Source: Candidatus Nitrospira inopinata
Lineage (GTDB): Bacteria > Nitrospirota > Nitrospiria > Nitrospirales > Nitrospiraceae
Direction: 5' to 3'
DNA length: 32,000 nucleotides
NCBI RefSeq assembly: GCF_001458695.1
Contig: NZ_LN885086.1
Location: 1,020,001 to 1,052,000, forward strand
Positions 1 to 32,000 of this stretch are shown piece by piece (position 1 is the first letter of the stretch; each line of letters begins with the position of its first letter). Under the pieces are notes generated by a model. That model saw nothing but the letters and a program-made list of their open reading frames with translations. It ran no database searches and was not told the DNA's origin. The position numbers were made by a program, and so were the translations under genes.

Positions 1-957
1 GGTGCGGAACGTGACACCGGGCACGCGGGTTCTGATGCGCTCGACCAGCTTCTCGATCGAGGCCCGGTTGCCCAGCCGGTGCATGGCCTTGAGCAGGGCA
101 TTGTTGATGTGTTGAAGGGGCATGTCGATGTAGTGGGCGATCGTTTCCTCGCTCGCGTACAGATCGAGCAACTCGTCCGTGACCTGCTGAGGATAGAGAT
201 AGAAGGGCCTGATCCAGTGAAGGCCCTTGACCTTCACCAGTTCGCGGAGCAGGCTCACGAGCCCCTGGCGCAAACCCAGATCAACGCCGTAGTTGATCGT
301 GTCTTGCGAAATGAGGTTGATCTCCTTGACGCCTTCCGCGGCCAGTTGCTTCACTTCCGCAACGATCGACTCGATCGGTCGGCTCTTCTGTTTGCCCCGC
401 ATGAGCGGAATGGCGCAGAAGGTGCAGTTGCGATTGCAGCCTTCGGCGATTTTGACATAGGCGCTGTGGCGCGCGCCGAGCCTGAGCCGCGGCGCCAGGT
501 CGTCGTAGAGATAGGGCGGCTGGCTGATCCACAGCCGCCGGTGCCGTTGCTTGGGCGCGAGCAGGTCTCGGCAGATGTCGGCGATTTTGCCGAACTCGCC
601 GGTCCCGACCACCGCGTCCAGTTCCGGCAGTTCCTTGAGCAGTTCCCCCTGGTACCGCTGGGCCAGGCAGCCGGCGGCGATCAGCACGCGGCAGGAGCCG
701 GCCTGTTTCAACGCTCCATGTTCGATGATCGCGTTGATCGACTCTTGTTTGGCTTCTTCGATGAACCCGCAGGTGTTGATGATAACGACTTCGGCTTCGC
801 TCGGATCGCCGGTGAGGCGAAATCCCTCCCGGGCGAGGGTGCCGAGCATCACTTCGGAATCGACCTGGTTTTTGGAACAGCCGAGGTTGACGAACCCGAT
901 GGTGGCGGTGCGGTCTTGTCCACCGACCGGATTTTCGCGCGTGGCGCGGCGGGGCAT
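1..957 (-). CDS. rimO: Ribosomal protein S12 methylthiotransferase RimO (radical-SAM MTTase); the 3' end runs off the window
   Basis: Absent from the ORF track because no stop lies in the window. My translation of the minus strand from the ATG (complement of 955-957) reads MPRRATRENPV..IGFVNLGCSKNQVDSEVMLG..INTCGFIEEAK..AEGCNRNCTFCAIPLMRG..ISQDTINYGVD..YIDMPLQHINN. That gives an MTTase N-domain plus a CxxxCxxC radical-SAM motif with RimO-like blocks. Confidence 0.85.
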   Translation of the reverse strand, partial: MPRRATRENPVGGQDRTATIGFVNLGCSKNQVDSEVMLGTLAREGFRLTGDPSEAEVVIINTCGFIEEAKQESINAIIEHGALKQAGSCRVLIAAGCLAQRYQGELLKELPELDAVVGTGEFGKIADICRDLLAPKQRHRRLWISQPPYLYDDLAPRLRLGARHSAYVKIAEGCNRNCTFCAIPLMRGKQKSRPIESIVAEVKQLAAEGVKEINLISQDTINYGVDLGLRQGLVSLLRELVKVKGLHWIRPFYLYPQQVTDELLDLYASEETIAHYIDMPLQHINNALLKAMHRLGNRASIEKLVERIRTRVPGVTFRT

Positions 958-981
958 GATCAATGGTGCAGACATGCGGGC

Positions 982-1011
982 AGTCTACGGAACGAGTGGA
1001 AAGGGTGTCAA
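982..1011 (-). promoter_or_regulatory. Candidate sigma70-type promoter for rimO
   Basis: On the minus strand: TTGACA (comp. 1006-1011), an 18-nt spacer, then TAGACT (comp. 982-987), about 24 nt upstream of the rimO ATG. Confidence 0.35.
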
Positions 1012-1058
1012 CGGAGAGGGCTGGGGGAGATCCGCCGCGCGCCCCCTTCGCTCGCACC

Positions 1059-1090
1059 TTGACCCTGTACCTTGGTAGAGGGTGTAGAGT
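1059..1090 (+). promoter_or_regulatory. MerR-type promoter/operator: -35 TTGACC, 20-bp spacer containing an imperfect dyad, -10 TAGAGT
   Basis: TTGACC lies at 1059-1064 and TAGAGT at 1085-1090. The spacer is 20 bp, whereas other promoter-like sites in this window have 16-18 bp. A dyad ACCCTgTACC-tt-GGTAgAGGGT spans 1062-1083. This is the classic overlong-spacer layout of MerR-family operators. Confidence 0.5.
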
Positions 1091-1123
1091 ATCAGTGTGA
1101 GGGAAGGGGGTGGATGGGTCAGA

Positions 1124-1648
1124 ATGGGCGAGGCATGTCCCATTCGCACGATCGGGCAATTGGCCGAAGCGGGTGGCGTTGGTGTGCAGACGGTTCGGTA
1201 CTATGAGCGGCGACGTCTGCTGCTGCCCACCTCGCGGCTGCCTTCCGGCTATCGTCTCTATGGAGCGGAGGCGCTCCAACGGCTCCGTTTCATCAGGAAT
1301 GCGCAGGCTCTGGGGTTCACGCTGCGGGAAATTGAAGGGCTCCTAAACTTGCGTGTCTCGTCGGCTGCCCGGTGTGACGAGGTGCAGCAGGCCGCCCAGG
1401 CCAAGCTCGTGACGGTGGAGGCCAAGATTCGTGATCTGGAAGCGCTGGCCAGGGTGCTCCGGACCTTCATCCGGTCCTGCCGGGCGGGACGGCCGACGGA
1501 GCACTGCCCCATCCTGGCCAGCCTGGAATCTCCAACGTTGGAGTCCAATTCCAAGTCCAATGGAGGAAAGTTCAAAAAGTCCAATGGGGGAAGAGGTGGC
1601 AAGGGTCGCGCCAAGGAAAACCAGCGCCGCTATGAAAGCGGAGGGTGA
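1124..1648 (+). CDS. merR: MerR-family Hg(II)-responsive transcriptional regulator with an unusual basic Gly/Lys-rich C-terminal tail
   Basis: The N-terminal HTH reads IRTIGQLAEAGGVGVQTVRYYERRRLL. Three Cys residues have the same spacing as Tn501 MerR C82/C117/C126 (RCDE, then +35 to SC, then C-x8-C in CRAGRPTEHCPILASL). ATG 1124 is preferred over GTG 1097, the track start. GTG 1097 sits 6 nt after the -10 box and remains possible. Confidence 0.85.
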   Translation: MGEACPIRTIGQLAEAGGVGVQTVRYYERRRLLLPTSRLPSGYRLYGAEALQRLRFIRNAQALGFTLREIEGLLNLRVSSAARCDEVQQAAQAKLVTVEAKIRDLEALARVLRTFIRSCRAGRPTEHCPILASLESPTLESNSKSNGGKFKKSNGGRGGKGRAKENQRRYESGG

Positions 1649-2064
1649 AGGGGCAGGTGACGGGGATGATAAGGGCGGAGGACCAAGAGAATCACTACGG
1701 TCGGCGGGTGAGCACGACCACGGCGGTCGGTGGGGTGGTGGCGGCGGTGGTCTCGTCTGTCTGCTGCTTGGGGCCGCTCCTGCTCGCGGCAGTGGGGGTG
1801 GGGGCTGGAGCGACTGGGTTCTGGGCTGGAACGGCCGACGTCATGAAGGCCCTGTTGCCCTATCGACCGTTGTTTATCGCCGCGGCGGTCGGATGTTTCG
1901 CCGTGAGTTTTTATCTGGTCTATCGTAGGCCGGTCGTTGCGTGTGGGTCTGACGGGGTCTGTGAGCGGCCTGCTCAGCATCGAGTGACGAGATGGCTGCT
2001 CTGGACCCTGGCCGGGCTCGCGCTGGCGTTCATCATGGCCCCCTATTGGTTGGGGCTGGAATGA
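1645..2064 (+). CDS. merT: Mercuric ion transport protein MerT
   Basis: TM1 carries the vicinal pair SSVCCLGPLLLAAVG. The YRP motif is present, and the loop pair VACGSDGVCERP (C-x5-C) matches MerT AACKPGEVCAIP. A third TM follows. The GTG start overlaps the merR stop (GTGA). An alternative ATG lies at 1666. Confidence 0.8.
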   Translation: MKGQVTGMIRAEDQENHYGRRVSTTTAVGGVVAAVVSSVCCLGPLLLAAVGVGAGATGFWAGTADVMKALLPYRPLFIAAAVGCFAVSFYLVYRRPVVACGSDGVCERPAQHRVTRWLLWTLAGLALAFIMAPYWLGLE

Positions 2065-2100
2065 GGGGCATTCCATTCGAAATGCGAAGGAGGGATTGTT

Positions 2101-2475
2101 ATGAGGCCACATCCCAATCGTCTGAAGCTTGCGTTGTTCGTGTTGAGCTGGCTTGCGCTCGTGATAGTGGGAGAAACTTGGCAGCACACCGCTGCTGTGG
2201 CAGGAAGCGGGGAGCAGACCGTGACGCTCAAAATTGAAGGGGTCACCTGCGGGTCGTGCGTGAAGGACGTGCGTGCCGCCCTTCAGAAACTGCCCGGCGT
2301 CAAGACCGTCGAAATCAAGGTCGGCACCAAGTGGGGCTTGCTCAATGACTATACGGACACGAAGGCGCTGATCACGTTCGATCCGGGTCAAACAGGAGTG
2401 GAGGCGTTAGTCAAAGCGGTCGAGTCGGCGAGCACGGCGCTCTCGACCTATCGGGCCCGGCTCTTGCCTGGTTGA
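2101..2475 (+). CDS. merP: Periplasmic mercury-binding protein MerP (HMA domain with signal peptide)
   Basis: An N-terminal hydrophobic signal (LALFVLSWLALVIV) is followed by QTVTLKIEGVTCGSCVKDVRAAL, the GMTCxxC-type heavy-metal-associated motif. A strong SD, AAGGAGGG, lies 6 nt upstream of the ATG. Confidence 0.8.
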   Translation: MRPHPNRLKLALFVLSWLALVIVGETWQHTAAVAGSGEQTVTLKIEGVTCGSCVKDVRAALQKLPGVKTVEIKVGTKWGLLNDYTDTKALITFDPGQTGVEALVKAVESASTALSTYRARLLPG

Positions 2476-2512
2476 TCAATCAAGGATGGTCTGGGAGAAG
2501 GAGGGCGAGCGA

Positions 2513-2899
2513 ATGGAGCAGCAGACGACAGCACAGATGACGGAGGAAGCCCTGTTTGCCGAGCTGCGACGGCTGAGTCCCAAGGTAACGGGCGGGTTGG
2601 TCCGGATGCGGCAAGAGGCCTATCGGGATGGCGCCGTACCGGCCAAATACAAACTGCTGACCGCGATGGCCATTTCGATTGCGATTCGCTGCGAGCCTTG
2701 CATTCGGGCCTATGTGCGGATGGCCTGTGAGAAAGGTGTTACGCAGGAGGAATTGATCGAGTTCCTCGAAGTGGCCATGACTATGCAGGGCTGCCCTGGT
2801 GAGGAATGGGCCCTCAAGGCCTTTGGGTTTTACAAAGAATGGCGGTCCAGCCGGATTGACGGCCAGACTGTAACCTGTTGCTCGACCCATCAGGCCTGA
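2513..2899 (+). CDS. Carboxymuconolactone decarboxylase (AhpD-like) family protein with a CxxC motif and a C-terminal vicinal Cys pair
   Basis: AKYKLLTAMAISIAIRCEPCIRAYVRMACEKGVTQEELIEFLEVA is typical of the CMD/AhpD core, with CxxC as C-E-P-C. The C-terminus ends ..TVTCCSTHQA. AGGAGG at 2499-2504 lies 8 nt before ATG 2513, so this start is preferred over the track start 2486. Confidence 0.75.
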   Translation: MEQQTTAQMTEEALFAELRRLSPKVTGGLVRMRQEAYRDGAVPAKYKLLTAMAISIAIRCEPCIRAYVRMACEKGVTQEELIEFLEVAMTMQGCPGEEWALKAFGFYKEWRSSRIDGQTVTCCSTHQA

Positions 2900-2944
2900 C
2901 CATCGCGAGAGCGGTGACAATCGGCGGGGGAGCCCTCTACGTCC

Positions 2945-2973
2945 TTGATTCATCAACCGGGTGTCGGTAGCAT
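2945..2973 (+). promoter_or_regulatory. Candidate promoter placing the TSS at or next to the start codon (leaderless) of the gamma-CA-like gene
   Basis: TTGATT (2945-2950), a 17-nt spacer, then TAGCAT (2968-2973). Only 6 nt (ggccgc) separate the -10 from ATG 2980, and there is no SD. Confidence 0.4.
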
Positions 2974-2979
2974 GGCCGC

Positions 2980-3516
2980 ATGATTCGGGCGTTTCAGGGT
3001 ATCCTGCCCAAAATTCCCAAGTCCTGCTTCATTGAAGAGACGGCCGTCGTGATCGGCGACGTGGTGATGGGCGAGGAGTGCAGCGTCTGGTTCCACGCCG
3101 TGATCCGCGGCGACGTGCACTATATCCGCATTGGCGATCGGACCAATGTGCAGGACCTCTCCATGCTCCACGTGACGCACGACACTCACCCGCTTGTGAT
3201 CGGCAGCGAGGTCACCATCGGCCACCATGTGGTGCTGCACGGCTGCACGATCGAGGATCGGGTGCTGGTCGGCATGGGCGCGATCGTGATGGATGGAGCG
3301 GTGATCGGCGAAGGGTCGATCGTCGGAGCCGGGGCCCTCGTCACGGAAGGAACGATTGTGCCGCCCAAGAGTTTGATACTCGGCTCACCGGCCAAGGTGA
3401 AACGGCCGGTGACAGACAAAGAACTGGCCTGGATCAAGGAATCGGCCGACAACTACGCGCGCTACGCCCGCACCTACCTGAACCCGCCCTCAAGGCCGAC
3501 GGGGTTTGTCGTGTAG
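2980..3516 (+). CDS. Gamma-class carbonic anhydrase family / hexapeptide-repeat (YrdA/PaaY-like) protein
   Basis: The left-handed beta-helix hexapeptide pattern is present, with conserved blocks VWFHAVIRGD..IRIGDRTNVQD..HV..IGHHVVLHGCTI and SLILGSPAKVKR. Confidence 0.85.
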   Translation: MIRAFQGILPKIPKSCFIEETAVVIGDVVMGEECSVWFHAVIRGDVHYIRIGDRTNVQDLSMLHVTHDTHPLVIGSEVTIGHHVVLHGCTIEDRVLVGMGAIVMDGAVIGEGSIVGAGALVTEGTIVPPKSLILGSPAKVKRPVTDKELAWIKESADNYARYARTYLNPPSRPTGFVV

Positions 3517-3544
3517 CGCGAATTTTTCCTTTCTGCGTTCCCCA

Positions 3545-3667
3545 CAGAGATCTGAGACAGGCGGATGACGCACACCGGCCACCGACCAGGGCTGTCGGGG
3601 GGAGTTCCGCTCCAGGTGGTAGGATACCTGATGGCGATCGCACCAGTCGGAACCCAAGGTTACTTCC
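3545..3667 (-). pseudogene. Decayed, frameshifted copy of the 3' end of the orphan gene at 4964-5710
   Basis: A hand alignment of 3580-3666 with 5038-5125 gives 65 identical positions in 88 columns with one 1-nt gap inside a G-run (3597-3602). The minus-strand translation ..SDWCDRHQVSYHLERNS / (frameshift) PPTALVGG parallels ..ADWCHRHRVPYHVERNYYPTALVGD of the intact gene. Similarity stops abruptly near 3667. Confidence 0.5.
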
Positions 3668-3767
3668 ATGGGAATCGATCGTCTTGGGAGCAGATATCAA
3701 TCATTCTCTTCTCGGTGATGGGAGAGGGGCTTGCGAAGAGGCGAAGATCTCACCTTGGAGAGCCAAG

Positions 3768-4211
3768 TCAAGGGGAATCGGCCGCCGTCAGGGGGTTCGT
3801 CCACTTGAGGCCGGGGAAGCGGGAAAAATCTTGATCCGTGGTGTAAAGCGTTGCCCCGTGCTCAATGGCAATCGCGGCCAACACGGCATCCATGACCAGC
3901 GGTCCGGTGGCCTGCCCCGTGCGCAAGAGACGGCAGAGGATGTCCCAGTGACGTTCACCTGCATCGAGGATTCCGGCCACCGGTTGCTCCAGCCAGGACG
4001 AAACCACCGCTTCGGCTTCGGATGTTGAGAAGGGATGCTCGAACACGCGGGGGCTGGTGGAGACCCTGAGAAACGCCCAGATCGTGAGCCAGGCAAAGCG
4101 CACCAATTCTGAGCCGGACAGTGTGGCTTCTAGCCATGCGCGACTGGCTTCGTGCTGAGCAGCTCTCGTGTGGTAGGCGTAGAGGAGCAGGTTGGCATCA
4201 ATAAGGATCAT
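3768..4211 (-). CDS. vapC: Type II toxin VapC (PIN-domain ribonuclease)
   Basis: The N-terminus MILIDANLLLY carries the first PIN acidic residue. Later motifs are LVMDAVLAAIAIEHGATLYTTDQDF. There is a 4-nt ATGA overlap with the upstream antitoxin gene. Confidence 0.85.
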   Translation of the reverse strand: MILIDANLLLYAYHTRAAQHEASRAWLEATLSGSELVRFAWLTIWAFLRVSTSPRVFEHPFSTSEAEAVVSSWLEQPVAGILDAGERHWDILCRLLRTGQATGPLVMDAVLAAIAIEHGATLYTTDQDFSRFPGLKWTNPLTAADSP

Positions 4212-4453
4212 CGGTGGAGCGGACCTTCCACCTGCTCGATCAGGTCTGCGATGCTATCCAAGGTGAGGCCGGGCTGAAGGTTCCCGAGGTCTCGACACAT
4301 GACCCTGAATGGCTTCCGAGAAACAGAGCGCTGAGTCGCGAGGCCGCGCCGCAGCGCGGCATTGACCGTCTCTCGAAAGGAGAGGCCCGAGCGGCGAGCC
4401 TCTGCCTTAAGCTTGGCGGCGACGTCGTCATCGAGGGTCAGGGTGGTGCGCAT
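4208..4453 (-). CDS. vapB: Type II antitoxin VapB (small DNA-binding antitoxin)
   Basis: This 81-aa protein begins MRTTLTLDDDVAAKLKAEARRSGLSFRETVNAALRRGL, a typical antitoxin N-terminal DNA-binding fold. It is translationally coupled to vapC. Confidence 0.8.
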   Translation of the reverse strand: MRTTLTLDDDVAAKLKAEARRSGLSFRETVNAALRRGLATQRSVSRKPFRVMCRDLGNLQPGLTLDSIADLIEQVEGPLHR

Positions 4454-4459
4454 GCTCTG

Positions 4460-4488
4460 ATGCTACTTCTCTCGCATCATGATGTCAA
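4460..4488 (-). promoter_or_regulatory. Candidate vapBC promoter with an embedded palindrome; predicted leaderless transcript
   Basis: On the minus strand: TTGACA (comp. 4483-4488), a 17-nt spacer, then TAGCAT (comp. 4460-4465). Only 6 nt follow before the vapB ATG (comp. 4451-4453). A perfect 10-bp palindrome, CATCATGATG, at 4475-4484 overlaps the -35/spacer and is a plausible VapB operator. Confidence 0.45.
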
Positions 4489-4800
4489 GGTCGATCCTAT
4501 CTGATGTCGGAGGAAGGAGTAACCGCGGGGTGTCGGGATCGCAAGGGCGAAAGGCTCGTCTGTGGCCTCGAAGAGGGGACTCTCGCTTGGGGCCATGAGT
4601 CACGAACGCCGCCTCATTGTTTGCTCTGGCACCTTCCTTCTGGAAGGGAGCTGCTTCAACTGTCTGCTTGCCTCTGCTTTGGTCCCCGGAGATCGGGCCG
4701 TTGGGCTGGGGCCCGAACTCTTGCCGAAGATCATCCATTTGTGCGCTTACTCTGACGGGAAGCAATCCCGACTTCGTTGGCCGCCGAGGGCCCCCATGGT

Positions 4801-4845
4801 CGCCCAGCGATTGGTCGCACAGCGATTGGCCGCCCAGCGATTGGA
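4801..4845. repeat. Three tandem 15-bp repeats (cgcCcagcgattggN)
   Basis: The units are cgcccagcgattggt, cgcacagcgattggc and cgcccagcgattgga, arranged head-to-tail. They lie inside an otherwise unassigned spacer of about 500 bp. Confidence 0.8.
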
Positions 4846-4963
4846 GGGTGTCTAGAGCGGGAGTGGCTCTCGCTGAATTGATGGGAGGAGGGACACGCGC
4901 TGCCGCTCTCCAATACCTTGTTGCCTTCTTTCCACCTTGTTGAGAGCACAAGAGGGGGCGGGA

Positions 4964-5710
4964 TCAACCCGGCTCCATGTTGGGGGAACCTCCTTTTCGG
5001 ATAAGACCTCGACCGAGGCGGACAAAACACACGGGGTCACCAACCAGTGCCGTCGGGTAGTAGTTCCGCTCCACGTGATAGGGTACTCGGTGCCGGTGGC
5101 ACCAGTCGGCGATCCAGACCACTTCTTCGACGGAGGTGGTGACCAGGGCGGGCAAGCTCAGCTTGGCCAGGCATCGGTTGACGATGGACTGCACCATTCG
5201 GCGCTGCCGTTCGAAGCGCGTGATGTTGAACGTGATCGGGTTCGCGTTTCCATAGGATAGGGCTGAGAGGTCGGGAAACCGCTCTGGGTCGTTCAACACG
5301 CTCACGATCCAGAGATGATCGAACGGGCCCTGAGCTGTTTCGGCGGTTCGTGCCCGGAAGGTGATCCCGCTGCCCTGACAAGCACGGTTGAGAACGGCCA
5401 CTTCGGCCCGGCGGAGGTTATAGGGTTCGACTTGCCGGTGCAATTCCAACGATTCGGCCAGAAGACAGGGCAATTCCGTGACTCCAGCGCCGACGTAGAG
5501 GCTTCGGCAGCCGCGCCGCAGCTTGTTCACCAGTGCTTCGGCCAGCTTGAGGCCTAGCCGTTCACAGGGCCTTCGTTTGGCCTGCCAGAACTCATCGCCC
5601 CCTTCGTAGCAGTAGACCGGACCGAGCCGATGGTAATCGAGTCGGTCGAAGAGGCGACGGATCTCGCGTCTGGTCTCCGGCGAAACGGTCATCTTGAGAT
5701 TGCTGAGCAC
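4964..5710 (-). CDS. Hypothetical protein; possible Rossmann-fold (SAM-methyltransferase-like) domain
   Basis: This 248-aa ORF has protein-like composition. SLYVGAGVTELP resembles MTase motif I (GxGxx), followed by VEPYNL and FDHLWIVSVL, which would fit motifs post-I and II. I do not recognise a family. The start is uncertain (GTG 5710 or ATG 5692). Confidence 0.6.
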   Translation of the reverse strand: MLSNLKMTVSPETRREIRRLFDRLDYHRLGPVYCYEGGDEFWQAKRRPCERLGLKLAEALVNKLRRGCRSLYVGAGVTELPCLLAESLELHRQVEPYNLRRAEVAVLNRACQGSGITFRARTAETAQGPFDHLWIVSVLNDPERFPDLSALSYGNANPITFNITRFERQRRMVQSIVNRCLAKLSLPALVTTSVEEVVWIADWCHRHRVPYHVERNYYPTALVGDPVCFVRLGRGLIRKGGSPNMEPG

Positions 5711-5799
5711 AGTGGCATTTGCCGCGAGGACGGTGGCTCCTCCCTTGTTGCCGATCGTGCCAATCGGTGTAGGGTGAGTGTTAGTGGGGCTTGGTTCGG

Positions 5800-6672
5800 C
5801 TACGAGCCGGTTTCTTGCGCCTCCCCTTTAGCCAGTTCCATGACTACCGCCGTGAGGGCCTCAGTGACGGACCCCACAAAATCCAGATTCAATGTGTCGA
5901 TCGTATCGGTGGGTTGGTGATAATGGGGATTTCGGAAGTTGGCCGTGTCGGTCAGCATCACGGCGGGGAAGTCCCGCTCCCAAAAGGCGGTGTGGTCGCT
6001 TCGTCTGGTGTCCGGCAACAGCTCGCCGTTGCCTGGAACGATGAGCGGGATGATCGGCAGGTGCCGGGCCATGGTGTGAGCCACGCTCTGGGTGAAGAGG
6101 GCTGATGCTTGATTGCCGATCACACCAAGAAAATTGCCGGTGGTCGGGACCGAGATGGGCACGCCGGGCGGAATCGCTTGCGATCCTTCTTCGTTGCTGG
6201 CGTAGCCGACACATTCCAGCACGATGGCTCCCTGGATCGATTGCCCCCTTGTGACCAGATGTGTGGTGTAGGCCTGGCTTCCGAACAGTCCTGGTTCTTC
6301 GAGTGCAAAGGCGATGAACCGCACCGGCCGCTGGAACCGTTCGGATCCAATCCGGTGCGCGACCTCTAGCAGAACGGCCAGGGCGCTGGCGTTGTCGTCT
6401 GCGCCGGGCGAGCCCTCCACCGTGTCGTAATGGGCCGCCAGAATTAAAGGGGGCCCTGCCTCCTTCGGCGATATCGGGGTTGGACGAACGGTTCCGATCA
6501 CGTTCCGGTGAAGTCCGTCCATGGCGTGAAATTCCTGTGTGGTGACGGCCAAGCCGGCGGCGGCCAATTGCCGCACCAGATACTGTTCCACTTGCTGGAG
6601 ATGGAGCGGAGCGGACAGGGGGTGTCGTTCACCGACGAGCGCTTCGAGATGGGCGCGGAGGCGATGACTCAT
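5800..6672 (-). CDS. M28-family zinc aminopeptidase
   Basis: LILAAHYDTVEGSPGADDNASALAVLLE carries the metal-ligand HxD and DDN(A/S)SG-type blocks. It also contains EEPGLFGS, and a late H in SDHTAFW. Confidence 0.8.
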   Translation of the reverse strand: MSHRLRAHLEALVGERHPLSAPLHLQQVEQYLVRQLAAAGLAVTTQEFHAMDGLHRNVIGTVRPTPISPKEAGPPLILAAHYDTVEGSPGADDNASALAVLLEVAHRIGSERFQRPVRFIAFALEEPGLFGSQAYTTHLVTRGQSIQGAIVLECVGYASNEEGSQAIPPGVPISVPTTGNFLGVIGNQASALFTQSVAHTMARHLPIIPLIVPGNGELLPDTRRSDHTAFWERDFPAVMLTDTANFRNPHYHQPTDTIDTLNLDFVGSVTEALTAVVMELAKGEAQETGS

Positions 6673-6687
6673 CGGCTGAGGCCAAGC

Positions 6688-7578
6688 TTAGGACACGATC
6701 TCCGTGCCGATGCCCCTGCGCGTGAAAATTTCGAGGAGAACCGCGTGCGGGATGCGTCCGTCGATGATATGGGCCTTTCCGACGCCGGCCTCCAGCGCAT
6801 CGAGGCAGGCATGGACTTTGGGCAACATGCCTTCGGTAATCACACCCTTTTTGACCATTCGCTGAACGTCCTTGCGCGAGACGGTCGAGAGGTGGTGTCC
6901 CTTGGCGTCCCGAATACCCTTGATGTCGGTCATCATGACGAGCTTTTCGGCTTTGAGCGCTCCGGCCACGGCGCCGGCGACAAGGTCGGCGTTGATGTTG
7001 TAGGTGTTGCCCTCACGGTCAGATCCGATGGGGGCGATCACGGGGATGTAGTGGTCCTCCTGGAGATTGCGCAGGAGGCCGGGGTCCACCTTTTCAATGT
7101 CCCCCACCAAGCCAAAGTCGCCGTCTTCCCCGTCCCAATCCCGCTCCAGACTTTCGGCCCAGGCCTTGGCCGTGAGTGGTTTGCTTCGGATCAAACCTCC
7201 ATCTTTCCCACTCAAGCCCACGGCGCTGCCGCCGTGCCGGTTGATGAGATCGGTGATTTCCATGTTGATTTGCCCGGCCAGGACCATCTCGACCACTTCC
7301 ATGGTGGCCTGGTCGGTGATCCGCACGCCGTGCCGGAACTTGGCCTGGATGCCGAGCCGCGTCAGCATCTTGTCGATCTGAGGGCCGCCGCCGTGCACGA
7401 TGACGGGATTGATGCCGACGTATTTCAACAAGACGACGTCCTGCGCGAACCGCTCTTTGAGCGACGCCTCCGTCATGGCGTGGCCGCCGTACTTGACTAC
7501 GACGGTCTTCCCGCGAAAGGTTCTGATGTAGGGCAGGGCTTCGATGAGGACACTGGCTTTCTTGATCAGTCGGTTCAT
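6688..7578 (-). CDS. argB: Acetylglutamate kinase
   Basis: The translation contains LIEALPYIRTFRGKTVVVKYGGHAM..INPVIVHGGGPQI..YNINADLVAG, which are canonical ArgB motifs. Confidence 0.95.
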   Translation of the reverse strand: MNRLIKKASVLIEALPYIRTFRGKTVVVKYGGHAMTEASLKERFAQDVVLLKYVGINPVIVHGGGPQIDKMLTRLGIQAKFRHGVRITDQATMEVVEMVLAGQINMEITDLINRHGGSAVGLSGKDGGLIRSKPLTAKAWAESLERDWDGEDGDFGLVGDIEKVDPGLLRNLQEDHYIPVIAPIGSDREGNTYNINADLVAGAVAGALKAEKLVMMTDIKGIRDAKGHHLSTVSRKDVQRMVKKGVITEGMLPKVHACLDALEAGVGKAHIIDGRIPHAVLLEIFTRRGIGTEIVS

Positions 7579-7664
7579 GGTGTGTTCTCAGCGTGAGATG
7601 GGCCGGGACTCGCGCGAGGAGGCAACCGTGGCGCTCGTGACGGGCTTGTCCTGGCGGGGTTGGG

Positions 7665-9053
7665 CTATAGAATATACCGGCTCAAATCCTGGTCCTTGAC
7701 GACGTCCTTCAGCCGTTCACGCACATAGTCGGCGGTGATCTTCACGACTTTGTCGGGCCATTCCGGCCCGGCGAACGAGATTTCTTCCAACAGCCGTTCC
7801 ATGATCGTGAAGAGGCGGCGCGCGCCGATGTTCTCCGTCCGCTCGTTGACTTGCACCGCCATGTCGGCGATCGCCTCGAGGCCGTCCTTTGTGAATTCAA
7901 CGGTCAGGCCCTCCGTCGCCAGCAACGCCTGATACTGCCTCACCAGCGCGCCTTTCGGCTCCGTGAGAATACGCACAAAATCGTCTTTCGACAAGGGATT
8001 TAATTCCACGCGGATGGGAAATCGGCCCTGCAATTCAGGGATCAGGTCGGAGGGTTTCGCGACATGAAACGCGCCCGCGGCGATGAAAAGGATGTGATCC
8101 GTCACCACCGGCCCGTGTTTGGTGTTGACCGTGCAGCCCTCGACGATCGGGAGCAGGTCGCGCTGGACCCCTTCGCGCGACACGTCGGGGCCCATGGTCC
8201 GCTCCCGCCCGGCGATCTTGTCGATTTCGTCCAAGAAGACGATGCCGGTCTGTTCGACCTTGGCGATGGCTTCGCGCACGACGTCGTCCATGTCGATCAG
8301 TTTCTGCGCTTCTTCCTGGGTCAGATGTTTCAAAGCCTCCGGCACCTTCATCAGCCGTTTCTTTTTTTTGCCCTGGAACATGCCGCCCAGCATGTCCCGG
8401 AGGTTTCCTTCGAGCTCATCGAGGCCGCCGATGTTCGAAATGACGCCGATCGGCAACGCCCGTTCTTTGACTTCCATCTCGACGGTTCGCTCGTTGAGTT
8501 TTCCCTCTCGCAGTTGCAGGCGCAGTTTCGACCTGGTGGTGTCGTAGGAATCATGGGGCGGATGGGACGTCTCGTCGCTTTCCATGAAAGGCGGCCTGGG
8601 CGGCGGCGGCAAGAGCAGATCGAGCAGCCGTTCTTCACCCTGCTGTTCGGCCTTCTGCTGAACGGCCTCCAGCCTGTGACTCCTCACCATGTTGATGGCC
8701 AGCTCCGTCAGGTCGCGGATGATGGATTCCACGTCGCGCCCCACATAGCCCACTTCCGTGAACTTCGAGGCTTCGACTTTGATGAAGGGCGCCTGCGCCA
8801 ACTTGGCGAGCCGCCTGGCGATCTCCGTTTTCCCCACGCCGGTCGGCCCGATCATGATGATGTTCTTGGGCATCACCTCGTCGCGGAGATCGGGCGGCAA
8901 CTGCTGGCGGCGCCAGCGATTGCGGAGCGCGATGGCCACCATGCGCTTGGCGTCCTTTTGCCCGATGACGTACCGATCGAGCTCTTCGACGATTTGACGG
9001 GGCGTGAGACTGTTGAGGTTGAACGGCGCGGTATCCGGCGTCTGTTGGGTCAT
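7665..9053 (-). CDS. hslU: ATP-dependent protease ATPase subunit HslU
   Basis: The translation contains [66 protein letters not shown] set the start at the internal ATG (comp. 9051-9053), which forms an ATGA overlap with the hslV stop. The 162 Arg-rich residues upstream in the track ORF overlap hslV and are spurious. Confidence 0.95.
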
Positions 9054-9598
9054 GGGTTCGCTGCCCCCTGCAATTCTTCGACGATGATCTGCTGATTCGT
9101 ATAGATGTCGATGCCGCCCGCGACCTTCATCGCTTCGGCGACGATGGTTGCGGCGTCCAGGTCGGAATGTTTGAGCAGCGCCCGGGCCGCCGCCAGCGCA
9201 TAGGCCCCGCCGGAGCCGATGGCCAAGATTCCGTCTTCCGGCTCCACGACGTCGCCGGTTCCCGAGATGATGAACGACTGGTCCTTGCCCGCCACCGCGA
9301 GCAGCGCTTCCAACCGGCGCAGCACGCGGTCGGTCCGCCAGTCTTTGGCAAGCTCGACCGCCGCCCTCGTGAGGTTCCCGCGATACTCCTCCAGTTTGGC
9401 TTCGAATTTTTCGAACAGGGTAAAGGCGTCGGCGGTGGCGCCCGCGAATCCGGCCAGGACCTGATCGTGATGGAGCCGCCGCAGTTTTCTGGCGTTGTGT
9501 TTCATGACCGTGGTGCCGACGGTCACTTGGCCGTCGCATCCCATGGCCACCCGCCCGGAGCGGCGGACGGAGAGAATCGTGGTGGATCGAATGGTCAT
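9050..9598 (-). CDS. hslV: ATP-dependent protease peptidase subunit HslV
   Basis: The translation contains [45 protein letters not shown], an Ntn-hydrolase HslV signature. Confidence 0.95.
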
Positions 9599-10536
9599 GA
9601 CGGCTCCTGTTCGTTTTGACGCAGGTCGTCGATGGAGAGGCGTGCCCGCGGGTGGGCTCGGTCGTAGACCGCCGCGAGTTGATCGGCGGCTAGGTGGGTG
9701 TATTTCTGCGTGGTGCTCAATGAGGCGTGGCCCAGCATCTCTTGGATGGATCGGAGGTCCGCTCCTTCATCGAGCAGGTGTGTGGCGCAGGAATGTCGTA
9801 ACGCATGGGGACTCACCGCGCCCCCGGCCAGGCGTCCGGAGTAACGAGTCACGAGTCGGGCGACGCTCCGCGTCGTGAGGCGGCCTCCTCGATGATTCAC
9901 AAAGACGGGGGCCGATGACTCGCAACGGGCGACCGTGGCGGGCAGGGCGTCCCGATACCGCTGAATGGCGAGAAGAGCCACCTCGCCGATCGGGACGATC
10001 CGTTCCTTGGCACCCTTCCCGCGCACACGGACCAGCCCTTCGACGGAATCGAGATCGCTCCAGTTCATGCCGACCACCTCGCTCACGCGGGCCCCGGTGG
10101 AGTACAACGTTTCCAACAGGGCGCGATCGCGCAACGAGAACCACGACCGTTCATCGGGAATTTCCATCAAAGAATCGGCGTCGTCTTTTGTCAGGACGCG
10201 GGGGAGCGGCTTCGGCAATTTGGGACTGCGAATGTCCTCGGCTGGATTGGCGGACACGAGGCCGCGCCCGATCAGGAACCGATAAAAACTCCGGATGGAA
10301 GCCAGTTTCCTGGCCAGCGACGAGGCCTTCTCGCCGTGTCGGTCCAGCCAATGGAGATAACGCCGAATGTCGTCGGTCGTGACGCGGGCCGGGGTAATCG
10401 GGTGCCCGCCTTCTCCGGATTTCCGAAGAAAGGCCGACAACTGCCGGAGGTCCGACGAATAACTGCGGACGGTCTCGGCGGAGGCGTTCCGCTCGCCCTC
10501 GAGGAACCTCATGAAAGCCCGAATCTGGTCTTCCAT
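9595..10536 (-). CDS. xerC: Tyrosine recombinase XerC/XerD family (chromosome dimer resolution)
   Basis: The N-terminal core-binding domain reads [20 protein letters not shown]. The catalytic region contains [31 protein letters not shown] (R..HxxR..Y). It is embedded in the conserved trmFO-xerC-hslVU operon with ATGA coupling to hslV. It overlaps the trmFO end by 28 nt, or by 4 nt if the start is Met9 at 10512. Confidence 0.85.
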
Positions 10537-11825
10537 GAATCGAAGTCCTCAAGCGCCCGCTGCGCGATCAACCGACGTTTCTTCACCTTGTCTTTCGGCG
10601 AGCCGGTGAGCGGAGGGAAGAGGCCGAAATTGGTGTTCATCGGTTGGAAATGGCGCGGGTCGGACAGGGCCACATGAGCGACGAGGGCGCCGTGCGCCGT
10701 CGTGGGCGGCGGCGTGATCGGCGGCTCGCCGTTGAGCACCCTGGTTGCGTTGATGCCGGCCAGTCCCCCCATAGCGGCGGATTCGGTGTAGCCTTCGACG
10801 CCGACCAGTTGCCCGGCGAAGAACAACGTGGGACGCGCCTTGAATTGCAGGGTCGGTGTGAGCAGTTTGGGCGAATTGATGAAGGTGTTGCGGTGCAGGC
10901 TCCCATACCGCAAAAATTCTGCCCGTTCGAGGCCGGGAATCAAGCGAAACACTCGTTTTTGCTCCGGATAGGTCAGTTTGGTCTGAAAACCGACCATGTT
11001 GTAGCAGGTGCGATGAATATTTTCCGTGCGCAGTTGAACCACGGCTGCGGGCTGGAGACCGGTGCGTGGATCGACGAGGCCGACCGGCTTGAGTGGTCCG
11101 AACTGCATGGTGCGGCGGCCGCGCTCCGCCATGACCTCGATCGGAACGCAGGCTTCAAAATAGGGGATCTTTTCAAAGTCTTTCGGGCGCACTTTCTCGG
11201 CCGCGATCAACGCCTCGTAGAAGGTGTTGTATTGGTCCTCCGTCATGGGGCAGTTGAGATAATCATCCGAGTCCGTATCGTAGCGGGAGGCGCGGAAGAC
11301 GACGTCCATGTCGATCGACTCCGCGTCGATAATGGGCGAGATGGCGTCGAAAAAATACAAGTGTTGCGATTGAGTCACGGCGCGGATGGACTCGGAGAGC
11401 TTGTCCGACGTCAACGGTCCGGTGGCCACGATGCAGACGCAGTCGCCGGGAATATGGGTGATTTCTTCATGGATGATCCTGACGTTGGGGTGACTTTCCA
11501 AGGCGCGGGTGATCGTCGAGGAAAATTGCTCGCGATCCACCGCCAGCGCCGATCCGGCGGGAACCCTCGCCCGTTCCGCCGAAGCAAGGATCAACGAGCC
11601 CAGCCGACGCATCTCTTCCTTGAGGATACCAGGAGCATGCTCAAGATCCGAGGACCCCAACGAATTCGAGCATACCAGCTCGGCCAATCCCCCGGTCTTG
11701 TGCGCCTGGGTCATTTCCTTGGGGCGCATCTCATGGAGCGTCACCTTGGCGCCTCGGGAGGCCGCCTGCCAGGCGGCTTCCGAGCCGGCCAGTCCGCCGC
11801 CGATGATGACGATGTCGTTTCTCAT
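10509..11825 (-). CDS. trmFO: Methylenetetrahydrofolate--tRNA-(uracil54-C5)-methyltransferase TrmFO (Gid)
   Basis: The translation contains [44 protein letters not shown], the FAD-binding GxGxxG and TrmFO-specific blocks. The product is 438 aa. Confidence 0.9.
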
Positions 11826-11854
11826 GGGTCAGCAATCCTTAGTGAAGGGGGCCC

Positions 11855-11884
11855 ATTCTAGGAACCGCGTTTTTGCGAAGTCAA
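11855..11884 (-). promoter_or_regulatory. Candidate promoter of the trmFO-xerC-hslVU operon
   Basis: On the minus strand: TTGACT (comp. 11879-11884), an 18-nt spacer, then TAGAAT (comp. 11855-11860). An AAGGA SD-like element lies in the leader of about 29 nt. Confidence 0.4.
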
Positions 11885-11959
11885 GGCGGCTTTCGGATAA
11901 CCGGGCGTCGGAATCATCTTATCAAAGTTCTCGAAGCAAGTTCTCACGGCAAGAGCGGA

Positions 11960-11989
11960 TTGAACCGATGAGAAAGCCCATGCTAGACT
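11960..11989 (+). promoter_or_regulatory. Candidate promoter of tRNA-Val
   Basis: TTGAAC (11960-11965), an 18-nt spacer, then TAGACT (11984-11989). The mature tRNA 5' end lies 11 nt further on. Confidence 0.35.
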
Positions 11990-11999
11990 CCGTCCCGAT

Positions 12000-12074
12000 G
12001 GGCGATTAGCTCAGTGGTAGAGCGCTTCCTTCACACGGAAGAGGCCACAGGTTCGATACCTGTATCGCCCACCA
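12000..12074 (+). tRNA. tRNA-Val (anticodon CAC), CCA encoded
   Basis: The cloverleaf was read by hand. Acceptor stem: GGGCGAT/ATCGCCC. D arm: GCTC-AGTGGTA-GAGC. Anticodon arm: CTTCC-TTCACAC-GGAAG. T arm: ACAGG-TTCGATA-CCTGT. The 3' end is ACCA. Confidence 0.95.
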
Positions 12075-12256
12075 TTTTGTTCTCCTTTCCTTCCAAGCCC
12101 ACTCTGTGCCCAGGCCTCGTCGGACACGATGCGGTGGCGCGAGGATCTCGCCGTTCCTGGACAGAACGGGACGCCTCGGCTACACTTTTTTCGGATACGG
12201 ATGAAACTCCGGCCGATCTTCCATCTCTGGAGAAAGCAACAAGCGAGGTGACCCTT

Positions 12257-12592
12257 ATGAAGGCAAGGTTGTGGATGATGATCATGGGCTCGTTGACGCT
12301 GATATCCACCGGATGCGCAACGACCGGTCAAGACGGAATGAGCGCCCAGGAGCACGGCCCTCCGACGAGCATTTACAGCATTCTTGATACGACCGCCCTG
12401 GTCTATTCGGACCCGGCCGCCGGATCGCCGATCAACGACCATCCCCTTCGATGGGTCGGATTTTTGGGGCATCCGTTCGGCCATGCCGTGGATTATGGGA
12501 TCAATCGGCCGCTTTACGTGCTGGGGTCCGGCAGTCCCTATCTCTTTGGCTACACGGCCGAAGATGCGATGGAGCATTCCCAGCGCCGCTAG
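12257..12592 (+). CDS. Small putative lipoprotein (hypothetical)
   Basis: MKARLWMMIMGSLTLISTGCATTG reads as a signal peptide with a lipobox-like STGC. A GAGGTG SD lies 6 nt upstream of ATG 12257. The longer track ORF (from 12014) would overlap tRNA-Val and is rejected. Confidence 0.6.
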   Translation: MKARLWMMIMGSLTLISTGCATTGQDGMSAQEHGPPTSIYSILDTTALVYSDPAAGSPINDHPLRWVGFLGHPFGHAVDYGINRPLYVLGSGSPYLFGYTAEDAMEHSQRR

Positions 12593-12608
12593 ACGAAACG
12601 GTCTCACC

Positions 12609-12648
12609 GCCTGCGGCCTGTGTCTTGGTCAAGAAACAGGCCGCAGGC
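12609..12648 (+). terminator. Long GC-rich hairpin downstream of the small lipoprotein gene (putative intrinsic terminator or regulatory stem; no U-tract)
   Basis: GCCTGCGGCCTGT (12609-12621) pairs perfectly with ACAGGCCGCAGGC (12636-12648), giving a 13-bp stem. The 14-nt loop can extend the pairing (TCTTG/CAAGA). Confidence 0.45.
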
Positions 12649-12724
12649 CCTTCGCAAGCCCATCCCATTTCGTGTATTGTTTCTCGTGTAAATAATAGGA
12701 TTGTGCTGGGGGAGGCTCTCTTCC

Positions 12725-13879
12725 GTGGGGGACATCGCCAAGAGGACCGTCTATTGGGCAATCGGTTTGGTGATGAGTGTCGGTATCATCGCCGGCTGCG
12801 GACAGCGAGCGTCCGTGCGCCCCAGCCTCCCTCCTTCGGCGTCCGATCTCGTGCTGCTCAAATCGACGGCGCTGTGCGAGCCGAAAGCCGAGTTTCTGAA
12901 AAAACATGCTCCGGCGAAGCCCCTGTCGAACGTGTGGGGAAGCGGCCGGGAAATCATGATCCCTCAAGCAAGAAGCGCGTCCCAAGCGGACGAATCCTAC
13001 TTTTTCGATGAAGAGGGTGTGCTCGTCGGTGCCTTGTTTACTTTCCCCAAGGGACTTGATTTGGGCCCCTATCCCGTGCTGCGGGACACGTTGTCTCGTC
13101 TGAAGCCGGCGGTCGAGTTTTATCTGACGGTCGCTCAGTTGGAAACGGCGTCAAACCTGGACGCAAGCGCGATTTTCGAAACCGGCGATGAGAAGAGCAC
13201 CACGCAATATCTGGTGACCGGCCCGTCGAAGCGACCGATCCTGCTCCAAGCGTCCTTTGCCATCGATCCATACGTGCGGTTGTTTTCCCCGTACCGTCGG
13301 GAGTTTCTCAATCGGCTTCAGGGCGCGCAAGACGGCAAGGGGGCTCCGCTCATCGAGGGGCAGGGAAGCGAAGACAAAGAACCCTTCCCTTCACTGCAAC
13401 AATTCGCCCGCGGGCAAGCCGCTCAACTCGCCTATTGCGGAGACAAAAACTACGACGTTGCCGTCGACGCTTACCAAAAGGCGATCACGAGCGGATTCAG
13501 CAACAAAGTGCTGCTCGCCGAATCGCATCACAAACTGGGTCTCTCGTGGGCGGCGAAGGGGCAACTCGAAAAGGCTAAAACGGAGATGCTCCAATCGCTG
13601 GCCATCAGACCCAACGTTCCGGAGGTCTTAAATAATCTCGGCACGGTCCATATCAGACTCGGCGAGAAAGTTGCGGCGTTACGGGCGTTTGAACGGGCCG
13701 TCACGCTCCGTCCCAATTATGCCGTGGCCCGATACAACTTGGCCGAGGCATCCGAAGAGAGCAATCCCCGACGCGCCCTTGCGGAATACCAGACGTTTCT
13801 TGCTCTGGTGGAAGGCAATCCTGAAGAAGAGGCCCGAGCCGTTCGCGCAAGAGAGCGCGTCAAGGTTTTAAAACCGTGA
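12725..13879 (+). CDS. TPR-repeat lipoprotein (hypothetical)
   Basis: From GTG 12725 the product begins MGDIAKRTVYWAIGLVMSVGIIAGCGQ, a signal peptide plus an IAGC lipobox. The C-terminal third has TPR-like repeats (LGLSWAAKGQLEKAKTEMLQSLAIRPN..LNNLGTVHIRLGEKVAALRAFERAVTLRPNYAVARYNLA). The track start is TTG 12701. Confidence 0.75.
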   Translation: MGDIAKRTVYWAIGLVMSVGIIAGCGQRASVRPSLPPSASDLVLLKSTALCEPKAEFLKKHAPAKPLSNVWGSGREIMIPQARSASQADESYFFDEEGVLVGALFTFPKGLDLGPYPVLRDTLSRLKPAVEFYLTVAQLETASNLDASAIFETGDEKSTTQYLVTGPSKRPILLQASFAIDPYVRLFSPYRREFLNRLQGAQDGKGAPLIEGQGSEDKEPFPSLQQFARGQAAQLAYCGDKNYDVAVDAYQKAITSGFSNKVLLAESHHKLGLSWAAKGQLEKAKTEMLQSLAIRPNVPEVLNNLGTVHIRLGEKVAALRAFERAVTLRPNYAVARYNLAEASEESNPRRALAEYQTFLALVEGNPEEEARAVRARERVKVLKP

Positions 13880-14020
13880 GGGTCCTTCTTTAGTTCCTGC
13901 TCAAGTCGCGCCGCTCCCGCTCTACTGGGACGACCATGTGGAGATGAGACCGCGCATGCTTCCCGGCAGGGTGATTCGGTGAGAGGGCGAACCGGTGGAT
14001 CACGAGAACAAACAAGCCGG

Positions 14021-14470
14021 TCAACGACGGGCCCGTTCTTCTTCCTCTTGGGCGGTCTTGCACGCAATGCAGAGCGTGGTCACGGGCCTGGCTTTCAGAC
14101 GCTTGTAGGGGATGGTTGCTCCGCACTGTTCACAGATGCCGTACGTCGCGTCATTCATCCGGTCCAGGGCTTCATCGATCTTCTTGAGCAACTTCCGCTC
14201 GCGATCACGAATTCGCATGGAGAAGTTCTGATCCACCTCCGCCGAGGCCTGATCGCTGACATCGGGAAACGTCGGGACGTCCGGTCGGTTGGTGAGCACG
14301 CCGCCCGCCTCTTCGAGGATAGCCGCCCGCTGCCGTTCGAGGTCTTTTCGGATGTCCAGGTATTTGGCCATCTCGGCGCGGGGGGGCTGTTGACCGGTCG
14401 GACGAGACTTCGAGGAGCCGCCCGATGACTTAACTGCGGGAGCTGGTTTTGCGGTAGAACGGCCTTTCAT
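14021..14470 (-). CDS. dksA: DksA/TraR-family C4 zinc-finger RNA-polymerase-binding regulator
   Basis: A coiled-coil region is followed by DATYGICEQCGATIPYKRLKARPVTTLCIACK (C-x2-C-x17-C-x2-C). The N-terminal extension of about 30 aa is basic and Ser/Pro-rich. Confidence 0.85.
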   Translation of the reverse strand: MKGRSTAKPAPAVKSSGGSSKSRPTGQQPPRAEMAKYLDIRKDLERQRAAILEEAGGVLTNRPDVPTFPDVSDQASAEVDQNFSMRIRDRERKLLKKIDEALDRMNDATYGICEQCGATIPYKRLKARPVTTLCIACKTAQEEEERARR

Positions 14471-14512
14471 GGCCCTCCCCGTCCGATGATGGAAGATGGA
14501 GAACGATCACGG

Positions 14513-14541
14513 ACTATAGCAGTATAACCGAAGAGGGTCAA
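14513..14541 (-). promoter_or_regulatory. Near-consensus sigma70-type promoter upstream of dksA
   Basis: On the minus strand: TTGACC (comp. 14536-14541), a 17-nt spacer, then TATAGT (comp. 14513-14518), about 42 nt upstream of the ATG. Confidence 0.5.
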
Positions 14542-14582
14542 CGGGTACGGAGATCGCCGGGATCAGCCGCGGACCATTGATT

Positions 14583-15185
14583 TCAGAGGTCTCGGCGCCC
14601 TTCGATGGACTTGAGGAGGGTCACTTCGTCGGCGTATTCGATGTCCGTTCCCACGGGAATGCCGTAGGCGATGCGAGACACGCGCGTTCCGAGCGGCTTG
14701 AGCAGTTTGGTGAGATAAATGGCGGTGGCTTCTCCTTCAATGGTGGGGTTCGTCGCGAGGATGACTTCTTCCACACCACCCGTTTTGACGCGATCGACCA
14801 ATTCATCGGCTCGGATGTCCGATGGACCGACTCCGTCAAGGGGAGAGAGGGAACCCAGGAGAACATGGTACAGCCCGCGGTACGCGCCCGCCCGTTCGAT
14901 CGCATACAGCGTGCTCGGTTCCTCGATGACGAGAATCCTGGTTCGATCGCGCTTGGGGTCGAGACAAAATTCACAGAGGTCTCCTTCGGCGATGTTGCGG
15001 CATTGCCGGCAGAACGCCAATCCTTCCTTGACCGATCGAATCGCGTCGGCCAGGCGCAATGCCTCCTCCCGTTCCATTTTCATGAGATGAAAGGCGAGTC
15101 GCTGCGCGCTCTTTTGCCCGATTCCCGGAAGACGGACCAATTCTCTGATCAGTCGCGCCAAGAGACCCTGTTGATCGACTGCCAT
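14583..15185 (-). CDS. recR: Recombination protein RecR
   Basis: The translation contains LIRELVRLPGIGQKSAQRLAFHL (HhH), CRQCRNIAEGDLCEFC (C4 zinc finger) and a Toprim region ILVIEEPSTLYAIERAGAYRGLYHVLLG. Confidence 0.95.
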   Translation of the reverse strand: MAVDQQGLLARLIRELVRLPGIGQKSAQRLAFHLMKMEREEALRLADAIRSVKEGLAFCRQCRNIAEGDLCEFCLDPKRDRTRILVIEEPSTLYAIERAGAYRGLYHVLLGSLSPLDGVGPSDIRADELVDRVKTGGVEEVILATNPTIEGEATAIYLTKLLKPLGTRVSRIAYGIPVGTDIEYADEVTLLKSIEGRRDL

Positions 15186-15196
15186 GCGCGAGACCG

Positions 15197-15520
15197 TCAG
15201 AAGAGGCCGGGGATCTTGAGTCCCCCGGTCAGGGCTTTCATCTCTTGTTCCATCAAGTCCTTGGCTTTCCGCAGCGCGTCATTGCCGGCCGCGACGACCA
15301 GGTCTTGCAGCATTTCGACGTCCCCGCTCTTGATCAGTTCGGGGTCGATCGTCACGCTGACGATCTGTAACGCGCCGTTGGCCGTCACGGTTACGATGCC
15401 GCCCCCGGCCGTTCCGCTGGCGGTCTTGGACGCCGCTTGCTCTTGGAGTTTGGCCATCTGTTCTTGCATGGCTTGGGCCTGCTTGAGAATCGTGCTCATA
15501 TTGCCGAAAGGGTTTTTCAT
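15197..15520 (-). CDS. ybaB: Nucleoid-associated protein YbaB/EbfC
   Basis: This 107-aa protein contains NMSTILKQAQAMQEQMAKLQEQ..GGGIVTVTANG..V.IDPEL..D.EMLQDLV.AA.NDA. It has an ATGA overlap with the dnaX stop. Confidence 0.9.
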   Translation of the reverse strand: MKNPFGNMSTILKQAQAMQEQMAKLQEQAASKTASGTAGGGIVTVTANGALQIVSVTIDPELIKSGDVEMLQDLVVAAGNDALRKAKDLMEQEMKALTGGLKIPGLF

Positions 15521-17346
15521 TCGGTCGCCTCCTTCTTGGATACCTGACGAACTTCGGCCAACTCGGCGCCGAAGATCTCGATCGCCTGCTTGATCACGGG
15601 ATTGGCCCGGGCTCGCTCAAAGAGCACCAGTCGTTGATCCTGTTCTTTGGCCGCCCGTATTTGGGCCATGGTCGGGCCCGGCGGATCGGTGTCCGCGAGT
15701 TCGATGATTCGGATCCGGACCGGACGCCCCGCTTGTTGCTCGCACAATTGGGTCAGCGCGCGCATGTTCTCTTCCTTCTCCAGTCTGGTTCGCGCCAGGC
15801 CGTTGTGTTTTGCAAATCCGATCGTCACGGCTCCGTCTTTTATTCCGAGGTACCGGCCGACCTCCAGAAACGGCGCGATATTGGGAAAGGAAGCGGCGAC
15901 TTCTTCCTGGACCGCTTCCCAATTGAGTTGCCGAGGATCGTCACCCGTCGGAGAAGCGGGAACCGAAACGGCGCTCTCCGCTTCTTGGGCGCGCGGCTGA
16001 TCGAGCTGCCGCGGAGGGATTCGTCCTTGAGGCGGCGGGGACTGCCCCGTGGTGGTTGTCGCGGTGGTCGTCAATGAGCGACCGGAAGAAGCGGTCGAGC
16101 CGGTGTGGGGAGGAGGGACGGGAGAAAGATCCGATGCCGGGGTCGAGGATCTGTCCGATGAGACGGGGGGAGGGCCTGAAGGAATGGACGGCTTCCGCTC
16201 GGCCGGCACGGACGATGTCCGAGAGGAAGGAACAACGTCGGCGGGTCGATTCAACGACCGGATTGCGCGAATAGCCGCCGCTTCCATGACGAACCGAGGA
16301 TGAGCGCTCAACCGAAGGGATTCTTCCGTGTGAATGAAGATCGTCAACAGTCCCTGCAACTCGTCGGGCGTCAGGGTCTTAGCGTCCTCGGTCAACTGCC
16401 GAACGTCTTCGTGAGAGGCGTCGATAAGGCTCTCGAGCTGGGTTGACGTCGGGACGACGGACGCCACAAGAAGATTGCGCACCTGCTCGACGATCTCGGC
16501 GCAGAACGTTCGGAGATCGTGTCCCTGGTCGAGCAGAGACGCCAACGTGCCGAGCGCCGCGGGGCCGTTTCGAGCCAACACCGCCTTGATGAACTCCTGC
16601 ACCAATTCGTGCGGGACCGCGCCCAGCAAAAGTTCAAGGTCCTGATGGCGGATCGTCTTCCCTCCAAAGGAGACCGCTTGATCGAGCAGGCTGAGGGCGT
16701 CCCGCATGCTCCCTTCACTGGCGCGGGCTAACGCGAGGAGGCTGCGGTCCTCGATCGTCAACCGCTCTTCTTGGGCGACATGACGAAGCCGTTCGACAAG
16801 CTCGGCCCGCGCGATGCGGCGAAAATTGTAGTGCTGGCAGCGCGAGAGAATCGTCGCGGGAATTTTGTGAATTTCCGTCGTCGCGAAGATGAAGACGACG
16901 TGAGCGGGCGGCTCTTCAAGCGTTTTGAGCAGAGCGTTGAACGCCGAGTTGGAGAGCATGTGCACTTCATCGATGATGTAGACCCGATACCGACCGCGGA
17001 AGGGCATGAATTTGATGTTCTCTCGAATCTCCCGCACGTCGTCCACGCTGGTGTTGGACGCCCCGTCAATCTCCACGACGTCGGCGGAACTTCCCTGGGC
17101 GATCTCGAGACAATTCGCGCAGCGATTGCAAGGCTGGCCCGTGGGGCCTTGCTCGCAGTTCAAGGCCTTCGCCAGGATGCGAGCGACGGTGGTTTTTCCG
17201 ACGCCCCGAGTCCCGGAAAACAGGTATGCGTGGGCGATGCGCTTGGTCGAGATCGCGTTCAAGAGCGTCTGAACGATGTGTGGCTGGCCGATCACATCAG
17301 CAAACGTGCCGGGGCGGTATTTACGGGCGGAGACCTGGTAATCCAT
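15517..17346 (-). CDS. dnaX: DNA polymerase III subunit gamma/tau
   Basis: The translation contains YRPGTFADVIGQPHIVQTL..HAYLFSGTRGVGKTTVARILAKALNC, a zinc module C-x8-C-x2-C-x2-C, and YIIDEVHMLS. A Pro/Ser/Thr-rich linker and a tau C-terminal region follow. Confidence 0.95.
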   Translation of the reverse strand: MDYQVSARKYRPGTFADVIGQPHIVQTLLNAISTKRIAHAYLFSGTRGVGKTTVARILAKALNCEQGPTGQPCNRCANCLEIAQGSSADVVEIDGASNTSVDDVREIRENIKFMPFRGRYRVYIIDEVHMLSNSAFNALLKTLEEPPAHVVFIFATTEIHKIPATILSRCQHYNFRRIARAELVERLRHVAQEERLTIEDRSLLALARASEGSMRDALSLLDQAVSFGGKTIRHQDLELLLGAVPHELVQEFIKAVLARNGPAALGTLASLLDQGHDLRTFCAEIVEQVRNLLVASVVPTSTQLESLIDASHEDVRQLTEDAKTLTPDELQGLLTIFIHTEESLRLSAHPRFVMEAAAIRAIRSLNRPADVVPSSRTSSVPAERKPSIPSGPPPVSSDRSSTPASDLSPVPPPHTGSTASSGRSLTTTATTTTGQSPPPQGRIPPRQLDQPRAQEAESAVSVPASPTGDDPRQLNWEAVQEEVAASFPNIAPFLEVGRYLGIKDGAVTIGFAKHNGLARTRLEKEENMRALTQLCEQQAGRPVRIRIIELADTDPPGPTMAQIRAAKEQDQRLVLFERARANPVIKQAIEIFGAELAEVRQVSKKEATE

Positions 17347-17443
17347 AAAAGCCGTCAGCCGTGAGGGGCGAGGGGTCCGTGCAGAACACGTTGAATCCCA
17401 GCGTCACCTGGTCACCTCACGTTTCACTCCTTACGTCTTCAAT

Positions 17444-17548
17444 GCGGGGCCAGGTGATCCTGCGGCACCCAGAACTGACCGCTTACCGTTGCTTCCTTCC
17501 GGACCTGGCGGGGTTCACAGGGTTCTGTCGCACAGGGCCCGGCCCCTT
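17444..17548 (-). ncRNA. ffs: Signal recognition particle RNA (small 4.5S-type); ends approximate
   Basis: The minus strand contains the conserved domain IV sequence CCAGGTCCGGAAGGAAGCAAC (comp. of 17489-17509) with a GGAA tetraloop. The flanks GGGGCC (5') and GGCCCC (3') pair to close a long helix. Its position directly upstream of dnaX-ybaB-recR is a widely conserved arrangement. Confidence 0.8.
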
Positions 17549-17752
17549 TCCACGTGACCAATAGGCGATCAAGGTTATTGTATTCGCCCGCGATCAATTC
17601 CATATGTATGTACGTCCGATACACGAGCTAGAGTGGGCGGAGACAGGGAGAACACCTCCATCGGTACGGTTTGAAAACCATACCTCCCACGCGGTTATGG
17701 TTTTGAAGCCAGTCGCCTCAATCGCGAGGCTTCGGATCGAGCAAGCTGTGTT

Positions 17753-17842
<90 letters not shown>

Positions 17843-17870
17843 GCAGCGAGGCATGCTATAAGAGAGCGGC

Positions 17871-17899
17871 ATCTTAACATGCACTCCACCGGGCGGCAA
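17871..17899 (-). promoter_or_regulatory. Candidate promoter of tRNA-Ser
   Basis: On the minus strand: TTGCCG (comp. 17894-17899), a 17-nt spacer, then TAAGAT (comp. 17871-17876), about 28 nt upstream of the tRNA 5' end. Confidence 0.3.
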
Positions 17900-18128
17900 G
17901 GTGAGGGAAGGAGCCGTTCGGCGAATCAATTCATCATCAAGAAAAGAACGTCAAGAACGCCGGAGAAACTCTGTCGGTCTGGCGACTCCGAAGCGGGCCG
18001 CATGGCGCCGAAATCACCCGATCGTATGGGTTGACACTCGGACGCATCCAACGGTACAAAAGCTGTACAATGTCGCGGATTTTTGCGATTCAAGAGGGGG
18101 AACCCGTTCTGCAGGAAGGCCGACGTGT

Positions 18129-18211
18129 GCGAGAGTGGCGGAACTGGCAGACGCGCGAGACTTAGGATCTCGTGGGCAACCGTGGGGGTTCAAGTCCCCC
18201 CTCTCGCACCA
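18129..18211 (+). tRNA. tRNA-Leu (anticodon TAG), long variable arm, CCA encoded
   Basis: The sequence reads GCGAGAGTGGCGGAACTGGCAGACGCGCGAGA-CTTAGGA-TCTCGTGGGCAACCGTGGGGGTTCAAGTCCCCCCTCTCGCACCA, 83 nt in total. The anticodon loop CTTAGGA gives TAG. Confidence 0.95.
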
Positions 18212-18276
18212 TGGGGTTTTAGGGGGCTTCGAGAGCGGTTGCCAAGAAGTCCTAACAACCGAAAGAAGTTGCGGAG

Positions 18277-19602
18277 ATGACATCGATGAAAATGGAGATG
18301 ACCGAATTAGGCCCCATGAAACGGGCCTTGAAGATCGAAGTGCCGGCCGAGGAGGTCGCGCAACGATTCTCTCGGGCCTATGGGGAACTGAACCGCCAGG
18401 TTCACATTCCGGGATTCCGGGCCGGCAAGGCTCCGTTGGCTCTTTTGGAAAAGCGATTTGCCAAAACGGTCGAAGAAAACGTGCTGAGAAACCTCGTCCC
18501 GGATTTTTACGATCGAGCAATCAAGGAGGCGGGGATCAGTCCCGTGACCGTGGAAATTTCGTCCCTCGACCGTACCACAATTAAAAAGGACGCCCCCTTT
18601 ACCTTTACGGCTACCGTTGAAATCAAACCGAAATTCGAAGTGCATGGCTATAAGGCTCCCGATCCCATTGTGCTCAAACAAGACAAGCGAACGGTCACGG
18701 ACGAGCAAGTGGATCGAGCCCTCGATGTCCTGCGCGAGCAACAGGCCCGATTGGAGGGCGCGCCTGCGGGGACCCCGTTGGCGGAAGGCGACTACGCCGT
18801 GGTTTCTCTGGAGGGGTTTTTAGAAGGCGAAGCGCTTGAAGGCACGAAGAAAGAAAACCACCTCCACAAAGTGGGCTCGAAGGCCTCCGTGCTCGGGATC
18901 GATATCGATACTCATCTCATGGGAAAAAGTGAGGGAGCCGTCGTCGAGATTGCCCAGCCGTACCCGGCCAGCCACCCGGATGCCCGTGTCGCCGGGAAGA
19001 CCGTCACCTTCCGCTTATGCGTCAACACAATCAAGCAAAAAAACCTTCCAGCCCTTGACGACGAGTTTGCCAAAGATTGCGGGCCGTACGCCTCGCTTCA
19101 AGAGCTGAAAGACACGTTGCGCCGCGAGATGGAGCGGGCTCTCAAAAAGGAGATCGAAGAATCGCAGAAGGAGACGATCCTCTCCCATTTGGCGAACACC
19201 TATCACTTTGACCTTCCCGAGTCGTTGGTGGAGCGGGAGCTTGATACACTTGTTCGGCAGAAGATCCAGGAGCGGCAACGGGGTCAGGGCGGCGATGCGG
19301 CCCATCGAGTCGATGAAGATGAGCGTCGGCAGATCCGTGAGACTTATCGTGAGACGGCCAAACGCCGCGTGAAAGTCGGGTTGATCCTTGAAGCCATCGC
19401 GGAAAAAGAAGGTCTGTCCGTCACGGAGGAAGACCTAAACAACGAGGTGAGCCGATTGGCCGCGGAGCTTCGATTGCCCTTGGCCGACTTGGTGAAGATG
19501 ATTCAAGCGGGCGGGCAGGAATCGATCGAAAAGTTGCGCACGAAGGTGTTGGGGGACAAGGCGTTGGATTTCGTCTATCGCCAGGCGGTCATTCAAGGGT
19601 AA
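18277..19602 (+). CDS. tig: Trigger factor (ribosome-associated PPIase chaperone)
   Basis: The N-terminal ribosome-binding signature is present (GFRAGKAPLALLEKRF) along with the overall TF domain layout. The gene lies upstream of clpP-clpX. The start could instead be ATG 18286, which has GGAG 9 nt upstream. Confidence 0.9.
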   Translation: MTSMKMEMTELGPMKRALKIEVPAEEVAQRFSRAYGELNRQVHIPGFRAGKAPLALLEKRFAKTVEENVLRNLVPDFYDRAIKEAGISPVTVEISSLDRTTIKKDAPFTFTATVEIKPKFEVHGYKAPDPIVLKQDKRTVTDEQVDRALDVLREQQARLEGAPAGTPLAEGDYAVVSLEGFLEGEALEGTKKENHLHKVGSKASVLGIDIDTHLMGKSEGAVVEIAQPYPASHPDARVAGKTVTFRLCVNTIKQKNLPALDDEFAKDCGPYASLQELKDTLRREMERALKKEIEESQKETILSHLANTYHFDLPESLVERELDTLVRQKIQERQRGQGGDAAHRVDEDERRQIRETYRETAKRRVKVGLILEAIAEKEGLSVTEEDLNNEVSRLAAELRLPLADLVKMIQAGGQESIEKLRTKVLGDKALDFVYRQAVIQG

Positions 19603-19660
19603 GACGGGACGGGCGCGCCGGGTGGCGTGACGCCGGGTCCCGTTACGGAAAGGATAGGAC

Positions 19661-20293
19661 ATGTTGGTTCCCATTGTCGTTGAACAAACCAATCGAGGCG
19701 AACGGGCCTATGACATCTATTCACGGCTGTTGAAAGACCGTATTATTTTTCTCGGCGCGCCCATCGACGATGTCTTCGCCAATCTGGTCATTGCGCAACT
19801 TCTTTTCTTGGAGGCGGAAGATCCCGAAAAAGACATCAACCTCTACATCAATTCGCCGGGAGGGAGCGTGACCGCCGGTCTGGGCATCTACGATACGATG
19901 CAATACGTGAAGCCGCCGATCAACACGATTTGCCTCGGCCAGGCCGCCAGCATGGGCGCGTTGTTGTTGACCGCCGGCACGAAAGGCAAGCGATTTGCGT
20001 TGCCCAATGCCCGCGTGATGATTCACCAGCCGCTGGGCGGCTTTCAGGGGCAGGCGACGGAAATCGACATCCATGCCAAGGAGATTTTGAAGATCCGCGA
20101 CCGTCTCAATGAGATCATGGCCAAACATACCGGCCAGCCCATCGAGAAAATCGCCCACGACACCGAACGTGATTACTTCATGTCCGGCGAAGAGGCCAAG
20201 CGGTACGGCATTATCGACGAAGTCATCACCAGGCCGCCGAAAACGGCCAAACTGCCCGAGTCTGCCGGAAAGGACGAGGCCAAGAGCAAGTAA
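19661..20293 (+). CDS. clpP: ATP-dependent Clp protease proteolytic subunit
   Basis: The translation contains [51 protein letters not shown], which carries the Ser-His-Asp catalytic-triad context. Confidence 0.95.
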
Positions 20294-20307
20294 CAGGCGG
20301 GGGGAAC

Positions 20308-21564
20308 ATGGCCAAACAAGAAAAGATGGATCGGCATTTGCGGTGTTCATTCTGCGGGAAGAGCCGTGACGAAGTCCGCAAGCTCATCGCCGGGCCGGCG
20401 GTCTACATCTGTGATGAGTGCGTTAACCTGTGCAACGACATCATCGCCGAAGATTGGGAGGAAGCCAAGGAAGAGATTTCCTCCAGGCTCAAAAAGCCGG
20501 CGGAAATCAAATATCACCTGGATCAGTACGTCGTCGGCCAGGAGCGCGCCAAGCGGATTTTAGCCGTGGCGGTGCACAACCATTACAAGCGGATCTCGTC
20601 CAAAGAAAAAGAGGTTGACGACATCGAGCTTCAGAAAGGCAACATCCTCATGGTCGGGCCCACGGGAACCGGCAAGACCCTGTTGGCTCAGACCCTTGCC
20701 AAGTTCCTGGACGTGCCGTTTACGTTGGCCGATGCGACCACGCTGACCGAAGCCGGCTACGTGGGCGAAGACGTCGAAAACATCATTCTCAAGCTGCTTC
20801 AAGCGGCCGATTACGACGTGGAGCGGGCGGAGCGCGGCATCGTCTACATCGATGAAATCGACAAGATCAGCAGAAAAAGCGACAGCCCGTCGATCACACG
20901 GGACGTGTCCGGAGAGGGGGTTCAGCAGGCGTTGCTCAAGCTCATCGAGGGAACGGTCGCCAACGTGCCGCCGCAAGGGGGGCGAAAACATCCTCACCAG
21001 GAATTCATCCAGGTCAATACGAGCAACATCCTGTTCATTTGCGGCGGCGCGTTCGTCGGGTTGGAGCACATCATCGAGCAGCGGCTCAATCGGAAGGCCA
21101 TGGGATTCGGAGCCGACGTGCGCGGACGGCACGACGTCCGATTGGGCGATTTGCTCGCCAAGGTGCAGCCGGAGGACCTTCTGAAATACGGCCTGATTCC
21201 TGAATTCGTGGGGAGATTGCCGGTCGTGGCGACGCTGGAGGAATTGGACGAGCGGGCGATGATTCGGATTCTCACCGAGCCCCGAAACGCCTTGACCAAG
21301 CAATATGAAAAACTGCTGTCCTTTGAAAAGGTCAAGCTCCGGTTCACGGAGGGAGCGCTGGGAGCCGTTGCCAGAAAAGCGTACGCTCAAAAAACCGGCG
21401 CCCGAGGGCTGCGTGCCATCTTGGAAGAGGTGATGTTGGACGTCATGTACGACGCTCCGTCCCAAAAACAAATCAAAGAAGTGGTCATCACCGAAGATGC
21501 GATTACCGGCAAGAATCCTCCCATTCGCATCTTCGAACAGGATATCGACGCCAAGAGCGCGTGA
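20308..21564 (+). CDS. clpX: ATP-dependent Clp protease ATP-binding subunit ClpX
   Basis: The N-terminal zinc-binding domain reads [27 protein letters not shown]. Walker A is [15 protein letters not shown]. The translation also contains [10 protein letters not shown] and a GYVG pore loop. Confidence 0.95.
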
Positions 21565-21577
21565 TCCGTTCCGGAGA

Positions 21578-21598
21578 GCGGGCGGATGACCCGCCCGC
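21578..21598 (+). terminator. GC hairpin 14 nt after the clpX stop (possible terminator; no U-tract)
   Basis: GCGGGCGG (21578-21585) pairs with CCGCCCGC (21591-21598) around a 5-nt loop, ATGAC. Confidence 0.35.
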
Positions 21599-21717
21599 GC
21601 ATTCTGGCCCCCAAGCCCCAGGCCCTCAAGCGGTGCGGGGCGGTCATTTTTTAGCTCGCCGTTCCGGCCCCTTCCTGAACACCCTCCTCCTCCGGGTGGA
21701 GCGTTCGTCTCTTTTCC

Positions 21718-21745
21718 TCGACAAGTGGAAACGTCGCGCTATACT
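21718..21745 (+). promoter_or_regulatory. Candidate promoter of the PilZ-like gene pair; very short leader
   Basis: TCGACA (21718-21723), a 16-nt spacer, then TATACT (21740-21745). ATG 21757 lies 11 nt after the -10, and there is no SD. Confidence 0.4.
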
Positions 21746-21756
21746 GGGTACGACGA

Positions 21757-22320
21757 ATGACGCGAATCAAAGAGAGGGAAGCCGTGAAATACCCGGTTGC
21801 ATCGAGCCTCCGCCATCGAGGGAAAGCGCTTGAGCTGGACGCGGCGCGAGAAATGGTCATTTTGATCGGAAGCAATGGAGAGCCGATCGGCAGTTTGTCC
21901 TGGGACTTTGTGATCGACCAGATCATGGCCTGTCGTAAGATGCCGGTTCAGAGAGAGGTTCGATCGGAGCCTCGTGTCGCGCTGACCTTCCGCGTCCGCT
22001 ATCGCACGCCGGAAGGGCAGCACTTTGAAAGTCGAGCCGGCGGCATCGGCGGAGGCGGGATGTTCATCGAAAGCCTGTCGCCGCTTCCCATCGGAACGAG
22101 ACTGGCCATGGAATTCTCGCTGCCAGACAATCCCGAAGAATGGCTTCCGACAAAGGGGATCGTCGCCTGGATCTGTCCGAAGGCCGATCACTATACCTTC
22201 AGTCCCGGGATGGGAGTGCAGTTTACAGAGATCGCTTCCGAGGTCAGAGAGCGGATTCTTGCCGTGGTGAGCGCCGTACAGAATAAAGGCAAGCAGTCGG
22301 CAGTGCTTCAACCGACGTAA
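21757..22320 (+). CDS. PilZ-like domain protein, paralog 1
   Basis: RSEPRVALTFRVRY (RxxxR) is followed by GGIGGGGMFIES..PLPIGTRLAMEFSLP..GIVAWI..PGMGVQFTEI, the PilZ beta-barrel pattern. There is an N-terminal domain of about 60 aa of unknown type. Confidence 0.75.
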   Translation: MTRIKEREAVKYPVASSLRHRGKALELDAAREMVILIGSNGEPIGSLSWDFVIDQIMACRKMPVQREVRSEPRVALTFRVRYRTPEGQHFESRAGGIGGGGMFIESLSPLPIGTRLAMEFSLPDNPEEWLPTKGIVAWICPKADHYTFSPGMGVQFTEIASEVRERILAVVSAVQNKGKQSAVLQPT

Positions 22321-22342
22321 TACTTGGACGCAACGGGCAACC

Positions 22343-22894
22343 GTGAAATTCTCCGTCACATCCACACCGGGTTACGCAGGCAAGTCCCTGGTCATCGATC
22401 CGGATCGAGAAGTCATCGTCGTGCAGGATACGACGGGCCGAGTGCTGGGCGACGTGCCGTGGGGCGCGGTCATTGAGCGGGTCTTGGCTGATGATGGAAC
22501 CAGGTTCGCCCACTGCCGCGCCTATCCGAGGGCCAATCTCGCGATAAAAGTGCGGTGCACCACATCGGGTGGGCAAACGTTCGAGAGTCTCACGGGCGGC
22601 ATCGGAGGCGGAGGTCTGTTTATCGAGAGCGGCTCGCCCATGGCGGTCGGGTCCGAATTGTCTCTGGAGTTTGCCTTGCCTGATCGGCCTCTTGAGAAAT
22701 TGAGGGCGAAAGCAAGGGTGGTGTGGGTCCGCGATAAAATGGAGCGGTATCTGATGTTTCCGGGAATGGGCGTTCAATTCGTCGAGATCGACAAGCAGGC
22801 TCAGGGTTCCATCGTGAGTCTGGTCGATGCGTTGAATCGAAGCCGGCAGCGTCACGCCGCCGATCCGTCACGTTCCACCCCTTCCTCTTCATAG
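22343..22894 (+). CDS. PilZ-like domain protein, paralog 2
   Basis: RAYPRANLAIKVRC (RxxxR) is followed by GGIGGGGLFIES..PMAVGSELSLEFALP..ARVVWV..PGMGVQFVEI. It is collinear with paralog 1, including the N-terminal domain (LVIDPDREVIVVQDTTGRVLGDVPWGAVIERVLA versus LELDAAREMVILIGSNGEPIGSLSWDFVIDQIMA). It has a GTG start. Confidence 0.75.
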   Translation: MKFSVTSTPGYAGKSLVIDPDREVIVVQDTTGRVLGDVPWGAVIERVLADDGTRFAHCRAYPRANLAIKVRCTTSGGQTFESLTGGIGGGGLFIESGSPMAVGSELSLEFALPDRPLEKLRAKARVVWVRDKMERYLMFPGMGVQFVEIDKQAQGSIVSLVDALNRSRQRHAADPSRSTPSSS

Positions 22895-23090
22895 CCTCGG
22901 AAATCGCTCGCCTGGCGCTCTTTTTCGCAACGATTCAGCCATTCCCCCGGTAACAATATCTACTAAAGGCATCTAATTAGAAAAAGATGCGTTCGGCTGG
23001 ATGCCGAAGGGATCTTCCGAGGCGCGCGTCCGCCTCTTGATTTACGCTTTTTCGTCGATCGAGACAGGGGCCGAACGCAGGCCGGGGAGG

Positions 23091-23888
23091 TCACGAAGAA
23101 CGTGACCGGTCTTCTTGAACGGGAGGAGACTGTCTTGCGGCGTCCAGGGATTGCTGGAGTTCTTTTTGCGCCGCGTCCAATTCGGTTTGAATCGTGCGCG
23201 CGTGGGGAGCGATGCTTTCCCGGACATCAGCCGCCGCCTGTCGGAACGTTCGCACCAGGTCTCCTACGTTTGCGCCCATCTGTTGCATTTCCTGCGGAGA
23301 CACGTGGTCGTCGGCCTTCGTGGCTTTGGCCTTCAAGGCGGCCTGTTGAGCCTGGACGCGGGCGACGGCCTCCTTATTGACGATCGCCGAAGGACGTTTC
23401 ACGGGCTGCCTTGGGCGAGATCCGGCCGGCAGCGGCGGGTACTGCGCGCGAGGCGGAGGAACGGGAGCGGCGGCCCGTTCTTCCATCGAGACCACATGCT
23501 GATCCGGTGCGGTTGAAGGTTGCTGCTCTCGCGGCGAAGCCGTTCTTGGTCGTTGAGAACATTCCGGCTCCGCTTGGTAGAGCATCGAGGCGGTCGTGCC
23601 CGGCGTCATCTCAGGACCGGGAACGGAGGCGGCAAGAGGTCTGGAGACGGGAGGCGGACCGGTATGCGAGGGAGGATCTGCGGCAGCCGGCGTTTGGCTC
23701 TGCTGCGGAGATGTTCCCATTTCAGTCCCACTCGCGTCAGGCGGAGGAGCGTCATGGACTTCCTTCTTGAAGCTCCGCAGAGCTTTCCCGACTCCTTCGC
23801 CGATTTGGGGTAGACGCCCTGCTCCGAAGATGATCAGGATGATCACCAAGATAAGAATGAGCTCGGAAAACCCCATCGTGCCGAACAT
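23091..23888 (-). CDS. TatA/TatB/TatE-family Sec-independent translocase protein with a C-terminal extension of about 220 aa
   Basis: The N-terminus MFGTMGFSELILILVIILIIFGAGRLPQIGEGVGKALRSFKKEV is a canonical TatA TM helix plus hinge and amphipathic helix. An AAGGAG SD lies 5 nt upstream. The remainder is Pro/Ser/Ala-rich, followed by a helical Gln/Ala-rich segment. Confidence 0.75.
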   Translation of the reverse strand: MFGTMGFSELILILVIILIIFGAGRLPQIGEGVGKALRSFKKEVHDAPPPDASGTEMGTSPQQSQTPAAADPPSHTGPPPVSRPLAASVPGPEMTPGTTASMLYQAEPECSQRPRTASPREQQPSTAPDQHVVSMEERAAAPVPPPRAQYPPLPAGSRPRQPVKRPSAIVNKEAVARVQAQQAALKAKATKADDHVSPQEMQQMGANVGDLVRTFRQAAADVRESIAPHARTIQTELDAAQKELQQSLDAARQSPPVQEDRSRSS

Positions 23889-24012
23889 GCCGGCTCCTTT
23901 TGACAGGAGGCAATCGCGGTGCGGGAGAGACCCCCGTTGACTCTAGCCGCCCCATCGAGGAGGTGTCAAGAAAGGAGCAGGTCGGCAAAGCCGGCAGGGT
24001 GGGCCACATCCG

Positions 24013-25215
24013 TCAAAAGACGGGAACGATGGCTGTTTGAAGCGGTTCTCCATAGACCACCGCTTCTCGATCCGACACGTACACGTCCAGTTCGCTCCGG
24101 ATGCCGAATTCGCCGGGAAGATAGATACCGGGTTCCAGAGAAAAACAAGTGCGCGGCAAGAGACGTCGTTCGTCCCGCGTTTCCAAGTTGTCGATATTGG
24201 CTCCATTGCCATGGACTTCCTCGCCGATGGAATGGCCGGTCCGATGCACGAAGTAATCGCCGTATCCGGCCTCCCTGATCACGGAGCGGCAGACCTCATC
24301 GACCTCCCAGCCGAACGGGAAGTGCCCCCGAGACACTCGTTCTCGGATAAACGACAGGGCCGCGTCCCGACCTTGTCGGACATAGTCAAAAATCTCACGG
24401 TGTTTGGTGGGGATCGCGTCCCCCGTGTAGCAAGTCCACGTGATGTCGCCGTAAACGGATCCCGGTTCCTTCCGCTTGGCCCAGAGGTCCATCAACACCA
24501 GGTTGCCTCTGGAGATGGGGGCCGATCCGGATTCCGACGGTCCGTAGTGGGGATCGGCGCTGTGGGCGTCGACGGCGACAATGGGCGCGCCGGAGGTGAC
24601 CATGCCGGCGTCATGGATGTGTGAGAGGAGAAACTGCTGCACGTCGTATTCCGTCATCCGTTTTCCATTGGAGAGGGCCGTCCCGATATGGGCGAAGGCC
24701 TCGTCGACGATCCTCCGAAGCGCCGTGACCGCGTAGCGGTGGGACTCCAGTTGCTCGTCGGTCCAGACCGCTTCGAATCGCTGGACGAGGTCGGCGGACG
24801 TGATGATTTCGATCCCGAAGCTGCGGATCAATTCAACGGTGCCCGCATCGACGCGCGAAAGATAGGGAACGGCGTTGAAGGGGGAGTATTGCATGGCGAT
24901 CCGCCGCCGGCCCCCCAACAGAGAAGAGAGCAACGTCCGTTGTTGTTCCCACGACACGTAATAGCGGGTGTCGCCGGGCAGCTCATCTAAGACACGGGGT
25001 TCGATCCGGTGAAGCAGTTTCACCGGCTCTCCGGAAGCCGGAATCCAGTAGTACCACCGTCTGGTGACGTGCCGACCCGCGTCGAGCAGCAGGACCCGAT
25101 AGGCCAGGGGGTCGCTTCCGCGAAAGTCGTAGAAGAGCCATCCGTCAAGCCCCTCCGTTTCCCGAAGGGCCTGTTGGATCGAGGCGATTCGTTGGTCATG
25201 CGCCGAAGGGTTCAT
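24013..25215 (-). CDS. M24-family metallopeptidase (Xaa-Pro aminopeptidase/dipeptidase-like)
   Basis: The C-terminal pita-bread fold motifs are present: LVLMDLWA (D), HRTGHSIGEEVHG (H), SLEPGIY (E) and IRSELDV (E). Confidence 0.85.
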   Translation of the reverse strand: MNPSAHDQRIASIQQALRETEGLDGWLFYDFRGSDPLAYRVLLLDAGRHVTRRWYYWIPASGEPVKLLHRIEPRVLDELPGDTRYYVSWEQQRTLLSSLLGGRRRIAMQYSPFNAVPYLSRVDAGTVELIRSFGIEIITSADLVQRFEAVWTDEQLESHRYAVTALRRIVDEAFAHIGTALSNGKRMTEYDVQQFLLSHIHDAGMVTSGAPIVAVDAHSADPHYGPSESGSAPISRGNLVLMDLWAKRKEPGSVYGDITWTCYTGDAIPTKHREIFDYVRQGRDAALSFIRERVSRGHFPFGWEVDEVCRSVIREAGYGDYFVHRTGHSIGEEVHGNGANIDNLETRDERRLLPRTCFSLEPGIYLPGEFGIRSELDVYVSDREAVVYGEPLQTAIVPVF

Positions 25216-25223
25216 GTTGCCGC

Positions 25224-25253
25224 ATCTTATTCGTTGGACCCAGAGGGCGTCAA
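25224..25253 (-). promoter_or_regulatory. Candidate promoter of the M24 peptidase gene; predicted leaderless
   Basis: On the minus strand: TTGACG (comp. 25248-25253), an 18-nt spacer, then TAAGAT (comp. 25224-25229). Only 8 nt (gcggcaac) follow before the ATG (comp. 25213-25215), and there is no SD. Confidence 0.45.
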
Positions 25254-25312
25254 TTTGAGTTGAGGACGCGTGACGGGGAAGATCGGCGTCCGCAGAGATC
25301 CGTGACGTCTCA

Positions 25313-25321
25313 TGTTACAAT
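25313..25321 (+). promoter_or_regulatory. Extended -10 element (TGtTACAAT) upstream of the hypothetical gene at 25334
   Basis: TG at 25313-25314 and TACAAT at 25316-25321. ATG 25334 lies 12 nt downstream. There is no SD and no clear -35. Confidence 0.3.
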
Positions 25322-25333
25322 GCCACGCGTATT

Positions 25334-25804
25334 ATGATGAAAGAACTCTTCGGCGGATCGTCTTCCTACCGAGTGACGTTGTTCTTCGGCCCGGAGCCGG
25401 TTCATGGGACGACCGACGTACTGGCGTGCGTGTTCAACGTCAAGAAACGGAGCTGGAAAGCCGGCGTTCAGGTTTCCGTGGAAGTCATCCTTGAGCAGGT
25501 GGCTCGCCTTCGGCACGAGCTGCGACTCATGGATCGGCTGTCGGAGGCGTTGCTGGCGATTGCGCCGGAAGGACGTTCGGCTTGTGAGCAACGGATCGAG
25601 GATCTGTTTGTTCAAGCGGTGGCCTGGTGTAAACTGGCGCTTGGAATGGAAGCCGGCTTGACTCAAGAGAACCAATGTATCCCAGCCGCCGTCTTTGTAT
25701 CGGAGCTCGACCGGTTGGTCATGGATCGACGGGAGGACGTGGTGGCCTACATTGTGTCGGAGTTGGATCTGGCGATCGATCCGTCGCCGCCCTCGCCGTT
25801 GTAG
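25334..25804 (+). CDS. Hypothetical protein (156 aa)
   Basis: The plus-strand ORF has balanced, protein-like composition and G/C-rich third codon positions. The overlapping minus-strand ORF (25310-25837) is Arg-rich and looks like an antisense artefact. I recognise no family. Confidence 0.55.
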   Translation: MMKELFGGSSSYRVTLFFGPEPVHGTTDVLACVFNVKKRSWKAGVQVSVEVILEQVARLRHELRLMDRLSEALLAIAPEGRSACEQRIEDLFVQAVAWCKLALGMEAGLTQENQCIPAAVFVSELDRLVMDRREDVVAYIVSELDLAIDPSPPSPL

Positions 25805-25926
25805 TCTTTTCCAAGCAAAGGGTTTGCATTCATCCATGGATTTGTTATAACGCAGTGATCATCACGCCGCGAGATGCGTGCACGGTCATCAACAGTCGCG
25901 GCCCTCAAGGGAAGGAGGCACTTCAC

Positions 25927-26319
25927 GTGAGAGTTTCGATCGTGGTGTTCATCGTTGTCCTCGCCTACGGTTCCATGGTGGCTGCTCCCTCCTGGAGCCA
26001 GTCGTCGTCCGCCGACACGCAGCAAGGAACGGCTTCCGGGGCCGGTCTGGGCGCCGCGTCGGCCGTCGCGACGATTTTATATTTTCCGTTTAAGGGAGCC
26101 TTTGCGCTCGGGGGAGGGATCGTCGGCGGTCTTGCCTATGTCTTTTCCGGTTTCAATGAACAAACCGCGAAAAGCATTTGGGTCCCCAGCATCTACGGAA
26201 CCTACGTCATCACCCCGGAGCATCTGACCGGTGATCGTCCCGTCCGATTCATCGGCGTTGCAGCGGAGGGCGATGACGCGGTGACGCCGTCGGAGCCGAC
26301 GGGTAGCCCTTCCTACTAG
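25927..26319 (+). CDS. Small secreted/membrane Gly-rich hypothetical protein (130 aa)
   Basis: A GGAGG SD (25914-25918) lies 8 nt before GTG 25927. The product begins MRVSIVVFIVVLAYGSMVAAPSWSQ, a signal peptide. Gly/Ala-rich hydrophobic segments follow (GAGLGAASAVATILYFPFKGAFALGGGIVGGLAYVF). The stop is 3 nt before the next gene. Confidence 0.6.
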   Translation: MRVSIVVFIVVLAYGSMVAAPSWSQSSSADTQQGTASGAGLGAASAVATILYFPFKGAFALGGGIVGGLAYVFSGFNEQTAKSIWVPSIYGTYVITPEHLTGDRPVRFIGVAAEGDDAVTPSEPTGSPSY

Positions 26320-26322
26320 GTC

Positions 26323-27063
26323 ATGAAGCCTGTCATCGGCGTGACGCCGGACTTCAATGCCGGTGACAGGAAAGACATGGGCGGGCGGGAGCCCACGTAC
26401 TTTTTACGGGCTCGCTACGTTCGGGCGATCGAAGAGCTGGGCGGCATCCCCTTGATCCTCCCGCTTGTGGCGGGGCCGAGCGCGAGGCGCCGATTGCTCG
26501 ACGGTGTTGACGGGCTTCTGATCACCGGCAGTGGTCCGGACTTGCCTCCTCGTCTCTACGGCGAGCGTCAACTGTATCCGTTTCCGTTAGTGAGCAAGCG
26601 ACGCGCCGATTTCGAGCTCGAGTTGGTCCATCAAGCCCGCGCCCGCGATCTCCCTCTCCTAGGCATTTGCGGAGGCATGCAAACGATCAACGTGGCGTGC
26701 GGCGGGAGCCTCTTTCAAGATATTCCGTCCCAGGTTGACCGCGCGTTGAACCATCGTCAGAAGACCAAGGCGACGAGGGTGTCTCATCCCGTCGTGGTCG
26801 CGCCGAAGAGCCTGCTTCGAAGCATCGTCGGGCGATCCACGTTGCTGGTGAACAGCTCTCACCATCAATCCGTCAAACGAGTGGCGCCCGCGCTGATCGC
26901 GAGCGCGACGGCTCCCGATGGGATCGTGGAAGCCATCGAATCACCCGCCCTCCGTTTCCTCCTGGCGGTTCAATGGCACCCGGAATTTCTCTTCGACCGC
27001 CACGCGGCCCATAAAAAGTTGTTTACGGCTCTGTTGCGTGCCGCGCGACGGACCCGATCATGA
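26323..27063 (+). CDS. Class I glutamine amidotransferase-like / peptidase C26 gamma-glutamyl hydrolase (PuuD-like)
   Basis: The translation contains DGLLITGSGPD, the nucleophile elbow LLGICGGMQTIN, and the later SSHHQ and VQWHPE blocks typical of the C26/PuuD family. Confidence 0.85.
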   Translation: MKPVIGVTPDFNAGDRKDMGGREPTYFLRARYVRAIEELGGIPLILPLVAGPSARRRLLDGVDGLLITGSGPDLPPRLYGERQLYPFPLVSKRRADFELELVHQARARDLPLLGICGGMQTINVACGGSLFQDIPSQVDRALNHRQKTKATRVSHPVVVAPKSLLRSIVGRSTLLVNSSHHQSVKRVAPALIASATAPDGIVEAIESPALRFLLAVQWHPEFLFDRHAAHKKLFTALLRAARRTRS

Positions 27064-27124
27064 ATCAGATCGACGAAGCGGAAGAAGAAGGGATTCGTCT
27101 CGCTCCCGCTAGGCGTGGTCGCGC

Positions 27125-28621
27125 ATGGAGCCTCAGATGAGTGAACCGACAACTCCTTCTGGTGCGGTCCGGGATGCCGGAGGATCGGTGACCAGTCGGC
27201 TCTTTCGGACCAAATCCATCGCTCAGATCTTGGCGGACGCCGAACGGCCTGAGCACCGCCTGAAGAAGACCTTGACGGCCTGGGATTTGGTCGCCCTCGG
27301 GATAGGCGCGATCATCGGGACCGGCATTTTCGTGCTGGTCGGGACCGCCATCGTGGGCGACATGTATCGGCCTGGAGCCGGTCCCGGCATCATGCTGTCC
27401 TTTGTCTTGTCGGGGTTGACGTGCGCCTTGGCCGCCCTCTGTTACGCGGAATTTTCGGCGATGATCCCCGTCGCCGGTTCCGCCTATACCTTTTCATACG
27501 CCACGTTGGGTGAATTTCTCGCCTGGCTCACGGGATGGAATCTGATCCTGGAGTACGGCGTCGCCTGCGTCGCGGTGGCCATCGGGTGGTCCGGCTACTT
27601 CACTAAATTGCTCGCGCTCGCGGGGCTGGAGTTGCCCTATTGGGCGACCAATCCTCCTCATTGGGCGGGAGGGCCGGAGGGAAGCATCGCCAATTTCCCG
27701 GCGGCGATCATCGTGTTGCTGATCACGTTGATCCTGGTGATCGGCATCAAAGAGAGCGCGCGCACCGCCGGATTCATCGTCGTCCTCAAATTGGGGGTCA
27801 TTCTCTTCTTTATCGCCGTCGGCGCTCCCGCCGTGGACGTCAACAATTGGCGACCGTTCATGCCGAATGGATTCGAGGGCGTGCGGGCCGCCGCCGCGAT
27901 CATTTTCTTCGCCTATATCGGATTCGACGCCGTCTCCACCGCCGCGGAGGAAGCCCGCAATCCTCAGCGCGACGTGCCGTTGGGCATTCTCGGCTCGTTG
28001 GCCGTGTGCACGATCCTCTACATTTCCGTCGCGGCGGTGCTGACCGGTCTGGTGTCGATGGAGCAAATCGATATCCACGCGCCGGTGGCCGAGGCGCTGA
28101 GCGTCGTCGGAATCAAATGGGGGGCGGCGCTGGTCGCCGTCGGCGCCGTTGCCGGCATCACCAGCGTGCTCGTCGTGATGATGCTCGGGCAGATCCGCGT
28201 CTTCTTTGCGATGTCGAGGGATCGGCTGCTGAGCCCAGGCTTGTCCGTCGTGCATCCGACGTTTGGGACGCCGCACCGGGTGACGATTCTGACGGGAGTG
28301 GTCGTGGCGATCTTGGCCGCCTTGTTTCGTATCGGGGACGCGGCCGATATGACGAATATCGGAACCTTCTTTGCCTTTGTGTTGGTCTGCTCCGGCGTCA
28401 TGGTGCTCCGGTACACCAAACCGGAGCAGCCTCGCCCTTTCCGCCTCCCCTTCATGCCGATCGTGCCGCTCTTGGGCATCGCGGCCTGTCTGTATCTGAT
28501 GGCGGGATTGCCGAAGTTGACCTGGATCCGCTTTGTCGTCTGGACCGTCGTCGGAATTCTCGTGTATCTGGCATACGGATTTCGGCACAGCAAGCTCGCC
28601 GCCCAGGCCGACCGATCGTGA
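27125..28621 (+). CDS. APC-superfamily amino acid (cationic amino acid/polyamine-type) permease
   Basis: The protein is 498 aa with about 12 hydrophobic segments. The N-terminal signature reads LKKTLTAWDLVALGIGAIIGTGIFVLVGTA. Confidence 0.9.
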   Translation: MEPQMSEPTTPSGAVRDAGGSVTSRLFRTKSIAQILADAERPEHRLKKTLTAWDLVALGIGAIIGTGIFVLVGTAIVGDMYRPGAGPGIMLSFVLSGLTCALAALCYAEFSAMIPVAGSAYTFSYATLGEFLAWLTGWNLILEYGVACVAVAIGWSGYFTKLLALAGLELPYWATNPPHWAGGPEGSIANFPAAIIVLLITLILVIGIKESARTAGFIVVLKLGVILFFIAVGAPAVDVNNWRPFMPNGFEGVRAAAAIIFFAYIGFDAVSTAAEEARNPQRDVPLGILGSLAVCTILYISVAAVLTGLVSMEQIDIHAPVAEALSVVGIKWGAALVAVGAVAGITSVLVVMMLGQIRVFFAMSRDRLLSPGLSVVHPTFGTPHRVTILTGVVVAILAALFRIGDAADMTNIGTFFAFVLVCSGVMVLRYTKPEQPRPFRLPFMPIVPLLGIAACLYLMAGLPKLTWIRFVVWTVVGILVYLAYGFRHSKLAAQADRS

Positions 28622-28713
28622 CCCGTCTTGTTGCCGGCATCATGGCAGATGACCTGGTCGAGGACGGTCCCTGCCGATCGGGAGATGACAAGCCGTCTGG
28701 CTCGACGAGCATG

Positions 28714-28899
28714 TCACGGCCGTGGAGGATCGTCAAAAATCGCTCCACATTCCAGACATCGAACCTTTCCCGTCGGCTTGCCGCGTCTGGTTCGCACGTC
28801 ATCGATGATACGCCGATGAGCGCAAAGGATCTGTGCGACGCAGGATTCAAGGGCGTGAGCCTTGGGAGGAGTTCCCTTGACGTCCAACGGAGTCTCCAT
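28714..28899 (-). CDS. Small Cys-containing hypothetical protein (61 aa; possible zinc-ribbon-like CxxC)
   Basis: A strong SD lies on the minus strand (AAGGAGGGAGG immediately upstream of the ATG, comp. 28897-28899). The product is METPLDVKGTPPKAHALESCVAQILCAHRRIIDDVRTRRGKPTGKVRCLECGAIFDDPPRP. The track ORF start at 28962 lacks an SD. Confidence 0.45.
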   Translation of the reverse strand: METPLDVKGTPPKAHALESCVAQILCAHRRIIDDVRTRRGKPTGKVRCLECGAIFDDPPRP

Positions 28900-28991
28900 C
28901 CTCCCTCCTTTTTTCAATGGAAAACGAGATTTCGCCGGAAGTCTCTCGTGAGCGCCACCCATTTGAGAAAACGATCCGCTTAAGCAGCTCC

Positions 28992-29321
28992 TCAGCCGAG
29001 AGATACACGCTTTCTTTCAGCGAGGCCGGACTGATCCCCTGGCCGTGGAATCCCAGGGGCGACATCGCCGGCATGGATCTCCTGAGAGATCGACGCATAG
29101 GAACGCTCGCTCGTTTCGACACGAGCGGCTTGCACCCGGTAAGTCCTGTTTTTGTCAAGGGTGACACGAACCTGCCCCGTCCTGCTCAGATAATCGACGG
29201 CCAAAAATACTTGGTTCCACGTCAAGTCGGGGCAGAGACCCACGACATCTTCCATGGCGCAATCGGTGCCCAATTGCTCCAGCGCGTGCCGAACGTGCTC
29301 GATGATGTGTGACACCACCAT
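28992..29321 (-). CDS. Hypothetical protein (109 aa), possibly winged-helix-like
   Basis: AGGAGG (comp. 29328-29333) lies 6 nt upstream of the ATG (comp. 29319-29321). The product begins MVVSHIIEHVRHALEQLGTDCAMEDVVGLCPDLTWNQVFLAVDYLSRTGQVRVTLDKNRTYRVQ. The antisense plus-strand ORF 28917-29312 has no SD. Confidence 0.5.
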   Translation of the reverse strand: MVVSHIIEHVRHALEQLGTDCAMEDVVGLCPDLTWNQVFLAVDYLSRTGQVRVTLDKNRTYRVQAARVETSERSYASISQEIHAGDVAPGIPRPGDQSGLAERKRVSLG

Positions 29322-29359
29322 GGCACACCTCCTGGTCAACAGACGTTCTCCTTGCTCCG

Positions 29360-29384
29360 CATACGTAACCCCGTCACATACGTA
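29360..29384. repeat. Direct repeat CATACGTA-N9-CATACGTA upstream of the 109-aa gene (candidate operator)
   Basis: CATACGTA occurs at 29360-29367 and again at 29377-29384, and each copy contains the palindrome TACGTA. The repeat lies 39-63 nt upstream of the start codon at 29321, in a stretch of lower GC. Confidence 0.4.
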
Positions 29385-29582
29385 CTTAGAGAGATCGGGA
29401 GGTAAGGGAAACTAGGGGCATTACTAAAAGCGTGAAAGAAGATTACTGGGGACCGCTCGACGCTCAGAAGGCCGGCAGGAAAGCGGAGGCCGACAAAGTA
29501 TGGTCGGTGAGTGCTTCCAAGATTCAACCTGTTGTGTCTGAGGGGCGGTCGGCACAGAAGAGCAGGTTCGTCTCGTGTCGTC

Positions 29583-30674
29583 TTACATGGGCCGCTCGGC
29601 TGCCTGGTTGATCGAATGAAGAAGCGCCCGGTGTGCCTGGCAGCCCACGACCGACGTCGCATCGGAGAAGACGGCCGGTTGGGAGGAAGCCAGAAATCGC
29701 CCTTTTAAGCGGGCGATCCGTTCGAGCGATTGAGCCAAACGGTCGGTCGAGATCGTTCCGTCCGCGACGGCCTTGTCCAGCGCGTCGATCGCCGCCGCTT
29801 CTCGGTTGCGGTCTTTGCAGATCAAGATGATGTCGCAGCCGGCTTGAACCGACCGCACGGTCGCCTCTTCGATGCCGTAATGGTCGATGATCGCGCGCAT
29901 TTCAAGATCGTCGGTCAAGACGACGCCGTCATACCGCAGTTCTTGACGGAGCAGAGTTCCGATGACGGTCGGGGAAAGAGTCGCCGGATGGTTCTCATCC
30001 AGGGCGCGATACAGCACGTGGGCCGTCATCATCGCGGCGATGCCCTGCGACGCGGCGTGCCGAAACGGGAGCAGTTCGAGTCGCTCCAATCGTTCGCGCG
30101 AGGCCGTGACGACGGGCAATTCATGGTGCGAATCGGCCGCCGTGTCACCGTGGCCGGGAAAATGTTTGCCGCAGGCGATGACGCCGTTCTCTTGCAGGCC
30201 CCTGACCGCGGCCCATCCCAACTCGCACACGAGTTCGGGGGTGGAGCCGAAGGCTCGGTCTCCGATCACGGGGTTTGCGGGGTTGCTGTTGACGTCTAAC
30301 ACGGGCGCCATGTTCATGTTGATGCCGACGGCTCGCAGTTCGCGTGCCGTCGCTTCCGCCGCCGCGTAAGCCAACTGGGGAGACCGACATCGCCCCAGAA
30401 TCTCGCAGGGAGGAAAAATGGTGAACTCCTTGGGGAGTCGAGACACCCGTCCTCCCTCCTGGTCGACGGCGATCAACAAGGGAGATTGCGGGCTGCATCG
30501 CTGAAGCGCGTTGGTGAGTTCGACGATCTGTTCGGTCGATTGGAGATTTCTTGCGAACAAGATCACGCCGCCGGGCCGATACTCCTTGAGGAAAGCGGCG
30601 AGGTCGGGAGAAAGATCCGTGCCGTCGAAGCCGATCATGAAAAGCTGCCCGATCGTATCGCGCGACATCAGCAT
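29583..30674 (-). CDS. nagZ: Beta-N-acetylhexosaminidase NagZ (glycoside hydrolase family 3)
   Basis: The translation contains GQLFMIGFDGT..GGVILFARN..IAVDQEGGRV.RL..KHFPGHGDTAADSHHELPV, the GH3 NagZ motifs. I prefer ATG 30674 because GGAGG lies 8 nt upstream. The track uses GTG 30683, which overlaps that SD. Confidence 0.85.
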   Translation of the reverse strand: MLMSRDTIGQLFMIGFDGTDLSPDLAAFLKEYRPGGVILFARNLQSTEQIVELTNALQRCSPQSPLLIAVDQEGGRVSRLPKEFTIFPPCEILGRCRSPQLAYAAAEATARELRAVGINMNMAPVLDVNSNPANPVIGDRAFGSTPELVCELGWAAVRGLQENGVIACGKHFPGHGDTAADSHHELPVVTASRERLERLELLPFRHAASQGIAAMMTAHVLYRALDENHPATLSPTVIGTLLRQELRYDGVVLTDDLEMRAIIDHYGIEEATVRSVQAGCDIILICKDRNREAAAIDALDKAVADGTISTDRLAQSLERIARLKGRFLASSQPAVFSDATSVVGCQAHRALLHSINQAAERPM

Positions 30675-30786
30675 GGAATTCACCTCCGGATGCGGACACC
30701 GCCCCCGCGGAGAAGTGAATCGTCCGCGTGGCTCGATTTCTCTTCGCCGATCGGCCAGCCAAAGGCTTGCGCTGGGCGAGCAGGCG

Positions 30787-32000
30787 TCACAGGGAACGGT
30801 CCATGAGGTATTGGATCAGGAGTCTGGTGCCGATCCCCGTCGGTCCTTTGGGGACATAGGCCCGCTCGCGCTCGCTCCAATCGGTGCTGGCGATGTCGAG
30901 ATGGACCCAGGGCCAGTCGCCAGCGAACTTGCTTAAGAACAGCGCTGCGGTGATCATGCCGGCTCCGCGGCCGCCGATGTTCCGCATGTCCGCCACGTCG
31001 CTCTTGAGTTGCTCGAAATAATCTTCCCACAACGGCATTTCCCAGACCCGTTCGCCCGATCGTTGTCCCGCTTTGCGTAGCGACTCCTTCAAGGTGTCGT
31101 CCGTGCCGAACATGCCGATGGCGAACTGGCCGAGCGCGATGACACAGGCGCCGGTCAGCGTGGCGACGTCGATCATCGCCGCCGGTTTGTAGCGAGCGGC
31201 GTAAGCCAGTCCGTCGGCCAGAATCAATCGACCCTCGGCGTCGGTGTTCTGGACTTCGACGGTTTTGCCGGACAATGTTTTCACGACGTCTCCCGGCTTC
31301 ATCGCGCCGCCGCCGGGCATGTTCTCCGTCGCCGGGAGCAGACCGACCAAATTCAGCGGCAGTTTGAGCCGCGCCGCCGCTCGAACGGCGGCCAGGACTT
31401 CGGCCCCGCCGGTCATGTCCGCCTTCATGTGTTCCATGTTCTCGGCCGGTTTGAGCGAAATCCCGCCCGTGTCAAACGTGATCGTTTTCCCGACCAGGAC
31501 GACGGGACGGTCGTTCTTTTTTCGAGCGCCGTGATACTCCAGGATGATGAATTTCGGGGGCTCGTGGCTGCCGCGGGCGACGCCCAGCAACGCCCCCATG
31601 CCGAGTTTGGCCATGTCCTTTCGTTCGAGGATTTTGAGCGACACGCCCGCCTCCTTCGCCACGGCCTTGGCTTCTTCGGCAATTTTGGTCGGTGTCATCA
31701 CGTTGGAGGGATGGTTGCACAGATCGCGGACAAAGACGGCCGCCTCCGCAGTGGCGACTCCGCGCCGGATGCCTTCCGACAACGGACGTACATCGGATGA
31801 TTGCGAGGTCAGCAGCGTCATCGACCGTATGTCCGGTCCGGGCGTCGGTTCGGAGCGATAGGCGGTGAATTGATACGCGCCCAGAATCGCGCCTTCCGTC
31901 ATGGCTTGGGCGACGTCGATCATGGTCGAGTCCGGCGGCGTTACGGCGGGAACCGCCGCCGTGAAAGAAGCGGCCTTGACTTGCCGAACCCGTTTGACGG
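30787..32000 (-). CDS. pepA: Leucyl aminopeptidase PepA (M17); the N-terminus lies beyond the window
   Basis: The translation contains VGKTITFDTGGISLKP and the M17 signature NTDAEGRLILADGLAYA. The reading frame stays open upstream of the track Met (31923) to the window edge (..VKRVRQVKAASFTAAVPAVTPPDST-M..). The 378 aa seen here are short for PepA. Confidence 0.9.
   Translation of the reverse strand, partial: VKRVRQVKAASFTAAVPAVTPPDSTMIDVAQAMTEGAILGAYQFTAYRSEPTPGPDIRSMTLLTSQSSDVRPLSEGIRRGVATAEAAVFVRDLCNHPSNVMTPTKIAEEAKAVAKEAGVSLKILERKDMAKLGMGALLGVARGSHEPPKFIILEYHGARKKNDRPVVLVGKTITFDTGGISLKPAENMEHMKADMTGGAEVLAAVRAAARLKLPLNLVGLLPATENMPGGGAMKPGDVVKTLSGKTVEVQNTDAEGRLILADGLAYAARYKPAAMIDVATLTGACVIALGQFAIGMFGTDDTLKESLRKAGQRSGERVWEMPLWEDYFEQLKSDVADMRNIGGRGAGMITAALFLSKFAGDWPWVHLDIASTDWSERERAYVPKGPTGIGTRLLIQYLMDRSL

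Follow-up and report, generated by a model that had tools for sequence, protein, structure and literature searches.

A merR-merT-merP cluster ending in a CMD/AhpD-fold gene in Candidatus Nitrospira inopinata: a candidate operon for sensing, importing and capturing mercury

The mer operon is among the best-studied bacterial detoxification systems and merA is used as a marker in environmental surveys of mercury cycling. In Tn21 and Tn501, where the genes are arranged as merR / merTP(C)AD(E), a three-Cys MerR acts on a dyad with a TCCGTAC half-site lying in an over-long -35/-10 spacer, MerT carries a Cys-Cys pair in TM1 and a cytosolic Cys pair, and MerP has an MxCxxC-type motif. The N-terminal HMA domain of MerA (NmerA) reportedly has a role in taking and passing on Hg(II), according to work of Ledwidge and colleagues in 2005. 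Natural merTP clusters devoid of merA are expected to make cells hypersensitive, and one artificial remedy has been described: an engineered E. coli combining MerT-MerP with metallothionein is said to accumulate Hg (Chen and Wilson, in 1997), the importer-caused hypersensitivity being removed by a cytosolic thiol-rich sink. A natural cluster close to the one considered here is the 'merRT-delta-P' cluster of plasmid pMOL30 of Cupriavidus metallidurans CH34 (Rmet_5990-5992), the function of which is given as unknown (Janssen et al. 2010, PMC2864759, Table 5). The published descriptions of CH34 that we found do not assign a carboxymuconolactone decarboxylase (CMD) gene to that cluster, and our literature search, which covered Nitrospira mer genes, selenoprotein AhpD families and CH34 genes, found neither an account of CMD/AhpD genes in mer operons nor a functional study of any member of the family discussed below.

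The window analysed here, that is, the whole 32-kb stretch of DNA from Candidatus Nitrospira inopinata, holds at 1124-2899 four same-strand genes, merR, merT, merP and a gene for a 128-aa protein of CMD/AhpD fold, which together with the promoter and the bordering genes are as follows.

1..975, minus strand: 5' part of rimO (RimO by translation), running past the window edge; left border, divergent from the mer cluster
1059..1090, plus strand: MerR-type promoter/operator read from the sequence, TTGACC, a 20-bp spacer with the dyad CCCTGTACC-tt-GGTAGAGGG, then TAGAGT
1124..1648, plus strand: merR-like metal-sensing regulator, 174 aa (Pfam MerR, MerR_1 and MerR-DNA-bind, E 2e-17 to 3e-11)
1645..2064, plus strand: merT, importer of Hg(II) in the inner membrane, 139 aa when read from the GTG at 1645 (PF02411, 68 bits, cutoff 33)
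2101..2475, plus strand: merP, coding for a periplasmic protein that has a signal peptide and an Hg(II)-binding HMA domain containing GVTCGSC (PF00403)
2513..2899, plus strand: mer-associated CMD/AhpD-fold protein, 128 aa (PF02627, E 4e-17, 62.5 bits, cutoff 23)
2980-3516, plus strand: gamma-carbonic anhydrase-like gene with Hexapep repeats (NF050158, 200 bits); right border

The pMOL30 cluster is like the window in having merR, merT and merP without merA, directly followed by a CMD gene of the same subfamily (...CEPCFKFY...GGCVGEMWALKA...EPSCCQ), and unlike it in that merR is divergent, merP is disrupted by a frameshift, and the cluster is plasmid-borne and stands beside the merRTPADE of Tn4380. 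Compared with Tn21 and Tn501, the window has no merA, merD or merE, merR comes first and is co-directional, and a CMD-fold gene occupies the post-merP position. The initial annotation had described merR as co-directional with merT and coupled to it by a GTGA overlap, which is correct (the merR stop overlaps the GTG start of merT at 1645, an alternative ATG lying at 1666), and had regarded this arrangement as atypical; for this lineage it is not, since merR as a rule runs in the direction of the other mer genes in Nitrospira, as it does in Gram-positive mer operons. On the left, rimO has a sigma-70-like promoter of its own at 1011-982 on the minus strand, and the rimO flank is also found in the relative loci L001 and L002; on the right, the gamma-carbonic anhydrase flank is common to these two loci only, and the gene is outside the conserved mer module. 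No terminator-like site was seen between 2899 and 2980, and read-through of transcription from the CMD gene into the gamma-carbonic anhydrase gene is possible. The GC content is flat across the window, which rules out a compositional island.

The standard promoter scan, with spacers of 16-18 bp, missed the promoter at 1059-1090, as expected for a MerR promoter: its dyad sits within the 19-20-bp -35/-10 spacer that marks a mer operator. Its layout and its left half-site match the merOP of Tn21, TTGACTCCGTACATGAGTACGGAAGTAAGGT, verified on R100; the half-site TCCGTAC is shared with merOP, whereas the spacer is 20 bp instead of 19 bp and the right arm is somewhat diverged (GTAGAG vs GTACAG). Upstream of merR in the relatives, cTTGACTC(C/G)GTAC-N4-GTACAGGGTGTAnnnT is conserved in about 60 Nitrospira loci, and canonical TTGACTCCGTAC-N4-GTACGG operators lie upstream of merT-merP-CMD in Ralstonia, Cupriavidus and Methylocapsa.

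Identity with the Tn21 proteins is only 35-39%; the residues expected to bind Hg(II) are in place, as the initial annotation had read them, and Pfam matches were obtained for all the families that it had named (MerR, PF02411, PF00403 and PF02627). MerR (38% identity) has three cysteines with the reported spacing (Cys, Cys at +35, C-x8-C) that align with C82/C117/C126 of Tn21 MerR, and bears an unusual 40-aa K/G/N-rich C-terminal extension. MerT (39%) conserves the TM1 pair (VCCLGPL), PYRPLFI and the C-x5-C pair, here a cytosolic C-GSDGV-C, while MerP (35%) shows GVTCGSC as the CxxC of its HMA domain. All four window proteins fall below the NCBIfam equivalog cutoffs: the best match of MerR is TIGR02051 MerR at 124 bits (cutoff 151), ZntR following at 118; MerT scores 66 (cutoff 150); MerP reaches 48 bits for MerP (cutoff 92.5) and 53 bits for UxxU_metal_bind, also below cutoff. 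The sub-cutoff scores of MerR, MerT and MerP, with ZntR nearly equal to MerR, make the metal specificity in the Nitrospira lineage tentative. The proposal that this is a genuine mercury module is backed by the mer-type operator and by the bona fide merA found in orthologous operons.

The CMD gene begins 37 nt past the merP stop, its ATG being preceded 8 nt upstream by GGAGGG, and the encoded protein has the C-E-P-C motif and ends in ...TCCSTHQA, so that the first description of this gene stands in every detail. Its key residues are C60-E-P-C63, Y67, C94 and, in a disordered tail, C122-C123, none of which varies among 78 Nitrospira sequences or among 51 sequences covering both clades described below. 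They delimit a narrow subfamily (E<=1e-10 is reached by only 65 representative clusters) with an invariant R-C-E-P-C, a Tyr for the catalytic His of AhpD, an extra invariant Cys (QGCPGEEW) and a Cys-Cys pair in the tail. We propose to define it, in uncurated form, by RCEPC, Tyr at +4, GC(P/V)GE.W, a C-terminal CC and an adjacent merR or Hg importer, all of which the window protein and its gene display. The features go together: in relatives where CxxCxxxH and MGGGP are present, the CC tail is absent. The AF2 model (pLDDT 83.8) is all-helical with a tail, residues 117-128, below 50, and the closest fold is Lpg0406 (5DIK, TM 0.75/0.85). Lpg0406, which has about 30% identity, TM1620 (1P8C/1VKE) and RclX (7Y4R) share the fold and the position of CxxC, but they are marked by CxxCxxxH, by the upstream Glu and by MGGGP, and are without a CC tail and outside a mer gene context, as against CxxCxxxY, Leu for Glu, GC(P/V)GE.W and the CC tail in the mer-associated subfamily. 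The proton-relay motif of the AhpD alkylhydroperoxidase is E-x11-CxxC-x3-H. In the alignment, the window protein keeps CxxC, while the His and Glu positions are taken by Tyr67 and Leu48. Its best NCBIfam matches are TIGR04169 (44.9 bits, cutoff 120) and the ArsM-AhpD fusion selenoprotein family NF041537 (41, cutoff 510); with a score so far under the cutoff, membership of the arsenosugar-associated TIGR04169 was rejected.

The initial annotation had put forward, as a test, that this CC-tailed subfamily should recur after merTP in other genomes, and it does. A mer gene lies within 3 kb of the CMD gene at 77/80 Nitrospira loci and near it at 72/80 loci of a clade from Proteobacteria, about 38% identical, with Legionella, Ralstonia, Cupriavidus CH34 pMOL30 and Methylocapsa among its members. 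The synteny crosses phyla. The adjoining genes are merR and/or Hg importers (merT/P, merC, merF); among the 52 Nitrospira loci with full flanks, merR is found in 51 and an importer in 40, about 12 of the 52 being merR-CMD loci without importer, and in N. moscoviensis the CMD gene is without merR. The order is merR-(T-P)-CMD in Nitrospira, CMD-merR-merC in the Legionella ICE, and a divergent merR followed by merT-merP-CMD, a clean four-gene unit, in Ralstonia and Methylocapsa. Since the identical order recurs in dozens of genomes, the merR-merT-merP-CMD arrangement is far beyond chance. By sequence comparison, the linkage of CMD and mer genes is a new result and the system appears to be of the known mer kind in a new form.

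No MerA, the reductase with a redox-active CxxxxC and a C-terminal CC, was found anywhere in the window, either by tblastn with the Tn21 and Nitrospira MerA, which matched only the HMA domain of MerP, or by a Pfam scan of the large ORFs. The earlier statement that no MerA lies between rimO and the gamma-carbonic anhydrase gene can be extended to GR-like flavoproteins, which are missing there and in the rest of the 32 kb as well. Absence of merA at the locus does not show its absence from the genome. A 3-kb insert in the sister locus L002, considered as a possible site of merA, encodes unrelated proteins. The suggestion that the CMD gene sits in the place of MerA was not borne out: in 13 Nitrospira loci (about 15%), the CMD gene is directly followed, within one operon, by the gene for a bona fide MerA (GGTCVNIGCVPSK ... 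SCCAA). For this reason, we consider CMD as a mer accessory rather than simply a substitute for the reductase, and the shared operon suggests that CMD and MerA work together; as a general statement, straight substitution is rejected by these 13 operons that hold both. The MerA directly abutting the CMD gene is without NmerA; five Nitrospira operons combine the CMD gene with an NmerA-bearing MerA, and strict replacement of NmerA is for this reason only partly consistent with the data. Where MerA or a GR-like flavoprotein comes after the CMD gene, the CMD product ends in CC-x-x-COOH, like MerA, in 16/16 cases, against 0/39 for the CMD genes with long acidic tails. At L025, L045, L070, L078, L118 and L129, the CMD gene is directly followed by a GR-like enzyme in which Tyr replaces the catalytic His and the C-terminal CC is lacking. 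Importer plus CMD without merA is the common form, and the majority in the two distant clades (30/36 and 10/11 full-flank loci).

Taken with the linkage of CMD to merR and to three different families of Hg importers in varied gene orders, the Cys ligands of MerR, MerT and MerP, the operator, the subfamily signature, the links with MerA, the AhpD-fold core with its predicted disordered tail and the replaced peroxidase residues lead us to favour, with slightly better than even confidence, the view that these genes form, on the chromosome, an operon under MerR control that serves to 'sense, import and capture' Hg(II), with the CMD protein as the dedicated cytosolic acceptor. The gene content, the operator, the conserved residues and the synteny are seen in the sequences; what we infer is that Hg(II) induces the operon and binds to the CMD protein, and in which direction it is transferred. 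Hg(II)-bound MerR would activate the long-spacer promoter at 1059-1090, and MerP and MerT would bring Hg(II) from the periplasm to the Cys pair on the cytosolic side of MerT. The flexible Cys-Cys tail of the CMD protein would then take Hg(II) by thiol exchange and deliver it to a buried site in which C60-x-x-C63 would probably be joined by C94 and Y67, where Hg(II) would either be kept or passed to any available MerA, in cis in the relatives and here perhaps in trans. The protein would thereby do the same job as NmerA or the C-terminal Cys558/Cys559 arm of MerA, taking Hg(II) from transporter or cellular thiols with a mobile Cys pair and passing it to a buried one, but with an unrelated AhpD scaffold whose peroxidase proton relay is lost; it differs from NmerA in being a separate polypeptide with an all-helical AhpD fold instead of the ferredoxin-like HMA fold. 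The natural protein would follow the same logic as the MerT-MerP and metallothionein strain, although that system is artificial and its sink is an unrelated Cys-rich peptide.

The CMD family, whose genes lie beside mercury genes in many unrelated bacteria, seems to be a part of mercury handling that has so far gone undescribed. Should this conserved cytosolic thiol protein partner MerT/P, MerC or MerF from Nitrospira to Legionella and Ralstonia, for the most part with no merA next to it, the mer set would have an unrecognised member, merA-based surveys would overlook a common type of Hg-handling locus, and natural merTP clusters without merA would receive a concrete candidate answer to the hypersensitivity expected of them. 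The family is present in the tractable C. metallidurans CH34 (pMOL30), R. solanacearum and L. pneumophila, which makes the hypothesis directly testable, and Hg tolerance is of practical relevance in Nitrospira, key nitrifiers of drinking-water and wastewater systems.

The importer-less merR-CMD loci, the CMD gene of N. moscoviensis without merR, the co-occurrence with NmerA-bearing MerA and the sub-cutoff NCBIfam scores count against the capture reading.

One could go further and suppose that importer, MerR and CMD are self-sufficient and independent of MerA, a reading that we consider rather improbable. In an import-and-sequester version, a CMD oligomer would be a high-affinity Hg(II) store shielding periplasmic enzymes. 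More radically, a split mercuric reductase could be imagined, in which CMD would lend its mobile Cys-Cys arm in trans to a flavoprotein without one, candidates being the GR-like enzymes encoded after CMD at the six loci listed above or a housekeeping Lpd-type enzyme; such an arrangement would echo the AhpD-DlaT-Lpd redox chain. As to cost, stoichiometric sequestration by a 128-aa protein would be an expensive resistance strategy, which also counts against capture by CMD in general.

Rather unlikely, in our opinion, is that CMD is an AhpD-type thiol-disulfide oxidoreductase or peroxidase, co-induced with mer for redox maintenance or repair and carrying no Hg(II), its task being to offset the oxidation of thiols that Hg provokes or to hold the Mer cysteines in the reduced state. 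The CMD/AhpD fold, in which CxxC stands at the N-terminus of a helix, the antioxidant annotation of the nearest solved relatives (Lpg0406, TM1620, RclX) and a thioredoxin-like gene accompanying some Nitrospira operons speak in its favour, but the replacement of the proton-relay His and Glu by Tyr and Leu holds in every member, the features peculiar to the subfamily, one more Cys and a vicinal CC on a flexible tail, are those that characterise soft-metal ligands, the type of tail tracks the presence of MerA, and the linkage is to Hg importers and MerR, not to peroxiredoxins.

Decay of a former merR-T-P-CMD-merA operon would leave a window locus either functionless or wholly dependent on a MerA encoded elsewhere, and the missing merA would then be uninformative about the role of CMD. 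We regard this as quite unlikely, even though the CMD gene of L017 and that of L015 have merA fragments immediately after them, several MAGs have one merA-containing and one merA-less copy, and CH34, with its frameshifted pMOL30 merP, carries merRTPADE elsewhere. Against such decay, the four window ORFs are intact and conserved at 96-99% in L001 and 78-90% in L002, tblastn found no merA relic in the window, the merA-less form predominates in both clades, and the unit is clean in Ralstonia and Methylocapsa.

PbrR has the same three-Cys spacing as MerR. That the module handles another soft metal or metalloid (Cu(I), Ag(I), Au, Cd, Pb, Zn or As(III)), its mer-like names reflecting homology only, is very unlikely: this spacing in PbrR, the sub-threshold scores with ZntR close to MerR and a generic metal-binding family as best match of MerP, the arsenic-associated NCBIfam families nearest to CMD and the arsM/arsS/arsR, cusCBA-like pump, P-type ATPase and cupredoxin genes around the relatives would agree with it, but the TCCGTAC half-site and operator layout are those of Tn21 merOP, bona fide MerA, MerF, MerC and MerE occur in orthologous operons, and PGAP calls the Ralstonia regulator an Hg(II)-responsive MerR.

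In the relatives, Cus/Czc-type RND pumps, P-type ATPases and a cupredoxin are encoded among the neighbouring genes; these would also fit a broader soft-metal role and to that extent count against a reading restricted to Hg capture. An arsM-arsR-arsS-PiT cluster divergently adjoins merR in about 38/80 Nitrospira loci; these ars genes are on the opposite strand with their own ArsR, and linkage to merR is near-universal whereas linkage to ars is not.

The mercury-type cluster of the window consists of four co-directional genes, all of whose products pass their Pfam thresholds, framed by rimO and a gamma-carbonic anhydrase gene:

start at 975, minus strand, rimO
1059-1090, upstream of merR, MerR-type promoter (TTGACC, 20-bp spacer, TAGAGT)
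1124-1648, plus strand, MerR-family regulator
1645-2064, plus strand, MerT-family protein
2101-2475, plus strand, HMA/MerP-like protein with a signal peptide
2513-2899, plus strand, CMD/AhpD-family protein of 128 aa, 37 nt 3' of merP, with a GGAGGG Shine-Dalgarno
from 2980, downstream of the CMD gene, gamma-carbonic anhydrase gene

All the motifs listed for these proteins in the initial annotation were found, and the Hg ligand cysteines of MerR, MerT and MerP align with their Tn21 counterparts from R100 (38%, 39% and 35% identity, respectively). The reported absence of MerA from the cluster also holds and extends to the entire 32-kb window, in which we found neither MerA nor any other class-I flavoprotein disulfide reductase. 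GC content is even along the window, and therefore the locus is unlike a recently acquired island; the closest public locus, L001 from a Nitrospira MAG, shares 96-99% protein identity over rimO, merR, merT, merP, the CMD gene, the gamma-carbonic anhydrase gene and argB. One could wonder whether the module serves a metal other than Hg, given that all four proteins miss the NCBIfam equivalog cutoffs despite their Pfam passes and that the ZntR score of the MerR-like protein nearly equals its MerR score; the operator, and the bona fide MerA encoded in orthologous operons, speak for mercury. The promoter spacer holds a dyad, CCCTGTACC/GGTAGAGGG, and cTTGACTC(C/G)GTAC-N4-GTACAGGGTGTAnnnT is kept at the same position in about 60 Nitrospira relatives. 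Tn21 merOP (TTGACTCCGTACATGAGTACGGAAGTAAGGT), found with 100% identity in the interval that separates merR from merT on R100, has the same layout and the same left half-site, and the operators of proteobacterial modules are near-canonical (Ralstonia, TTGACTCCGTACTTTAGTACGGG; CH34, TTGACTCCGTACTCAGGTACGGG). A mer-type operator in the window, in its relatives and in Proteobacteria makes it most likely that the window operon is autoregulated and Hg(II)-responsive. In this lineage MerR also carries, past the metal-binding loop, an unusual 40-residue Lys/Gly/Asn-rich C-terminal extension (window 1529-1645; ...SNSKSNGGKFKKSNGGRGGKGRAKENQRRYESGG), to which Tn21 MerR has nothing comparable.

The recurrence of this CMD subfamily with mer genes was borne out in two surveys. 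Among 80 Nitrospira loci from different GTDB species, mapped by tblastn, 77 show a mer gene at most 3 kb away from the CMD gene, and among 80 distant-clade metagenome loci, retrieved with an alignment of distant subfamily members, merR, merT, merP, merC or merE adjoins it in 72, across several orders. Where at least 2 kb is available on both sides (52 Nitrospira loci), merR is present in 51, an importer (merT or a MerF-family gene, PF11431) in 40 and merP in 36. Co-directional merR, first regarded as atypical, is the rule in Nitrospira and therefore no oddity of the window locus. The fullest Nitrospira region reads arsM-arsR-arsS-PiT (divergent), merR-(thioredoxin-like)-merT-merP-(cupredoxin)-CMD-(TPR)-(merF)-merA-c2-c6-cusCBA-like RND. 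A textbook MerA (GGTCVNIGCVPSK ... [28 protein letters not shown]) is encoded 3' of the CMD gene, in the same orientation, in 13 Nitrospira loci, with merA fragments in two further loci and a flavoprotein resembling glutathione reductase (GR-like) instead of MerA in four. The idea that the CMD protein stands in MerA's place must thus be abandoned, as both genes co-occur in those 13 loci; gene order argues instead that the CMD gene is a component of genuine mer operons, placed between merP and merA.

It might be proposed that the window locus is a decaying or MerA-dependent remnant. Short merA-like fragments just 3' of the CMD gene in the two Nitrospira loci noted above (L017, 6392-6577, 81% identical to Nitrospira MerA; L015, 7804-7941, 57% identical) are evidence for merA loss from some operons, and some MAGs hold both a merA-containing and a merA-less copy, so that MerA supplied in trans is possible. 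On the other side, importer plus CMD gene with no merA nearby is the majority arrangement (30 of the 36 Nitrospira loci whose flanks reach 3 kb or more), and merA was seen in only a few of the distant-clade loci. Named distant members come from Legionella pneumophila, L. anisa, Berkiella, Burkholderiales and other Proteobacteria; the Ralstonia solanacearum megaplasmid and Methylocapsa polymorpha pRX1 each carry a divergent merR, then merT-merP-CMD and nothing else, and a conjugative element of L. pneumophila carries CMD-merR-merC. Directly 3' of the 'merRT-delta-P' cluster of C. metallidurans CH34 pMOL30, whose function is marked by a question mark (PMC2864759, Table 5), lies a subfamily member ending ...EPSCCQ. 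Across phyla and gene orders, then, the CMD gene is linked to merR and to importers of three unrelated families, and this is the strongest evidence that its product acts with imported Hg(II). In the L. pneumophila ICE (L162, 5930-6000), the MerR-type long-spacer promoter ahead of CMD-merR-merC has a different dyad (TTGACA-TTGGACTATAGTCCATGG-TTTAGACT), and therefore the operator sequence varies between clades. On Legionella anisa plasmid NZ_CP082853 (L167, 4001-4669), a frameshift divides the CMD gene, and after it come a short 'FAD-binding oxidoreductase' fragment and a DUF3330 gene; this may be a degraded CMD-merA pair.

By its sequence, the CMD protein belongs to a distinct subfamily. R59-C60-E-P-C63, Y67, MTMQG-C94-PGEEW and a Cys-Cys pair are invariant in 78 Nitrospira homologues, the C-terminal tail that holds the pair being otherwise variable in length and sequence; C60, E61, P62, C63, Y67, C94, C122 and C123 are still invariant when two clades with a mutual identity of only about 38% are compared (51 sequences). 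Only 65 clusters reached E<=1e-10 when 1.84 billion representative proteins were searched, and among the matches listed CxxCxxxY goes with GC(P/V)GE.W and the tail CC, ordinary relatives having CxxCxxxH and MGGGP without a CC tail. AlphaFold predicts a five-helix AhpD-like bundle (pLDDT 83.8) that has CxxC at a helix N-terminus and in which the final 12 residues, including CC, are disordered. In the best structural matches, Lpg0406 (5DIK), TM1620 and RclX, the His of CxxCxxxH and the upstream relay Glu correspond to Tyr and Leu of the CMD protein, substitutions by which the peroxidase apparatus would be gone, and thiol ligands seem to have been added. A purely redox role would fit the CxxC and the AhpD-like bundle; the predicted loss of the peroxidase apparatus weighs against it.

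The tail appears to follow the partner. In raw counts that ignore kinship, the products of all 16 Nitrospira CMD genes that have a MerA or GR-like enzyme next end in CC-x-x-COOH; of the 39 with more than eight residues after CC, 0 have such an enzyme next and 32 are followed by the c2/c6/RND genes. The MerA C-terminus has the same CC-x-x-COOH spacing as the CMD proteins of those 16 loci. The window protein, with five residues after CC, falls between the two classes. The ...CCxH-COOH class is the only one found with MerA or a GR-like enzyme, the other having CC and then a long acidic tail alongside RND genes; several MAGs hold one CMD gene of each class, pointing to paralogues adapted to separate partners. 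MerA directly abutting the CMD gene is core-only, without NmerA, and where TPR or merF genes intervene MerA has NmerA. GR/MerA-like flavoproteins are encoded directly 3' of the CMD gene in these relatives:

L025, 6466-7821
L045, 6960-8372
L070, 1994-3354
L078, 3514-4875
L118, 7506-8846
L129, 5367-6725

They have the redox-active GGTCALRGCDPKK motif, Tyr at the catalytic-His column of GR and Lpd (AYPTH) and no C-terminal Cys pair, and score 319 bits for GR and 312 bits for MerA in NCBIfam, both below cutoff. As in the CMD protein relative to AhpD-like proteins, a change from His to Tyr at a catalytic position separates MerA from glutathione reductase, and these GR-like neighbours have Tyr at that column too. 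They may be MerA-like enzymes that depend on the CMD protein for a CC tail.

It is very probable that the CMD protein works as part of the mer system. As to how, we lean only slightly towards a specific Hg-acceptor mechanism, in which the module would perform MerR-controlled import and capture: the CMD-fold protein would take Hg(II) from the transporter via its mobile CC tail, lodge it at the CxxC/C94/Y67 site and pass it on to MerA where one exists. Major mer reviews, including Christakis 2021, do not mention a CMD/AhpD gene in mer operons, Boyd and Barkay 2012 say no more than that such operons contain uncharacterised homologues, and full-text literature searches returned nothing specific; the mer system is known and its CMD-containing variant newly recognised. 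It is worth pursuing because it is widespread, sharply defined in sequence and found in model organisms.

Several other features accompany these loci. About half of the Nitrospira loci (e.g., L005, 671-4409; L010; L037; L049) have, divergent from merR and next to it, the arsM-arsR-arsS-PiT cluster, whose products include an arsenite methyltransferase and ArsS, the arsenosugar radical-SAM enzyme (448 bits). The NCBIfam families nearest to the CMD protein (TIGR04169, ArsM/AhpD fusion) likewise have an arsenic connection; co-location in an island or common ancestry could account for this. The secreted proteins c2 (179 aa; L052, 6381-6917), usually encoded directly 3' of the CMD gene, and c6 (124 aa; L037, 8423-8794), ahead of the cusCBA-like RND pump, have no Pfam or NCBIfam match, recur in about 30 other loci and appear to be part of the same MerR-headed gene string. 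In the window, a putative toxin-antitoxin pair just 3' of the gamma-carbonic anhydrase gene (3768-4453, minus strand) resembles, by translation, a VapC/PIN toxin of 147 aa with an antitoxin of 81 aa, and Pfam gives no match for two ORFs nearby, 4964-5710 (minus strand, 248 aa) and 14577-15593 (338 aa). The N. moscoviensis NSP M-1 chromosome (L007, 4657-6417) holds the sole fully flanked Nitrospira locus without merR, merT and merP; there the CMD gene is preceded by two ORFs, one with a Cys-x-x-Cys motif (WCGYC).
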